A stretch of DNA of 63,998 bases, filler included, from Stramenopiles sp. TOSAG23-3 (taxonomy: Eukaryota), in assembly GCA_900128585.1 (NCBI GenBank). It is 4 parts of 4 records of this genome, joined end to end, with 100 filler letters (N's around TTAATTAATTAA, not from the genome) between each part and the next. Parts side by side here need not be neighbours in the genome. Positions count along the whole stretch, not along the records: positions 49,671 to 63,998 come from LT642572.1; 3 more parts are not named here. The stretch is one strand, 5' to 3'. The notes below the pieces were generated by a model, which saw only the letters and a list, made by a program, of their open reading frames with translations, was not told the DNA's origin and did not search any database. How positions within the stretch are numbered: the stretch's first letter is position 1; each line of letters opens with the position of its first letter. Position numbers and translations under genes: made by a program. Below are positions 1 through 63,998 of the stretch, piece after piece.

Positions 1-80
1 GCCGCCCAGCCATGCCTTCATCGTTTCGGGAGATTTTTCGTTTTCGACCATGTCCATCGCGTAGTCAAGCAGTGCCTGGC
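1..80 (-). other. Fragment of an unrelated coding sequence (PWI-like motif) joined out of frame to the sulfatase fragment
   Basis: A minus-strand frame different from the sulfatase reads GQALLDYAMDMVENEKSPETMKAWLGG and is open to the window edge. It resembles PWI-type helices (L.DY...M.EN.K). Confidence 0.35.
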
Positions 81-927
81 CAAATTATGGTGTTCGCAAG
101 GGTCAGCGCTGATGTTGTAAAGACAAGGGGACCGTGGAAAGTCCTGGTCGCAAATGTTGTCAGAAATGTCTTTGGGTGGCTCACTGCACTTAATGGTTAG
201 TGAATCCGAATAATTCCACGCCTTTCCAGGGGGCAAATACCACCAGTTGTTTCCGTACATAAGATTGGCGTTCCATATTATCTTAAAGTCGCCTTGGCGA
301 AGAGCGTGCGTTTTCAAGTCTGAACCTTCTGCTTGGGCAGCAATGACCAGCTCCGTTCTGACAGAAGGTGCGTGCGGGTCGGCGCTGCTCAGCACGTTCC
401 AGTTTGCAAGCCCATCCCCGTCTTTCCAGGGCATTTCGTTCTCCTTCATCAACACCCGAACCTTCTTATCTGTGGCGCCCGCAGCAGCTTGGAGCAACGT
501 CTTGTACCAGTCTGTGACGTGAAAAAGGCCATTGTTAATGCCCGTCCTCTGCAACCCTTTTCCATGTATAAAGCCGGCGGCTCTAATCCCCCCCTCAAAG
601 GAGGATCCCTTCCCCGAACGGAGCGGGAAATTGTTCATCATATTGTTGTTTGTCCCATTCGGGGGACCGCCATTGTCGGAGCTGTATATAATCAACGTAT
701 CCTCGTACATCCCGGCGCGTTTCAGGGCATCTACAACGGTCTTTATCCCATCGTCCAAATTGCTGACTGTGGCAGCGATGGTCTTTCTCATCGCCCGCCG
801 GGTGCACGTCTTTGATCCGGGGCTGTCATACTGTCCGCAGGTTTCGTTCTTGGGGCTGATGTTATCAAACTTTTCAATGTACGAGTCTGGGGCTTGGACA
901 AAATCGTTGTTTGCACTGTGAGTGGCC
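78..927 (-). pseudogene. Arylsulfatase (ARSB-like) internal/C-terminal fragment
   Basis: Motifs VSNLDDGI..VV.ALK..GMYEDTLIIYSSDNGG, NFPLRSGKGSSFEGGIRA, LFHVTDWYKTL and LYNISADPCEHHNLA. The N-terminal half with the catalytic CxPxR is absent, and similarity stops right after NLA. Confidence 0.85.
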
Positions 928-1516
928 GAAGCCACCGGTGCCGGAATTTTTTTTCCAAATTTTGCGCCGCCCGATACATAAAGAATTCACCAAAGTGGAA
1001 TGGATGTGTCAAGTGCGGAGTTGATGGAACAACGCCGTGTAATCAATGGTTTCGACGAAGACTGGAGGAAGTGGACGTTGACCTAGACGAATGGGACGAC
1101 GACAATGACGACGAAGGTGTCGGTGGACGTTACATTACCGATATACCGATGTACTCAATGGCAACGGGTACATGTCTTCCGATATACCGAAGTACTGTCC
1201 GAATTGTGACAATTTGAACGACGACGATGACGAAGGGCGGGCACTTAGACAAGTCAGCGGCAAGTGCTATTTTGCACAGCAAAGACTTTGTGGTAAATGT
1301 GGTCGTGATAGTGATTGCCGTATGGAATGCAACCAACGTCATGCAAGCGAACTCCGAAAAGCGTGTGGCTTTCGCCGCCTTCGTCAACCCTCCAGATCGG
1401 AGAGGATGAGGTGCGAAAAGCGTTGCACAGGTGGGGTCTATAAGCCTTTCTGTTTACAGCGATGCCTCGGCATCCCAATCTCACACCCGCGTGAACAAAT
1501 CTTCCGACGCCTGTAA
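924..1516 (+). CDS. 5'-truncated Cys-rich multi-peptide precursor, with one frameshift near 1156
   Basis: ORFs 894..1217 and 1172..1516 combine into Cys-rich modules separated by RRRL, RALR, RRLR and RRL sites and Asp-rich spacers. The repeated DIPxY peptide in both frames locates the frameshift. Confidence 0.6.
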
Positions 1517-1551
1517 AGCGAAAGGGAAATACTCCACTTCCAAGTGACCCG

Positions 1552-1665
1552 AACTCAAAAATAGTATATATAAAAAAACTAATTATATCTAGTATGTTTG
1601 AAGACTCAAAAATAGTATAAAAAAAGAAATAGAAACTAATTATATCGTATGTTTTAAGACTCTCA
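1552..1665 (+). repeat. Degenerate tandem repeat, about 55-nt unit
   Basis: actcaaaaatagtata...aaactaattatatc..gtatgttt.aagactc occurs twice. A partial inverted copy lies at about 1895-1930. Confidence 0.75.
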
Positions 1666-2111
1666 AGATTATCCCAATTGTAGAACTGATTTATTTCTGC
1701 AACTAATAAAAATCACAAAATTCAAAGTCGGTCAAAACCTCCTTTGTCGTTCCTACGATAATATTTTACCTTTCGATCTTGTATCACATATATTAGGACT
1801 TATTCTTATCATACTTTGTACTGTACTCGTAGCAGTAAAAACATGGTACACCCATGAAGTAAACACCATATGTAAGGTTTCTAAAAATGATTTGTGAGAG
1901 TCTTAAAGATACATTAGTATTAATTTTCTTAAAATTTACGCACAGCGTGTTTCATTTTCATAATTTACAAAACGCCCACGCCCAAGTTACTTCATTCCCA
2001 ACTGATATTAGTATTTAATTATATGTACACACACAAGTTTGTTCAGAGGATATTCCAACGACGCACCACGTGCCCTACCCTTGCTGAGCTCGGAGCTCGC
2101 AACTCTAGCCC

Positions 2112-2561
2112 CTAATGTTCCTCTCCCGCTGCACTGCCATCCCCTTTGCTCAAACCTAGGTGTTCTCTGGCACGCGTCAGCCAGTCGGGTGATGATACAT
2201 CGAACATTCTCATCCCTTCCTTGTCTGTGATTCCCCCGATCCCTTCGACCTCTGGTGCTTTGGCAGTGAAGGGGTACGGCGCCGTCTGCATCGGCGACGC
2301 GAGGGGGAAACTATCGTCTCCACGGACGCTCTGGCCAGGTTGAAGCGGCTGGAATGGGACCATAGGGACGTCTATATTTTTCATTGGGTTGCTATCGCGT
2401 ACTTTGGAGTAGGGACTGTATGACGTGCCAGCCATCCCCAACGTTTCCACATGATTAACTACTTTCAGCCCGGGCCGATACCTAAGGCCTGTCGCAGACG
2501 TAGCGTCAACGAACACCGCCGTGCAGAACAGGAACGGGACGAACACTACCCTGGTGACCAT
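2112..2561 (-). CDS. Small predicted secreted protein of unknown function (149 aa)
   Basis: ATG at 2561. Hydrophobic N-terminus MVTRVVFVPFLFCTAVFVDATS, then a Pro-rich region. The ORF is a GC-rich island between AT-rich flanks. Confidence 0.7.
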   Translation of the reverse strand: MVTRVVFVPFLFCTAVFVDATSATGLRYRPGLKVVNHVETLGMAGTSYSPYSKVRDSNPMKNIDVPMVPFQPLQPGQSVRGDDSFPLASPMQTAPYPFTAKAPEVEGIGGITDKEGMRMFDVSSPDWLTRAREHLGLSKGDGSAAGEEH

Positions 2562-3534
2562 GCTTCTTGTGATGGTTCTTCTCTCTCTCTCTCTCTCCGA
2601 CTGGTTGGTGGTAAAGAAGCACGAGTAAAAAGGTGCAAAGAAAACAATAAATGTGTACACGTTCCTGTCTACCCAAATACCTCTTTGCTAATACAATCTC
2701 TTTGTTTCATTCTTTCTTCATAACAATTAATAGTTTATACATAAATATAATAGATTTATAAAGGCTAAACTAAAGAAAGGAGGAAAAAATAGAAGAAGAA
2801 GAAGAATGACACTGCTGCCACAATGCTGTACCTATGAATATTTAAATTATATAATAATAGCCTACAGCCTACAGCCTACAGCACCCCCTCCTCTTCTAAT
2901 ATAAACTAAGAAAAAGAAAAGAGAGCATTCATTCCTCTTTCTTCTTTTCTTCTTTTCTTCATTCATTTATTCATTCTTCTTTTCTCCATCGAATCAATAA
3001 ATCAAATCAATCAAATCATCCATCATCAGCTCTTTCTTCTTTCTTCTTTCTTCCTTTTCTTTCTATTTTTTTATTGTATTTATTAAATTATATTAGAGAC
3101 TATACGTATAATAGAGACTATAATATTCGTTTAAAATAAATTGTGGTAATGGAAAAAGAAATAGTATAATTATACTTATATTATTGTATTAAATTATAAT
3201 ATATACCTATATATGGAAGAAAAAAGAAAAAACAATATAAATATACAATTTATAAATAAAACTAAAAACATTATTTTTTACCTATATATAGATTATAGTA
3301 TTGTTTATACTATTATAAAATGGGCGGCCCACAAGAACCAAGAAGGAACGAAGAAAAGAAAAAAGGAAAGAAACGAAATGAAATTAATACAATAAGTATA
3401 CACGTATTTTATAAGAAATAAAAGACAAACTTTGAATTCTTTCTTTTTCTCTTTTCTTTTTCTCTTATCTTGCATATGTATCGAATTGATTCATTGACAG
3501 AATATATTTATATATTTGCATATAAAACAAGAGG

Positions 3535-3888
3535 ATGCCAACTGTCAAGGAGTTAGAGTTTGACGAGGAGGAGTACGAGACCGACTCGGACGAAGAGGAG
3601 GAGGAGGAGGAGGGGGTTTCCATAGTAGAAAGGCTCAAAGAAACTTGCGATAAAATGTACGCCGTTGCTATGGGTCCCGTGGCCGATTATGGCTCAAAGG
3701 GTCTGTGGATAACCCTGACCACTGCTCTTGTTGTTGTTTTTCCAATCGTCTTTGGCGTTGAACGGGAGCACATGTTTCAGGAACAAATGGAACAAATGAG
3801 GCAGCAGCAGGCAGCCGCGCAGAGTGCTGCTGCGCCCGGGGGGGCTCCAAAACCTGCCGCTGGGCCTTCGTTTTCGCCGCTTGGTTGA
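3535..3888 (+). CDS. TOM22: Mitochondrial import receptor subunit Tom22
   Basis: Acidic N-terminus, SIVERL, TM segment LWITLTTALVVVFPIVFGVERE with the conserved W..TT and Pro, and a Gln-rich tail. Confidence 0.85.
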   Translation: MPTVKELEFDEEEYETDSDEEEEEEEGVSIVERLKETCDKMYAVAMGPVADYGSKGLWITLTTALVVVFPIVFGVEREHMFQEQMEQMRQQQAAAQSAAAPGGAPKPAAGPSFSPLG

Positions 3889-4248
3889 TAGTGTCGTTGC
3901 GTGAATGGCCTGACAGCTGCCAACGGCCAGCATGCGGGTAAATGCTAGAAGGAGACCAAGGATTGCCAAATCAATGTTTTTAAATTTGTATTTGTATAAT
4001 TTAGGTAAATTAAAAACACTTGAGAAGACAAAAATAATAAAGTTGACTAATTCGTACAAAGTATGAAAAAAACAAATTATATAGTATGTAAAATATATGA
4101 TATAATTTGTTTTTTTGTAAAATGTATGATACTCTTAATAAGTCACAAGCGTGTAAGGATACATTCCGACGAGTATTGCACTGTCGTGCTTTACACTACT
4201 CTGCCATGCGCCAGGGCCTTTCTCCCATTTCCCTACTGTCATGTCTGG

Positions 4249-5439
4249 TCAGTCACGGTCATGCTGGAAGCCGCTCGAGTACGTGTGCCTCATTCGGAAA
4301 GACTCCCCTGGCTGCAACAAAATTGCCCCTTGCCCCGTGTTCAGGGAGTTGGGCCCTCCCATCCACGGCTCGACGCACATAAACCCAGCCTCCTCGTCGC
4401 CCCACATGACCATGTACAAGTCTTCCGAGTGCAACTCAGCGTGCTTTTCTCCCAGCAGACTCTGGGTCACGGTCACAAACATCATTTCGGACGGGGACAC
4501 GAGAGTCATGCTGGCAAAAGGCCTTTTTGAAAACACCGAGGCTTTGCCCAAAACGTTGTCCGAGAACTCACGCACCGGAAGGCGCACGCTTTTTACTTTG
4601 TCCGCCGTGACCACTTCCTCAGCAGAACGTTTGGCGTGATCGACGCCGTCACCCGAAAGGCACGAGAATTCGTTAAGCTTCAAGTCTACTGTGCTCGTGC
4701 CGCAAAAGTACGCCTCGCTCCAGTCGAAGTTTTTCTTAACAAACGGCAGCTTGAAGGTTGGGTGGGTCCCAAACGAGAACGGGAGCATGGGCATGTCGCT
4801 TTCCGCATCGCTGAGGTTGTTCACCTCCAGGTCCAGGGTTAGCGTGCCCTCCGATACCGTGTATTTTAGAGTTGTCGAGTACTCGAAAGGGTAGCATAAT
4901 TTTGAGTCTCCCGTCACCTTGCTCGAGTCCAACGACAGTACTACGAAGACGCGGTCGGCTTCGACCTTTTCCTCCACCAGCTTCCACGGAAGATGCTGCG
5001 CGAAACCGTGCAGCGGGATTTCGTTTGCTGCCCCGTCTACTAACCCAAGCGTGAACCTGCATGTCCCCGGTTTGGAAGGCTTCGATGGGTTTGCCTTCCT
5101 TGCCAGATCGATCTGTTCGCTGGTAAAATTCCTACCTACTGCAGGCCATAAAACGGGGGATTTTCCATCCCAGCCCTGGGTGGTGGAAAAGTCGTTCCCA
5201 CGGAACAATAACTCCACGAACTCCTCGCGATCGTTCAACCCTTCGGTCGCACCCTCACTGTCCCGTGGCGGCGTCGGCCTGCTCGTATTGATAGCGTAAG
5301 AGGTCAGAATAGCACCGTTTTTAGGGGCAACTGAACAGTGCAATCGAGGTCCACCGAAATGAATCAGAAAAGGTGCCCTTGTATTTTCATTTGGTTCCTC
5401 CGTGCGAAGAAAGTACTCCGACCCTGAGATACCACTCAT
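4249..5439 (-). CDS. Aldose 1-epimerase / galactose mutarotase-like protein
   Basis: Motifs PVLWPAVGR, HGFA, YPFEY, FSFGTHPTF and FMCVEPW. Confidence 0.88.
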   Translation of the reverse strand: MSGISGSEYFLRTEEPNENTRAPFLIHFGGPRLHCSVAPKNGAILTSYAINTSRPTPPRDSEGATEGLNDREEFVELLFRGNDFSTTQGWDGKSPVLWPAVGRNFTSEQIDLARKANPSKPSKPGTCRFTLGLVDGAANEIPLHGFAQHLPWKLVEEKVEADRVFVVLSLDSSKVTGDSKLCYPFEYSTTLKYTVSEGTLTLDLEVNNLSDAESDMPMLPFSFGTHPTFKLPFVKKNFDWSEAYFCGTSTVDLKLNEFSCLSGDGVDHAKRSAEEVVTADKVKSVRLPVREFSDNVLGKASVFSKRPFASMTLVSPSEMMFVTVTQSLLGEKHAELHSEDLYMVMWGDEEAGFMCVEPWMGGPNSLNTGQGAILLQPGESFRMRHTYSSGFQHDRD

Positions 5440-5967
5440 TCCCACGGCACGCCACCTCCACGTCTAATAAGACCAATATCACTTCTCTCACCCAACGCTT
5501 GACCAAACCAAAAACACTCGTTGTTGAATACCTGCGCTCAGTGCAAACTTCTGCATAATCAACATACCCAGCGAACATGTGAGCATAAAATTGTAAAATA
5601 TTTTAATAAAAATATTATTATTGTTTTAAATAAGAGATACAATACCGTACGGGTACCTTCCTGTACCGTATAATAGCATTGGCCGGAAAGTCCGTCCTTC
5701 AACGTACTACTCTTCTCTCCTCCTCATCATCACAAAAAAATGTGTCGATGTACGGTACCGGCACCCCAGGTACCGTACCGGTACCGAAGTATCTGGAATG
5801 AATAGAACGAACAACGAACAGTTTTAAAAAATAATTGAAAGATTTGTTAAACATACAATATAGTATTGGCCATAAAGTCCGTCTTTCCAACTACTACTCT
5901 CCTCAATATATAAAAAAAGGAGAGAAGGCTAACGAATTATCACAAAGTTGAATAAATTACTAGTAAT

Positions 5968-8900
5968 ATGACCAAGGGCGAGGAAAACGGAACAGGGGGG
6001 ATCGCGGGGTCGCCGGAGGTGGCCGCAGTTGATCCGCCGGTGATGGGTGTTGTGCCAGGCATAACAAACACGTCGGAGAAACCTGTCATTGGTTGGTTCA
6101 CCAAAACGATGGTCCACCGCCCATGTTTGGTTCTTGCCGTGAGCATGGCTGCTGCGTTGCTGCTGGTGGCGCTGGCAGCCACGTCGGCGGCCCTGGCGCT
6201 CGGAGCAAGCTGGATGGATTTCAACGATGAGGTGACGAAGCAAGTGCTAGGTTTCAATCTAGCGGCAGCTTCAGTCGGCAAGTCGGAAGAAACAATTACG
6301 TATGGGACACGGCTGTGCATGGCGGACCAACAGTCGATTTCTATGCGTCAGGAAATAAGATTCTACCTCCGTTCCAAGTCGAAAGACGTCCTGTCCGAAG
6401 AGAACATGAAGGCGCAGGAGTATATCGTTTCGGAGTGGAACAAGTTAAAAGTGTGGAGTTCGTTTTGCCGGCTTAGAAACTTAACCGAGAGCGACACGGC
6501 CTGCGAGGACCCCTTGTCGTTCTTTCGGGCCGTTGAAATCGACAACATTGGGACCATGGGCGGTGGCACGAACCTGCCCGTCGTGCAAGCGGTTTGCAAC
6601 AAATGCCACGCGTCCTACAATGACTCGTTCAAATGCCCCAGCCTTGCCCTTGCGAAGGACATGAAGGCCCCGGCGAGCGTGGAAAAGTCCCTCCCGACAC
6701 GAAAGGACATGGAGCCGTACATGAAAAGCATGTGCAAGGTGAGCAAGTCCAAGGAGAACTCTGCCTGCGAGAACGGGATGCGGCAAATCCGGTCCACTTT
6801 AGTAGACATTGGGTGGGACTGCGACTCGCTCAAAGCGGAGTACGCCCAGGTCGTGTTTCGCACGGGGTGGCCGTTCGCAGACTCTAAAAAGGACAACCCC
6901 GACCTCTGCAAGCTCTCATCCGAGAGCAACGAAACCTTTCCGGACAAAATGATGGGGGCCTTTACGGAGTCCTACAGCAGCAAAGCCCTGGCGCACATGC
7001 TGGCGATCATAAAACACGTGGAGACCGATTACCCGGACCTGACCATGGCCTTTGAAGCCCCGTCGAATTTTCGATACGTATGGACTGTACTGTTGAACGA
7101 CGTGGCCTTTGTCGGGATCTCCGTCGTTCTTGTCGCCGTTGTCCTTACTGTGCAAACGGGCAGTTTCTTTGTCATGCTGATTGGTATTTTTGAGATTTTG
7201 GTCTCCTTTCCAATCGCTGCATTTGTCTGGTTCGTAGTGTTTCAGCAGAAGGGAATAACCAACCTGATGTTTATCGGGGTGTTTGTCATCTTGGGCATAG
7301 GCGCCGATGATATCTTTGTGTACGTTGATGCATGGAAGCAAAGCGCCTTTGAGGACAAATCGATATCGGGAAGTCTCGAAACTCGCTTTGCTTGGGCGTA
7401 TCGCAGGGCTGTCGTTGCGATGACGTCCACCAGCGTGACGACATTCTTTTGCTTTTGCATTTGCATCGTCTCGCCTGTGTGGGATTTTCGCTGCTTCGGG
7501 ATTACGTGCGGGTTTATGATTTTGGCCGACTTTGCACTGGTAATGACCTTGTTGCCTGCCGCGGTCCTTATTTCTGAAACGAAGATCAACCCGTGCTGGG
7601 AAAAGTGCTGCAAATCCATAAAAGGAAAGATGGGGAAGTCGGCCGAAGGCGATGCCATGAAACAGCCAGCGGGCCCTAGAAAATTGGAACTCTTTTTTGG
7701 GGGGCCGTTTGCCGATTTTGTGATCAAGGAACGCAAAAAGATCATTGCCGTATACGCCGTGTTGTCAATAGTTTCAATCGCCCTCCCCGTCGCATTCCTT
7801 CGCATGAGCAACGAAGAGTACACTTTCGCCCCCCCCGATCATTTGCTCTCCAGGTCAGGTCTGTACGCCAAAAAATTCCGGCAAGTCAACAGTTTTACCC
7901 CGAGCAAGCTCACCCTGGTCGCAGGGCTGCAGCGCAAGAACGCGTGGAGCCTTGCAGATGCTTACCCCGTAGGGCTTGAAGGGGTGGAAAATTCTGGCCC
8001 ATGGGGCAATGGAAAGTTAAACTTTGACACCGACTTTGACATTGGAAGCAGCCAGCAGCAGTTCAACGACGCTTGTTCTGCATTCCACAAAGCGATGAAG
8101 GAGACGGACGATGCTAAATCGTACGACACTTTCTACAATGTGATGGAGGATTTCGCGGAGTGGGCAAAATGGAAAGGCCACGGGTTCCCTGTCCCTGCCA
8201 GCAATTTTGGAAACTTGATTAGCATATTCAAGACTGCCCCGGATGGGTTCTTAAACGCCAGCATGATGCGTTACAAAGCCACCGGCGAGAGCCCGGGAAC
8301 CTACCGTCAGCTCACTGGATTCATGATGGACGAGGACGACAAAACAAAGGTGAAAGTCATTTGGTGTGGTTTTAATTTGACATCGGTCGATTCTGGATGG
8401 GGTGATCCGTACGGAGTGGTCGATGCCGCCCAAAAGCGGATGGACAAGGCGTTGGTCGTTGCGGAAGAAAAGTCGGGCCTGAAAAATATATTTCACACCA
8501 CCACGAAGTGGATATTCAATCGAATGATAGCCAATACTTTTGAATTTGCAGTTACGTCGTTGGTTATCTCGTACTGCATCGCGTGCCTGGTTATCTTGGC
8601 AGTGACAGGGAACTGGCGGGTGACTCTGATTTCTTCATTTGTCTTGCTCTCTATTATCTCGTTTTCCCTCATGGGCTTGGTAATCTGTGGTTTTTCCATG
8701 AGTTTGAATGAGTGCTGTGTCATTTTGGTGGCGGCGGGAATGTCAGTGGATTATCTTCTCCACATGTCACACAGCTTCAACCATCAGCATGGGAACAAAC
8801 AGGAGCGTGTGAGGAAAGCCCTTCGGGAGATGGGGATTAGCGTTTTCAGCGGTGCTGTGACGACTCTCAGCGCCGCGATTTCCCTCTGCTTTTGTGTCTT

Positions 8901-9111
8901 TTACATTTACTCTCGCCTGGGAATTTATTTGATCTGGCTGATCGTGTGCGCGTTCGTGTACAGTGTAACGGTGCTGACAGCTCTGTTGGCCGAGTACGGG
9001 CCAAACGATGGCGAGGGCTTGCTCCCTTGGGCAAAGGCACTCTTTGCAAAACAAAAGAAGGTTTCACCACGGCCGAAGGACGTGGAAATGGCGGAAGTGG
9101 CAAAGGAGTGA
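5968..9111 (+). CDS. Dispatched/Patched-family sterol-sensing RND transporter
   Basis: 1+5 / 1+5 TM architecture with two large luminal loops. GIGADDIFV (TM4), AMTSTSVTT, GMSVDYLLH (TM10) and GISVFSGAVTT. Confidence 0.92.
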   Translation: MTKGEENGTGGIAGSPEVAAVDPPVMGVVPGITNTSEKPVIGWFTKTMVHRPCLVLAVSMAAALLLVALAATSAALALGASWMDFNDEVTKQVLGFNLAAASVGKSEETITYGTRLCMADQQSISMRQEIRFYLRSKSKDVLSEENMKAQEYIVSEWNKLKVWSSFCRLRNLTESDTACEDPLSFFRAVEIDNIGTMGGGTNLPVVQAVCNKCHASYNDSFKCPSLALAKDMKAPASVEKSLPTRKDMEPYMKSMCKVSKSKENSACENGMRQIRSTLVDIGWDCDSLKAEYAQVVFRTGWPFADSKKDNPDLCKLSSESNETFPDKMMGAFTESYSSKALAHMLAIIKHVETDYPDLTMAFEAPSNFRYVWTVLLNDVAFVGISVVLVAVVLTVQTGSFFVMLIGIFEILVSFPIAAFVWFVVFQQKGITNLMFIGVFVILGIGADDIFVYVDAWKQSAFEDKSISGSLETRFAWAYRRAVVAMTSTSVTTFFCFCICIVSPVWDFRCFGITCGFMILADFALVMTLLPAAVLISETKINPCWEKCCKSIKGKMGKSAEGDAMKQPAGPRKLELFFGGPFADFVIKERKKIIAVYAVLSIVSIALPVAFLRMSNEEYTFAPPDHLLSRSGLYAKKFRQVNSFTPSKLTLVAGLQRKNAWSLADAYPVGLEGVENSGPWGNGKLNFDTDFDIGSSQQQFNDACSAFHKAMKETDDAKSYDTFYNVMEDFAEWAKWKGHGFPVPASNFGNLISIFKTAPDGFLNASMMRYKATGESPGTYRQLTGFMMDEDDKTKVKVIWCGFNLTSVDSGWGDPYGVVDAAQKRMDKALVVAEEKSGLKNIFHTTTKWIFNRMIANTFEFAVTSLVISYCIACLVILAVTGNWRVTLISSFVLLSIISFSLMGLVICGFSMSLNECCVILVAAGMSVDYLLHMSHSFNHQHGNKQERVRKALREMGISVFSGAVTTLSAAISLCFCVFYIYSRLGIYLIWLIVCAFVYSVTVLTALLAEYGPNDGEGLLPWAKALFAKQKKVSPRPKDVEMAEVAKE

Positions 9112-9449
9112 GAAACGTAAAAAAGACAAATTAAAAACTACACAAATAAAAAAATGCGTGTGTGCTATTCTGCTTTATTTAGTTTTTTAGTTGGAAACTG
9201 GAAACAAAAAAAAGATACAAAAGAAGAAAGTGTTTCAAATGTAAAAGAAAGAATTATACAGGAATGTTTAAAACAAGAAAATTGGCTGTTATTTAAGAGT
9301 GTAATTAAAAAACAAAATATATAGGTTTTAAGACTCTCATTTTAAATCAATTACTAATTCAAATCCAACCCTAAAGTGTTAATTAAAATTTTAATTGGAA
9401 TGTTTATATTTGTTCAGACACACAGCTGGTAAACAGGGTTACTCCTTCT

Positions 9450-9760
9450 TTGGAGCGCATACTTTTGTACTCCTTGAACCGTTTCAACTCGTCTTTTTTT
9501 AACTTTCTCCCCAACATATCGCGATGGCGCATTTGTCGTCCCTGCTGCCGCAAAGGGCTGGGTACCTGGCTGAGAGCGTTTCAAGCCGAGTGGGCAACCA
9601 ACCCGTTGGATAAAGAATTGGAGCTGAAAGAGATTATAGGGTCCCGGAAGAGGTAAATGCAATGCTGAAGGGGGAGGTTAAGAAGCTGGAAAACGAGATC
9701 AGGGCACTGCGGGAGGAGTTCAAGAAGCTGAAGGGTGGGGAAATAGGTGGGTACCAGGTA
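9450..9760 (+). pseudogene. Possible decayed coiled-coil gene fragment
   Basis: GC-rich island reading LDKELELKEIIG in one frame and EEVNAMLKGEVKKLENEIRALREEFKKLKG in another. Confidence 0.35.
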
Positions 9761-9945
9761 CGGGTACCTGGTACGGTACAGGTACGTACCAGCAATTAAA
9801 TATTATACCAGGTACCTGTCCCAAAATAATATTATAAATAATAATATTATATTCGTCTAACTTATTTTTATTTTTAATTATTTATTTGGTACGACGAGGA
9901 GAGAGTATAATACCAGGTACCAGGTACCGGTACCTGTACCAGGTA
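9750..9945. repeat. GTAC-rich palindromic cluster
   Basis: More than ten GTAC cores, including gtaccaggtac-gg-gtacctggtac (9751-9774) and caggtaccggtacctg (9921-9936). Confidence 0.8.
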
Positions 9946-10384
9946 TTCAATACCGTATACTTTTGTAGGAATTATTTTTTTATTATTATTATTTTATTAT
10001 TTAATCTTTTTTTTTTTTTACATCATACCATTATACAAGTATCCACATCATACTACTGGTGGTATTTTATATTTTATATTATTATTAATATTATTTGTCG
10101 TCGTTATTACCAGTAGTTCGCGTAGTAGTACGTCCGGCACACTCTCGCACGAAATACCTAACCCTTTCTTCTTTGTGTTATTGTTACATACTTGTAAGAA
10201 ATGTTTAGAGGTATCATCTTCCATATATATGTCTATATAATCTTCACGTTTGTATGTTTATTTCTTTATTTGATACACAACAATTTCTGTTCAAATTGAG
10301 AATAATAATCAGAACATTTTTGCACGGTGGCTTCGTCGTATAGGAGTTCTTGAACTGTGTTTGTACAACGACGACGACTGCCCA

Positions 10385-11914
10385 ATGAGTAAACTGGCTT
10401 CCGAGGGTGTTGCAGGCGTATGCGAGGAGTTGAAGGTGGCTGCGGAAGACTGGGCATCGGCGAATGGTCTTCTCGTTCGGAATGGTGAAGGATTTGGAAC
10501 CTGTCCCGTAACGCTGGTTCCTTCTGCATTTCCTCGTGATGTTTACCTTGAAGCCAGGGAGATCGCGCCTATCTTCAACCGGTTGGTAGACCGGGTCAGC
10601 CGCGACTTGTCGTGGTTACTTGAAACACTTTCGGCTACAGGAGCCGGGGACGACTTTATAAAGAAACAGATGGACATAATGAAGGAGGTCTATCTGAACT
10701 CGGGTGTCAACGGCGGGGAAAAGGTGCAGAGTGCGTACCTTGGATGCCATCGGTCGGACTACATGGTCCACCACGCGCCAGAGGGTGAAAAGAAGGTCCC
10801 AATTTTCCCGTCCGCAAGGGGGGAGCCTCAGGGACGTTTCCTTCAGGTCGAATTCAACACCATCGCGTCTTCCTTCGGGTCCTTGTCGAACAAAACTAGT
10901 TTGCTGCACAGATACCTGTGCACCAGGCACGGCGATCTTGTGCAAAGGTATTACAAGAGTATTGGAAAGAACATAGGTTTGCCGGAATCGAGCAGCATGC
11001 CGAACACGGCAAACATACAAGTCCTCTGCGAAGGTATGGCCCGGGCCTTCGACCATTACGTTGGGCAGCGAGGGCTGGACAGGTCCAGCTGCAGCGCGTA
11101 CATAGTTTTTGTAGTGTCTGACGGGGAGCGCAACTCGGTAGACCAGCGAATGCTTGAATACGAGCTCTGGGAAACGTACGGAATTCCCGTGCTGCGCCGT
11201 TCGCTAACGAACATCTCCGCCTCTGCTCGTATCGACACTAGTAGCAACCAAGAGCCTGTGCTGTACGCGGACCAGGGGCAGAAGGAGGTAGCGGTCGTGT
11301 ACTACCGCGACGGGTACTCCCCCGACGCGTACCCAACGCAGAAAGAGTGGGACGCGCGTTTGCTGATCGAGCGGTCTTATGCGATTAAATGCCCAAGCAT
11401 CCCTTACCACCTTGTTGGGGCAAAGAAAGTACAGCAAGCACTTGCAGTAGACGGAGTCCTAGAAAAGTTTCTAAACCCCGAAGAATCGAAGCGTATCCGG
11501 CAGTGCTTTGCGGGTTTGTACGGGCTGACGGACCCGGCCATCGCTGCGGCCATCGAGAGCCCGGAACATTTTGTCCTGAAGCCCCAACGGGAAGGAGGGG
11601 GGAATAATGTGTACGGAGAGGACATACCAAAGGTTTTGCCCAAGCTGTCGCAGACGGAGCGGGACGCATACATACTGATGCAGAGAATATTCCCCGTGGC
11701 CCAGAAGTCCCTGTTTCTTCTGAAGAGCGGGGAGGTGAAGACCGTGCAGTCCCTGAGTGAGCTTGGTATTTACAGCGCGTTCCTCGGCGACAGCACGAAC
11801 GAGTATTTGAACAAGACCGGCGGGCATTTGTTGCGAACAAAGGCGGAGGGGATGGACGAAGGGGGTGTGGCATCTGGGTACGCCGTGATCGACAGCCCTT
11901 ATTTGGTCGACTAA
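10385..11914 (+). CDS. GSS: Glutathione synthetase, eukaryotic type
   Basis: Motifs LGCHRSDYM, QVEFNTIASSF, ERNSVDQ, KCPSIPYHLVGAKKVQQ, KPQREGGGNN, SELGIY and EGGVASG. Confidence 0.97.
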   Translation: MSKLASEGVAGVCEELKVAAEDWASANGLLVRNGEGFGTCPVTLVPSAFPRDVYLEAREIAPIFNRLVDRVSRDLSWLLETLSATGAGDDFIKKQMDIMKEVYLNSGVNGGEKVQSAYLGCHRSDYMVHHAPEGEKKVPIFPSARGEPQGRFLQVEFNTIASSFGSLSNKTSLLHRYLCTRHGDLVQRYYKSIGKNIGLPESSSMPNTANIQVLCEGMARAFDHYVGQRGLDRSSCSAYIVFVVSDGERNSVDQRMLEYELWETYGIPVLRRSLTNISASARIDTSSNQEPVLYADQGQKEVAVVYYRDGYSPDAYPTQKEWDARLLIERSYAIKCPSIPYHLVGAKKVQQALAVDGVLEKFLNPEESKRIRQCFAGLYGLTDPAIAAAIESPEHFVLKPQREGGGNNVYGEDIPKVLPKLSQTERDAYILMQRIFPVAQKSLFLLKSGEVKTVQSLSELGIYSAFLGDSTNEYLNKTGGHLLRTKAEGMDEGGVASGYAVIDSPYLVD

Positions 11915-12751
11915 ATTTTAGTTTTTAAAGTACTCTTGTCATCGGGCGGCTTTTTACGTTTTTACGAAAAACGGCCGGAGGCAAAGTCACACCAACAACA
12001 ACAATAATAATTCTTCGTTTGCATTTTGTTTTGTTTTTACAATTATTATGTTATATAGACACAGCATATAATAAAATAAAGTAATATTTCTCCTCGAAAG
12101 AAAATATATTTCTAAAAAAACACTTACTACAACAAAAAAATAAAAACACGACTGTCGTTGTTTTTTTAAAGTAAAAGGCTTTGATAGACAGCTGTTCAAT
12201 AAAGTGTTCAGTGTCCTTGGCGCGAAAAAAAATCCAACTCGAATTTCAAAGTATGGAAGCGTTCGGCCAGAAAATGACAAATGAAAGGAAGGGGGACACA
12301 TATATGCATAAGTTTAGATCACGCGATTGCTCCGCACGCGGTGCTCGGTCTTCAACGAACATTTATAAATTGTTTGCCCTCTAATGACTTGGAATTACGG
12401 TTCCCAGGGACAATTTTTTGTGAAATGGACGATTTAGACCAAACGCCGCCCCATCAGACTATTATTCGTTTGCTTGTTTTTCAAAAACAAACCATACCGG
12501 CATAATTTAATATATCTCAAACCACTTTTGACGTTCTAAATTTTTTAAAAATATCCTTTTTTTATAAAGATCCCTTCGTTTGATATAGTTAGCACACAGT
12601 CGTTTGCCATTTTTCAATTCCGCGCCAAAGATACTTGACATCTCGAAATCTACACTTGCCGTGGCTTGGTGCTGTGTGGATGTACAATATATAATACATA
12701 TTTTACTTGTACAAATTATAATAAATAAGTAAATAAAATAAATAACCACTC

Positions 12752-15700
12752 TCATGAAAACTGTGATTTCTTCTTTTTTTCGGCTCCGGCCAAGGCAAAC
12801 CTTTTCTTCCGCTTCTCCTTTTCGGTGCCTTCGAAGATTCTGGCGGTGATTTCTGCCTCCTTCCGTTTCCTTGCATTTCTCGCTTCCTCCGTCAGCTTTC
12901 GCTTCTTGGTTTTCTCGTTTCGTACGGTACGAACCTGTTGCATCATGGTGTACAGTTTCCGCTCTTTCGGGTTCATGACGACGGCCCTGGCGTTTTCGTA
13001 CGTCTCTTTATTTCTATTGCTACGCTTCTTGTTCAATTTCGGTTTCGATTTGAACGGCAGCGCCTTCTGCAGCTTGGCGGGGATACGAAGAGGGTTGAAC
13101 TTGCGAGCCTCGCGTTCGATGGGCTTGTACAGAGAATCCCTGTTCAATGGGGCTGTCTGCTTCAGGTCATGCCTCAATTTCCCGATGGTGCGCAGGCCTT
13201 GCCACTGCTGACCCTCCGGCATCAGTCTCGAGAACACGGGGTAGTAGAACTCCTTCAAGTCCACTTGGGTCCATGTTCGCAAGAATATTATATCGCTCAT
13301 GAGAATCTTGTCCTCAAAGGTGGCGCGAAAGGTCCCCGTGCCCCCCCTCGTTGCTTTCTTCACCATCCCGCGAATTCCGCTGACAGTCTTAATGTTTGCT
13401 CCGACAAATTTCGCAACTTCCAGCTCACTGCTGAACATCCCCCGAATGAAGGCGGTGTTCTTGTGGATCTTGTGGGGAGTGCCCGTCAGCTTCAACTTCT
13501 TGACGATTTTGAATGAGTGGTCGAGCTCCAATACCGTCCCCGTCGCAGCGACCCGAAACCCTTTTTCCTCCGTTCCCAAGCTCTGAAATGCAAGAAAGCC
13601 AGTGTTTGGCGGCATGTTTGGGGCGTAGAAATTGGACAAGCAGTGCATGTGCTCGGGGGTGTACTTGAGCATTCGGTGCCGACCGTTGATGTCCTCCGTT
13701 GCGTACACGGGAATGGACTGAAACCGGCGCCACCCCACCGAGTAAATAAGTGGATCATGCGACTTAAGCAAGCGCTTGTACCAGCGGTGCTTCTTTACTC
13801 GTACCCTCATGAAGCCCATCGATATTTCTTGCGGCAGCAGCCCACCAATCAGGACGGGCGCCTTGGGCGTGAAGTGGAGAATAAACTCCGCCGGGATCCC
13901 TTCGAGCTCCAGGCGCACGTACCTCCCGGCAGGTATCCCTGTGTGGCGAACGTCCGACTCCTTTTTAAACTCCGTCAGGTTCAGCTTGTCCTGTGCGTTC
14001 TTCAGTGCACGCTCTTCCGCCCTCTGGGGGTCGTCGTCGTCCGAGTCGAATTCCTCGTTGTTCTTTCTCATATGGGGCTTTACCTTTCGTCCCTGGTCAG
14101 TGGGGTCTGTTACTTCGATGTCTGCGTCTGTCAGGTCGCCGCCCGGCGGGGAATCTCCGTCGGCCTTCGAACCTTTGACCCCTACGACTGCGCCATCCCG
14201 GGAGAACACTTCCCCGGTTTCCAAGTCCTCAAAACCGTCGTCACCCCCGCCTTCCTCCCCTTCCCCCTCGGCGCCCTTCGCCTCGTTCCAGTTTCCAGTG
14301 ACGAACCGGTCGCGTATGGCCTCTTTGATATCGACGGAATCCCAATCTTTTATTCGTTGCTTGGCAACCATAAACTTGGAAGAGTCCCTCGCATACTGCG
14401 CCGCTTCGCTCTTCTCCTCGTCGTCCTTGTCGGAGTCGTTTTCCTCGGCCTGGGGGGTGTCGCCGGCTGAGTCACTCTTTCTAATGGTAAAGAAGTCGTC
14501 GCCGTCGCTACTATCACCACCATCGCTACTGTCCGATTCGTCGTCGTTGCCACTGCCGTACACTAGCTCCATCAAGTCCGCCGAGACATTCTTTCGTTCC
14601 TCGTAGTTCTTTGCGGCACGCTCGGCGAGCCCCACTTTCCACCTTGCATCGGATTCGACGACTGCAGGACCATCCTCTCCACTGTTGCTCGAGTCGCTGC
14701 TTCCATCGCTTTCATCGCTGCTGCTTCCACTCCCGTTGCTGCTACTGTCGCTCCCACTGCTGCTGCCCCCATCGTTCTGGCGCGCCTGCGCCGCCGAAGC
14801 GGAGGGAACGTCAAACCGATCGCCTTCTCCCTCCTGCTGCCCCGTGCCTTGGTCAAAGTTGTCCACGTCGTCAGCAGTGAGGGGTTTGCTCCCTGCAAAC
14901 AGGGACATCGTCGCATCTTCCAGCCTCTGCATCCCAATGCTTTCATCCTTGTCCACGTCCTGTAGTTTCCGCATCATGACGACCCCCTCGGCCTGCTCGT
15001 CCGTCTTCTTCGGGTCTACTCGAATGTACATGGCGTCCTTGTCGAACATCACGTTCCCCACGTCGGACATCGGGGCGTACAGGAGAGTCTCTTTCGCATT
15101 AAGTTTCCGGCGCATCACCTTAACGTTCGTGTCCCCAATCCCAGTTGCCCCGGTCGAGTCGTTGGCGGCCGCCTCCTCCGCAGCTTTCCTCGCCTCCTCC
15201 ATCGCCTGGTACTGCGGGGAAGGACACGGGTCTTCCAGGGCAGTGATCCCTTTGATGTAAAAGTCTCCGGCACCTGCAATGTGGACTTTCGAGCCTTCTT
15301 TCAGGTTGGTCCCCCGCGCGTAACCATACAGCAACACGTTCCGGTCGCATCGCTCGTCCAGGTGAACTTGTTGCGGCGGCGTGATGTCCTCGTACCTATC
15401 CGCCAGCACGTACGGGTGGGAATTGCGCCATATCAGTGGCCGGAACTTCATGCGAGAGATGTACAGGGACAGGTTGTGAACTTCCGCTTTGGGGTACTTT
15501 CCATTTATGACGCCAGACATGTGGAACAGCTTTGCGCCGTCGTAAATATCTGTCCAGAAGCGCTTCTTTAGCCGCTTCTTCGTCTTCGCCAGCTTCTTTC
15601 CGTCCTTAAAGCCGTCCAAATGCGTCACAAGACCGAGCACCTTTGGGAAACCGTGCACCTGAAGGATGTTCAAAAACTCGAACGTTTCCATCTGAAAACC

Positions 15701-16168
15701 TACGCTCCCGTTCACCATCAACAGAACAAGGTCAGCAATTTTTCCGATATCAAGCATGGAGTTCAGGTCGTTGCTGCACTCGAAAAATGTGACCCGCCGG
15801 GCCTTTCCCGTCACGACGGTTATGGGTCCCTGTATCTCGCCTATATTGTGCTTTGTGAACTTCTTCACGAACGATTTGAGAAGGGTGGACTTTCCGCACC
15901 CGGTTGGCCCAACAACGGCGACAATGATTGGCGGCGGATCAAACAGTGGGGTCTTTGACACTTGCTTGACATATTCTTTCTTGTGCTCCCTGTCCAAATT
16001 TCTCTGAACCTGCCGCGCAGCTTTTACCCTCGACTTTACCGTGAAAGCTTTTGCATTCTGGCCTTTCTCCTTCACGCCACGCTTCTTCTGGTCGCGCTCC
16101 TTCTTTCTCGCTGCTTTCGGGCCAGACTTTGACTTTCGGTGGATCAAGTTCGACTGTAGTTCCGACAT
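12752..16168 (-). CDS. BMS1: Ribosome biogenesis GTPase BMS1
   Basis: [60 protein letters not shown] and SGIRG.VKK. Uninterrupted ORF. Confidence 0.97.
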
Positions 16169-16417
16169 CCTTTCCTGCACCAAGAGAGATATACAAGCAC
16201 CCTAATGACAACAACAACCGAAACGTTTGAAACTATATATAAATTTCTTTTACTGTTTGTTTTCTTCTTTCATTCAATTAACATATATTACCATTATTAT
16301 TTTCTTACCGTTCATCGTTCATGACCAACCATGACTTTCCCCAATTCTTTATTATTTTATATAATAAAAAGACAACGTCGTACTACGACGGTGGAATACC
16401 ATCATCTTTATTATTTT

Positions 16418-16419
16418 CT

Positions 16420-16482
<63 letters not shown>

Positions 16483-16497
16483 GTCTTTCTTTCTTTC
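16418..16497 (+). repeat. (CTTT)n microsatellite at contig end
   Basis: Direct reading. Confidence 0.97.
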
Positions 16498-16597
16498 NNN
16501 NNNNNNNNNNNNNNNNNNNNNNNNNNNNNNNNNNNNNNNNNTTAATTAATTAANNNNNNNNNNNNNNNNNNNNNNNNNNNNNNNNNNNNNNNNNNNN
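16498..16597. other. Artificial contig linker
   Basis: 44 N + TTAATTAATTAA (stops in all six frames) + 44 N. Confidence 0.98.
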
Positions 16598-17173
16598 GGT
16601 ATTATTTTTAAATTTTTAAATTTTTCTTCTTCTGTGATTGATGTCCTCCACCATCGTGACATCAGCCACATACATAATATTACACACAGGACGACAGAGG
16701 CAGGAGAAAGAAGTCAAAAATCGTCGTCCTCCTCCATCCAGGCAACTTCTTCTTTTTTTACGACTTTCCTACTATTTCGATATTATATTTTGTTATTTCT
16801 TCTTTCTTCTTCTTTCTTCTATCTTACAAATAACTACATGTGCTGGTCCTATTTTTCAATGGTATTTCTATGTATTATTATTATTAAAATTAAGTAACAA
16901 CATAGTAGACTATTATTATGTTTTTTTTTTTTTATTATTTTTTTTTATTATTAATTAAGATTATTTTTTGGTGGTGGGTGGAGCAGCAAACGCCGCCCCA
17001 CTCACAAGACAAATCACCACCCTAAGAAAGAAGTGATGAATGATTAGTAAGTAAATTCAATCACACAATCAATCAACGCATTGATAACAGCAGACTCACC
17101 TGTTCTTGCTCGTAAAAAAACAAACGAACTACAGAGAACTGTACAAAATAATACCTGTACCCACGGACGCACC

Positions 17174-18640
17174 ATGGAGCTGTTGCAAAATAAAATCAAG
17201 CAGCTGGAGGACCAGCTGCAAGAGGAGAGGCGGAGTCGGGCGTTAGGAAACAACAATATTATACTGTTGACGGACAGTTACAAAGTGTCCCATCACGTGC
17301 AGTACCCCCCAAATACGACAAAAATTTACTCGTACTTTGAAAGTCGGGGCGGGAAACACAGGGAGTGTTGCTTTTTTGGGTTGCAATACTTTATCAAGCG
17401 GTACCTTGTCGGCGCGGTCGTGACCCAGGAGAAAATCAACGAGGCCGAGGAAGTGTACAGGATGCATTTTGGCCAAGGAACCAACGTTTTCAACAAAGCG
17501 GGGTGGCAGTACATCCTCGAGAAACACAAAGGTATCCTTCCAGTGAGGATAAAAGCACTCCCAGAGGGGACGTGCTTGCCGTACAAGAACGCAATGTTTA
17601 CCATGGAAAACACGGACCCAAAATGTTTTTGGTTGACGAACTTCTTGGAAACGCTTCTAGTGCAAGTATGGTACCCGATGACCGTCGCGACCAACAGCAG
17701 GGAGCAAAAGAAAGTCATCTTGCAGTACTTGAAGGAAACAGGGGATCCGTCTCTCGTCGACTTCAAACTGCACGACTTCGGTTTCCGTGGGGTTTCGTCG
17801 GTGGAGACGGCCGGTATCGGGGGGGCGGCGCACTTGACGCAATTCTTAGGGACCGACACCGTTGCCAGCCTCGTGGTGGCCAGAGACTATTATGGTGCCG
17901 GCTGTGCAGGTTTTTCTATCCCTGCTTCCGAGCATAGCACAATGACATCGTGGGCAAAGGAGAACGAAATTGACGCGTACAAGAACATGCTAGAACAGTA
18001 CCCCGAGGGCCTCGTGGCGTGCGTCAGCGACAGCTACGACTTGTACAACGCAGCATCGAAGCTCTGGGGCGAGCAGTTGAAGGCTCAAGTCATGGGCCGG
18101 AAGGGCACGTTGGTGATCCGTCCCGACAGTGGAGACCCCCCGACCGTCGATCTGAAACTGTTGGAATTGCTAGGGGAAGCATTTGGGTTTAAAGTCAACG
18201 AGAAAGGGTACAAAGTCCTGGACGACCACGTTCGCATCATACAGGGTGACGGGATTGACTACGAGATGATCGTAAAGATTCTTTCGCATTTGAAAGAAAA
18301 TGGTTGGAGCGCAGACAACATTGCATTCGGCTCGGGCGGCGGTTTGCTGCAGAAACACAACCGAGACACTCAAAAGTGCGCTTTTAAATGCAGCATGGCA
18401 GTAATCGATGATAAAGAAGTCCCTGTCTTTAAAGACCCGATCACAGACCCGGGGAAAAAGTCAAAGAAGGGGTACCTGACCGTCCACAACGTAGAAGGGA
18501 AGTGGGAAACACGGTGCGATGGGAACCATGATTTTGAAACGGATGTTTTGCAAACTGTTTTTGAGAATGGGAAACTTATCTTGGATCAATCTTGGGAAGA
18601 CATTAGAAAACGAGCAGAAGTCAATTTAGACGATCTCTAA
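17174..18640 (+). CDS. NAMPT: Nicotinamide phosphoribosyltransferase
   Basis: LLTDSYKVSH, YFESRGG, KLHDFGFRGVSS, SIPASEHS, VSDSYD, IRPDSGDP, IIQGDG, FGSGGGLLQK and KSKKG. Confidence 0.97.
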   Translation: MELLQNKIKQLEDQLQEERRSRALGNNNIILLTDSYKVSHHVQYPPNTTKIYSYFESRGGKHRECCFFGLQYFIKRYLVGAVVTQEKINEAEEVYRMHFGQGTNVFNKAGWQYILEKHKGILPVRIKALPEGTCLPYKNAMFTMENTDPKCFWLTNFLETLLVQVWYPMTVATNSREQKKVILQYLKETGDPSLVDFKLHDFGFRGVSSVETAGIGGAAHLTQFLGTDTVASLVVARDYYGAGCAGFSIPASEHSTMTSWAKENEIDAYKNMLEQYPEGLVACVSDSYDLYNAASKLWGEQLKAQVMGRKGTLVIRPDSGDPPTVDLKLLELLGEAFGFKVNEKGYKVLDDHVRIIQGDGIDYEMIVKILSHLKENGWSADNIAFGSGGGLLQKHNRDTQKCAFKCSMAVIDDKEVPVFKDPITDPGKKSKKGYLTVHNVEGKWETRCDGNHDFETDVLQTVFENGKLILDQSWEDIRKRAEVNLDDL

Positions 18641-18966
18641 AATATTGGGGGCGTGAAGATTATATTAGACTCATTCCTACCAGTAGTATGTTAGTCTCAT
18701 TTTATTAGCCAGCTCTCGTAAATGAAAAAAGTCTTCCTCTTTTGATTTTATTCTCTCTCCATAATATAACTTTAAAAGCTCTTCTCTTTATTAAGCGTTT
18801 ACATACATACCAAAGGTACCAATTATTAGAAGAAGAAGGGCAGAGAGGCCAGCACCGTCTCTCATTTCTTCCGTACCGGTACGGGAACCTGGTACGAAAA
18901 TATAATACGAACAATTAATAAATAAAAATTGTAGAAACTATTATAGCACTCTTTGATTCTGAATCA

Positions 18967-20112
18967 CTACATGGAATTACATGCGGTTTTTGCGTTATTG
19001 CGTTTGGAGCGCTTTGGAAGAGTAAGCGCAATCCCCTCGGCAATATCCAAGTCCAAGCCAAACACTTTACGCCCTAGTGTACTTGGACGAAAAGAAGAAT
19101 TGTATAAATTCAGATGCGTTGCAAGCGGGCGATATGGTGTCCCCGAAGTAGGCATGGCCCGAATGTATTGAACCGCACGCCATGCTTCTGATTTGTTTGG
19201 ATGATTTCCGTGCATCAAAAGGCTCGTCCAGCATAACAAACAGCCTTTGCGTATTGGGATTTGCTGTATTCTCTGGCGTAGCTTATCGCTTGGCGGGACT
19301 TGCATATTCGATGGACTGGCGTGTGTCTGATTGACTGAAAGAGCGGACCACTCAAGTGCGAATTGGTGAGACCCTGGAACGCAATGGAATCCACCATCTT
19401 CTACCCGCGCATCCGTCAGTGTTAGAAGGCCTTGGATTATTATAGTTTTTGAAAAATCAATCGGCAGACCAGTGTTTGCGAAAGAACCGATACTAGCCTT
19501 ACCAAGGAGAGGGTTGCAGTCCAAGTGCAACCAGTTGCTGACTGTCCTCCACGCCTCAACATCTTTGACAGTCCCTTGTCCGAAATCCACGTTTTTTGTT
19601 GGTCGCATAATCCCTAGGCGATCATGATCCATCCATAAATCTTCTGTTTTAAGAACTTTTGCGAAGGCTTGATGAACTCGAGGATTTTGTCGATTTTCGA
19701 GTTGTCGCAACGACTGTAGATCAGGCCCAAGGCCCATAATTCCCAAGTGACCAAATCGCTGGCTATCCCAAAACTCTGCCCATGTCCTTGGATCATCGCG
19801 CCGCAAGCCTAGCTTGTGTTTATTCTCCCAAAACTCGTCTACAGTAACATCAGCCTCTTCCGCTGTCAAGACGTTTCTTATAACAACAAAACCGTATTTA
19901 TCAAAGAAAGCCTGAATGTCTTGGGCACTGTCCGTTACCACATCAAAGTCGCGTACAAATCCGTCGCTTTCTATAGGAGCCAAGATGGGTTTTTTACTGT
20001 AAACCTTTTCTTCCATCAGTGTCTGTTTAGCTTCGCTAGGTTTATATTCAGAATTGCTGAAACTTTGAAGGATGATAGAAAAGAAATAAGCGTCGCATAG
20101 TAAGTGGTACAT
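18967..20112 (-). CDS. Phytanoyl-CoA dioxygenase (PhyH)-family Fe/2OG oxygenase; alternative start at 20016
   Basis: FFDKYGFVVIRNVL, HxD in WLHLDCNP, QGLLTLTD...DGGFHCVPGSH, HGNHPN and the distal R in WRAVQY. Confidence 0.9.
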   Translation of the reverse strand: MYHLLCDAYFFSIILQSFSNSEYKPSEAKQTLMEEKVYSKKPILAPIESDGFVRDFDVVTDSAQDIQAFFDKYGFVVIRNVLTAEEADVTVDEFWENKHKLGLRRDDPRTWAEFWDSQRFGHLGIMGLGPDLQSLRQLENRQNPRVHQAFAKVLKTEDLWMDHDRLGIMRPTKNVDFGQGTVKDVEAWRTVSNWLHLDCNPLLGKASIGSFANTGLPIDFSKTIIIQGLLTLTDARVEDGGFHCVPGSHQFALEWSALSVNQTHASPSNMQVPPSDKLRQRIQQIPIRKGCLLCWTSLLMHGNHPNKSEAWRAVQYIRAMPTSGTPYRPLATHLNLYNSSFRPSTLGRKVFGLDLDIAEGIALTLPKRSKRNNAKTACNSM

Positions 20113-21016
20113 GCACTCCGTGTTCGTATTTTTGTGTGTGCGTGATTCGTCTTCTATCTTCTTCTTCTTCTCGTCGCGTCGTTTTCGTACGTGTCATTTT
20201 TGTAGTGCTTGTATCTTGTGTTGGTGTTATGATTTTTCTCTTTACTTCTACTACCTGGTATTTTGTACACTACGGTACTAATAATACTGTAATAAAGAAG
20301 AGACAACAGGTTCTCTCTCTTTCTTCTTTAGCTTTTTTTTTACAGCTTTTATTATTAGTCTATTAATAATAGAAGGAAAAAAATTTCTGTGGAAAAGGTG
20401 GTGGTGTAGATATATAGAGAAATAATAAAAATTACCATTAATATTATAGTCGTCTATCTATTTTAGGATTTATCGAAGAAGAAGAACCGTACCTGTAAAA
20501 AAAAAAGAAGAAAAAAAAAGGAAAAAGCTTTTATTTTTTTTTACGTGAGATAATAAAATAACATATACAGAGCATAAGAAACCACTGCTGAAAGAAAGAA
20601 AAAAAAGAGGAATTGCTTCAGTAAATACGGTAACATATACACAGCAAAAGAAATCATCAAGGAAAAAAGAATGAAGATCTTGTTTTTGTCAAAATTGTCA
20701 ATAATACATTACACAGGACTGGAATCAATTTTCAATTTTTACTTATTATGCCTCTGTGTTTGCTGAATTTATAATCAATGCTGTGATACTGTATTTTAAA
20801 TGTACGATACTCTCATCGGCGATCACGTGGCAATCATATATAGTTTAGTTTCTTTTTGTGGTATTTGCTGGTACCCCATACCTTTGTACCGGTAGGATGA
20901 CCAGCATAATTGATTAGTAAACAAATATTATATTCTCACAGAAAATTAAGAAACAATCTATCTTATCAAATAACAAAAACTATTCAAACCTACGCACAAA
21001 AAAACAAACGAAAGCA

Positions 21017-23776
21017 ATGAAAACATTCTCCGTCGCTGCCATAAGTGGCAACGAGAAACACTATGGAACGTGTCAAAACTCCCCACGACATCTTGAGATT
21101 GGGAAACTATTCTCGAGTCCGCCCAATGCGCACGACACTCCTGAACCAAGTGTCCTCCTTCAGCCAGGAAAATGGGGGAACGAAGAAGGTTTATCGACAC
21201 CTTTCATGCAAACAATTGTCTATGGAAAAGATTACCCAGTTTTCTTTTTCATCTTTGTTGCGACAGCAACGATAATGTACAAGTTTATCTTCCAAACGAA
21301 GGTATCGAGCAATGCGAAAAAAGTGTACGCTGAGAAAAGAAAAATTATTATCAGCGCGATGAACACTGCACTAAATTGGAAACAAAGCGCAGTACAATTA
21401 CGAAATACGAAAGTGAAGGAAATCGAAGAAAAAATTGAACGAAACGATATCGCGAAGAACTGCAAGGTGGTGAAGACCGACAAAATGGAAAATGTCGACC
21501 CCGATAACGAATTGAAAAAGTCCCGAGAGCAGATTGAGTATGAGCTGCAGGAGCAAATACCTGCACCCGAAAAAATATACGAGTTACTGTTCTGCGAGAA
21601 TGAACGTTATTCTTCCAAACGTTTTGGAATACCCGATGAGAAAATGAAAAATGTGGAAGGGCTGCTTTTGGACAGTCTTTCTAAAACACTAACTTCTTAC
21701 GTGAAAAAAACTTTACAAGCCCGTAAGCCAAAACAGTACCCATTACTGTCGTGGCAGACGCATTCAGAAGTCCTTCCATTTCGCGACGGGCAAAGATTGA
21801 AAAGGTTAGTGCAACACACAGAGAAAGAAATAAGGAAAAATTACGGCAAACACGTCGTACCAAAGGACGCGCTGGAAAAAGCAAATGAAACGCTGAGGAA
21901 CATTGGTATTGAACGACGTCATGGTCGTAAATTGTTACTCTCCCTCTCAGCGCCTTCTTGGCCGTTCTTATTGTCAGCCGCTGCCATATATGCAGCAATA
22001 ACTTGGGCAAGGACGATTGCAAATTTCAAAAGGTCACAATCGTTGGACGCAATTAATTCAGCTGATGGTTTAAGCACTATTCAAGAAACAACGATTTCGT
22101 TGCTGGGATGGACACTTGTGACGGAATTAGGAAACATTTTACAGGATGCCCTTCGATCTCGTGGTGGACAGATGCTTGAGTTGCCGTTACGTACTGCTCT
22201 TACGCAAGGGGTATTGCGCCAAGACGTTGAATATTTTGACAGGATGAAAGTCGAGACGTTGATCACCTCGGCGACGGCAGACGCAGGTCGGTTTTCATAC
22301 GCCACCACCTGGCTACCCATTCATTTAACTGCTGTCGTCGTCACAATAATTAAGGCAGCTTTGTTGATTTACGAAGCTGCCCCAGACCTGTTTTTGGTTA
22401 CGGTAGGACCATCGATCGGGTTAGCATGCTTGCATTATTTCATTTGTGTAGGCATGGGCAATTCTTGGAGACGAAGGGAAAATTTAAGAAGAATGTCAAT
22501 TGAAAAAACGAGAGAATTGGTGACAAAGATACGAACGGTAAGAGAATTTGCGATGGAAATTGAAGAAAGTGAAAAGCGATCCGTGCTGGATGCGTATTCA
22601 GCAGAAGTGGAAAGTAGCGTTCACCGCAAGGAGTCGACTGTATGGTCTTTCTTTCATGTTTTCCATTGCATTCAGGTGTCACTAGTGATGTATTTTGGAT
22701 CAAAGTTACTGGCACAAGGAGCAATACGTATTGGAACATTTATTGCCATTTCTCATTCAGTCGATCGAATAACTTGGTCCCTCCGGGATCTAATGGGACG
22801 AGCCCCAGATCTATTCAAAGCGCTCGAGCCAGCAGATAGGTTGTGCGACATCCTAACAGCATATGGTTCTATCGAAGGCGATCCATTTGGAAACAGGCCC
22901 AAGGCAGATAAGGATAGTGCAACAGAAGTCAAAAGATGTGGCTGGAGAAAACCGTCGATGCTTGAAGGTAAAATCGAATTCAAAAATGTTCATTTTTCGT
23001 ACCCGAGCGATGTTCGTAAAAAAATACTGAAAGGCCTCTCGTTTGCCACAAATCCAAACCCCAAAGCAGGATGCAGACGTGTACGTTCGATAGCATTTGT
23101 TGGTGAAACAGGATGCGGAAAATCGACTGCAATCAGTCTACTGAAAAAATTTTACGTTCAAAGCAGCGGCGACATCTTGCTGGATGGGCACCCCCTGTCT
23201 GAGTACGAGCCTCGATATTTGAGAAAAAAGTTAGCGATCGTTGCACAAACAACGGAGCTCTTGAAAAAAACGTTGAGGGAAAATATCGTGTATGGTATGT
23301 CGAGTTCCCCGCCCGATTCAGAGATCATTATTGCATGCAAAAAAGCATCTATATGGAAAGATATCGAAGAAATGCCGGATAAACTGGACACAGTTTACGA
23401 CGATAATCTGTCCGGCGGTCAAAAACAAAGATTGAGCATAGCACGCGCGCTAATTCGTAGCCCAGACATTTTACTGTTGGACGAGGCGACTTCGGCTTTG
23501 GATGCCGTAAATGAACGCGTTGTCCAGAGCGCTATCAACAAAATGATGAACGATCGCGGAAAAGGTTGCTCGATTACGATTGCGCACAGGCTGAGCACAA
23601 TCCGTCAATCGGATTTAATCATTGTCATGGACAAGGGAAAAAAAGTCGAAGAAGGCACGCACGACGAGTTAATGAAGATTGAAGTGATCAAATCAAACAG
23701 CGGAAGTGTTTTGGCTGGCTGGTACAGAAACTTGTGGGACACCCAACAAGGAAATGATATTGAAAGCGAGAATTGA
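21017..23776 (+). CDS. ABCB-type half transporter (TAP/MDL-like) with long N-terminal extension
   Basis: LRQDVEYFD, IRTVREF, Walker [30 protein letters not shown] and IAHRLST. Confidence 0.93.
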   Translation: MKTFSVAAISGNEKHYGTCQNSPRHLEIGKLFSSPPNAHDTPEPSVLLQPGKWGNEEGLSTPFMQTIVYGKDYPVFFFIFVATATIMYKFIFQTKVSSNAKKVYAEKRKIIISAMNTALNWKQSAVQLRNTKVKEIEEKIERNDIAKNCKVVKTDKMENVDPDNELKKSREQIEYELQEQIPAPEKIYELLFCENERYSSKRFGIPDEKMKNVEGLLLDSLSKTLTSYVKKTLQARKPKQYPLLSWQTHSEVLPFRDGQRLKRLVQHTEKEIRKNYGKHVVPKDALEKANETLRNIGIERRHGRKLLLSLSAPSWPFLLSAAAIYAAITWARTIANFKRSQSLDAINSADGLSTIQETTISLLGWTLVTELGNILQDALRSRGGQMLELPLRTALTQGVLRQDVEYFDRMKVETLITSATADAGRFSYATTWLPIHLTAVVVTIIKAALLIYEAAPDLFLVTVGPSIGLACLHYFICVGMGNSWRRRENLRRMSIEKTRELVTKIRTVREFAMEIEESEKRSVLDAYSAEVESSVHRKESTVWSFFHVFHCIQVSLVMYFGSKLLAQGAIRIGTFIAISHSVDRITWSLRDLMGRAPDLFKALEPADRLCDILTAYGSIEGDPFGNRPKADKDSATEVKRCGWRKPSMLEGKIEFKNVHFSYPSDVRKKILKGLSFATNPNPKAGCRRVRSIAFVGETGCGKSTAISLLKKFYVQSSGDILLDGHPLSEYEPRYLRKKLAIVAQTTELLKKTLRENIVYGMSSSPPDSEIIIACKKASIWKDIEEMPDKLDTVYDDNLSGGQKQRLSIARALIRSPDILLLDEATSALDAVNERVVQSAINKMMNDRGKGCSITIAHRLSTIRQSDLIIVMDKGKKVEEGTHDELMKIEVIKSNSGSVLAGWYRNLWDTQQGNDIESEN

Positions 23777-23867
23777 TTGATTCATTTACCACGGACAGTG
23801 CTCGCAGGCCTTAAAAGTTGGCGTTTCTTAAAACGTGATCGTTTTAATAATATAGTGTTTCGTGTAA

Positions 23868-24546
23868 TTATTTGACATTTTTACGACTTGGCGAGTTGAA
23901 GATAATACTCTTTGCAGGAGCATTAATTTTCTGCATCTTTTCCTCCAGCAATCTCCAAATTACAGGACTTCTATGAGCAAACGAGGAAATTTTTTTCCCC
24001 TTATACAATTTTCCGGACAATATCAGTTTGATTCCTTCCTGCTTTAGCAACAGTTGCACGATATTCGTGTGATGTGCCGTTACGGCAAAATACAGGGGTG
24101 TGAAGCCATTATTGTTTCCTTTGTTCACTTGGATTCCGTCTTGATTTAAAAGCAGTTTCACGATATCGGTTTTCCCGTTAGACGCTGCATTAATCAAAGC
24201 AGTATCCCCAGACACCCCCCCCCCTCTGGTTTACATCTATGCCCCTCATTTCCAGCAGAATGTTTACATCATCAAACTGACCCTGCCAGGACGCTAAAAG
24301 TAGCGGAGACATGGAATTCCATTCGTATTGCTTTGCAGTTTTCGCGCGGAGCAAGGGGCGTGCGAAGCAATCTTTATATTTCTTCCCAACAGCTTGAAAC
24401 GCGACCATGGTTTTTGCATCTTCACAATTTTCCAAAAATGAAAATAACATGTGCGTAAATGATGACAATTCAAGGCCCCCAGCCGAGTGATATACGTCAA
24501 ATATACTCACGAAGTATTTTTTATTTTGTTTCTCTACCCGAGCCAT
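23868..24546 (-). CDS. Ankyrin-repeat protein, frameshifted in a G10 run
   Basis: SPLLLASWQGQFDDVNILLEMRGIDVN in one frame, then GDTALINAASNGKTDIVKLLL and GFTPLYFAV in the next. A G9 run at 24215-24224 would restore the frame. Confidence 0.85.
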
Positions 24547-25519
24547 CGTTTCCGTATCCAAATCGATCTCCTTGCCCCGTTTCACTTAGTTTATCAGTAA
24601 AGAATGGAGTGCTTGCGTGGTTGCGCAAACGACCTAAACAAATAAGAAGAGATCTTGCTTGTACCTATATATATATGCCTATAATTTGCGCGGCTTTTTT
24701 TTATACCGGAGGTTGAAACGTCTAAAATTGGATGATCACTTGACAATTTTATTCGATAATTTAATATCTATTTTTTGAAGTTATCAATCCAGAAGGATGG
24801 AATTCATTCAGGGCGTGGTGGCGGCGGCAGGGGGGGGCGGGGGAAGAATGATTGATTTTTTTTTGAGAAAAAAAATTTATAAAAATTTCTTCCTTCTTTC
24901 TTAATGCTGTGTATATGTATTTAAAAGGACACGCACATCCTGATGACTGACTTTATTAAACATCATCATTATTAGACTACGTACTCTTACTTCAACGAGG
25001 ATTAAGAATTTTCTTTTTGCTTCTTTATTATATTTTAAAGCTTATTAGTTCTACGTAGTGCTTTTCATGATACGGCCGTTCCATCCCATTGTATACGCCT
25101 CGTAATTAATACAAATAAGACACGCACATTTAATTTATTACATCATAGTTAAATTATAATAATTTAAATATTATAATACAGCGCAATAGTATAATAATAC
25201 GAAGTACTTTTTCATAATAAAAATTGCTTCTTCGTTCGTTCTTCTTCTTCTTCAACAAAAAACAAAAAACAACTCTCCTCCTCCTCTGCCGGCCGCTGAA
25301 CAACTGAAGAAGAAGAGTTTGTTGTATTATTTAATGATGGTATTCAATAAGATTTGATTCATATATTCGTAGATATGTATATAAATAATTAAAGAGAGAA
25401 CAATAAGCGATAGGCAATTTAGAGCCAGTAAACATTCAAACGAGAAACCCCCCTCCTTGATTAAAAAAGACAACCTTTCTCCTGACGCGAACTTACAACA
25501 CAAACAGATCCAACAGACA

Positions 25520-26878
25520 ATGCTCGAGCAGAAAGACTATCGGAGGAACAAGTTTGTGCGGAAGAAGGCAAATAGGATCGATGGGGGGAAGGCGAAAAGA
25601 AACAGTCGCACGGGGGGCAAAGCGAAAGCACATACGCAAAAAAAGAGCATTGGTAGTGCGAAGAAAGTGTTAGGGCAGTCGCGAAAAGGGAAGCATCGAT
25701 TGGTTAATGAAAAAGCAAAGTGCCACGTGAAACGTATAGGTGCTTGGGTGAAGATTGATGATTACGAGCATGCAAGACGGAAAGAGTACTTTTCACGACG
25801 CCGCGAAAGGAAACTTGCCAAAGACCGTCAGCGCGAGGAAGAGGAGGAATTAAGGGGGAACCTATTCGGGGGATCCCAACTTTTCCCCCACCAAGTTGTC
25901 GACATTCTTACGGCCTCGCCGCCTGTTACCCAGGAACGTTTCTGCACAAATCAATGGAGTGTTATGCGAAAGGCGCTGCTTACGAGGGTTGGAGAGGGAA
26001 GAAACATTTTGCCTGTCGTGGATATGTCTTCAAGCATGGCAATAGCTCTGGGTACTCTTGCCTCTGAAATTACTGCTGATCACTTAAAGAATCGCATGTT
26101 GGTATACGGGAATAAAGGCGACCCACAAATGTTACAGTTGGACCCAAAAAGTACGATTTGTGAAAAGCTCAGGAAAATCGACCAACTGGAAGGGTGCCGC
26201 GTCCGAAGCGCAACACGGTATTCTGTCTACCAAATGTCGTCTCTGCCTCTCTACTTTCGCCTGACGTTAGAATGGATTTTTCAAGTCGTAAGGGACAGTA
26301 ATGTTCCGTTGAAAGACGTTCCCGACCTAGTCTACTTCGGCAACACCAGTAATGGGATGTCTCTTTACCGATCAAGTTTTTTGGAGTTCCAGAAAAAGAT
26401 GGCGCAGCTTGGCGAAAGTCGTTCGGGAGTTTCGTGTCAACCCCCGCGCATGTACTATTGGGATATTTCAGATGGTTGCGGTGACTCTTTCCGACGCGTA
26501 TATCAACCATTCAAAACCTTTTTTAATGAACCCCCGCGACCTGCACACTGTTGTAAAGGGGATTCGCATTTGCCCCAAACTACTGCCATGCCAAAGGTTG
26601 CAGTTCCAGACGCACAAAGTACAGCGCAAGACATAGAAGCAGCAGAAGGTACAGCCCAGGAGGAAGAAGCGGCAGAAGTTACATTGGAAGGGGACACGGC
26701 GAAGAAACCAGAAGAAACAGTTAAGGACGAAGCGCAAGAGGACGTGGCAACGATACCAGTAGAGGCACCGCAGGACGAAGCGCAGAGACCGCACCCGGAT
26801 GCGCAGACGTACATATATGAGCATGCCTACTTTTACGCAAAACAATTTTTGAATAAGCAGAAACCTGAACAAGTATAG
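25520..26878 (+). CDS. Protein with degenerate DUF2828-like (vWA-related) domain
   Basis: QLFPHQVV, NQW, NILPVVDMSSSM-AIALG.LASE and PRMYYWD follow the DUF2828 C-terminal motif order. Basic N-terminus and acidic tail. Confidence 0.65.
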   Translation: MLEQKDYRRNKFVRKKANRIDGGKAKRNSRTGGKAKAHTQKKSIGSAKKVLGQSRKGKHRLVNEKAKCHVKRIGAWVKIDDYEHARRKEYFSRRRERKLAKDRQREEEEELRGNLFGGSQLFPHQVVDILTASPPVTQERFCTNQWSVMRKALLTRVGEGRNILPVVDMSSSMAIALGTLASEITADHLKNRMLVYGNKGDPQMLQLDPKSTICEKLRKIDQLEGCRVRSATRYSVYQMSSLPLYFRLTLEWIFQVVRDSNVPLKDVPDLVYFGNTSNGMSLYRSSFLEFQKKMAQLGESRSGVSCQPPRMYYWDISDGCGDSFRRVYQPFKTFFNEPPRPAHCCKGDSHLPQTTAMPKVAVPDAQSTAQDIEAAEGTAQEEEAAEVTLEGDTAKKPEETVKDEAQEDVATIPVEAPQDEAQRPHPDAQTYIYEHAYFYAKQFLNKQKPEQV

Positions 26879-27118
26879 TGCAGGAAAGAAGGCAAAGAAG
26901 TGGCGGATTTACGTAATATATTTTAACGGCGCTGGGATTCGTCTCACAGAGGGCTAATAAATAATACGACGAATACGCGTTTATATGTTTCGTAAATACC
27001 TGGTATTGGTACATACAACCGTAGTACTTTGTTGTGCTCCAGTCTCTAATATAATTATTTAATATACGTAATTTAAGCTAAGTATTACAGAGACTATATA
27101 GCTAGTCTAGTATATAAC

Positions 27119-27299
27119 TGGAAGAAAAAGCGCTTCGGGCTTTGTGAAGAATATTTTGCACAACAAATGCATGACCTGGTTGAAGGGGCAGGTGCATTTG
27201 TGGCTTTACCAGAGAAAAAAAAGAGACTTTGTTCTATCATGCAATATTATGTGAAATTAATCAAGGTGTGACTTTACGTGGTGTAAAATTTGTGTCGTA
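27119..27299 (+). pseudogene. Degenerate ~180-bp duplicate of 28658-28845
   Basis: Near-identical to the 3' part of the downstream gene, with small deletions and substitutions. Confidence 0.92.
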
Positions 27300-27679
27300 A
27301 TAATAAAGCGCTTTTTTTTTTAGCTGGGCATCGATAATCGATAGATATTTTCTTTATTATTTTCTCCGTGATTATTAGATGATTGAGATTTGCCATGATG
27401 TGCTGCCTTGTTTAGTTATTTGAATGCTGTGATCCTTTTACGTGGATGATGATAGCGGTCCCACCGTCCCGCCCAACTCTCCTCCCTTTTATCATCTCTT
27501 TGTGTATTTCCGGTTACCGCGACACGAGCGACGTCTACCTGTCTGTTTGTGGTCAGTTGGTTAGCAATAAGCCACTTGAAACATAACATACAATCTGTTA
27601 CTGTACGGCGCAATGCACAAAAGTGGCGTTTCGTAAGACCAAGGAGTATTTTGCGGTAAAACCAAGACGCACGCAGTAA

Positions 27680-28948
27680 ATGTTGAAAAAAATTGAAAAT
27701 TTTAACTCGCCTGGAACGGTAGAGGCAAGTGACGAAGCGCGGACGTCAAGGTTTCGTCGCCCACCTCGAACCCGCCCAAATCTACAGGAACTTTGGGAAT
27801 CAATACTCGTAGAATCTAAGATAATTGTGAAATGGGAGAGCAATCAATACACAGCATTGGTTGAGGCAAAAAATCCACGTAAACAAATGCTGTCTGTCGT
27901 TTTCAACGATGGCTCTGTCTCGGATATACCTCTGGGTTCGGTTCTTGAGGTATTGCATACTCCAGAAAGGGAGCCCAGCCACCGTCAAAAAAAAAAACCA
28001 AGAACTGATACACTTCAGCACAACCTTAGCTCATCTTCTTCCTCTTGTTCCGAGTCTGCTTTATTGTCGTCCACAATATGCCCCTGCAAGCTAGAAGGGA
28101 TTGTAAAAGTTAAAGTTGAGCAAAAGGCTGAAGAAGATCAGTTAAGGTTGGTGAAGAAAAGCAAACGTTGCGAAAGGGTAAAAAGTGCCCAAACATTGAA
28201 GTGGGAGAAAACCCGCCGCCTATATCAAACAGACAAAAGTGGTACGGCCAGGTTTTGCTTCCGTCGCGGTTGTCACAAGCAGTGCATTACCACTGTCCTT
28301 GGCGGTTCTGGTATTGAACCGTGTGCAGTTCCGAGCGCCTCACATTATCCTTTCATAGAGGCAGGGGAAGTTTATATCGCTGGTAGAAATGATTTTAACC
28401 CCTGGGATGCAGCTTTTCCTGGAGATCATGGGCTAGTAGACGCGGACTTTTTTCATGGGATGCCACCAGATCAGAAAGAATTCCATTACTTTCGCCAATG
28501 CGAGAGAAGCCCGTGGAAAAGAGGGTATCATGGCAGAAGGGCTGCAGGCACATACTTGTATCTGGGAAAATACCAAATTGATGAAGAGACACCAGAGCAG
28601 ACTTTGAAGTATAAAGACCTACCCAGTAGTACACAAGATGCTTACGTTGAATATAAATGGAAGAAAAAGACCTTCGGGCTTTGTGAAGAATATTTTGATT
28701 TAGCACAACAAGTGTATGACCTGGTTGAAGGGGCAGGCGCATTTGTGGCTTTACCAGAGAAAAAAAAAGAGACTTTGTCCTATCATGCAATATTATGTGA
28801 AATTAATCAAGGTGTGACTTTACGTGGTGTAAAATTTGTGTCGTATGACGAAGCACTGTATGAACGACTTGTAGAAATCAGTGCAATAGCAAAAAATGGA
28901 ACCGCCCAAGTTGAAAGTGATGATGCTGAACTTGGGCCGCTTTATTAA
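27680..28948 (+). CDS. Hypothetical protein: Tudor-like N-terminal domain plus DUF6697-like C-terminal domain
   Basis: IIVKWESNQYTALV...LSVVFNDGSVSDI is Tudor-like. NPW...PGDHGL, YLYLGKY and FVSYDEALYERL are DUF6697-like. NLS-like KKKPR. Confidence 0.6.
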   Translation: MLKKIENFNSPGTVEASDEARTSRFRRPPRTRPNLQELWESILVESKIIVKWESNQYTALVEAKNPRKQMLSVVFNDGSVSDIPLGSVLEVLHTPEREPSHRQKKKPRTDTLQHNLSSSSSSCSESALLSSTICPCKLEGIVKVKVEQKAEEDQLRLVKKSKRCERVKSAQTLKWEKTRRLYQTDKSGTARFCFRRGCHKQCITTVLGGSGIEPCAVPSASHYPFIEAGEVYIAGRNDFNPWDAAFPGDHGLVDADFFHGMPPDQKEFHYFRQCERSPWKRGYHGRRAAGTYLYLGKYQIDEETPEQTLKYKDLPSSTQDAYVEYKWKKKTFGLCEEYFDLAQQVYDLVEGAGAFVALPEKKKETLSYHAILCEINQGVTLRGVKFVSYDEALYERLVEISAIAKNGTAQVESDDAELGPLY

Positions 28949-29196
28949 TGTGAGGGATCGAGTTTGAGGGTGAGTATTTTAGTCATTGATAAAAGTACGC
29001 GGTATAAACATTAACACACACACACAATTAAAACATTTAAGTCCAGATCTAATATCATAGCAGCCAATTTTTTGTTTTTAAGTCCAGATCACATGTATTT
29101 TGTTTTAAGAGTTACATATCATTAAAATATTGACAAGATAAACACTTCAGTTCAAAAATACTGATTACTGAAAAAGCATGTTTTATAATAAATACT

Positions 29197-32100
29197 TCAG
29201 TTTGAAGAAGAGGACTTGCCCGATTTTCTAAGGTCGGTTTCTAGACCCGCGGTGGCGTTCAAGACACCCCCAACAAAATTCATTTGGACCTGCTTTAGTT
29301 TGACAATTTCGCCTTTTGCATCATGTAATTCTTTCATTAGTCTGGAACCAACGTTTTTGCTTGCATCCAGCTGCTTGTCTTTCTCGGTCAGTAGTTTGTA
29401 GACCTCTTGGACTGCAGCGGACTTTTCCGATTCATGTCGTGCCTTGTCGTCCATTTCATCGAGCTGTCGACGCGTCGATTTCATGAGTTCTTGACTTCGA
29501 TGAAGGAGCCGCCCCATAGACTCTATTTTTTCTTCTTTCTCTAACAAACCCTTTCTTAAAATCTTGCACTCCAACTCTAGTGTACTTGTAGAGCGCAAGT
29601 TATTGTTCAGCCTGCCCGTCACATTGGTCACTTCTCTTTCAAGGCCATCGCACTTCTTGGTAAGCCCGGAGACGACATGCGTGCGTTCCGTACGCATTGC
29701 AGAACACTCCCCGCTAAGTGATTGCAGGGATGCCTTCAGGCTTTTTGCTGCGCTCATGATACTCAGTTTTTCTTGCGTTGCTTGTGCAACGACCGCTTTC
29801 ATTTCGGACAATTCCCTGTTGATCAATTCAGCACCAACCCTATGATCCTCTAGCACAGCCCGCTTTTCGTTCAGCACGCGACGAGATTGCACTGCCAAAG
29901 CAGTCTGGACACTTGCATGTGTTTTCCATGCATTGAACCTTTTGCGCGAAACTCGATCGAAATGACGAGGTAAAATCCCACAAATTGTAGATATGGCCTG
30001 GTTCTTTGCCGCCCTTTCGGCATCTGCAACGCGCATACCAAGCATTTGATTACTGTCCTCGTACCGTTGCCTTTCTCTAGTTGCCAGCGAATTGTTTTCT
30101 TCCCGGACGCGGATAAGCTCTTCATGATGGCGGCGCTTCAGGTCGTCCAGTGCACTAAGAGCTTCGTCGTATTTGTTCTGCAAAAATTCTGCGACAGTTT
30201 TTTCTTTTGCCAGGTGCTTGACGAGAAGAGCAGTTTCATCTTTGCAAGATTGCAAGCTTTCTAACGCCTCCCGTTTTTCTGATTCGATTGCATGCAACCT
30301 ATCGCCCATCTGCTCGGATTTCTGCTTGTGTGCTTCAGACTCTCTGCTCACTTCAGATATGCGCTTCGTGCACGCTTCCATGTCAGTTTTTGCTGTAGAT
30401 ACAGCGTTTTTCATCTTTGCGTTATTTTCGTTTGTCGACTTCAATTCTGCTTCAAGATTTGTAATAATCTCAAGATGTTTCTCCCCCTGACGAATATATT
30501 TCTCTCTCTCCGCAGCAATTTTCGTCCCCAAGTTTTGCAGATCTTGTGACATCTTTCGTTCCTTCAATTCAAACTTAGAAGAAAGTTCTAAATTTCGGTT
30601 GCGCTGCAACGCGGCTTCCTCCACGGTTTCTCGTATTTGAGTCCTCAACTTAATAACTTCCTCTTCGTGATTGGCACCTGCCTTTGTGAACGCGTCCTCG
30701 CTTGCCTGCTTGTTTTCTTCCAGCCTACGTGCCAATTCATGGTATTCTTCTCTTTTTTTCCGAAGTTCTTCGGCACTGTCCCCCAGTTGTTTCCTTTCCC
30801 GGTCCAAATCTTTCTGAAGGTAATTCCGTTCAGCTTGAAGTTGGGCCAACTTTTGACGGACTGCCGCAAGCGTTTCGTCGCTTGAAGCTTTTAATTGTTC
30901 GCACGAAGAAACTTTGGTTGCCATGTTCACGAGCTCCAATTTAGAAGCTGCAAGGCGCCTTTCAAGAGCGCCAATTGTCAAAGAATGTTGCTGCACATTG
31001 CGTTTTTCATTGTTCAAGGCTTCTTTTATCTGTGTTTCGGTCTCGCGACAAAGTTGCTGGGCTGATTTAATGCTCTCGTTAGCTTCGTTTTGAACGGCAG
31101 CGAGCTTGATGTCGAACGCAGCTTTCAAATTGACCGTTTCCTGAGCATGCTCAGACTGTACTGAGAGCATTTTGTATTCAGCTTGGGAACGAAGCTCAGT
31201 TAAAGACTGATCCAGATCCCTTAGCTTTGCAGTTGCCAGCGAAAGTTGGATGTTAGATGCTTCTTTCATTGCTGCCAGTTGTTTTTCATATTCAAACCCC
31301 TTTTCTGCCATTCTAGCTTTAAACTCTGCCTCCATGGTAACAACTTTGCTCATAGATTTCGACAATTGTGACTCTGATTCAACCTTCAGTTTTAGATTGC
31401 TCTCATTCAGAGCTCTGATTTGATCTTCTTTTGCACTTACAGTTGCTTTAAGGATAATGTTTGATTCCTGCAACTGCTTTACTTCGGAAGTTAAACTTTC
31501 AATCATATGCATTTGGTTAGATTCTTTGACTTCATGCGACCTTACAGCATGAACTAAATCCTCATTCTTGGCAGAAACAGTCTCATATTTTGATTTGAAG
31601 TTCTGCAAAGATGCTTCATCAGATGCATTCTGAGACTTCAAAATGTCCCTTTCGTATTTCAAACTTGAAATGTTTTCCGATAGCCGCAGCTGCTTTTCAT
31701 TCGCAACTTCTTTCAAATGTTGAATTTCAGCTTTGTGATGGGATTGGTGCTTCTGAAGGTTTTGGAGACCTAGCGCCGCTTCTTGTTTAATTTTTAACTT
31801 TAATTTTTTTAACACTTCTGTGTGTGATTCAGAAAGTTCTACGAAGGCTTGTTTCTTAACTGCTTTCCCCCAAATTCGAAATGCATTCAGCTGGTTGATT
31901 TTGGTGGCCCGAAACAAAATAGGGGCTAGTGTGTTTCTCTGTAATTTTTTGTGTGTGGACCTGCTGGCGCTCCACTGAGACCATTTTACGAATATTTTCG
32001 CTCTAAAGGAAGTCGATTTTCTTTGCGACAACAAGAGCCCAGCACGCAATTTCGTATTACTCAGTGCTTGGGACATGAGATTCAAACGTTTCTGTTGTTC

Positions 32101-33036
32101 TTGTTGATTTAATAAAACATCATCGCGTGTAAGCTGCAAACTTGTGGCATGTTTCAAACTTTGCGCTTGCCTTACCCATTGACAAAACCCCAGACGCTTG
32201 TGCACATTCGTTAAGCGCACCAGAATCTTTTGAAGGAATCGTGTCTGCGAATGTGCCTTGCGGATGGCTTCAGTTGTAAACCAGCGCCACAGAGAAAAGA
32301 AGCGGGATTTTGAACGCCGCCGAATTGCATTGGACAATATTGCAGCTGTCTGTACCCTTTTGCTTCTTAGCTTTTGGCAGCTTGTGGCAATTTGTTCCTC
32401 AATTCGGTTCAATAACAAAACATTGCTGTTTCTTAGATGTTGGACGTGGCAGGCATTTGCAGTCATATACCATTTGTGGTAGTGCATACGTAGAAATTTT
32501 CTAGATTGGCGGAGAATGATAATCTTTAGTGCCCTTAATTTCACTTGTCTGTCATGTTGCTGCTGTTTTGCAATGTGACGCCAGGATCGGAAGACACGAC
32601 CACGAACGTTCCGGAAACGGTTCCGACCGATTAGTGTACCGAGGTACTCCTTTGTCTCTTGGTGCAACAAATTCCGGGATGCCAACTGTGCATTACATGC
32701 TTCCTTTAGTGCTGCCGCTTTTTCAATATGTACTCTGAGCAACTCTTCAATTTCTGATTTGTGAGCCTTTTCCAATTTAGTTTGCCTTATCGACATTTTT
32801 TCCCTCGCAATTTTAGATTCTCGTTCTGCACTATCTTTGATAGCTTTAGCTTGGGATGAAAATTTCAAAAAAATGTCTTTCTGTTGGAAATAATTGGTAA
32901 CGATGACCCACTTTCTGAACCCAAATTGCAGTTTCAATTTGATATGGCGTAGTATTACACTGGATAGTACCTTAAGTTGCATTTGCGTTTTGCTATGGTT
33001 CGTGTTTGCACTGCTACGCCATCGCGAAAATAAATG
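29197..33036 (-). CDS. Large coiled-coil protein with Sfi1-like F..W repeats, 5'-truncated at gap
   Basis: The frame is open to the gap (HLFSRWR...). Repeats GFRKW, VFRSW, FFSLW, GFCQW, IFVKW, AFRIW and RFNAW, plus long heptad regions. Confidence 0.8.
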   Translation of the reverse strand, partial: HLFSRWRSSANTNHSKTQMQLKVLSSVILRHIKLKLQFGFRKWVIVTNYFQQKDIFLKFSSQAKAIKDSAERESKIAREKMSIRQTKLEKAHKSEIEELLRVHIEKAAALKEACNAQLASRNLLHQETKEYLGTLIGRNRFRNVRGRVFRSWRHIAKQQQHDRQVKLRALKIIILRQSRKFLRMHYHKWYMTANACHVQHLRNSNVLLLNRIEEQIATSCQKLRSKRVQTAAILSNAIRRRSKSRFFSLWRWFTTEAIRKAHSQTRFLQKILVRLTNVHKRLGFCQWVRQAQSLKHATSLQLTRDDVLLNQQEQQKRLNLMSQALSNTKLRAGLLLSQRKSTSFRAKIFVKWSQWSASRSTHKKLQRNTLAPILFRATKINQLNAFRIWGKAVKKQAFVELSESHTEVLKKLKLKIKQEAALGLQNLQKHQSHHKAEIQHLKEVANEKQLRLSENISSLKYERDILKSQNASDEASLQNFKSKYETVSAKNEDLVHAVRSHEVKESNQMHMIESLTSEVKQLQESNIILKATVSAKEDQIRALNESNLKLKVESESQLSKSMSKVVTMEAEFKARMAEKGFEYEKQLAAMKEASNIQLSLATAKLRDLDQSLTELRSQAEYKMLSVQSEHAQETVNLKAAFDIKLAAVQNEANESIKSAQQLCRETETQIKEALNNEKRNVQQHSLTIGALERRLAASKLELVNMATKVSSCEQLKASSDETLAAVRQKLAQLQAERNYLQKDLDRERKQLGDSAEELRKKREEYHELARRLEENKQASEDAFTKAGANHEEEVIKLRTQIRETVEEAALQRNRNLELSSKFELKERKMSQDLQNLGTKIAAEREKYIRQGEKHLEIITNLEAELKSTNENNAKMKNAVSTAKTDMEACTKRISEVSRESEAHKQKSEQMGDRLHAIESEKREALESLQSCKDETALLVKHLAKEKTVAEFLQNKYDEALSALDDLKRRHHEELIRVREENNSLATRERQRYEDSNQMLGMRVADAERAAKNQAISTICGILPRHFDRVSRKRFNAWKTHASVQTALAVQSRRVLNEKRAVLEDHRVGAELINRELSEMKAVVAQATQEKLSIMSAAKSLKASLQSLSGECSAMRTERTHVVSGLTKKCDGLEREVTNVTGRLNNNLRSTSTLELECKILRKGLLEKEEKIESMGRLLHRSQELMKSTRRQLDEMDDKARHESEKSAAVQEVYKLLTEKDKQLDASKNVGSRLMKELHDAKGEIVKLKQVQMNFVGGVLNATAGLETDLRKSGKSSSSN

Positions 33037-33136
33037 NNNNNNNNNNNNNNNNNNNNNNNNNNNNNNNNNNNNNNNNNNNNTTAATTAATTAANNNNNNNN
33101 NNNNNNNNNNNNNNNNNNNNNNNNNNNNNNNNNNNN
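33037..33136. other. Artificial contig linker
   Basis: 44 N + TTAATTAATTAA + 44 N. Confidence 0.98.
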
Positions 33137-33404
33137 AGATATTGTTCTTGAACTGACACCTTCTTTTTTCTTTAATTTTAATTACTATAAAATAACAGCC
33201 AATTTTTCTTGTTTTAATATCATAACAGCCAATTTTTCGTTTTTAAAACATGTTTTAAATTCAAAAAGGTACACCCCATATAGAATTTATTCGAATTAAG
33301 AACATTTTGTACAAAAAATTTCAAACCATTTTTATCCTTCTAATGATCAATGAAGACATACTCACCTCTACAGAACACACACTGAAAAAATAAATTTACC
33401 AATT

Positions 33405-34673
33405 TCACGACAGAACCTTGTCAACACTGCCTTGGCTGTTGTCGTACTTGTCATACAACTCACCAAAAAGATCATAATCTATCCCACAGCTCTCTTTTCG
33501 CTTCTGCAAATCCTGCCGCCGCAGGTAAATACTACGAAACATGAGGCCTCCAATAATCAAAAAGAACGAGAGAGGAAACCAAATTTTTGACTGATGATCA
33601 ACAGCAGCACGCATTTCATCAGTTTTTATCACTTTCATCACCAAAAATGTTTCGCAGGCCCCGGCAAAGAGGTTAAAGAAACACCCCAACACCATTTTGT
33701 CCAGCGTTGTGAGGTAGGGAAGCTTTGGCATATTCTCACTGGCAATATAAAGGAACGTCGTGGCCGCCAAAAACAAACCTAAACTGATCTCCATTCTGTC
33801 CATGAATTCATCCATGAAAAAAACCATCCAGCTCAAAATTGAAAGCATAGACAGAATCAGCATAATTTTCCAAATGTAAAACCAGAAGTGCCTGTTGATG
33901 TGGATATCGAATACAATCGCAGTTTCCTGTCCATACAAATGAAACCTATTGTTATGCGGGGGAGGTGGCAAGCGGTAGACATGTGTGAGACTATGTTCAA
34001 TCCCAAACTCGGTAACCTGCTTGTCCAGAAACGCTGGAGCAACATCACTCGTTTTCTTCCCTCTCAGGTAGTTGAGTTTAACAATATCGTCCCCAGTATC
34101 TAGTTCGCAAATTAAAATGATTTTGATGGTACCACTCTCAAACGGAAAGTTGTGAAATTCTGACTCATGGGCAACAGTTCCTTCGAACTCAATAATTTGC
34201 CGTACCAAACCATTCGCTGGATAAAACCAAGGTTTATGGGCAGTCTTGGTCAGCGAATCAGCATTCAAAATATCTATGCTAGGAGTCCAAAGTCTGTCAC
34301 AGTCAACCTTTTTGTTTATCAATCTCCGGTTCACCCATTCGAGCACAAGAATAAACCTTAGATCTGCGGAAGAGCGCAACACGTCGAGGCCTCTTATCTT
34401 TTTCATCGTCAGGTGGGCGGAAACATGTGCTCTTCTGTCCAGAACAGAAAAGGGAGGCCTGGTGGAAACAGTACCCGAGTCTGCAGCTAGGAGTTCAACA
34501 TGGTCCGGATGAGTGTGAAGCCTGTAAAGCGTACTCGTCCTTCTAACAATATTTTTCGCTTTACGCAGAGTCTTTCTCTCCTTCTTTACTGCACCCCATT
34601 CCCTCACTTCCTCCGCCGACGAGACTTCTGCAGCCGAACCTTCAGAGACTGGCACTACTTTATTTGTGGCCAT
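33405..34673 (-). CDS. Cys-less (Pro-loop) pentameric ligand-gated ion channel subunit
   Basis: LWTPSIDILNA, FHNFPFE, R..WFYIWK before M1, M2 DRMEISLGLFLA, MPKLPYLTTLDK. Four TMs with a short M3-M4 loop. Confidence 0.92.
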   Translation of the reverse strand: MATNKVVPVSEGSAAEVSSAEEVREWGAVKKERKTLRKAKNIVRRTSTLYRLHTHPDHVELLAADSGTVSTRPPFSVLDRRAHVSAHLTMKKIRGLDVLRSSADLRFILVLEWVNRRLINKKVDCDRLWTPSIDILNADSLTKTAHKPWFYPANGLVRQIIEFEGTVAHESEFHNFPFESGTIKIILICELDTGDDIVKLNYLRGKKTSDVAPAFLDKQVTEFGIEHSLTHVYRLPPPPHNNRFHLYGQETAIVFDIHINRHFWFYIWKIMLILSMLSILSWMVFFMDEFMDRMEISLGLFLAATTFLYIASENMPKLPYLTTLDKMVLGCFFNLFAGACETFLVMKVIKTDEMRAAVDHQSKIWFPLSFFLIIGGLMFRSIYLRRQDLQKRKESCGIDYDLFGELYDKYDNSQGSVDKVLS

Positions 34674-35786
34674 CTGTTTCTGTGGCAACAGAATGCAAAC
34701 AATTTAATGGGCCCAACTGTGCTCCTCTATTCACCAACATGAAGTTTCCGTTTAAATCACCGCCAACTTGATAATTGCTTATATGATAGAATCCTATTCT
34801 ATTGTTTTTACATAATTTAGATATAATATAAGGGAATCGTTATTTTATATATAAAATATAATAAAAATAATAATATAATAGTGTCTTATAATGATGATGT
34901 ATGATGTAGTAGTATTACGAGGATCCTCACACGATAATAATATTGGAATGAATAATAATAAAGGGGAGTCGTTCTAAAGTTAAGCTAGCTTTGACTCTCC
35001 TACGGTAGGGTACCGGTAGCTCTATATATTTTTTATTTTTTCCTTCTTCTATTTTTGGAAAATTAGTTATTTTTTTTTCTTTCCCCCCGCCGCGCCGCCT
35101 CCGTTCGGTATAGAATGACTATTATAATTACATCGTACGGTACATTAAAATACGGGTTCGAGTAGGGGTAAATAGTAGGGTTGTGCCGCGGGGATCGGGT
35201 TACCCTCTCAATTCTCTTATCCATCGATTGTCATTGTTGTGAAAAGAACAAAAACACCAAAAAAAAAAAATAATAATAAAAAATCCAATCATCTATTTTC
35301 GATATTTTCATTTTCTAATATAATGCTGTGTCTATATAAAATATGTTTCAGTCCAACATCATCGTCGTTTGTTTGGATTTTTTTTTTTTTTGCAATTATT
35401 TATTATTCGATAATAAAAAAAAAGAGAAAAAATTAAATCTATCGTGTGTTCATGTTAAAATATATTAAATTTTTTTAGATTTCGTCATCATTCTTCTTCT
35501 TCTATCTACTACTACTTTTAGTTGTGTGTAAATAGTGTATTTGTAGTAGATAGATGTAAAAATAATTATTTAATTTGTTGTTGGCAACCAACACCGACGG
35601 CCGACGATCCATTTTTATTATTTATTAAGAAGAAATTTGCCGCCTGTGATATTACTAAGTACAATGCGAATGAAATTATTTCTATGCTTTGCAAAAGACA
35701 GGCAGAAATGTTTCGTATAACGTTTATTAATTCTTTCTGCAAAAACTTATTAATTTCATTGACGTTTGTTGGCTGGAACTATAAAA

Positions 35787-36554
35787 ATGGCAGCAGCGGC
35801 AGTATCAAAAGGAGTGTGCGCGGTAGTTGGGTGCGGACCAGGAATGGGAGGTAGTGTAGCGCTTAAATTCGCAAGGGAAGGCTTCGCTATTGCGGCGTTG
35901 AATCGTACTGCAAAGTCCTTTGAGCCTACGCGTTTAGAACTTTCAAAATTAGGTGCGAAATTTGCTTTTTATGAAACGGATGCTACAGTAGAGGCGAGCG
36001 TGAAAGAATCGTTTGAAAGAGTGAGGAAAGAATTGGGTCTTGTGAATGTCCTTGTGTACAACTGTGGGGGTGGCGGGTTCGGCCAGACGGTCCTTGAGAT
36101 TAACCCTGCAGAGTTCACAAAGTCGTTTGAGATTAGCTGCGTTGGCGCTCTATTGTGCACCCAAGCTGTACTTCCAGGAATGCTTGAGCACGAAGGAAAC
36201 GGTCCACACCGTGTTAAGAAGAAGGGAACAATTATCTATTCTTCGGCAACCTCTGCATTCAGAGGCGGGGCAAAGACCGCCCAGTTTTCCTGTGGAAAGC
36301 ACGCTCTTCGTGCCCTTTCTCAGTCCGTAGCGAAGGAATACGGGAAACAAGGAGTGCATGCGTGCCATGTCAGGCTTGATTGTATCCTGGACGTTCCTGC
36401 ATATCGTGCGAAGTATCCGGAAATGTATGAAGCAGATAATCTTGCTTCGACGGATGACATCGCTGAAAGTTACTTTGCGATTCACATGCAATCCCCACTT
36501 GGTTGGAGCAACGAAATAGACATCCGTCCATTCAAGGAAGGGTGGTCATGTTAA
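35787..36554 (+). CDS. Short-chain dehydrogenase/reductase
   Basis: VVGCGPGMG, VLVYN, GTIIYSSATS and FSCGKHALRALSQSVAKE (catalytic Y replaced by F). Confidence 0.92.
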   Translation: MAAAAVSKGVCAVVGCGPGMGGSVALKFAREGFAIAALNRTAKSFEPTRLELSKLGAKFAFYETDATVEASVKESFERVRKELGLVNVLVYNCGGGGFGQTVLEINPAEFTKSFEISCVGALLCTQAVLPGMLEHEGNGPHRVKKKGTIIYSSATSAFRGGAKTAQFSCGKHALRALSQSVAKEYGKQGVHACHVRLDCILDVPAYRAKYPEMYEADNLASTDDIAESYFAIHMQSPLGWSNEIDIRPFKEGWSC

Positions 36555-36563
36555 AAGGTTGTC

Positions 36564-37018
36564 ATTAAAAACAAAAAATTTGCTGTTATTTCAGTAATTA
36601 AAATTAATTTTCCTCAATGTACCGCGAATGTGAATCTACTCCGCTTGTTCATTAAAGGTGTACGTTCCTTCATATACTGCGAACTTGTCAGTTAAATATA
36701 GAACTACCGTTTCGGATCATGCATGGAGTACATCTGAGAATGATAGTCAAGACTAAGTGACAAGGGTATATGGATTAGAATGGACAAAAGGAGCAGATTC
36801 ATTTTCGCGGTACACGAGGACGAATTATTTCAATTACTTAGTGTTAATCCATCTACTGTTGATTCAGACCATAAATGGAGTACATCTGAGAATGATAGTC
36901 AATACTAAGTGACAAGGGTATATCGATTAGTCAGACCAAAAGAGCAAAAGATAGATTTCAGTTCGCAGTACATTAATTTTACTTACTGAAATAACAGCCA
37001 ATTTTCTTGTTTTTAATT
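36564..37018. mobile_element. MITE-like/foldback repeat with long imperfect terminal inverted repeats and an internal 152-bp-period duplication
   Basis: 36564-36640 is inverted relative to 36950-37018 and to 36790-36840. A 56-bp direct repeat lies at 36723-36778 and 36875-36930. Confidence 0.5.
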
Positions 37019-37167
37019 ACTTAGACAACAGCCAATTTTCTTGTTTTTAATTAATACTTAGTACTTAATCCACTTAAATAACCGTCAATTTTTTTTTGTT
37101 TTTTATAGAACTTACTTCTCGCAATTCACACTTTTTAACTTTTTAATTTAATCAGGAGATTGGTCGC

Positions 37168-38286
37168 TTAAATTCCTGGACCGCTCCACTTCGCCTGGTC
37201 CTGACTCGCCAATACATTGTCTTCAATTCCACACTCATTTGCCCCTCGTAGGATTCTAAAGTAACCATTCTCTCCCCAGAAAGGGTTCCAGGAATTTGCG
37301 ACTTTCCAGTACTTCACTTTGTTCTCTTCTCCCCACCCAACGATTCTAACGGCGTGCCCACCAAGTGGTTGGAGTTTTTTATTGCTCAAGTGGTAAATCC
37401 CTTTGACGTAATTCTCGAAATCTGGGTACACAGTAAAAGCACTGCTGACTGAACCATACATCATAATGGATGCTGCAATTTGGTCGATGTCTTCTGCTTT
37501 AAATTGGTGTATCATTTTTTCGTCAATTTTATACCGATCTTTCTTCCATGACTTGTAAGGGGCCTTCGAGTCGTCGTCGCATTTGTCAGGGCACTTGGGG
37601 TCTGTTTCCACCTCTGGACAGCCTTTCGAACCTTCCGCCGGGAACGGGTCATTCCCTCTCGGGCCATGGTGGTGGCAATGGGGAAGCGTAAACGAGGAGC
37701 AGAAACCGCGATGCCCAAATGGTCCAGTGTTGTTAAACTGACTACCCGTCACCAAGCCCATATCACCGACGTGCAGCCAAGCATCGTTAGGATAGCCTCC
37801 ATCGCAACCGCCCGAGAAAATTGCGGGGCAAAAGCACGCTTCTTGCGCCGACAGCGGAACGGCAACTGTCGCATTTGTGGCAATGCAGAGCCGATCGGAT
37901 GCAGCTCCCGCGGGACCAAAAGCCCAGCAACACCCGCAATCAGATTGATCACGAATATCATCAATCACATGCTTGCACTGCGGCCACTTTTTGACGGGAT
38001 CGAAATCTTTCGGCAACTGTGATATGATCGCTTCGGGGTACAAAGGAGCCTGTCGAAGCCGCCCTTTTTCCCGCTCTGCGACGAGCACTTCATTGAAGTC
38101 TGGAAGGACACCGCATAATCGTTTTGAATGCCCGACTGGTTTGCCGACAAAGCGAGAGTTGTGACCAGCCTCCCACAACAGACCAGGGATACGGTTCGTC
38201 CGTTTGATCAGTTCGTCTCGGGAGTATGGTTGGACCGACGCGACGGCGACAACGAAAATAGCGGAGGCAACGAGTCGGCAAATCAT
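37168..38286 (-). CDS. CTSB: Cathepsin B-like cysteine protease precursor
   Basis: Signal peptide, IRDQSDCGCCWAF, GCDGGYP, occluding loop PHCHHH, GGHAVRIVGWG and YWKVANSWN..WGENGYF. Confidence 0.95.
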   Translation of the reverse strand: MICRLVASAIFVVAVASVQPYSRDELIKRTNRIPGLLWEAGHNSRFVGKPVGHSKRLCGVLPDFNEVLVAEREKGRLRQAPLYPEAIISQLPKDFDPVKKWPQCKHVIDDIRDQSDCGCCWAFGPAGAASDRLCIATNATVAVPLSAQEACFCPAIFSGGCDGGYPNDAWLHVGDMGLVTGSQFNNTGPFGHRGFCSSFTLPHCHHHGPRGNDPFPAEGSKGCPEVETDPKCPDKCDDDSKAPYKSWKKDRYKIDEKMIHQFKAEDIDQIAASIMMYGSVSSAFTVYPDFENYVKGIYHLSNKKLQPLGGHAVRIVGWGEENKVKYWKVANSWNPFWGENGYFRILRGANECGIEDNVLASQDQAKWSGPGI

Positions 38287-38729
38287 TCTTTTAGATTGGT
38301 TCTGAAATTGGAATTATAACCTTCTATACGTAAAATTATACAACGTGGGAAAGTACTTTCATGACTTGTCTGACGGATAATTTTTCTATTCACCCGTTCG
38401 TGCAGTTCCTCAGATTTGCTTTATTAGACGACGACTATTACTTAATATATTGGTATGAAAAAAAACTATATCACATCCAAGTTTGTTGTTGTTTGTTTTG
38501 TTGGCCCAAAATCCAACAAAAAGAAAGTGCCAAGTTCATGTTGTTTAATAGACGACTAGGAGAGTAAAGGTACACAGCATCAGAAATACCCGTACCGGTA
38601 CGGTAACGACTGCAGTAGTTCCATGACAGTTTTATCGCTTTTATTATTCATTAAGAAATAGGTAGATCTTTTCTACCAGAGCAAAAAGCAAAAAAATTCC
38701 GAACCGTTAGGTACCGTACGAACTATTTG

Positions 38730-39953
38730 CTAATCCACAACAACAGTACATCCAATGGGGGCATGGTCGCTGTGATCGTATTTAGCCAAGATGTACGAAT
38801 CGGTAACTTCTGGGCTTTCCCTTTTCCCATTCACTAAAGACGAGGAGCCAATAGCATAATCCAGTCGTAAGCCTCGATTGACAGGTCTATTTCCAGCGCG
38901 AACGGACCAGTACGAGAATTGGCCCAATGCGTTCGGGTTAAAATGCCTGAAGGTGTCGACAAAGTCATGCGTAGACAGCAGTTCTGTGAACGATGCTCGT
39001 TCTTCTGCTGTGCACCCTGCTTGCTTCTGCAATTGTTTGAGGCCTTGGTACTCGTTTTCCCCTTCTGGGAGGTCAGGAAACCATGGTCGGACGTAGTAGT
39101 TATGGGTGTCGATTATCTGGTGCGCTACATTCAAATCCCCAACCAACAGCACAGGCTTTCCTTTCCCCTCCAGCGATTTCAAATAGTTGCCAAAACTTTT
39201 ATCCCACGTATTCACACGGTAATCAAGCCGGTCCAATTTTTGGCCACTGTTCGGCACATACGCGTTTACCACGTAAAGAGAAGGAAGTTCTACGGTGACC
39301 ACCCGCCCTTCTTTTGTAGCGATGGCATCACTCTCATACTTTTCCCCAAGCCCATACGTCACGTTCAAGACGGTGGCAGATTTTTTCGCAGAATCGGTCC
39401 CTTTCCCAGATTTTGACTTGCCCCCAAACATTGCCGTTAAAGACTGCTGCTTCTTCTTCTTCGTCTTTGTCCGAACAAACATTGCGACTCCTGCATAACC
39501 CTTTTTTTGTGGAGGTCCACTGCACGTCCAAAACTGCTCATACTCAGGCAGTAGCTTTTTCATCTCCTCTCCTATTGATTCTACGTGGATATCTTGTAAC
39601 TTATGCTCCTGAAGCCCGAGCAGGTCTGGGGATTCTGTCTCTACCATATCAAGGAAAGTTTTCTTTCGCTTTTCATTGTTCAAGAGCCCTCTGAGGCCAG
39701 CAACATTTGTCGATATAATGACCAAATCCTTCTTTCCAACCTTTTCCCTCGGTATGTCCTCTTTATCAACGGTCTTGGATTTCGCGGTCTTTTTGCTCTT
39801 CTTGGCAGGACTTTTTTTGCTCGCCGAAGCTTCGGTGGACGCCTGTCGTTTCGGCATGATGTTTTGGACAGTTGATCTGAACAAACTATGGCACAAGTAG
39901 CTCTTGGTTTTAAATTGCGCAAGGTGTCGATACGAAAGCAAAATTCCACTCAT
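38730..39953 (-). CDS. APEX1: AP endonuclease (ExoIII/APE1 family); second ATG at 39857
   Basis: NVAGLR, LQEHK, KGYAGVA, EGRV, YVPNSG, GDLNVAH, DTFRHF, GLRLDY and SDHAPI. Confidence 0.95.
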   Translation of the reverse strand: MSGILLSYRHLAQFKTKSYLCHSLFRSTVQNIMPKRQASTEASASKKSPAKKSKKTAKSKTVDKEDIPREKVGKKDLVIISTNVAGLRGLLNNEKRKKTFLDMVETESPDLLGLQEHKLQDIHVESIGEEMKKLLPEYEQFWTCSGPPQKKGYAGVAMFVRTKTKKKKQQSLTAMFGGKSKSGKGTDSAKKSATVLNVTYGLGEKYESDAIATKEGRVVTVELPSLYVVNAYVPNSGQKLDRLDYRVNTWDKSFGNYLKSLEGKGKPVLLVGDLNVAHQIIDTHNYYVRPWFPDLPEGENEYQGLKQLQKQAGCTAEERASFTELLSTHDFVDTFRHFNPNALGQFSYWSVRAGNRPVNRGLRLDYAIGSSSLVNGKRESPEVTDSYILAKYDHSDHAPIGCTVVVD

Positions 39954-40293
39954 AACGTTATGGGCACGTCCAAATCATACTTAATTCGACGAAGCATTTA
40001 GTTCCTTGAAATATTCTATGAAGAAGGAGATATTGATGTTCATCGAACCGAAAGAAAGCAAGAAGTCGGTCCAGTCGGTTGTTTGTTTGGTACTCTGGTG
40101 TGGGGCTGGTGAAGAATTGAGAAAAAAAATAAATTATTTGCGAAAGGATATTCCGTAATTTGTTGATTTTTTGTTTTTGTATACTATACTAATATAATTA
40201 CAAGTACAATTAATTCCTATCACACAATTTCAATTTTTTTATTTATGCGCACTGTACCGACACATAGGTCGGACGGTCGGAATTTCATTTTCT

Positions 40294-43200
40294 TTAAAGG
40301 CCAGTAAATTTCGATCTCTTGTATTGGTCGTAAAACGATTCAAAAAATGAACGCCCGACGGCATCGTGCGTTGCAAATATTTGACGGGTTTCGTGATCGG
40401 TGCAAATACTAAATATAAAAAAAATCCCCTCTTTGATTTCTTGCTTGTTCCATATCCTCAAACCATACAGCTTCATTTGCCGGAGCACGTGTGCAACAAT
40501 ATAGGGCGCAAAATGCTTAAACACAGCGGCATGGTGGGATATCTCTTCGTACAATCGTCGCAAGCAGCGAACACAGGACAGAAAATCAGGGTGAATCCCG
40601 CCATCAGATGTGGAATTATTTTCAAAGAAATTAAAGATAACGTCCGTCAAGTCGCCTAAAATGGTCACGAGTTGCCCACAGCAGGCGTACACTGCACGGC
40701 TTCTATATTGCAAGGTCGACATGATCAGCGAGTACATGCTCTGTACGAACAATGTAAATTTTCCAGCAGTATTGGCATCCAAGCTGGCTTCGTTTAAAAA
40801 ATGTTTCCACGAGTGTATTGACATGCCCAAGACTGAGAACATAGATGATACGTGGGACGTCGTAAGTGGCATGTGCTTGGTCCGATTAACAACGATTTTA
40901 AACACATTAAAAACAGTCTCAAAGTATTCAAAAAATTGATTGTTGCGACCACAATAGGAAGCGAAATCTCCAAGCTCTCCGATTAAATCTACCAAATGGG
41001 TGGAAATGTACTGCCAGTGCCACTCTTCAGACAACGTTTCGAACAAGACCGCCATAGACTTTGCCGAAACAACTGCAGTAGATACCTTTTCCACATGACG
41101 GTTTTCTAGCAAAGTTTTCCTAAGCAATGCCATCAGTTGGTCAAATCGTTGCTCAGAGACTGCAGCTCTACCACAGTTTCGGACAGTATCATATAAAAAT
41201 TGATCTTGGACATTCGCCGATTCTTTCAAACAGTGATAAGCGCGAAAACATGCCAAGAGAATGGAGGAATACGTTTCGTTCGAGACGGTTCTGTATCGTG
41301 GCAAAGTCTTGGTTACCGACAACAAAAATGAGCACGTGGACTGTACTTTGAGGATTTGGGCACTGGAAACAACTACTTTCAGCAAGTTTGGCAAAAATGG
41401 CAGGCATTTCAGAGCTGGGCTTTCAGAGTCAACAACGGTCGATGCTACGTTGTAAAATTTCAAAACGCAAGCCACGAGCCGAAAGGCATCGTTAAGATTA
41501 TCGGCGTCCGACTTGGTATCGTTGCAAAATACATCGCTCAGCTGGTTAGCAAGAGCAGCGTCTAAACGCTCAATTGTTTTACCAATTTGATAACATTTAA
41601 TCTTTAAACCTTCCTCCTTTTTCCCCCTTGCACTGGCACCGTCGCTGCTGCTGTCGTCCCGTTTTTCGCGGCTGACCTTACTCACCTCACCCAAAATGAT
41701 CTCATTCGAGGTCCCCAAAATCAGAAGCAATGTTTCAACCGTAACACCATCGTTGGAAGTCATCATACTTTCGTAAGAAGAAACAAGGGGGGCAAACATC
41801 GTTGAAAAATACTCTTTGGCGAACTCCAACTCCTCATCGTCTGTACTCATGCGCTTGAGTAGTTGCGAAAGAAATTTGGACGCAAAAAGCTTTGCAAGGA
41901 AGGTACCGTGTTGCAAGTCATTGGGATCGCAAGACTCAGGAAAACGATAGTGGGCCTGAAAGACTGTTATGAGCTTCACAGGAGACGTGCTCTGAAGAAC
42001 AGTGCTCGGGCTTGCTTCTAGCAAGTTGAGAAGCAAGCGCAATGTTATTATCGTCAGACTTGCATCCTCGTGCAGCAGAGGATGGTTCAATATTTTAATG
42101 CTAGCCTTGCACATTTTCTGAATCGAGTCCACGGTCCAGTATTCCCACGGCATCGACGCAGCAAGCTTTAGTACTGCGATCTGTTGCTCCCTTTCAGCAA
42201 CTGAACTTTTAGCAAAACGCTTGGCTTTGTTTTTTACAAATTCGTTTACTCTGGTGCACAAAATCTTTAATGTAAACCCCCGAACTTGCTGGGACTCAAA
42301 GGCATCCGAGACAACTGTGCACGTCTGAGTCGAGGCCTTGTCGGCTTGGTTTACCAAGAACGAAATCCACCAATTTGCAAATTTTTCAATCGCCGCAGAA
42401 GAAGCGTAGCGAGATATAAGGAGGATGTTATCAAAGAGAATTTTGTAAGCCGTAGGCAGCGTGGTCGAACCGGTTGGAATTTTGCTACCACTGCAAAACT
42501 GTTTCACGATTCCCGTTGCAAGTTCATGAAGTTGGTCAACGCACTCTTCGTATTGTCGTCCATTTTTCATTGAAGCCGGTATCAGCATCGCCGCACGGTT
42601 CAGCCCCCCTATCGCCCTGACAGCGAACCGGCTACGCGCCTCAAGAGACGTAGACTCATCTAATTCACTAGAGCCATTCATTTTCCCTGCAATCGCAGCA
42701 AACAAATCAACCCACTTTTTGCCAGTGAACCTGTTTAGATCGTTTTCCCCCGTCAGAATAGTACTTTGAATTGGCAAATATCTTTGGCACCTGTCCGATA
42801 AGTACATAACCGAATCCAACATCGACAAGAGCATGTCGATCGGCAAATCATTCTTCGGGCTGTTTAATCGAGGCAAGAGAAGATCGTCACGGAAAGAGCA
42901 CGCCAGTTCATTAAGCAGCACTGCATTATGGTCCGCAACGACCGCAAATGAGCACATTTCATGCATTATCACAGACACAAGTAATGTCACTGCACACTTC
43001 GTTTCCAAATCATCTTCTCCCTTAAGGTATTCGTTCTGACACAACTTCCACAGGGCGGGAATTTGTGCGGGAAGGCAGCTGGACATCACCTGCCCGAGGC
43101 TAAGGCGAAACTGCCCTTGAGTAAATAGAAACAAGGAGGAACTTTGCGCACTAGCTGAGCATTTGCGAGTTATGTCAAAAAAGAGATTAAATCCACAGCT

Positions 43201-44733
43201 TAAGTCTCGAAGTTTCCCATAAAGCTTTAACACAGAAACTAAAAAACCAAGACAGAAAGGTACTACTTTGGTTCCCATACGATCGCACCTAGTTTGTCCG
43301 CACACAAAAATTTCAACAAGGCTGTCTTCCACCAGCCCGTGGTTTATATTGAGAAATGTGGAGTACAAAAGGAATTCCATCTCGACGTTCTTCTCCGTCA
43401 ATGTAAAACTATGTGGAGACGACATGCTTAGATACGATTTGTGGTGCTGTGCAAAAAACCTCTTCAATATTTCAAACTGCGGTTTGGCAAAGTTTTGCTC
43501 ACCGTACAGGTATGCTCCACTCTCACGCATTGCTTCCAAAAGTTCATTTTGGGACTCATGGGCACGATATTGCGCGGATAAGCGTTCCTCAGCGTTTGGT
43601 ATGCATTCAAGGTATTGAAAATATGCTGCATTGTACAGCTCTACAAAAAAGCGAAACTCAATGCTGATTTCAGCCGCCAGATTCCCGTTCCCAGGCCGCT
43701 TCAAGTTCGTCTGATTCTCTTTCGTTTCCTTTGTTCGCTTCCACTCTTGCAAGAAAAGTTTAAATAACGAGCTGTTTCTCCATGCAAACCCATCGCAATA
43801 AACTTTTTGCAATAGGCTTGAGACGTAGCTACTTGTGACTCTTTTTCTTTTTTTCGACGCTTTACCCTTCGTTTGGTCCGTACTATTTGGTTGCGCTACC
43901 AAAGCGTTCTCCTTTACAAAATGGTCAACTACATGGAAAGACGAAGGGTAGGACGACAAGTGCGATCGAGAAAATAGCGCATTGGTGATCACTTCGCCGA
44001 GAATCTTTTTCAATTTCTGTACTCCCTCAATGTTTGGAATCAAACTCATTATCGGGCCGAGCAAATGATCTACAAAAGTAGTGAAAGTCTTTTTCTTATT
44101 TGCTTGCTCGTATACAAGGTTATTCAAAATGGCAAACATGGTGTGCAGCAAAGCTATGGAGGGCTCATCCTCCACCACGTTACTCCCTTTCTTTAGACTA
44201 GTGAATACCACATTGGCGACTTTCGCAAAAGCCAAAAAATTAGGGCGAAAGTTCACCTTTCGCTCCAAAAACATGCTTGTAAGAACATTCGATATCTCTG
44301 ACTTCGTTCCTAACCCAGCGTCGCACGACAAAGTTACCGCTTTCAAGACTGTCTCAGCTGCGGCTTTTGGTAAAGCTGAAACCACTTTCTTTTCGCCTCC
44401 CTCAGGTTCAGACCCAGTCAAAGCTCGGTTGATTATATTCCAAATAAGAGGCTCACTTGCATATGTTTCAAGATTATGACACGACCACTTCAATATTTCG
44501 TCATTCAACAAAGATATTGCAACGTATTCGACGCATTCCGCACGCCCTTGAACGTCGCACAATATTTTTTCGATGGACCCTAAAGGAACAGGATGTGTCG
44601 CTATCGCGGTTGTCCACTCGGCCCCCAAAGCCGCGGCAGTCAACGTAGTTTGATCCATTCGCAAAAACAGGTAAAACTTTCGCAGCCCAACTATTCTTTC
44701 CTTTTCCACCACGGTATCAATATAATGATTCAT
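40294..44733 (-). CDS. URB2: Nucleolar pre-ribosomal protein URB2/Npa2-like
   Basis: Long helical-repeat protein. The C-terminus LRRLYEEI...KHFAPYIV...GIFFIFSICT...FYDQYK..KFTG matches the Urb2 domain pattern. Confidence 0.8.
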   Translation of the reverse strand: MNHYIDTVVEKERIVGLRKFYLFLRMDQTTLTAAALGAEWTTAIATHPVPLGSIEKILCDVQGRAECVEYVAISLLNDEILKWSCHNLETYASEPLIWNIINRALTGSEPEGGEKKVVSALPKAAAETVLKAVTLSCDAGLGTKSEISNVLTSMFLERKVNFRPNFLAFAKVANVVFTSLKKGSNVVEDEPSIALLHTMFAILNNLVYEQANKKKTFTTFVDHLLGPIMSLIPNIEGVQKLKKILGEVITNALFSRSHLSSYPSSFHVVDHFVKENALVAQPNSTDQTKGKASKKRKRVTSSYVSSLLQKVYCDGFAWRNSSLFKLFLQEWKRTKETKENQTNLKRPGNGNLAAEISIEFRFFVELYNAAYFQYLECIPNAEERLSAQYRAHESQNELLEAMRESGAYLYGEQNFAKPQFEILKRFFAQHHKSYLSMSSPHSFTLTEKNVEMEFLLYSTFLNINHGLVEDSLVEIFVCGQTRCDRMGTKVVPFCLGFLVSVLKLYGKLRDLSCGFNLFFDITRKCSASAQSSSLFLFTQGQFRLSLGQVMSSCLPAQIPALWKLCQNEYLKGEDDLETKCAVTLLVSVIMHEMCSFAVVADHNAVLLNELACSFRDDLLLPRLNSPKNDLPIDMLLSMLDSVMYLSDRCQRYLPIQSTILTGENDLNRFTGKKWVDLFAAIAGKMNGSSELDESTSLEARSRFAVRAIGGLNRAAMLIPASMKNGRQYEECVDQLHELATGIVKQFCSGSKIPTGSTTLPTAYKILFDNILLISRYASSAAIEKFANWWISFLVNQADKASTQTCTVVSDAFESQQVRGFTLKILCTRVNEFVKNKAKRFAKSSVAEREQQIAVLKLAASMPWEYWTVDSIQKMCKASIKILNHPLLHEDASLTIITLRLLLNLLEASPSTVLQSTSPVKLITVFQAHYRFPESCDPNDLQHGTFLAKLFASKFLSQLLKRMSTDDEELEFAKEYFSTMFAPLVSSYESMMTSNDGVTVETLLLILGTSNEIILGEVSKVSREKRDDSSSDGASARGKKEEGLKIKCYQIGKTIERLDAALANQLSDVFCNDTKSDADNLNDAFRLVACVLKFYNVASTVVDSESPALKCLPFLPNLLKVVVSSAQILKVQSTCSFLLSVTKTLPRYRTVSNETYSSILLACFRAYHCLKESANVQDQFLYDTVRNCGRAAVSEQRFDQLMALLRKTLLENRHVEKVSTAVVSAKSMAVLFETLSEEWHWQYISTHLVDLIGELGDFASYCGRNNQFFEYFETVFNVFKIVVNRTKHMPLTTSHVSSMFSVLGMSIHSWKHFLNEASLDANTAGKFTLFVQSMYSLIMSTLQYRSRAVYACCGQLVTILGDLTDVIFNFFENNSTSDGGIHPDFLSCVRCLRRLYEEISHHAAVFKHFAPYIVAHVLRQMKLYGLRIWNKQEIKEGIFFIFSICTDHETRQIFATHDAVGRSFFESFYDQYKRSKFTGL

Positions 44734-45466
44734 AAATTTCTAGTACTTTCTTCTCATCAGATATATGCTATCAGATGACATTATCCACTCTATCATACGA
44801 GACAAACACTTATTATAATAATGGTGACGGTTTTGTTGACGGTGATATTTATTTTACTACCACTAAGCTATCTCTCCCCATCCTCCTGCTTTTCTTTTAT
44901 CATCATCTTCTTCTTCTTCTTCTCTCTCGCGCTATTATTTTTTTTTGTGGTGGGGCGACGAGGAAATAGACACAACAGAGAAACAGAAGAATTGAACACA
45001 AAACCACATCAGAAAAACTTCTTCTCCAAAAATCTAAATTATAATAATAGGATTGACAACTAAATAATAATACAATATTTGTACTTATTAATTGTCAGTC
45101 CTATCAAACACTCCCTTGCTAGAACGATACCGGTACCGTACCGTTATTTAATATATCCTCGTAAAGCTAGACACTATAGGTAGGAATAAAGTATAATTTA
45201 TTCAGCAGCGCAGCAGCATGCATGCAGTCCTTTTTTATTACATTACATCATTCATCATCATCATTTTTTAAATTCAACGACAAAAGCCGTTTCCCTTTCG
45301 GGCGTTGTTAGATATAGAATTACAAATGCAAATGAAGGGCAACAACCAGAAGTGTGCAGAAAAGTTGAACTATTCTGGGCACGTCTTAGAACTTGGGCAA
45401 AAATAGAAATCCCAGTCGCCTCGGAAGTGGTTCCTTAAGGACAACGGTATCTCTTCAGGTCAACAG

Positions 45467-46696
45467 ATGGACTTGGAAGAACGCGATGGCAACCCTGTTA
45501 ATAGAAAGGAGAAGCCGGGCTGCTTAACATATTTTTTTGCTTTGCTTTATTTGTCAGTATTTTCAGCATCATTATTCGTTATTTTCGAAGTCTACGCACA
45601 GCATGGATTGTATAGCAAAAGACATCCCCTTAGGGGATCGAACTATAATTTTTCTACTTTCAAGAAAGGTAGGACACTGGGTACTGCTCACAACAACATG
45701 ATTTGGGGCAACATTCGTTCAGTACAATACTGGGAAGACACAATGGACATTGCCGGTGAAGACGACACAGGTTTACCTGGATCAAAGTCGTTTGAGCAGT
45801 ATGCACAACAGGCTGCACAGGAGGAATGCTACAGTGGATTTCGTTTGGAAATGCAGCCTGGTTCTTTTAAAGGTCTTTGCTACCATAGGCCAAATCCAGA
45901 GGGGAGTCCAGTCGACAGATATACTATTGCTGACGGGGTAAACCTCCTGAACCCTGCGCAGTACGGGGATTACAAAACACCCACCGAAGAAAGGGCTGCC
46001 CTAGAAGCATCTGGCAAAGAATCGGCGCTGAACAGACTCGCGTATTATGATTTTGCGGGGGCAGAGCAATACTGCATAAAGTGTTGTGATGAGTCAACTA
46101 TGGAAATGGATCCTGAAGTGGGACTGCTGGCAACCACCTGGGATCTTTTGTGCGAAGATAAAGAAGGCGGGCAAATTCAAATCGCCAAAGACTTGCATGC
46201 TTACGAAAAGGGATATGAGTTTCTTTTCTTCGATTTTAAGAACACCGGGATGTTTAATAATCCTCTGGATGTTACACACGAGGCAGGGAATGTTCATTTT
46301 ATTAAATGCAGTCCTGACTTGTTGGGCTTGCCGGAAAGTGACAAGCTTCGTTCCATGCAGGGGTACCACTTAAAACTATGGGTAGAGTACGACAACCACT
46401 TCCTGCAACAGCTAAAAAGCGTCGTCAAGTGTGAAGTTTATCCTATATGGGAAGTTCAATTGCCTGGGAACCCTTGTCGACAAAACGATCAGACGGGTTG
46501 CCTCTACAACGAAAAAATCACAATGTATAGGGTAAAGAAGATGACTTGGGCGACGTGGTTGATATGGCTTCCAGTCTCACTTATGGTCTGCGGGTACTGC
46601 ATGTCTTGTATAGTAGGATATGCAGGTGGGTGGTGTTTTCATTGGTGTGACCGTTCTTCCGGAGTTAGTTGGTGCCCAAAAAACATGCCCAGATAA
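45467..46696 (+). CDS. Hypothetical two-TM membrane protein with large Cys-containing loop
   Basis: 409-aa ORF with hydrophobic segments near both ends. No family recognised. Confidence 0.75.
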   Translation: MDLEERDGNPVNRKEKPGCLTYFFALLYLSVFSASLFVIFEVYAQHGLYSKRHPLRGSNYNFSTFKKGRTLGTAHNNMIWGNIRSVQYWEDTMDIAGEDDTGLPGSKSFEQYAQQAAQEECYSGFRLEMQPGSFKGLCYHRPNPEGSPVDRYTIADGVNLLNPAQYGDYKTPTEERAALEASGKESALNRLAYYDFAGAEQYCIKCCDESTMEMDPEVGLLATTWDLLCEDKEGGQIQIAKDLHAYEKGYEFLFFDFKNTGMFNNPLDVTHEAGNVHFIKCSPDLLGLPESDKLRSMQGYHLKLWVEYDNHFLQQLKSVVKCEVYPIWEVQLPGNPCRQNDQTGCLYNEKITMYRVKKMTWATWLIWLPVSLMVCGYCMSCIVGYAGGWCFHWCDRSSGVSWCPKNMPR

Positions 46697-46758
46697 AACA
46701 AGAGTTTACATACGATACTTTGTGATTATAAAAGAGATAAATTTTTACTTTTTATTTT

Positions 46759-48042
46759 TTAATCTGCGACTTTCTCCTCCTCCATAATTTCGACCTGCTT
46801 TTCAATCTCTGCAGCTTTTGATTTTGCTTCTCGTTCTTCTCGTTCATGTTGTTCTATCTCTTTGCTTCGACTTTCATCAGGTAAGCCTTCGACTTCTGCA
46901 TCCTGTTTCACCGATGCAATCATTTTTTTCTTCATTATAGTCGACATTCTTGCTTTATTTCTCCATTTGTTTGCCAAAGTTTGTAACTTCAACTTCTTTA
47001 TGTCTACTAGCAACCCCATTCTTGCGAGCGATTTGTTGCGAAACTGATCGGCTTCGGAGCCAGGCTTCGCCGCAGGCCTATACTTCTCAAATATTTTATC
47101 GTACATAGGATCATCGTTCGATTCTAACAATTTCTGTATGGCACGCTCTTCTGACAGAAACGTCAAACCGGTACTCGGAAGCCATGATGTGCGATTTACT
47201 TCTACGTGACTATCAAGCCTGTCAATCTCTTCCATTGCATACTTCGCATCGTTTAAGTTATTTGACGCTGTTTCACCGTTGTACTCCCCCCACTCGCTGT
47301 AAACCTTGCGCATGTCAACAGTGCTAGAGGAAGCGTTTTTGTTGGTGTCGGTAATTTTTTTATTTGTGTTCGCTATGGAGCGTTGACTTAGCATTCTCCT
47401 AATTGCGAAAGGCTCACCTATTTGTACTGCAGATTCCAAACGTTTCATCGTTTTTTCTTTAAATAATTCTCTTGATGATTTCCCTAATTCAACGGCTAAT
47501 ATGGACGATTGGGGTTCTAACGAATAATTGTCTTCTGGCAATTGCAGTCCGTATATATTTTTGCGCTGAAGTTTCTTTTTTTTGCCTTCATCATAATAAC
47601 ATAAACGCGGAGCTTTGGACACACTAAGACTTTTTACATGAAATTCTTTATTTCTAGACCTGTACAGATATGGTTTTGCGATTTCTTCCATTCTTGGAGA
47701 AAGCAGGCCTTTTAGTAACCTACTTTTAGACCCGACTTGTGATGCGGATGGTCTCTCTATAGATTTCTCGGACTTTCTAATGGGAGAAGTAACGTCGTCC
47801 TGAACTGAGCTGGGTAATAGAGGCTGCTCTAAACTATAGCTGGCCATATTGACAAATGCGGGTGGGCTAAAAATAAGCTTTTTGTCCGGTGGTTTGTGCT
47901 TTCTGTAAATGAAAGTAGACTTTCTTGGCGAGGGTTTTCTATTGAGTTTTTGATCAGGGCCAGGCTTGAAAGGTACAGCCCGCACGTTCTTGGTTAAGCC
48001 TGAGTCAGTGCGAGACATAACTGAACTACTGTTCTGATACAT
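46759..48042 (-). CDS. Hypothetical basic, low-complexity protein with C-terminal coiled coil
   Basis: 427-aa ATG ORF converging on the neighbouring gene. Confidence 0.7.
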   Translation of the reverse strand: MYQNSSSVMSRTDSGLTKNVRAVPFKPGPDQKLNRKPSPRKSTFIYRKHKPPDKKLIFSPPAFVNMASYSLEQPLLPSSVQDDVTSPIRKSEKSIERPSASQVGSKSRLLKGLLSPRMEEIAKPYLYRSRNKEFHVKSLSVSKAPRLCYYDEGKKKKLQRKNIYGLQLPEDNYSLEPQSSILAVELGKSSRELFKEKTMKRLESAVQIGEPFAIRRMLSQRSIANTNKKITDTNKNASSSTVDMRKVYSEWGEYNGETASNNLNDAKYAMEEIDRLDSHVEVNRTSWLPSTGLTFLSEERAIQKLLESNDDPMYDKIFEKYRPAAKPGSEADQFRNKSLARMGLLVDIKKLKLQTLANKWRNKARMSTIMKKKMIASVKQDAEVEGLPDESRSKEIEQHEREEREAKSKAAEIEKQVEIMEEEKVAD

Positions 48043-49249
48043 TTTTCAAAATATCTAGACGTCCATATGCAATAACTTCGATTAAGAGCAGACTATTTGC
48101 TTCTTGTATTGGCATCTTGTTTTGTTTCTTTTTATAACAGATGATAGGCCTGCAAATTTTAAGTGACCTCAAGTGTTGAAAAGCCTCCGATGATTTTTTT
48201 GCTGCATTGCAGTTTTGTTCTTCAAAAAAGACCCAACAACGAGCAGCCAGGAGACAAGAGAGAATGTTGTACATGTCACCGTATTCATACTACAAGAACG
48301 GTTGCCTTAAGTAATACCGGTACGGTACTGTACCCTTATTATTAATACATTTCCTTGTCTGTGGCCTGTACCTGGTTAAATTATATAGTAGTATACCTAC
48401 GTACGTACCGTAGTCGTCTAATAACTGCACCGGTAAACTAAAACTGATCAAATCGAAGGATGCGGTTAGAAGACTTATCTTCTTGGAAATTTAAATACAG
48501 TATAATGTCAGTAGTACGTAGACAAATATTTGTGTGCTAGCCTCGTATACGAGGAGTACAGGCGACACTTTCCCATTTTGTTCCTGTTATTATTTTTTAC
48601 ATTATTAAATATTATTATTCTTTGTAGTTATTTCTATACTGTCAATTATTACGAAGACTCGCACGAGAGTACGTTAGAGGCCGCGCACGACTCAGGAGAA
48701 AAAAATAACTGCTGTGAAGTGTCTCAAATACTGGTAATTAACCTATACTGTACTACAATATTTTATACCGGTCTACGAGGAGGAGTCAACCATCTATAAA
48801 AACAATCACATGAGAGCTCAGGGCTCAGGATCGATCCATGACATTTCTCAACTTATCTGATACAAATAGACTTGGCCACTGCAAGGGGATAACATATGCA
48901 CAGAGCACAGCATAGAACAGAGAATTTCAGGATTGGAAACTATTGGTACTGTACATTATTATACTTATTATTGTACATTATATACGAGGATCGTCTTGTC
49001 GTCTGAAAAATATAAATGCTCCTCCCCTAAAATTATTATTGTTACATTATTTAAAAATTTAAGCAGGGGAATAGAAGATGCAAGCAATAACAAACAACAA
49101 GAGACAAACCACGAATGAACAGGTAGTCAAATACAAAAGAAATACACGCAGTTATATAAATAAAATAAATTTCCATTTTGATGCAAAGGCAAGGCACAAG
49201 ATCCGTTCCAAACCATTACACTCGCTAGGTTGTAACTTGAAACAGGAAG

Positions 49250-49570
49250 ATGGAGAAAACGCTCCCTCAGCGCCTTCCTCCAACGGCCACGGCCAAACGG
49301 GCAGAAGAGGGCGTACTCCAGGTAATGCAAATGTGCAGTTTTATGGGTACTTGTTCGAAATTGTTTTTGAAGAGAAAGGCATATGCGTTCAAACAATGGC
49401 ACAGGAACACATATCTTCAAACACTAGTCGATAGAGAAAAACAGCGGAACGTGCAGCGCCAGCTCGAATCTTTTATCCTTTACGTCTGCCAAGAAGTAAG
49501 GGACGTACTGGAATCGGATAGGTGCTCGTTGTGGATGTTAGACGATGGCAAGCTCTATGCGCAGCAGCCG
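49250..49570 (+). CDS. GAF-domain protein (PDE-like), 3'-truncated at gap
   Basis: VCQEVRDVLESDRCSLWMLDDGKLY is the start of a GAF domain (ADRCSLFL pattern). The start codon is uncertain. Confidence 0.7.
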
Positions 49571-49670
49571 NNNNNNNNNNNNNNNNNNNNNNNNNNNNNN
49601 NNNNNNNNNNNNNNTTAATTAATTAANNNNNNNNNNNNNNNNNNNNNNNNNNNNNNNNNNNNNNNNNNNN
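49571..49670. other. Artificial contig linker
   Basis: 44 N + TTAATTAATTAA + 44 N. Confidence 0.98.
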
Positions 49671-49691
49671 ATAATTTTCCACAGCTCAATC

Positions 49692-50947
49692 ATGAGCGAT
49701 GATGTCAAGTCTTGGGGTGCCCAGTCGAAGGGTGGGAGGGGGGGGGGGGGGGACGTTCGGCCAAAGTAGCGCCGGAGAAAAAGACCCAAGTACACTTGCG
49801 CCAAGCCTTTGACATGATTGACAATGACGGTTCTGGGTTCATCGATGGTGAGCATCTTGCCTTGCTGCTCCGACTCCAAGGGATTGATGTCACGAAAAAT
49901 GATGTCATGCATATTATTCGGCATTACCACCGGCAGACGTCCCAAACGAAGGTCGGGGAAGATGTCTTGTCGTTTGAGGAATTCTGCGCGATCATGGACG
50001 ATGGAAACGACGGCAATGTCAACGTTTCGATGGAGGAGTTGACTCGTCGCTTCGCAAACAAGTCGGTGCACCACCTGACGCTCCTGTCTCAAATGGGAGA
50101 ACCGCTCTGGAAACAGCAAGAGAGGGAGTCCGGCCTTCTTGGTATAAAAAAGGGTATGAACGCACGGATGGAGCTTGGCAAATTGGCGGATGGGACCGTC
50201 GCTCAAGGGATTATCTTGGTGTTGATTGTAGTGGACGTCGTCGTGGTCATCATGGAGCTGCTCTTGGCGGCGATAATCTGCCTCGAACCCAGCCAGGCCC
50301 ACCGACGGCTGAGGATGTCCGGAATGGCCGACGCGGCCAAGAGCCTGGCACGGATGCTTGCGGGCACCACGGTGCCCGCTTCGGACGATATACCGGAGTT
50401 TTGTATAGATTGCATGACGCTTCAAATAGAGGTCGAGAACGTTCTGCACTGGGTATCCGTCAGCATCTTGTTTGCTTTTGCGTTTCAAATATTTTTGTTG
50501 ATGGTAGCGTACGGCTTGAGATTCTTCAAGAACCCTTTCTTTGTCCTAGATTTTATTGTCGTCGTCGTCGCGTTGGTGTTGGAGCTCGCGTTTCATGTTA
50601 GGGAGGGTGCCTTGTTTGCGATCCTGTTGTCGTGGAGAGTTATCCGGATAATACACGGGTTTTACACGACCATAGAAATCCAGCACAAGGAAAACCACAA
50701 AAAGATCCACAACACTATCATGGCCCACGCGACGACGACGACGGCCCATCTGGAGCAGTTGAAAGGGGAGATGACCCAAAGCTTGAGGCAAGTTGTGATG
50801 GTGCTGCAGGATGACTCCAAGGAAATCGATCGTGCCAGACTCTTGGAGCTTATAGAGAAAGACATCCTGGACATGCAGCAAGACATCAAGCTGATGGAGG
50901 ACGATATGACAGAATCCGCGAAGAGAGAGGACTTGGCAACATTCTAG
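49692..50947 (+). CDS. HVCN1: Hv1-like voltage-sensor-only (proton) channel with N-terminal EF-hands; apparent frameshift in G15 run
   Basis: AFDMIDNDGSGFID EF-hand; S1 LIVVDVVVVIMELLL; S2 LHWVSVSIL; S3 VLDFIVVVV; S4 SWRVIRIIHG; C-terminal coiled coil. ATG 49692 is out of frame across the G-run at 49738-49752. Confidence 0.85.
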
Positions 50948-51187
50948 AGTTTTAAATCAAGTCTTATAATTAAAGAAAGAAAAGTATCTCGTCAGAACTA
51001 CAGATCCCAATTCGGTTAATTGTTAACGTACAAACGAACTTGTTAAAAAAAAAAGTCTTGTGCACTGGAACGAAGATTCTAAGATCTGCATCCGCTCCCG
51101 ACCTTTGACCCTATGATACTACTTACTCCCAAAAGGACATGCCTACATTCTGCTCACCCCCCCCCCTTCTTCCCCTCCGTGTCTGCG

Positions 51188-52056
51188 TTAAAAAATACTC
51201 ACGTGGTGCCTGTTCTTAAACCGGTTTACCTTTTGGTCACTGCCCTTTTTCCACCAAAACCACAACTCGACGAATGTGATTTGCTGCTCCGGGTCGTGCT
51301 CCCGTACGCCGCTAATTTGGTACACCACGTCATCCAGCTCGCTGGCGGTCAAAAGGGGAGAGCTGCCACTGCTGTTCAAGACTTTGCCCAACGTTTCTTT
51401 ATTTACACTTGTCGCTCCACCGCTAAGACCCATAAAAATTTCCAGCAATTTCCCCTCTTCATCGTTGCCCCCCCCCTCGTGCGCATGGGCCTTGAAAGAG
51501 TTCATCATGCTTGACCGTTTCTGCAGTTTTTTTTCTATCCGTTTTAGCTTCTGTTTTTTTCTATCCGTTTTAGCTTCTGGTTCACTTCGAACTTTAGCAT
51601 GTTCCACGCATGATCCCGCTTTACAACCAGCGACAGAGCGTTCAAAGAGCTGGAAAAGAACCGTCGGGCCATCGGCAAATTGTTGCGAACGTAGGCTGAT
51701 TTTCCGAGCGAAGCATATGCCCTCCCCTCCCCAAAATTATCGCTTTGCTTGACCGCAAGCGTCAGCGCAACGGTGACAAGGCGCTTTGACTCATCAAACA
51801 AAGGCTCTGCGTCTTCCCCACGGTACGACTGGCACTCATGCTCGGTGCAGAATTGGGCAATGTGCAACAGGCAGTCTCCCAGGATAGCCAGGGCCAACAC
51901 TTCGTTGCGGTGGATAATTGGCAAGGGGATGGTTCGATAAAACTTTGCGTCAGACTCTAAACTGATCATCATTTGCCACTTTCGAAGCCCAGTCTCTGCC
52001 ACAATTCTGGCGTTCTCCAAGGTCGCAAGGTCAGTGTAGTCTTCGTCCATTGCCAT
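51188..52056 (-). CDS. TPR-like plus degenerate EF-hand protein, frameshifted by a 26-bp tandem duplication
   Basis: GEGRAYASLG is TPR-like and ITFVELWFWW is an EF-hand exit helix. Removing one copy of 51528-51579 fuses the two ORFs. Confidence 0.7.
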
Positions 52057-52766
52057 CGTTCAATTTGAGACACACAGTAGTGCAGACAGGAACGTCCTTT
52101 CTTGCTCTACTCTAACACTTGAAAGAAGAAAACAAAACAACAGAAACAAAAGCAGACGCCAAAAAGACTTTCTCTTTGCAATTGTTCATTTACCATACCA
52201 TCAAAACGTTTTCTTTTTTTATTTATTAATTATTATTTTTTTATGAAAAAATGGTTTATTTTACTCTTCTTCTTCTTCTTTATCTTCTATATATTACTAC
52301 TATATTATTATACTGTAGTAAAACAAAAAATTCAAACAAAATTTAAAACGGTAATAAAAAAAAAGAATTATGATACGATGAAACTCCTCCTATTTAGTAT
52401 TAAATACCTTCCTGTCTTCCTGTATCATCATACCCTATTTCCTATAATAATACGACTAAAAAACAAGAAAATTGGCTGTTATTTATATAAGTAATAAGTA
52501 AGCATAATTAATAATTAAATTTCGCTTCCTCATAATATACGTAATTAACTATATCTTCGTTACCCGTTCGTCGCGTACGAGGATCCTCGTACCGGTACGG
52601 TACAGGTAGCTTCCTCTCCCCTCTCTCCTCATAGTCTTTACGATCCTGTTGTCATGGAACGTGATCCGGAACATAATATTTTCGTAAAAATATTCAAATA
52701 AAAATGTTCAAGGGGTGGTATAATATGTGACGGAGGTTCTTTTGCCTCCCTGCTCCTCTCTAAGAA

Positions 52767-53738
52767 TTACTTCTTCGTATCGACAGGCAAATCTGACATA
52801 CCATACTCGGTCCAAGACCCGTCGAATAGCTTTGTGTTTTCAGTTCGTCCCACTATTTCCAGAGCGGCAAGAATGATGCACGCTGTCACTCCCGACCCGC
52901 ATGACGTGATAATTGGCCTACTGGTGTCTTGGATAAGCCCTTCAGGCGCGGCCTGATCCAGCCGAACGGTAAGTAAATCGGTATCCAATAGCCCGCTTCC
53001 ATCTTCCGTCAGCAAGCTTTGGAACGGAACGTTCACACTTCCCGGAATGTGACCCGTCCGAACGCCTTCGCGTGGCTCGTCCACGTCTCCGTTGAAACGT
53101 GGGCCCCCCCTCGCATCGAAAATGGTCGATTTTGTGTCATTTAACTTCGACTGATTCATGTCGCTCAAGGATGCAAGTCGACTATGTTCTGCAACGGCAC
53201 GAAAAGATCCCCCGAGTGCTTGCGGACCGTTTGTCTCATCGCCTGCAATAGTCTCAAAATTCTGGCCTTTCCATGCCGGCAGCCCGCCGTCCAAGATATA
53301 AACGTTTCGGTGGCCAAAATATTTGAAGAGCCACCAGCACCGTGCAGAGCTAAATAGCCCGACTGAGTCGTACGTGACAACGGTTGATTCGTTTGTAACC
53401 CCGAATTCTCTCGCTGCCTCTTGGAAAAATTCAGCCGTGGGCAAAGTGTGGGGCAGTGGGGAGGAGCTATCGGAAATGCTGTCAATGTCGAAAAACTGGG
53501 CAGTTGGTATTCTGTCCTGCATAAATTCTTCCCTCGCATTTCGGTCAGATCCTGGCATGTGCCAAGAACTGTCAAAGACAACAATATCGTTTTCACCTTT
53601 ATCTAATTTAGCAGCAAGTTCTGCCGGTTTCACCAGAACATTACCGCGCCCAGCCGACGCCGCATTCGAGAGACCTGCTCGCCCAACCCCCCGACCTGAC
53701 CTTTTTGAAACGGTCCGAGCAACTAAAAGGAGCACCAT
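52767..53738 (-). CDS. MPST: 3-mercaptopyruvate/thiosulfate sulfurtransferase (two-domain rhodanese), probably mitochondrial
   Basis: FDSSWHMP, SARCWW..KYFGH, LDGGLPAW, DAR...RF.G, GHIPGS, CGSGVTA and DGSWTEY. Arg-rich presequence. Confidence 0.95.
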   Translation of the reverse strand: MVLLLVARTVSKRSGRGVGRAGLSNAASAGRGNVLVKPAELAAKLDKGENDIVVFDSSWHMPGSDRNAREEFMQDRIPTAQFFDIDSISDSSSPLPHTLPTAEFFQEAAREFGVTNESTVVTYDSVGLFSSARCWWLFKYFGHRNVYILDGGLPAWKGQNFETIAGDETNGPQALGGSFRAVAEHSRLASLSDMNQSKLNDTKSTIFDARGGPRFNGDVDEPREGVRTGHIPGSVNVPFQSLLTEDGSGLLDTDLLTVRLDQAAPEGLIQDTSRPIITSCGSGVTACIILAALEIVGRTENTKLFDGSWTEYGMSDLPVDTKK

Positions 53739-53892
53739 GGCGAACGCTTGGAAAGAGCACGCAACAAACGAAACACAGCTACTACGGTGAAATATTATTT
53801 TGGTATATTATATGTGTATGTACGTATATTTAATGCAAATTCATGTAGCGCGTTACGAGAATGTGAATGATGATGATGTGAACAAAAAATAT

Positions 53893-54028
53893 CTTCTTCT
53901 TTCTTTCTTTCTTCTTCTCTTCTTCTTCTTCTTCTTCTTCTTCTTCTTCTTCTTCTTCTTCTTCTTTCTTCTTCTTCTTCTTCTTCTTCTTCTTCTTTCT
54001 TCTTCTTCTTCTTCTTCTTCTTCTTCTC
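53893..54028 (+). repeat. (CTT)n microsatellite
   Basis: Direct reading. Confidence 0.97.
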
Positions 54029-54238
54029 CTCTTCTCCTTCTCAGCAGAGAAGAGAGGAGGTAAGGTACCGTACCGTAGGAGGGAGAGGAGAGAAGGAGAG
54101 AAGAGAGAAGAGAGAGGAGATGAGGTAGTTGGTGGAGATTGAAAAGAAGCATCATATTATACTCGCAATTCGTGCCCCCTTTGAATTCACAGAAGAACAG
54201 GCTCACTATGGCGAACGAAATATTATTGTCCTGGGTTC

Positions 54239-55825
54239 ATGGTTTCAGATGCCACCCCTTTGAGTTTAAGCTACTCAAACCACCATGTAGAGAAGAATAT
54301 CATACCGTTAATGATGTCCTCTTTTTACTCGAACCGACGGTGCATTCCTAACCTTGTTAAGCGGAGCCGCCAGTCCGTGGTAGAGTCGAAGTTTTACATC
54401 GGCGTTGGGTTTGAATTGGCCGAGCTCAACCGAGCCTACCACCGCGTTAAACACGCGATTTGTAGTGGGAGAGAGATTTTTGCTTCTCCCACCCATCGCG
54501 TATTCTATTGCACACGCAGCGGCAGCGATGACGAAGGCTCTGCGGACCGGTGGCATATAGAGCGCAAGAGCGACGGTAAGTGTGTTGCGTTCGCTTGTGA
54601 CCACCGTGGCGTAGAGTTAATCGCCTGGAAGTGCAAGGACAACCAAAGCTGGGCTGTTTCGATGGGGCGTTTGCAGTCCACAACTTCACAGGCAAAATTT
54701 GAAGTCGAGTGCTCTTCTGTCCCCCGGGCTTTGCGAAAACGAACCATCCAAGGATTTCACGGCGGCTGCAACAAGGTTTACCAAGAGCACCGGATCGCAG
54801 GGTTTGTGGTGTTTGTAGAGAAAGGCACAATTGAGGCCTTCGGCCTACGCTTAATCCGCCAGCTGTGTTTGGATCTGCAAGAGCTCGCACGCGTGATTCC
54901 AGCGCTCTGGTTTGCCAAAATGCGCGTGGGGTTACGAATATGGGTAAACAGGGCTTCGCTATTGTTTGGAAAGCCACAGCACGGGGCGTGCCATCACTCA
55001 TCTGAAGGTTGGCTTCTAGAGCATGAAAACATGGTCGAAAAAGTCCACAGCGTTGAGATCCACGATGCCCACCATTACTTGACCGATCGTGGCTGCTGGT
55101 CTGGCATGTTGCTACACGAGTGTTCTCATTGGGTGCACCATGAAGCAAACATTGTGGAAGGGGCCGTTGGGTGGACCCGTTTGCCTGCGGCAACCATTTC
55201 GTTCGTTGCAGCAGAGTCGGGGGCGGTCCAGGCGAGGGGGTTTCCTTCCCTGGGTATGAACGGGGTGTACATTGAAACTGGAAAGTTGTGCAGCGAAAGA
55301 CCAATCTATAGCAATGGAGTCTTCTACTTGTACCGCACGGACAGTTGCAACCACGACGATAGCAAGCGCGCAGATCGATGGCATGTCGAGATTCGACCAT
55401 TGGAGAGAGGCAAAGCGCGGGTACTAGCGTACGCCTGTGGTGGCGCGGATCTGCGCACTTGCAATGGTCATTGGAACGCCCAGAACAATTCTAGCATAGA
55501 CGTGCGCATCACCGAAGCCCTCGAAGCGGCCGTTGCCTTGGGAATATACAATTCAAACCAAGAACGGGCAAATAGCCGTGGCCGCACGAGTGTCCTCCAG
55601 GAACAAGCTTATTGCATGACTGATTATAAGGAGTACTTTGCTGTTTGTTCGACTGCATTCTTCTCGAGTAGGCATTTCTTCAATGATTACTACCCGTTCA
55701 CACATGGCGAGCTCAGGGAGTACGACAGCTGTGGGTATCAAATGTGCGAACAGGTCTGGGGCATTAAGGGTGAGGATGTCCCAACACGCCACGAGGTGCC
55801 GATTGCGTACCCAGAAAGGGCGTGA
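54239..55825 (+). CDS. HExxH zinc metallopeptidase-like protein with duplicated accessory domain
   Basis: LLHECSHWVH, AYCMTDYKEYFA and NDYYPF...ELREYD, resembling bacterial lethal-factor/MtfA-like gluzincins. Confidence 0.8.
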   Translation: MVSDATPLSLSYSNHHVEKNIIPLMMSSFYSNRRCIPNLVKRSRQSVVESKFYIGVGFELAELNRAYHRVKHAICSGREIFASPTHRVFYCTRSGSDDEGSADRWHIERKSDGKCVAFACDHRGVELIAWKCKDNQSWAVSMGRLQSTTSQAKFEVECSSVPRALRKRTIQGFHGGCNKVYQEHRIAGFVVFVEKGTIEAFGLRLIRQLCLDLQELARVIPALWFAKMRVGLRIWVNRASLLFGKPQHGACHHSSEGWLLEHENMVEKVHSVEIHDAHHYLTDRGCWSGMLLHECSHWVHHEANIVEGAVGWTRLPAATISFVAAESGAVQARGFPSLGMNGVYIETGKLCSERPIYSNGVFYLYRTDSCNHDDSKRADRWHVEIRPLERGKARVLAYACGGADLRTCNGHWNAQNNSSIDVRITEALEAAVALGIYNSNQERANSRGRTSVLQEQAYCMTDYKEYFAVCSTAFFSSRHFFNDYYPFTHGELREYDSCGYQMCEQVWGIKGEDVPTRHEVPIAYPERA

Positions 55826-56451
55826 TTAGTGTTTTTGGAAAAAAGATGTGGAGTACTCCTCGTATTTTTTAAAACAAATAAGTAATTCTTAGAATGTCTA
55901 AATCTAGATTTCAGTTCGCATAATAATACATTCATTAAATATTATAACAGAAGAAGAAGAAGAGAGAGAAAAGAAGAAAAAGAGGAAAGAAGAAAGAAGA
56001 ACAATAGGAGGAGATGAGGAGATCTAAACTTAAAAATAAAATAATGCACAAACTTAGTATTAAATAGGAAAATGATAAAAGTATACAATCAATTTAGTTG
56101 TGGTAATTATATATATAAATAGTATAGACTATGTAGTATATACATATAAATAAGGAAGGGGAGTCCATATAATAAAGGAGTTATATATTTAACTAGTATG
56201 TAATAGTAAAGAGTAAAAATGGGAACGACAGCAGAGGGAGGGAGGGGATGATGGAGGGAGGAAGAAGAAGAATATGATCATTTTATAAAAAATTAGAGCT
56301 TCATGGAAGATAAAGAAATGTATGTAATGATGATTATTGACGTGAGTGTGTGTGTGTGTGTGTTCAGGCATTTAAATGTGCATGAAACAGAGGGAAGGGA
56401 AGGAAACATAAGGCGGTGGGCCAATTTGGAGTTTATTTGCAGCACGTAATC

Positions 56452-59400
56452 ATGGTTTTAGAGTCCAGCAAAGAGGCCGCGACCAACGCGAGGGAACTCA
56501 GCGAAAAATCGGAGGCAGCGAGGGAGGACCCTGGGATGATTGCAGCGCTTTTGGGGTGCGGTATCCTGTACAAGTTCGGGCTCAAGCTGATGCCCCAGGA
56601 GAAGCGAGACCAGTTCAAGGCATGGAAGAAAAAGAAAAGGAAAGAATTTGAGAAATGGAAAAAGAACAACAAGACAAAGGTGCAAATGTGGCAAACCGTT
56701 GGGCTCTTGGCGGGCGGTCTCTTCACGTACAGCGATCTTGCAACAGACATTCTGGCCATCCAGTCCTTGTACAGCAGCGGCGAGGACGGCTGGGCTTTGG
56801 CAATGGTTTGCACACTAATTTTCCCAAGCATTTTGGCAATGGGAGGAATTTTGAAGTACGTGTACGACAACCACATCGAATACTTCAGGTGTGGGAATTG
56901 GTACTACATTTTCGCCTTGCCATTTTTTCACGCTGGGTTGGACTTGACTATGCCGTCCTTGATGATAATCGACCTGGTGTTCAAGACGAATTGGGGGAAA
57001 CGAAAAGCGAGGGGCTGGAAAGTGCGCAACACCGAGCTGAATACAATCCTAGGGGAGTTCTCCATGTTCCTCGACGCTTACAAGGCCGTTAGGACGGTGA
57101 CGGAAGCAGCCTTCGAGGCCTTTCCCCAAGTCCTGATTCAGTACATTTACGCAACCCGAAAGGACGGGTACAACTTTCAAGTCATGCTGTCCCTGTTCGT
57201 CTCCGTGTTCAATATTGTCCTCCAAGTCATCATGGTGTTCCTCTCGTCCATAAATTCCGGAAAGTCGATGAAAAATACCATCAAGGACTTGGTATCCTTG
57301 GGCGGCGGCCTGCCCACGGCTACGTTGGAAGGCAACAAGCAGAAGCGCCTTGTCATCCCTCACCGGCTAAACAAATACCAAATCAAGGCGTTCTGCAAGC
57401 TGTTGGAGGCCAACACGTCCGTGGAGGAACTGGACCTGACAATAGCAGGGTTGAAGGACGAGGGGTGCGCGCTGCTTGCGGACGTGATAAAGAAACGAAG
57501 GGAAAACACCGTTAAAGACCAAGCGTTTCCACTGCGGAAATTGGTATTGAACTGGAGCACCCTTCCGGGGAAGGAAGGGACTAAGAAACTTGCCGTAGAG
57601 TGGCACAAAAACATAGAAGAATTGATGAAGGTCGAACCGGAAGATAAGCTTGCTTTAAGCATCCGTTCCTCTGCAAGCAACGACAGCCTCGACGATTCGC
57701 TCGGCGCGTCAACGAGGAGTTTCGAAGACATGGCCGACACGACCATTCTGCTGGAGCCGCTGGTTTGGTCCGAGGTCAAATTGGCGTTTCCGGGAACGGC
57801 CGATTTGATCGCGGAAGGCCACCCGGTTGTTCCCGAAGAGCTCGTCTACGAGCGCATCCTGACCTCGGACGAGCTGGTCGCATTGGCAAAGGGCATGGAG
57901 CAAAACAAAACCGTGAAAGTTCTGAACTTGCCGAGCAACACGAAGAACGACAAAGCCGGGGTCCAGCACCTGGCGGCCATGGTAGAGAAAAACGTGACGC
58001 TGAAGCAGTTACACCTGCACAACATGAGGCTGGAAAACAGCGACGCGACGCTGTTTGGACATTCCCTGTCCCAGATCGAACAGATGAAGAAAAAGAACGT
58101 AGCGCATGCCATGGAACTCTTGGATTTGGACTACACTGATATTAGACCAATAAAGGAGGGATTTGAGAAACTCCTGATGTCCAACCACCCGACCTTGCCA
58201 GATACGTTGGACTACTGCGAGGCAAAGGCGAAAACTGAAGCAATGAAGCGGCAAGAAAGGCGCGTCTCTTATTGTTGTGGAATTTTGTCCGCGCCCCACA
58301 AGAGCAACAACTTGAAGGTGCATCCGGGAGGGGGTAGGGCAAAGTCGGTAAAGTCCCAGCACAAGTTGAAGCCGGAAGAAATGGTCCATTTGGCGCGGGG
58401 GTTGGGGAGCGTAGAAGACCACAGCGTTTCAAAGCTCATCCTCCCGTACAAAGAGTGCACCTCAGATGCTGTCCTAACCACTTTAGCCAAACAAATGATT
58501 GCAATAAACAAGACGCTCGAAGTGCGCTGGCAGGACAACGACAGCCTTTCTAGGCTAGACCGGCGTGAAATGAACGAAGCGAACCTGGCGGACGATGTGG
58601 GACCCGGAACATTTCGGCAATGGCACGAGTTTCCATTGTCAAACGGCTTTGCCGCGATGTTGAAGACAAACCAAGAAAAGACGCTGCCGTCCGAGCTGTT
58701 GTACAATTTGCGCGAAAAAACGTTGACGGAAGCAGACGTAAGGTTTATTTTTGAAGGATTAAAAACCAACACCACGGTTAAGAGGATCGATTTGACGACC
58801 AGCAAACTGACAAACGCAATGCTCAATAGCATTGCAGACGCGTTGAAGCCCGGCGGTGTCGGCGCAATGCGAACAAACCAAAACATTTCTGTGGTAGCAA
58901 AGTGGAATGAAATCGAACCGCTTGGGGGTGGTTTTGCCCAGTTTCTGATGACGAACCAGGCCAATTCTGTGCCACAGAAGCTGTCGTTTTCAAGGACTTT
59001 GGGACAAGACGAAATAATGAACTTGATGCAAGGAGTGGGAAAATGCCATGTCCTGAGCGAAGTAGACATCTGCAAGACGCCGTTGACAGACAAAGCCGCA
59101 GGCATGATTGCAGGCGCGTTGAGCGCCAACAAAAAAGTTAAAATCGTCTGCGAGTGGGACAAAATCGATACCATAGGGCCAGGTTTCGAAGCGCTTCTCA
59201 AGTGCCAGCAGAGAGTGTCGTTGCCCACAGAACTTGGGTTTGCGCGCCCCGTCACGGAAAACGAAATGGCCTACCTGACCAGGGGGATAGCCATCAACAG
59301 GACCATCGTATCTTTGGACTTGACAAAGTCCGAGAACATAAGCCAACAAACGGCCGAGAACATTGCCAGCATGATACACAACGCAGCCAATGACCTAAGC

Positions 59401-60900
59401 AACCATGAGACAAAGAACTGGGGCAACGCCGATGAGCTACCTACAGAAACCGAAGGGAACGACAAGAACGACAAGGCCGAAACCACCGACGTGTCCAACG
59501 GCCACCCTGTCCTAAGAACGTTGGCATTGCACTGGGAATCCTTCTCACCTGCGTCCGTTTCCAATCTAATCAGGGTAAACCAGGAAATTTTATGCCCCCC
59601 CAAAAGCCAATTGGACTTTTCAAAGCTCCCCGAAGAAGAATGGACCGTAGCGGCTGCCCGCGGACTGTCGGAGGCCCTCCAAAGCAATGACTATGTAATG
59701 GTCGTAGAGTTAAATTGGGACACTGTCCCAATCGATGCGATCGGGCAACTGCTCCTGGCCGGCCACGACGACTTTGCGTATTGCAAACCCACAAACTTGA
59801 ATTTGCTGACAAAGGGCGACGTCGATGTGGGGGAGAGCGGCATACCAGGATTGTACTCTGCAGAAGAACTTACGCATTTTGCAGAGGGCTTGAGCCACAA
59901 TGCCACATTGAAGGAATGCATCGCTGCCATTAACACAGACTGGGAGTACTTTCCTATCGAAGGCCTTGGGCACATCATAGCCGCCAACCACAAAGCGGGA
60001 CCGAAACGCCTTAACCTGAGCGGGCGCACTATAGACCAAGCAGCAGTGAAATCTCTCCAAAATGGGCTCAACCCTACACAAAAGACCGCCGGATCGACAC
60101 AAGCGATAAACACAGCAATGAGCACCTCGTCATTGGAGTGGCTGAACCTTGACTGGCTACGAGTTGAGGCACCGTCCACACCACTGGAAGAGGCTACCAC
60201 AGAAAAGTTTTTTCGGTCGAAACATGGGTCATTGACCCATTACGACGGGTTCTCTGTAGAATTGATCGATCTCGGGTGGGAAAAAATCCGGCAAATGAAT
60301 GTTGATTTAAACAAGGGCGGAAAGTTTCCCTGGGGGACTACAATATTGAAGGAAATTAGTCTTCTGCTTCGGACGAATGACTTGCGGCTCCCAAAGTTCC
60401 TAGATCTGAGCAATAGGAAATCAGAGAAAATGTGGGTAAGGGGAAAAGCAGAAAAAGAAGGAGAATACAGGAAACTGGTCAAGAGCTTCAAGACCAACAC
60501 AACGGTAGAAGAGTTGAACATGTCATCGAACAAGTTGGACTCTGATGCCATCAAAATCCTGTTCGAAGTTTTGGACCAGAGGGACATTTTTATGAAAGAG
60601 AACAAGGCACAAAATAATCTAAAGATTTTAAACCTGGCAAACAACGATTTGGGTACAAAGTCTGCTGCAGAGCAAGTCAAAGAGTACGTGTACACCACAA
60701 AGTTAGACATATTGGACATTTCGACTTCAACGATAACGAAAGAGGCAAGGAAAATCTTGAAACAGGCCAAACACATCACCAATGAAAAGTTTCAGCTGAG
60801 GATAAATGACAAAAGTAGCATTAACCACGTCGGAACGGGAGGGTATCGCATCGGTGCTTCTTTGGAAAATGAGAAAAAGGATGTTCGCGAATGGCAATGA
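56452..60900 (+). CDS. XK-related membrane domain fused to RNI-like leucine-rich repeats
   Basis: SDLATDILA, EAAFEAFPQVLIQ.Y and SLFVSVFNI are XK-like. Many N.TV..L.L repeats follow (NTSVEELDL, NKTVKVLNL, NTTVKRIDL, NRTIVSLDL, NTTVEELNM). Confidence 0.8.
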   Translation: MVLESSKEAATNARELSEKSEAAREDPGMIAALLGCGILYKFGLKLMPQEKRDQFKAWKKKKRKEFEKWKKNNKTKVQMWQTVGLLAGGLFTYSDLATDILAIQSLYSSGEDGWALAMVCTLIFPSILAMGGILKYVYDNHIEYFRCGNWYYIFALPFFHAGLDLTMPSLMIIDLVFKTNWGKRKARGWKVRNTELNTILGEFSMFLDAYKAVRTVTEAAFEAFPQVLIQYIYATRKDGYNFQVMLSLFVSVFNIVLQVIMVFLSSINSGKSMKNTIKDLVSLGGGLPTATLEGNKQKRLVIPHRLNKYQIKAFCKLLEANTSVEELDLTIAGLKDEGCALLADVIKKRRENTVKDQAFPLRKLVLNWSTLPGKEGTKKLAVEWHKNIEELMKVEPEDKLALSIRSSASNDSLDDSLGASTRSFEDMADTTILLEPLVWSEVKLAFPGTADLIAEGHPVVPEELVYERILTSDELVALAKGMEQNKTVKVLNLPSNTKNDKAGVQHLAAMVEKNVTLKQLHLHNMRLENSDATLFGHSLSQIEQMKKKNVAHAMELLDLDYTDIRPIKEGFEKLLMSNHPTLPDTLDYCEAKAKTEAMKRQERRVSYCCGILSAPHKSNNLKVHPGGGRAKSVKSQHKLKPEEMVHLARGLGSVEDHSVSKLILPYKECTSDAVLTTLAKQMIAINKTLEVRWQDNDSLSRLDRREMNEANLADDVGPGTFRQWHEFPLSNGFAAMLKTNQEKTLPSELLYNLREKTLTEADVRFIFEGLKTNTTVKRIDLTTSKLTNAMLNSIADALKPGGVGAMRTNQNISVVAKWNEIEPLGGGFAQFLMTNQANSVPQKLSFSRTLGQDEIMNLMQGVGKCHVLSEVDICKTPLTDKAAGMIAGALSANKKVKIVCEWDKIDTIGPGFEALLKCQQRVSLPTELGFARPVTENEMAYLTRGIAINRTIVSLDLTKSENISQQTAENIASMIHNAANDLSNHETKNWGNADELPTETEGNDKNDKAETTDVSNGHPVLRTLALHWESFSPASVSNLIRVNQEILCPPKSQLDFSKLPEEEWTVAAARGLSEALQSNDYVMVVELNWDTVPIDAIGQLLLAGHDDFAYCKPTNLNLLTKGDVDVGESGIPGLYSAEELTHFAEGLSHNATLKECIAAINTDWEYFPIEGLGHIIAANHKAGPKRLNLSGRTIDQAAVKSLQNGLNPTQKTAGSTQAINTAMSTSSLEWLNLDWLRVEAPSTPLEEATTEKFFRSKHGSLTHYDGFSVELIDLGWEKIRQMNVDLNKGGKFPWGTTILKEISLLLRTNDLRLPKFLDLSNRKSEKMWVRGKAEKEGEYRKLVKSFKTNTTVEELNMSSNKLDSDAIKILFEVLDQRDIFMKENKAQNNLKILNLANNDLGTKSAAEQVKEYVYTTKLDILDISTSTITKEARKILKQAKHITNEKFQLRINDKSSINHVGTGGYRIGASLENEKKDVREWQ

Positions 60901-61463
60901 CTGGCCTTCATAAAAATAATTAAAATTATTACTACTTAAATAACAGCCAAATGACACACAATTAGGATATTAAAAAAAAATTAATACAGGGAATTAGCAG
61001 GGAAGTGTTTTTTTATTTCACGAAAAAATGTTTTCTTTTATTTTCACTACTGTACCAATTTTAATAGGCTTAACGTGTTACAAGTACAAAAACATTGAAT
61101 TTTATCGAATAAACTTTAGATTTAATGAAGACTGTACTTGTAATTTAAGTTACCTATATATATTATATAAAAATAATGGTTTTAACATGAGAGCGAGCGC
61201 TTAACTTATTTTTTATTTTTTTTTTAAATAAATAATAATCGATCATCGATCATCGATGCCAACAATTCCTAATTATGATAGAATTTATAGAACCAACGAT
61301 TAGAAATAGGTTATGTGGATGATGCATATATATGTATGATGGAAAAGCTTTGTGTTTCGTCATATTATGTGATTTATTTATTTATTTGTTCTCTCGTGTT
61401 TTCATTTGTGTGTGTTTGTATCAAAGAGAGAGGGGGGAATAGATAAATTGTGATAAAAAGACC

Positions 61464-63773
61464 ATGGACGGAGAAGGGAGTGGCAGTAACTATGCTGAAT
61501 CGTTCGAGGGTGGAAAAACCCGTGTACTTATGCACCGGAGTGGATCGGTGGAGGTTCAACAGTTTCCTTTTCGGGAAAGCGACGACGACGGTGATGAAAT
61601 AATTGGCAGCAGAGCGGCGGAGTCCGTCCAGGACGGCGGCGGCAGCGTTGGTAGCAGGGCCAGCCGCGGGGCGCAGCACGGGCAAGGGGCTGCGTTGTCC
61701 ACGGCGGAACTGTACAGCCGTTCCCACCCCCCGGCACAGCACAACACGCCCACCTTGCTGTTCACCGGGACTGCCTCGAACCAGTCCAGCACGTACGGGG
61801 TCGGAGCGAACAACAGCCGCGCGGTGCTCTCCGCACTGCGCGCCTTGCAGGACAAAATTCGCAACTTGGAGGGCGAGCGGAGCCAGTACGCAAAGCAGTG
61901 CAGCAAGCTGGAGGAAAGCCTGCAGGAGTATCGGAATCAGATCGGGGACGAGAAGAAGAGGGTGGAGGAGGAGCACTCGAAGCGCCACCGCGAGTTGTCG
62001 TTGGCGTCGAAGCAGACCCACGAGTTAGAAGTGTCTGCGGCAAGGTCGGAGGAGCGCGAGGTCGCGATGAAGAAAGAGCTGGACCAGAAGTCGCACGTCC
62101 TGGAAAAGGTGGAGAAGGACCACGGGGCATTGGTGGAAAAGTTCCGTTCGGAGACGACCCGGTTGACGACAAAGTTGGAAGAAGCAGCAAGGGATTTTAC
62201 GGCGCAGCTGATCAAGAAAGACGCGAGCCTTGAGTCGGAGCGCGCCCAGCGTCACGCCCTGGAAATCAAGGTAGCAGACGCCAACGAGTTTATCGCGCAG
62301 TGTGTCGATTTGAACGAAAAGCTTGTCGAGGAAAACAAGAACATTGTACAGAAAAACAGCAAGCTGGCCGAGCAGTTGGTGAGGCTCGAGCGCGACCTGA
62401 TCAAGGCGCGGAACCCCCCGGGGCCCGCCCCAGAGCCGGGCCGGAGGAACAAGCTGGGAACCGGTCGACCGCGGCGGTCCAAGCGCACGGGACGGGCAAA
62501 GCCTTCCACGCGACGAAAGGGCAGGGCGAAACGCCTGGACCGGCCCACCGCGTCCTCTGCCCGGCGAAGCGTTAAAAACAGCCCAGAAGCAGACCGGGAC
62601 GGCGACACGTCGAACCACGACCGCCACCTGAACTTGAAAGAGCAAATGAGGCGCGCCAACTTGGGCAAAGATCCGCCTTTTATGCCGAGCGGAAATGCAA
62701 ACGCACCGGACCGGAACGTGTACTCGATCACGCAACGGCGGCTGGGCGACTCCAAGGCCTTCGGGGAAGTCCCTATGAAGAGGCGCCCCGACCGCACCCC
62801 CCGCCGCCACCGCAGCCCACCAAAGCACCGTGACTCCCAGCACGTGCTGTCGCACTCTCAGCGGGCCTCTCCTCCTGCCCCGGCAGCCCCCTCGGTGCTC
62901 GCTAGTTCCGGGGGGAGCAATATGAGGGTACTCTTGCACCGGAGTGGGTCTGTCGAGGTCCAACAATCCGGCCCTGCCATGGCCACTGCGCCCCCAGTCC
63001 CCGTGTCTGTTGGCAGCGACAAGCTGGTGCCGAACGTGGAGGTGTCGATAGGAAACAGGACGGTCGGGCTGGTTGGGAGCCCCCAAACCAGCGCCCGGGC
63101 CGCCCCGGAGTCCCCGCCGATGCCGAAGGCCTTGTCCTTCAACGTTCGCCCTGATTTCTCGGCTTCCGCCTCCTCCTTCAACGCCAGAGTCGGGGAGAGC
63201 CAGGCGTCCGCTGGTGGGAAAGGCTTGACGAAGGTCCTGGCGGACATGGAGGCAGAGTACGCCGACCTGCACGCCAGGTACCGGAGCATGCAGAAATCGG
63301 TCGAGCGGGCGAACAGGAGCAATTTAAACGTCAACAAGGATGCGTTAGACAGCGCGATGGCTGCGCTGGTGGCAAAGCTTCAGTCAAAGTCGGAGCAATT
63401 GATGATCCTTCGAAGACAGGTTTACCTCGCAACCAACCAAAAGAACATCGCCCAGGATCACCCCCCACCCCCAAGGGCGATCAGCCCGGACAGTAGTGTA
63501 ATAGGAATAAACGTAGACGGCGGCGGCGAACGCGTCGCGGGGGAAAGCTTCGTCGTCGACGACGACGTGGGGGCGCGGCGGGGAGAAGGGAGTAGTCGGG
63601 GCCGAAGCAGAAGCCGGAGCAGGAGTCGAAGCAGAAGCCGGAGCAGGAGTCGAAGCAGAAGCCGAAGCAGAAGCCCGGCAGGAATATATAGTCCTGTGCG
63701 CGAGAGAGAGGCCTTTGAGAGGAAGAAAGTAGCCCTGAAGCTCTTGCGACAGTACAAAGAGACGGTCATTTAA
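61464..63773 (+). CDS. CEP57: Centrosomal protein CEP57/translokin-like
   Basis: NSRAVLSALRALQDKIRNLEGER (centrosome-localisation domain), PFMPSG...NVYS..Q (PINC-like) and LTKVLADMEAEY...LVAKLQSKSEQL (microtubule-binding domain). Confidence 0.85.
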   Translation: MDGEGSGSNYAESFEGGKTRVLMHRSGSVEVQQFPFRESDDDGDEIIGSRAAESVQDGGGSVGSRASRGAQHGQGAALSTAELYSRSHPPAQHNTPTLLFTGTASNQSSTYGVGANNSRAVLSALRALQDKIRNLEGERSQYAKQCSKLEESLQEYRNQIGDEKKRVEEEHSKRHRELSLASKQTHELEVSAARSEEREVAMKKELDQKSHVLEKVEKDHGALVEKFRSETTRLTTKLEEAARDFTAQLIKKDASLESERAQRHALEIKVADANEFIAQCVDLNEKLVEENKNIVQKNSKLAEQLVRLERDLIKARNPPGPAPEPGRRNKLGTGRPRRSKRTGRAKPSTRRKGRAKRLDRPTASSARRSVKNSPEADRDGDTSNHDRHLNLKEQMRRANLGKDPPFMPSGNANAPDRNVYSITQRRLGDSKAFGEVPMKRRPDRTPRRHRSPPKHRDSQHVLSHSQRASPPAPAAPSVLASSGGSNMRVLLHRSGSVEVQQSGPAMATAPPVPVSVGSDKLVPNVEVSIGNRTVGLVGSPQTSARAAPESPPMPKALSFNVRPDFSASASSFNARVGESQASAGGKGLTKVLADMEAEYADLHARYRSMQKSVERANRSNLNVNKDALDSAMAALVAKLQSKSEQLMILRRQVYLATNQKNIAQDHPPPPRAISPDSSVIGINVDGGGERVAGESFVVDDDVGARRGEGSSRGRSRSRSRSRSRSRSRSRSRSRSRSPAGIYSPVREREAFERKKVALKLLRQYKETVI
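63593..63675 (+). repeat. Coding minisatellite giving an RS dipeptide tract
   Basis: 24-nt unit gaagcagaagccggagcaggagtc, encoding (SR)n. Confidence 0.9.
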
Positions 63774-63998
63774 AGCAAGGCAACAAACGGGTTATACAAC
63801 ACGCACAGACTATCTTCTTATGATGGAGATATAAAATTAAGCTATTAGTTTTTTTACATTAAAAAAACAAAAAATTGGCCGTACACTTTATTAATACTAT
63901 TTCATTTTTTTCGTATGAAAAGATCGTACAAGGATTGATTTATCTCTGAGTGAGATATCGGATGAGGACGTTAATGGACAAATGGAATCAAATCGTTC

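Follow-up and report, generated by a model that had tools for sequence, protein, structure and literature searches.

A leaderless, Cys-loop-less pentameric channel subunit from a stramenopile with a ligand-binding domain that probably faces the cytosol

The window, i.e., the whole stretch of DNA that was analysed (63,998 nucleotides, filler included), has a eukaryote-type gene layout and carries on its minus strand P0001, a gene for a subunit of the pLGICs (ligand-gated ion channels of pentameric type). The location given for it in the original prediction, 33405-34673, is correct: one 422-aa minus-strand ORF starts with an ATG at 34673 and ends with the stop codon at 33405-33407. The gene and its parts are organized as follows.

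33405..34673, minus strand: P0001, complete single-exon ORF for a pLGIC subunit (422 aa plus the stop codon)
34524..34673, minus strand: N-terminal extension, residues 1-50, hydrophilic and predicted to be disordered (K+R 11, D+E 6)
34425..34523, minus strand: pre-beta1 segment, residues 51-83, ordered and packing on the ligand-binding domain (LBD; AF2 pLDDT of 72-97 per 10-residue block)
33888..34424, minus strand: LBD beta-sandwich, residues 84-262 (sequence and structure matches, family alignment)
34137..34148, minus strand: Pro-loop F176-P177-F178-E179 between beta6 and beta7, without flanking cysteines
33813..33887, minus strand: M1, residues 263-287 (hydropathy; AF2 helix 263-286)
33798..33812, minus strand: M1-M2 loop DEFMD, residues 288-292, acidic and ELIC-like
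33729..33797, minus strand: M2 pore helix, residues 293-315 (ELIC alignment; AF2 helix 290-314)
33711..33728, minus strand: M2-M3 loop PKLPYL, residues 316-321, the conserved coupling loop on the LBD side
33630..33710, minus strand: M3, residues 322-348 (hydropathy, AF2)
33588..33629, minus strand: M3-M4 loop, residues 349-362, short and of prokaryote-like length (K+R 2, D+E 3)
33525..33587, minus strand: M4, residues 363-383 (the AF2 helix extends to residue 395)
33495..33536, minus strand: membrane-adjacent basic stretch RSIYLRRQDLQKRK, residues 380-393
33465..33485, minus strand: post-M4 motif G-I-D-Y-D-L-F, residues 397-403 (family alignment)
33408..33524, minus strand: whole post-M4 tail, residues 384-422, 39 aa, on the LBD side of the membrane
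34674..35786, no strand: AT-rich 1.1-kb spacer to a short-chain dehydrogenase gene in head-to-head orientation

The identity and fold of P0001 are those of a pLGIC subunit. The transmembrane (TM) domain, M1-M4 following the LBD, is homologous to Neur_chan_memb (Pfam PF02932, E 1.9e-7; 32 bits, cut-off 28.1), while the LBD model PF02931 finds no match in P0001 at E up to 1 and does match relatives. The homology of the LBD to the ELIC/GLIC beta-sandwich is found by phmmer and Foldseek. A phmmer search of the PDB returned ELIC (2vl0, E 5.1e-18) and GLIC (E about 3e-15), covering P0001 from residue 73 or 126 to 382, with residues 73-262 aligned to the LBDs of both. The AF2 model (pLDDT 85.9, pTM 0.79) matches GLIC as a full-length subunit in Foldseek (E 4e-20, TMt 0.80-0.86), and GABA-A and GlyR chains are also among the matches (TMt 0.71-0.80). 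Hydropathy gives TM-like windows only at 262-291, 294-312, 327-349 and 364-384, and the model places TM helices at 263-286, 290-314, 323-347 and 352-395. Residues 51-83 form short helices and one strand in the model, pLDDT falls below 50 at residues 1-31, 33-38 and 41-49, and it reaches 95 in block 391-400. Within the disordered extension, EEVREWG forms an acidic-Trp motif and RRTSTL a basic stretch.

All superfamily motifs (the Pro-loop Pro, the W-x-P motif of loop A, the pre-M1 Arg, R0' and L9') are found in P0001, and the LBD has the conserved residues W113, W129-x-P131, N137, G155, G165 and R261. In an alignment of 40 family rows, W129, P131, F176 and P177 are invariant, and F178, D179 (E in P0001), R261 and R293 are kept in at least 90%. 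The post-M4 motif has the family consensus G-[IV]-[DE]-x-x-L-[LF], and a distal tail motif, S-V-D-K-V-L, is common to P0001, P0003 and P0004. Since no Cys flanks the F-P-F-E Pro-loop, where a pair 13 residues apart was sought around F176-E179, P0001 has no Cys-loop. The description as Cys-less is thus apt for the loop, but not for the protein, which contains five Cys residues elsewhere (125, 189, 331, 340 and 396); the two in the LBD, 125 and 189, are not conserved in the family alignment. The original reading of M2 with D-1', R0', E2' and L9' is borne out by the ELIC alignment; D-1' lies immediately before the helix, which further has G6', Y16' and E20'. With D-1', E2', E20' and an L9' gate, the pore is probably cation-selective. 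Assembly into a pentamer is presumed from homology; three copies of residues 75-405 in a complex prediction, run without controls and without an alignment, had a median score of 0.29 against a mark of 0.32, which does not bear on self-assembly either way. The nearest unnamed Atlas clusters consist of Eukaryota only (100%), with Bacillariophyta as the commonest group, and homologues at 45-48% identity are conserved over the full length. P0001 is a Cys-loop-less ('Pro-loop'), ELIC/GLIC-like pLGIC subunit of a microbial eukaryote, probably a stramenopile, diatom or other.

This subunit lacks a leader. The maximal Kyte-Doolittle mean over 19 residues (KD19) is 0.2 in the first 70 residues, in line with the hydrophilic, signal-peptide-free N-terminus that had been described; a hydropathy heuristic (not SignalP) revealed no signal-peptide-like stretch in the N-terminus. 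The accompanying statement that a hydrophobic exon is absent upstream holds only in part: at 35203-35311, 530-640 nt upstream of the ATG, the minus strand encodes three hydrophobic peptides that begin with an ATG of their own, and a pyrimidine-rich run ending in CAG directly precedes the ATG of the ORF. All three lie within T-rich low-complexity DNA and one is without a GT donor. The start looks genuine. An in-frame TAA stands 10 codons 5' of the ATG, and the 5/5 full-length members of the 90% cluster are all 422 aa long and start with MATNK. P0031, P0038 and P0048 open with M-x-T-K-V-x-P at the aligned Met, and the acidic-W-G motif after the start is common to these three, P0001 and P0002. 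Long uninterrupted ORFs cover about 70% of this intron-poor window, and the leader of a papain-family protease encoded two genes away, a classical one, lies within the protease ORF itself (a positive control, n=1). The N-terminus of one cluster member, P0203, is a different and weakly hydrophobic one (KD9 2.08), and a 5'-UTR intron may be present upstream of the ORF. Twenty sequencing runs contain part of 33200-35800, 12 of them recorded as RNA; the best share among the RNA-recorded runs (firm or guessed), 0.42, should be read only as a lead, not as evidence for expression, for where transcripts end or for habitat. Scans of metagenome contigs with the protein and with a degenerate N-terminal DNA pattern gave no match.

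Several features of P0001 had been taken as signs that the protein sits upside-down in the membrane, and they differ in weight. The protein indeed has no N-x-S/T sequon, in the LBD or elsewhere. In 20,000 shuffles of residues 1-262 the mean was 1.41 sequons and 21.5% had none, so the lack of sequons carries no weight as a sign of cytosolic location and was rejected as such; homologue LBDs hold 0-5. The acidic M1-M2 loop is likewise present and likewise rejected as a sign of inversion: ELIC (aligned LESFSER) and leader-bearing homologues have a similar loop, and its acidity is therefore silent on orientation. The basic character ascribed to the post-M4 tail holds for the stretch RSIYLRRQDLQKRK but not for the 29 further residues, which are mostly acidic, and the whole tail has K+R 7 and D+E 8. 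The canonical positive-inside pattern, in which K/R are enriched in the loops M1-M2 and M3-M4 while the short C-terminus lies outside, is not seen in P0001. By the family charge count, in which the M3-M4 region as delimited there has 4 K/R, the protein has 7 K+R on the LBD side versus 5 on the other side.

The argument for inversion gains strength at the level of the family. Of 153 proteins in the set, 118 had a length of 290-700 aa and entered the alignment; 27 of these were discarded because they were fragments, started with a residue other than Met or had a pre-LBD region of less than 15 aa, which left 91 full-length rows. A hydrophobic leader was called where the 9-residue Kyte-Doolittle mean (KD9) reached 2.0 or more ahead of the LBD; this is a crude threshold on hydropathy and not SignalP, and it mislabels at least P0176 and P0159. 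By this measure 47 of the 91 have no leader, and the other 44, which are bacterial-like, have one. Most homologues are ORF calls from metagenomes or transcriptomes with unclear provenance, in which a first exon could be systematically missed. The leaderless rows have a median tail of 36 aa, 3.98 K+R in the first 18 tail residues and 2.09 in the M3-M4 loop, versus no tail and 4.95 K+R in the M3-M4 loop in the leader-bearing rows. Counted by side, the leaderless rows have 7.64 K+R on the LBD side versus 3.15 on the other (LBD side richer in 45/47), and the leader-bearing rows 4.16 versus 5.61 (other side richer in 31/44, with 8 ties and 5 reversed). Part of this charge difference follows from the leader-bearing proteins being tailless. 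The Mann-Whitney p-values between both sets range from 1e-12 to 1e-15, but since the leaderless rows amount, in essence, to a single evolutionary group, these values do not count independent events. In the FastTree phylogeny the leader-bearing rows form one clade with support 100; the LBD side has more K+R in 46/47 rows outside this clade versus 4/44 inside, and the reversed bias is retained in every deep lineage outside (16/16, 6/6, 10/11, 7/7 and 7/7). The charge and tail pattern thus runs through the family, and a large, deeply diverged eukaryotic clade including P0001 appears, from its sequences, to have lost the signal peptide and to have reversed the orientation signals relative to its bacterial relatives.

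The pre-LBD extensions range from 16 to 205 aa, and some contain SAM-like domains. A basophilic kinase-type motif, [RK][RK]x[ST], was considered in these extensions and dropped as too weak (14/47 rows versus 9.4 expected from shuffles). In P0150, a SAM_2 domain (23.2 bits against a cut-off of 20.5) immediately precedes the LBD, and neither a TM segment nor a leader lies between them; a SAM domain need not be cytosolic, as STIM1 carries an ER-luminal one. P0047 and P0063, which both start with MPQP, encode five tandem subunits per ORF, i.e., leaderless single-chain pentamers of ~2450 aa, in which the subunits are preceded by about 860 hydrophilic residues (KD19 maximum 1.13 and 1.29). Their N-terminal 650 aa gave no Pfam domain at E up to 5. 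A search for longer fused forms retrieved only an amphioxus protein with extracellular-type domains, and a 'near' search with the family profile added no sequences.

We therefore retain, somewhat in favour of its being right, the proposal that P0001 is a cation channel with a predicted topology in which the LBD faces the cytosol. After testing, this reading is the best supported one owing to the family-level pattern and not to the sequon and M1-M2 arguments, which do not discriminate. The broader proposal, that an ancient eukaryotic pLGIC clade is upside-down, is gated from the inside with the LBD as a cytosolic sensor and has given rise to SAM-fused and single-chain pentameric forms, we regard as evenly poised. 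In the proposed mechanism, the N-terminal region of ~260 aa would remain in the cytosol without a leader, and M1 would insert as an N-in signal anchor. This would put the disordered N-extension and the LBD in the cytosol, together with the M2-M3 coupling loop and the long, basic C-tail, so that nothing but the M1-M2 loop (5 aa) and the M3-M4 loop (14 aa) would be exposed to the lumen or exterior. Gating would occur by a cytosolic signal (a small molecule, an ion or pH), upon which cations would pass through the plasma membrane or an endomembrane. As cytosolic handles for regulation or sorting, the N-extension and tail would replace the intracellular M3-M4 domain of animal receptors. The orientation of P0001, the side on which its ligand binds and the nature of that ligand are inferences.

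The main competitor, to which we give a clearly smaller yet real share of probability, is the usual topology with an exported LBD, brought about either by an upstream signal-peptide exon or by unconventional N-terminal export with M1 as a reverse signal anchor. We know of no characterised pLGIC in which the LBD is not exported, and the charge bias of P0001 itself, 7 versus 5, is weak. The CAG-ending pyrimidine run resembles a 3' splice site, first exons can escape ORF-based protein calls, and the hydrophobic peptides at 35203-35311 and the N-terminus of P0203 also speak for this topology. These peptides, however, come from poly-T low-complexity DNA, one without a GT donor, whereas the Met-1 motif recurs in several homologues from separate 50%-identity clusters, the length is identical in all five full-length cluster members, and in the intron-poor surroundings the leader of the secretory protease lies within the same ORF. 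Moreover, a missing exon does not explain K/R-poor M3-M4 loops combined with basic tails (46/47 rows). Nor would one expect more than 250 aa of N-terminal sequence to be exported in the absence of a leader; N-tail translocation is not known beyond short tails.

An organellar location, in the mitochondrial inner membrane or the plastid envelope or thylakoid, would turn the N-extension into a targeting peptide and place the LBD in the matrix or stroma. A bacterial-type channel, a hydrophilic extension with a basic stretch at residues 29-46 and a charge bias that places the LBD merely on the cytoplasm-equivalent side would all suit it, but the first 25 residues contain five Glu and relatives have acidic-Trp motifs, unlike mitochondrial presequences. 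The plastids of diatoms and other secondary-plastid algae require a signal peptide first, which P0001 does not have, and extensions of 16 to 205 aa, some with SAM-like domains, also speak against targeting. Judged by the N-terminal composition, mitochondrial or plastid targeting is unlikely. That P0001 is a decaying or non-channel relic with drifting topogenic features we consider very improbable: the failure of PF02931 and a channel role predicted from sequence and model are compatible with it, but the 422-aa ORF is intact, W113, W129, P131, the Pro-loop, R261, R293 and L9' are conserved, the AF2 model is confident and the 45-48%-identity homologues are conserved all along.

To our knowledge, the structural and physiological view of pLGICs assumes an LBD that faces the outside or the periplasm, and the literature searched yielded no report of a cytosol-facing one. 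If the inverted orientation is true, a new class of inside-gated channels would exist in protists, among them the ecologically dominant marine algae, about whose signalling little is understood. It would also mean that a complex oligomeric channel can flip during evolution by loss of the leader and re-weighting of flanking charges, and the ligand hunt for 'orphan' protist pLGICs would shift to metabolites, ions or pH in the cytosol. Should the orientation not be inverted, the family would represent an unusually large case of either leaderless export of an N-terminal domain or missed first exons.

Among known systems, ELIC of Erwinia/Dickeya chrysanthemi and GLIC of Gloeobacter violaceus are the best sequence and structure matches of P0001. 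Like P0001, both lack a Cys-loop and have a short M3-M4 loop, the F-P-F-[DE] Pro-loop, the P-[KR]-L-P-Y loop between M2 and M3 and, within M2, R0' together with an acidic residue at -1'. The bacterial-type relatives in our data set differ in that they possess a hydrophobic leader, stop directly behind M4 and carry a K/R-rich M3-M4 loop, whereas P0001 is leaderless, with a pre-LBD extension of 83 aa, a tail of 39 aa whose membrane-near part is basic, and E at 2'. Cys-less eukaryotic pLGICs have been reported in diatoms and other stramenopiles (Jaiteh, Taly and Henin, 2016, PMC4795631; diatom survey PMC11085791). P0001 fits among these protist proteins, sharing the eukaryotic origin and a pLGIC core without the Cys-loop cysteines. 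The term 'signal peptide' has no occurrence in the main text of either article, and no discussion of orientation, tails, SAM fusions or single-chain pentamers was found in the accessible parts of the two. Jaiteh et al. (PMC4795631) removed N- and C-terminal segments beyond the pLGIC core, and their helix numbering assumes the usual cytoplasmic and extracellular sides.

With the animal Cys-loop receptors (nAChR, GABA-A, GlyR, 5-HT3), P0001 has the subunit fold, the four-helix TM domain and L9' in common. In these receptors a signal peptide and a Cys-loop disulfide are present, the extracellular domains are glycosylated, the cytosolic M3-M4 domain is large, and the C-terminus is extracellular and very short. 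In P0001 the disordered segments that look regulatory lie at both termini, on the side of the LBD. The IP3 and ryanodine receptors and the CNG/HCN channels are tetrameric and have folds unrelated to P0001, and we draw a functional analogy only and claim no homology; if the LBD of P0001 is cytosolic, it would follow the same logic as these channels, in which a cytosolic signal opens a cation pore.

The protein encoded at window 33405-34673 (-) (P0001, 422 amino acids) belongs to the pentameric ligand-gated ion channels. It matches Pfam Neur_chan_memb with 32 bits (curated cut-off 28.1), and phmmer against solved structures retrieves ELIC (E 5.1e-18) and GLIC (E about 3e-15) in alignments that span the ligand-binding domain (LBD) and all four transmembrane (TM) helices. 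AlphaFold2, given a family alignment of 40 rows, yields a confident model (pLDDT 85.9, pTM 0.79), which matches GLIC (E 4e-20, TMt 0.80-0.86), ELIC, GABA-A and glycine receptor chains across the whole subunit. The hallmarks are all found: W113, W129-x-P131, the F-P-F-E Pro-loop, the pre-M1 R261, R0' and L9'. Since the Cys-loop pair is absent, P0001 is a 'Cys-less' or Pro-loop receptor, a type already catalogued in protists including diatoms (PMC4795631 and PMC11085791). From the residues of M2 (D-1', R0', E2', G6', L9', Y16', E20') we reasonably infer a cation-selective pore.

The original prediction held that this channel lacks a signal peptide and may place its LBD in the cytosol. The N-terminus is indeed hydrophilic (19-residue hydropathy of at most 0.2 in the first 70 amino acids), and M1-M4 are the only TM-like segments. 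The basic stretch following M4 is likewise real and forms the start of a 39-residue tail. The orientation arguments drawn from sequons and from the M1-M2 loop carry no weight. Sequons are absent as reported, but shuffling residues 1-262 also leaves zero in 21.5% of cases, and homologues have 0-5. The acidic M1-M2 loop is present as well, yet it is common to ELIC and leader-bearing homologues and thus uninformative on topology. The membrane-near charge bias of P0001 (seven K+R on the LBD side versus five on the other side) is weak taken alone. What backs a cytosolic LBD is a charge and tail pattern across the family, and the interpretation is in this sense partly supported.

A complete HMMER scan of 1.84 billion protein representatives gave 2221 matches at E up to 0.001, 17 of them at E up to 1e-30. 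The best 150 of these 2221 and three proteins from earlier searches made up a set of 153, of which 118 with a length of 290-700 amino acids were aligned. After removal of 27 rows (fragments, non-Met starts, fewer than 15 residues N-terminal to the LBD), 91 were left. By a crude cut-off, which asks for a 9-residue Kyte-Doolittle mean (KD9) of 2.0 or more ahead of the LBD, 44 are leader-bearing and 47 leaderless, and the two sets contrast in features independent of the N-terminus.

Tails and basic residues in leader-bearing (44) and leaderless (47) homologues
Post-M4 tail: leader-bearing, end at M4 (median about 0); leaderless, median 36 aa
Mean K+R, first 18 tail residues: leader-bearing, 0.32; leaderless, 3.98
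Mean K+R, M3-M4 loop: leader-bearing, 4.95; leaderless, 2.09
Mean K+R, LBD side / other side: leader-bearing, 4.16 / 5.61; leaderless, 7.64 / 3.15
Rows with K+R higher on the LBD side: leader-bearing, 5/44 (8 ties, 31 opposite); leaderless, 45/47 (1 tie, 1 opposite)

A FastTree phylogeny built on the core columns unites the leader-bearing rows in a single clade (support 100); three rows that seem to break this pattern look like threshold mislabels. The reversed bias is found in 16/16, 6/6, 10/11, 7/7 and 7/7 members of the deep lineages outside this clade and in 4/44 inside it, and is kept over branches of more than one substitution per site. Because the contrast is essentially one split, the small p-values must not be read as a count of independent events.

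Two further architectures point toward a cytosolic LBD, although neither is decisive and the gene models are unverified. In one lineage the LBD is immediately preceded by a SAM-like domain, and neither a leader nor a TM segment intervenes; SAM_2 scores 23.2 bits in P0150 (above the cut-off of 20.5) and 17.8 bits in P0091 (below it), and the Pfam search gave no SAM match in P0176. SAM domains can be luminal, as in STIM1. In each of the predicted gene models P0047 (2451 aa) and P0063 (2473 aa), a single ORF encodes five subunits in tandem; both appear to be natural single-chain pentamers, of which our literature search found no report, as pentamers or as concatemers. They share the start MPQP, and some 860 hydrophilic residues, with no leader among them, precede the subunits; the N-terminal region of about 650 residues holds no known domain. 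The TM domains of P0047 lie at about 853-990, 1201-1342, 1546-1690, 1887-2017 and 2260-2394; with approximate boundaries, K+R total 9 over the 78 residues of its five M3-M4 loops and 17 over the 90 residues of its five post-M4 stretches.

The surroundings of the gene contain the following features:

33405-34673, (-), P0001 gene, an uninterrupted ORF of 422 codons and a stop, with A at -3 and G at +4 of its ATG
35787-36554, (+), short-chain dehydrogenase gene, head-to-head with the P0001 gene across an AT-rich spacer of 1.1 kb
29197-32982, (-), ORF of 1261 aa without interruption; K, E, Q and L abundant, as in coiled coils; no Pfam match at E up to 0.001

Between the 3' end of the P0001 gene and the 1261-aa ORF, window 33037-33136 reads as a scaffold gap (two 44-N runs around the linker TTAATTAATTAA) at the position of the filler between records, and the two may not be true neighbours. 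Long single ORFs make up roughly 70% of the window (summed lengths), which looks eukaryotic and gene-dense. At 12752-16183 / 14001-16000 long ORFs overlap on opposite strands (1143 aa on the minus versus 317 and 276 aa on the plus strand); this stretch, locally GC-rich (0.564) with a strong AT skew of -0.233, is probably coding sequence that is repetitive or biased in composition.

A canonical topology, which would require either an overlooked leader exon or export by an unconventional route, is the foremost alternative, and we consider it unlikely. Counting against the annotated start, a pyrimidine-rich tract that terminates in CAG and is followed by AAACAG immediately precedes the ATG (window 34674-34700, -); it resembles a 3' splice site and may mark a 5'-UTR intron. 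Three ATG-led hydrophobic peptides 530-640 nt 5' of the ATG count in the same direction; all three are translated poly-T low-complexity DNA. P0043 and P0203, from the same 90% cluster, are identical beyond one point and wholly different in their first 20-27 residues, which could stem from use of another first exon, from read-through of the UTR or from chimeric assembly of the contig; with its weakly hydrophobic version (KD9 2.08), P0203 is the one possible counter-example to the absence of leaders. Two metagenome scans, one with the protein and one with a degenerate DNA pattern for the N-terminus, gave no match. Indirect evidence nevertheless favours a genuine start. An in-frame TAA stands ten codons upstream of the ATG. 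The 90%-identity cluster has five full-length members, all of 422 residues and with identical first residues, and representatives of separate 50%-identity clusters share the aligned Met, M-x-T-K-V-x-P and then an acidic-W-G motif. Two genes away, a protease of the papain family has a classical leader encoded in its own single ORF.

An organellar location would instead place the LBD in matrix or stroma, and is less probable still; a relic gene is very improbable. The inverted orientation, with a cytosolic LBD, is predicted with slightly better than even confidence. Jaiteh et al. (PMC4795631) cut off the termini and took the usual membrane sides as given. Full-text searches of openly available papers yielded no statement on missing signal peptides, inverted topology or cytosolic LBDs; the supplementary alignment of Jaiteh et al. 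may contain these sequences.

With the LBD in the cytosol, the lack of a leader would keep the N-terminal region of roughly 260 residues in this compartment and M1 would insert N-in. LBD, M2-M3 coupling loop, disordered N-extension (residues 1-50) and tail would all be cytosolic, leaving two short loops on the far side. In the AlphaFold2 model, M4 extends through the basic stretch as far as residue 395 and the conserved G-[IV]-[DE]-x-x-L-[LF] motif (397-403) is placed at high confidence, so that docking of the tail close to the interface of LBD and TM domain is conceivable. At the far end of the tail, S-V-D-K-V-L (window 33408-33440, -) is common to P0001 and its relatives P0003 and P0004 despite just 30% identity, suggesting a conserved short linear motif. 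The T-G-D in loop B and the basic residues opening loop C, conserved in the closest clade, are only hints to the gating signal. If the inverted orientation is true, the channel represents a variant of a well-known class. Whereas animal receptors have a large cytosolic M3-M4 domain, the clade of P0001 carries disordered, motif-bearing segments at both termini.

Follow-up and report, generated by a model that had tools for sequence, protein, structure and literature searches.

A putative Hv-type proton-channel subunit with an N-terminal EF-hand pair and an R1-less voltage sensor in a stramenopile

Overview

The stretch of DNA analysed here (the window; 63,998 nt from Stramenopiles sp. TOSAG23-3) consists of four contigs joined end to end by N linkers. 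One of these contigs carries a gene whose main open reading frame (positions 49712-50947, + strand, as are all its features below) runs as a single stop-free frame of 411 codons through an EF-hand pair, a helical linker, S0 to S4 of a pore-less voltage-sensor domain (VSD) of the Hv type, and C-terminal helices. Besides this order of domains, the protein keeps the equivalents of D112, F150, W207, R2 and R3 of human Hv1, it has lost R1 and E153 together, and its EF-hand pair and linker are conserved among relatives.

We put at about even the chances that the product of the gene is an Hv-type proton-channel subunit, from a protist lineage without R1, carrying an N-terminal EF-hand pair through which Ca2+ would control most members of the family. 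The parts of this reading vary in confidence. It is likely that the protein conducts protons. Modulation by Ca2+ is slightly favoured for those family members whose EF-hands are canonical, and is unlikely for the TOSAG23-3 copy itself. By analogy, the best reading of this copy is a weakly voltage-dependent, leak-prone proton channel resembling AcHv3 of Aplysia californica, probably one that has become desensitised to Ca2+ within a family that is probably gated by it. To judge from their sequences, the TOSAG23-3 protein is the least convincing Ca2+ sensor of these EF-hand-bearing Hv proteins (EF-Hv), and it is the family that is the interesting object.

Locus and reading frame

The channel gene sits on contig G000:C169, which begins at window position 49671. 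The first-pass annotation gave the gene as 49692-50947. Its end holds, but in the assembly its start does not: the ATG at 49692, only 21 nt from the contig end, is out of frame with the main reading frame, which opens at 49712 with the TTG from which we number residues. Translation from this ATG ends after 25 codons, the poly-G run at 49738-49752 being 15 G long; 13 or 16 G would open the frame, giving a protein of 417 or 418 aa. We compared four sequencing runs over the gene, two of them RNA. One contig of run X3 is 2 G shorter and reads through to 417 aa, while a second, 44-nt X3 contig spans the G run ungapped with 2 mismatches; run X4 stops at the G run, and neither RNA run extends to it. 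The 15-G run is likely to be a homopolymer error or a length polymorphism, and a short intron, which is also mechanically possible at this place, is a possible substitute for both. The true start is probably the ATG at 49692, with an N-terminal peptide encoded up to 49737: P0048, an independent gene model, begins at the same Met, and the N-terminal motif is resembled in P0002 and P0017.

Apart from the G run, contigs of X3 tile the whole gene with 6 substitutions, of which 3 are silent, 3 conservative and none in EF loop 1. Contigs from both RNA runs match parts of the reading frame, none of them bridging the EF-hands to S1, and they do no more than hint at transcription of this copy. The sequencing runs that contain the gene are mostly marine metagenomes.

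The start of a GAF-like domain (49250-49570, E 0.049), truncated where the preceding contig ends, lies upstream of the gene in the window. We considered and rejected a GAF-EF-Hv fusion, since the channel contig begins only at 49671 and the fragment is therefore on a different contig, beyond an N linker.

The voltage-sensor domain

The Pfam Ion_trans profile matches residues 240-317 (E 3.5e-6) in the same frame as the EF-hand pair and with no pore domain behind it, in agreement with the first-pass description of an EF-hand region ahead of a VSD-only channel. Among PDB sequences, the mouse Hv1 chimera 3wkv matches best (E 8e-10); human Hv1 (5oqk) matches with E 6.5e-6 for the whole reading frame and 8.2e-7 for the VSD alone. 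Human residue numbers were counted along the 5oqk alignment from anchor positions that we take to be correct. The same numbering of D112, F150, E153, D174, D185, R205, W207, R208 and R211 appears in the parts of PMC5938591 and PMC10377628 that we used.

On this alignment, S1 (50195-50272) contains the selectivity Asp, D175 (50234-50236; D112 in human Hv1), and E182 (E119). S2 (50429-50521) contains H246 (H140), F256 (F150) and Q259 (50486-50488), which replaces E153, while S3 (50534-50590) contains D280 (D174) and E291 in place of D185. S4 (50609-50671) has the form LxWRxxRxxH: L306 (50627-50629) stands in the place of R1 (R205), W308, R309 and R312 are retained (W207, R208 and R211), and H315 occupies the position of N214. 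Thus, the first-pass residue assignments were accurate, both for the seven positions given as kept (D112, E119, F150, D174, W207, R208 and R211) and for the three given as changed (R205, E153 and N214). Because R1 is missing from the signature RxWRxxR, the sequence identifies EF-Hv as a variant of Hv and not as canonical Hv1. The His three residues after R3 is an extension found in protists, for which RxWRxxRxxH is described as the norm (PMC10377628, in part). The motif of mollusc Hv3, xPWRxxR, differs in that here R1 is lost but Ser, not Pro, precedes the Trp.

A structure model built from a 33-sequence alignment (pLDDT 78, pTM 0.63; an earlier one from 9 sequences was poor, with pTM 0.35) places the EF-hand pair first, then two helices of the linker, S0 and four membrane helices, with long helices at the C-terminus. 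Hydropathy, this model and fold matches to VSDs agree on a four-helix VSD without an S5-S6 pore. For residues 147-323 of the model, the Ci-VSP sensor is matched with Z 12.9 and an rmsd of 2.8 across 127 aa, and 3wkv with Z 10.6 and an rmsd of 4.1 across 139 aa; such matches alone do not tell Hv from voltage-sensing phosphatases (VSP). For neither model did Foldseek return a match with E of 0.001 or less, there is a weak fold match to AtTPC1 (E 2.8e-3), and the ESM Atlas gave sub-0.8 leads only, to larger channels. After S4 come hydrophilic cytoplasmic helices and then the stop (50672-50947), according to hydropathy and the model, which places long helices at 300-367 and 371-410. These might form a coiled coil; their heptad bias is weak, with hydrophobic residues at 11 of 26 a/d places against 4-10 for the other registers. 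The homodimer prediction scored 0.01, which speaks neither for nor against pairing. Pfam detects no catalytic domain in the reading frame.

The EF-hand pair and linker

The EF-hand pair (residues 24-96; 49781-49999) matches EF-hand_7 over residues 28-95 (E 3.8e-9; 37.2 bits against a cut-off of 30), and after 3wkv the PDB matches of the N-terminal domain are to troponin C, centrins and calmodulins. A pair of helix-loop-helix folds is present according to Pfam, the PDB matches and the model. Loop 1 (49820-49855) has the ligands at positions 1, 3, 5 and 9 as well as Gly6 (D37, D39, S41, D45 and G42). Its position 12, where a canonical EF-hand has Glu or Asp, is His48 (49853-49855), and loop 2 is degenerate, with no Ca2+ ligands; both facts were already noted in the first-pass annotation. 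The His is the same in run X3 and in records P0047 and P0050, and is therefore not a sequencing error. Loss of the bidentate Glu at position 12 generally abolishes high-affinity Ca2+ binding by EF-hands. Since this Glu and loop 2 are both lost, the TOSAG23-3 copy most likely has little or no capacity to bind Ca2+.

The 34 EF-bearing proteins found in our sample of Hv-like relatives (drawn from the best 150 of 890 matches; see below) have Glu at position 12 in 27 cases, Asp in 6 and His only in the TOSAG23-3 protein. Loop 1 is canonical in 21 of the 34 and non-canonical in 13. Many relatives, e.g., P0055, P0057, P0060 and P0063, keep an acidic second loop of the DxD type, which is lost in the TOSAG23-3 protein and its nearest kin. 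Between the EF-hand pair and S1, a helical linker and S0 (50030-50188) are conserved: in the alignment of 33 EF-bearing proteins, F114 is retained in 29, P131 in 30 and D160, just after the linker, in 32. This conservation fits a coupling of the EF-hand pair to the sensor, which may be what the linker provides.

A family of EF-hand-bearing Hv proteins

We assembled 158 proteins, namely the query, 10 close relatives and 147 from the best 150 of 890 matches. Of these, 145 with a match to S2-S4 were retained and 13 dropped. The sample over-represents the query's kin, because matches were ranked by likeness to the query, and many of its rows are fragments. An EF-hand pair lies upstream of the VSD in 34 of the 145 (best 150 of 890), including the query. 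The selectivity Asp is present in 105 of the 107 proteins from this best-150-of-890 sample in which S1 was found. His214 occurs in 137 of the 145 taken from the same best 150 of 890; N214H, which the first-pass annotation lists among the changed residues, is the norm in protists.

The states of R1 and E153 agree in 132 of 137 proteins, with 53 keeping both and 79 lacking both; 5 are discordant. Among proteins with S1 found, again from the best 150 of 890, an upstream EF-hand pair is seen in 31 of 64 without R1 versus 0 of 40 with it. We repeated this test with a generic loop pattern because the EF profile had been trained on the EF-Hv family; the untrained pattern is present in 24 of 85 R1-less and 1 of 57 R1-keeping proteins, the one being P0129. 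The profile's match in P0084 is a training artefact, and this protein was scored by hand as EF-less. Some full-length R1-less proteins, e.g., P0089, P0117 and P0176, have no EF-hands, so that a weakened sensor can exist without an EF domain. P0129 is itself of interest as a tandem Hv-like protein of two VSDs, which keeps R1 and has a canonical-looking EF-hand pair between the repeats; it is apparently an independent fusion of EF-hands and Hv.

In a tree of 103 rows, a single branch separates the R1-less proteins from the others (60 rows, SH-aLRT 97), and all 30 EF-bearing rows fall within a subset of 43 (SH-aLRT 95, trait columns included). With the columns for R1 and E153 removed, support for the R1-less side is 91/84, which falls short of the threshold set by the tool, and the EF subset loses its resolution; we therefore do not claim a single origin of the EF-bearing clade. 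We also discarded the idea that R1 and E153 co-evolved repeatedly: only 3 independent pairs are available (sign test, p 0.5), so their match reflects mostly shared descent, with few events.

Within the alignment of EF-bearing proteins, D175 is invariant (33/33), and W308, R309, R312 and H315 are found in 30 of 31. These relatives are 25-52% identical to the TOSAG23-3 protein. EF-hands and VSD occur together on the transcriptome-derived proteins P0053, P0054 and P0063. P0053 comes from a dinoflagellate transcriptome; P0054, P0063 and the cluster of P0066 come from MMETSP transcriptomes, and a Florenciella fragment falls within P0063's cluster, all of which might derive from culture contaminants. 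On this sequence evidence the fusion is a trait of a conserved family that includes transcriptome-derived members. No longer fused relative (721-2055 aa) appeared among 7999 scored candidates, which is weak evidence. Two single-protein searches found no second Hv in the TOSAG23-3 genome, which is incomplete, so that one is a lower bound.

The extracytoplasmic S1-S2 loop (50273-50428) contains C190, C231, C234 and an RRL motif (50303-50311), as the first-pass annotation had pointed out. These features are not peculiar to the protein: by eye, Cys and RRL also occur in this loop in canonical RxWRxxR protist Hv sequences in the supplement of PMC10377628, and RRL or RRF is found in only 15 of 33 loops of the EF-bearing family. 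For the same reason we gave no weight to N214H, K157L, the Cys/RRL loop or an aromatic residue at E171 as distinguishing marks, since they are common in rows that keep R1 or in canonical protist Hv. Cys-flanked extracytoplasmic RRL loops are shared by the TOSAG23-3 protein, P0009 and P0055, and P0009 has a second insertion of this type in S3-S4; they might be held by disulfides and cleaved by a protease.

Comparison with described channels

Searches of open-access literature gave no description of an EF-hand-bearing Hv, in line with the first-pass statement that characterised Hv channels are not known to have a Ca2+-binding domain; work on dinoflagellate and algal Hv diversity (Kigundu 2018, Taylor 2012) might mention the group. 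A term search of the main text and supplement of PMC10377628 did not find "EF-hand". However, two Choanocystis sequences in its Fig. S1 (GDKX01062209 and GDKX01034169) have, by eye, an EF-like N-terminus, Gln at 153 and an S4 without R1, and probably belong to the same EF-Hv family. In the portions of that paper that we consulted, they are remarked on for their long termini alone, and no function is reported. Members of the family have therefore already been listed as Hv with these features unremarked. The idea that Kottmeier 2022 described an Hv with a Ca2+-binding domain was unsupported, the term being absent from the text and supplement of PMC9171652.

With canonical Hv1 (5oqk, 3wkv, kHv1, EhHv1) the TOSAG23-3 protein shares the pore-less four-helix VSD, the residues D112, E119, H140, F150 and D174, an acid at 185 and, in S4, W207, R208 and R211, while its His at 214 is as in protist Hv. 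It differs from them in R205 (Leu), E153 (Gln) and the EF-hand pair with conserved linker ahead of S0.

AcHv3 is the functional model that fits weak voltage dependence and proton leak best. Its R1 is also Leu, it keeps the selectivity Asp and the Trp, and it too has a long S1-S2 loop; according to the parts of PMC10911540 consulted, it is proton selective, has a voltage dependence of ~60 mV per e-fold, leaks protons and is proposed to act in internal membranes. Hv3 is also the named exception to R1 conservation in the corresponding part of PMC10377628. AcHv3 differs in its LPWRxxR motif with Pro, its 35-aa N-terminus, which leaves no room for an EF-hand pair, its 299-aa loop and its 535-aa C-terminus (PMC10911540, in part). 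The loss of R1 may be convergent in the two proteins. Moreover, the analogy may overstate the leak, because AcHv3 has the extra Pro and because single Arg-to-Ala mutants of mammalian Hv1 are reported, in the same parts of PMC10911540, to show no leak.

Plant TPC1 is a precedent for Ca2+ control of a voltage-gated channel by a cytosolic EF-hand domain (PMC13095418, in part), and it is also the weak fold match mentioned above. TPC1 differs in consisting of two 6-TM repeats, in having a central pore and in that its EF domain acts on S6, whereas the TOSAG23-3 protein has four TM helices, no pore domain and Hv-specific residues.

A possible mechanism and its alternatives

Hv1 mutants are reported in which voltage dependence falls (R205A) or activation moves in the negative direction (R1Q; both PMC10377628), and neutralisation of E153 promotes opening (PMC5938591). 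From these mutants and AcHv3, we would expect the loss of one gating charge and one inner counter-charge to make the closed state less stable, giving a shallow voltage dependence and either opening at more negative voltage or a proton leak. In most family members, cytosolic Ca2+ might bind the EF-hand pair, which might then act via the conserved linker helix on S0/S1 or on the helix after S4, supplying control that voltage no longer would, so that Ca2+ signals drive proton flux. In the TOSAG23-3 copy the pair may serve a structural purpose or act as a sensor module of an altered kind. Of the first-pass proposal of a Ca2+-modulated, weakly voltage-dependent channel, the second half is thus backed by the AcHv3 and R1/E153 mutant precedents. 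The first half is plausible for the family and is not supported for the TOSAG23-3 copy, whose loop 2 is gone and whose His12 is the sole one among the 34 EF-bearing rows.

The outcome of such a mechanism could be pH control, or charge compensation for a Ca2+-activated NADPH oxidase. The latter is one possible, speculative role, raised because the same genome contains an EF-hand NADPH-oxidase-like gene of NOX5/RBOH-type architecture (G000:C6000; L002:1-2013) and no second Hv was found; the co-occurrence is unlinked and proves nothing. Three further NAD_binding_6 matches are present in the genome.

A stronger form of the reading is possible, which we hold tentatively. The family, which would be widespread among protists, with dinoflagellate, stramenopile and centrohelid sources, would be gated directly by Ca2+, having traded the R1/E153 pair for a calmodulin-like lobe that makes Ca2+ the main gate; the His12 loop of TOSAG23-3 would then have been silenced, or retuned to H+ or Zn2+. 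A rather unlikely variant is that loop 1 of the TOSAG23-3 copy still binds Ca2+ (through its intact positions 1, 3, 5 and 9, with Glu11 or water standing in for Glu12) and modulates the channel, or that His12 confers a response to pH or Zn2+. The residues D37, D39, S41, G42, I44 and D45 and the EF core F33, F88 and F91 do correspond to the family consensus, and the His is genuine, being shared by X3, P0047 and P0050. Against this, position 12 is acidic in 33 of the 34 EF-bearing proteins, loop 2 is degenerate, and Glu12 loss generally ends high-affinity binding. At the other extreme, the EF-hand pair might serve family-wide in folding, trafficking or dimerisation, with no Ca2+ control, in a constitutive or organellar proton leak channel. 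EF-less R1-less members, the 13 non-canonical first loops and the proposed location of AcHv3 in internal membranes (PMC10911540, in part) are compatible with this idea. We nevertheless consider it improbable: canonical first loops in 21 of 34 proteins and acidic second loops in many, across relatives only 25-52% identical to the TOSAG23-3 protein, suggest selection on the Ca2+ ligands.

The protein could also be a voltage sensor that does not conduct, of the TMEM266/HVRP1 or VSP type, with the VSD as sensor or anchor and the EF-hand pair and C-terminal helices as the output. The loss of a gating charge and E153 would suit such a protein, and fold alone does not separate Hv from VSP. The residues for proton conduction are, however, kept family-wide (D175 in 33/33; W308, R309, R312 and H315 in 30/31), there is no catalytic domain, VSP are without the S1 acid and the Trp (PMC10377628, in part) and AcHv3 conducts without R1 (PMC10911540, in part), all of which makes this unlikely. 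It is very improbable that the gene is an artefact, whether a pseudogene disrupted by the G run, a chimera of the assembly or part of some larger channel of, e.g., the TPC type (EF-hands followed by VSD2). The frameshift at 49738-49752, the position of the gene 21 nt from a contig end and the weak AtTPC1 match (E 2.8e-3) would allow it, but one X3 contig restores the frame, the whole gene is covered by X3 contigs that differ by 6 substitutions (3 silent and 3 conservative), the architecture recurs in 33 other rows and S4 leads through hydrophilic helices to a stop with no pore. The 7999 candidates without a relative of 721-2055 aa weakly point the same way.

In the literature covered, partly in excerpt, characterised Hv channels are gated by voltage and the pH gradient, and none has a built-in Ca2+ sensor. 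If the reading of an EF-hand-controlled Hv channel is true, abundant marine plankton would have a direct coupling of Ca2+ signals to pH and membrane voltage. The EF-Hv family also amounts to a natural experiment in how Hv is gated. Because R1 and E153 are lost together, double-mutant cycles can test the counter-charge model, and members whose EF loops are intact or degenerate are ready-made controls.

Additional observations

P0101, P0108 and P0136 are single-chain tandem Hv-like proteins with two RxWRxxRxxH motifs, i.e., natural concatenated dimers. P0155 is a 2281-aa EML-type WD40 protein with a canonical Hv domain at its end, which may be a fusion or a gene-calling artefact. Within the window, a 1494-aa reading frame at 56416-60900 has an XK-related membrane domain (E 2.7e-5) followed, by eye, by leucine-rich-repeat-like sequence. 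The unrelated neighbours include a Cep57-like protein (61464-63773), a two-domain rhodanese/sulfurtransferase (52767-53738), Urb2 (40294-44733) and an M90-like peptidase (54239-55825).
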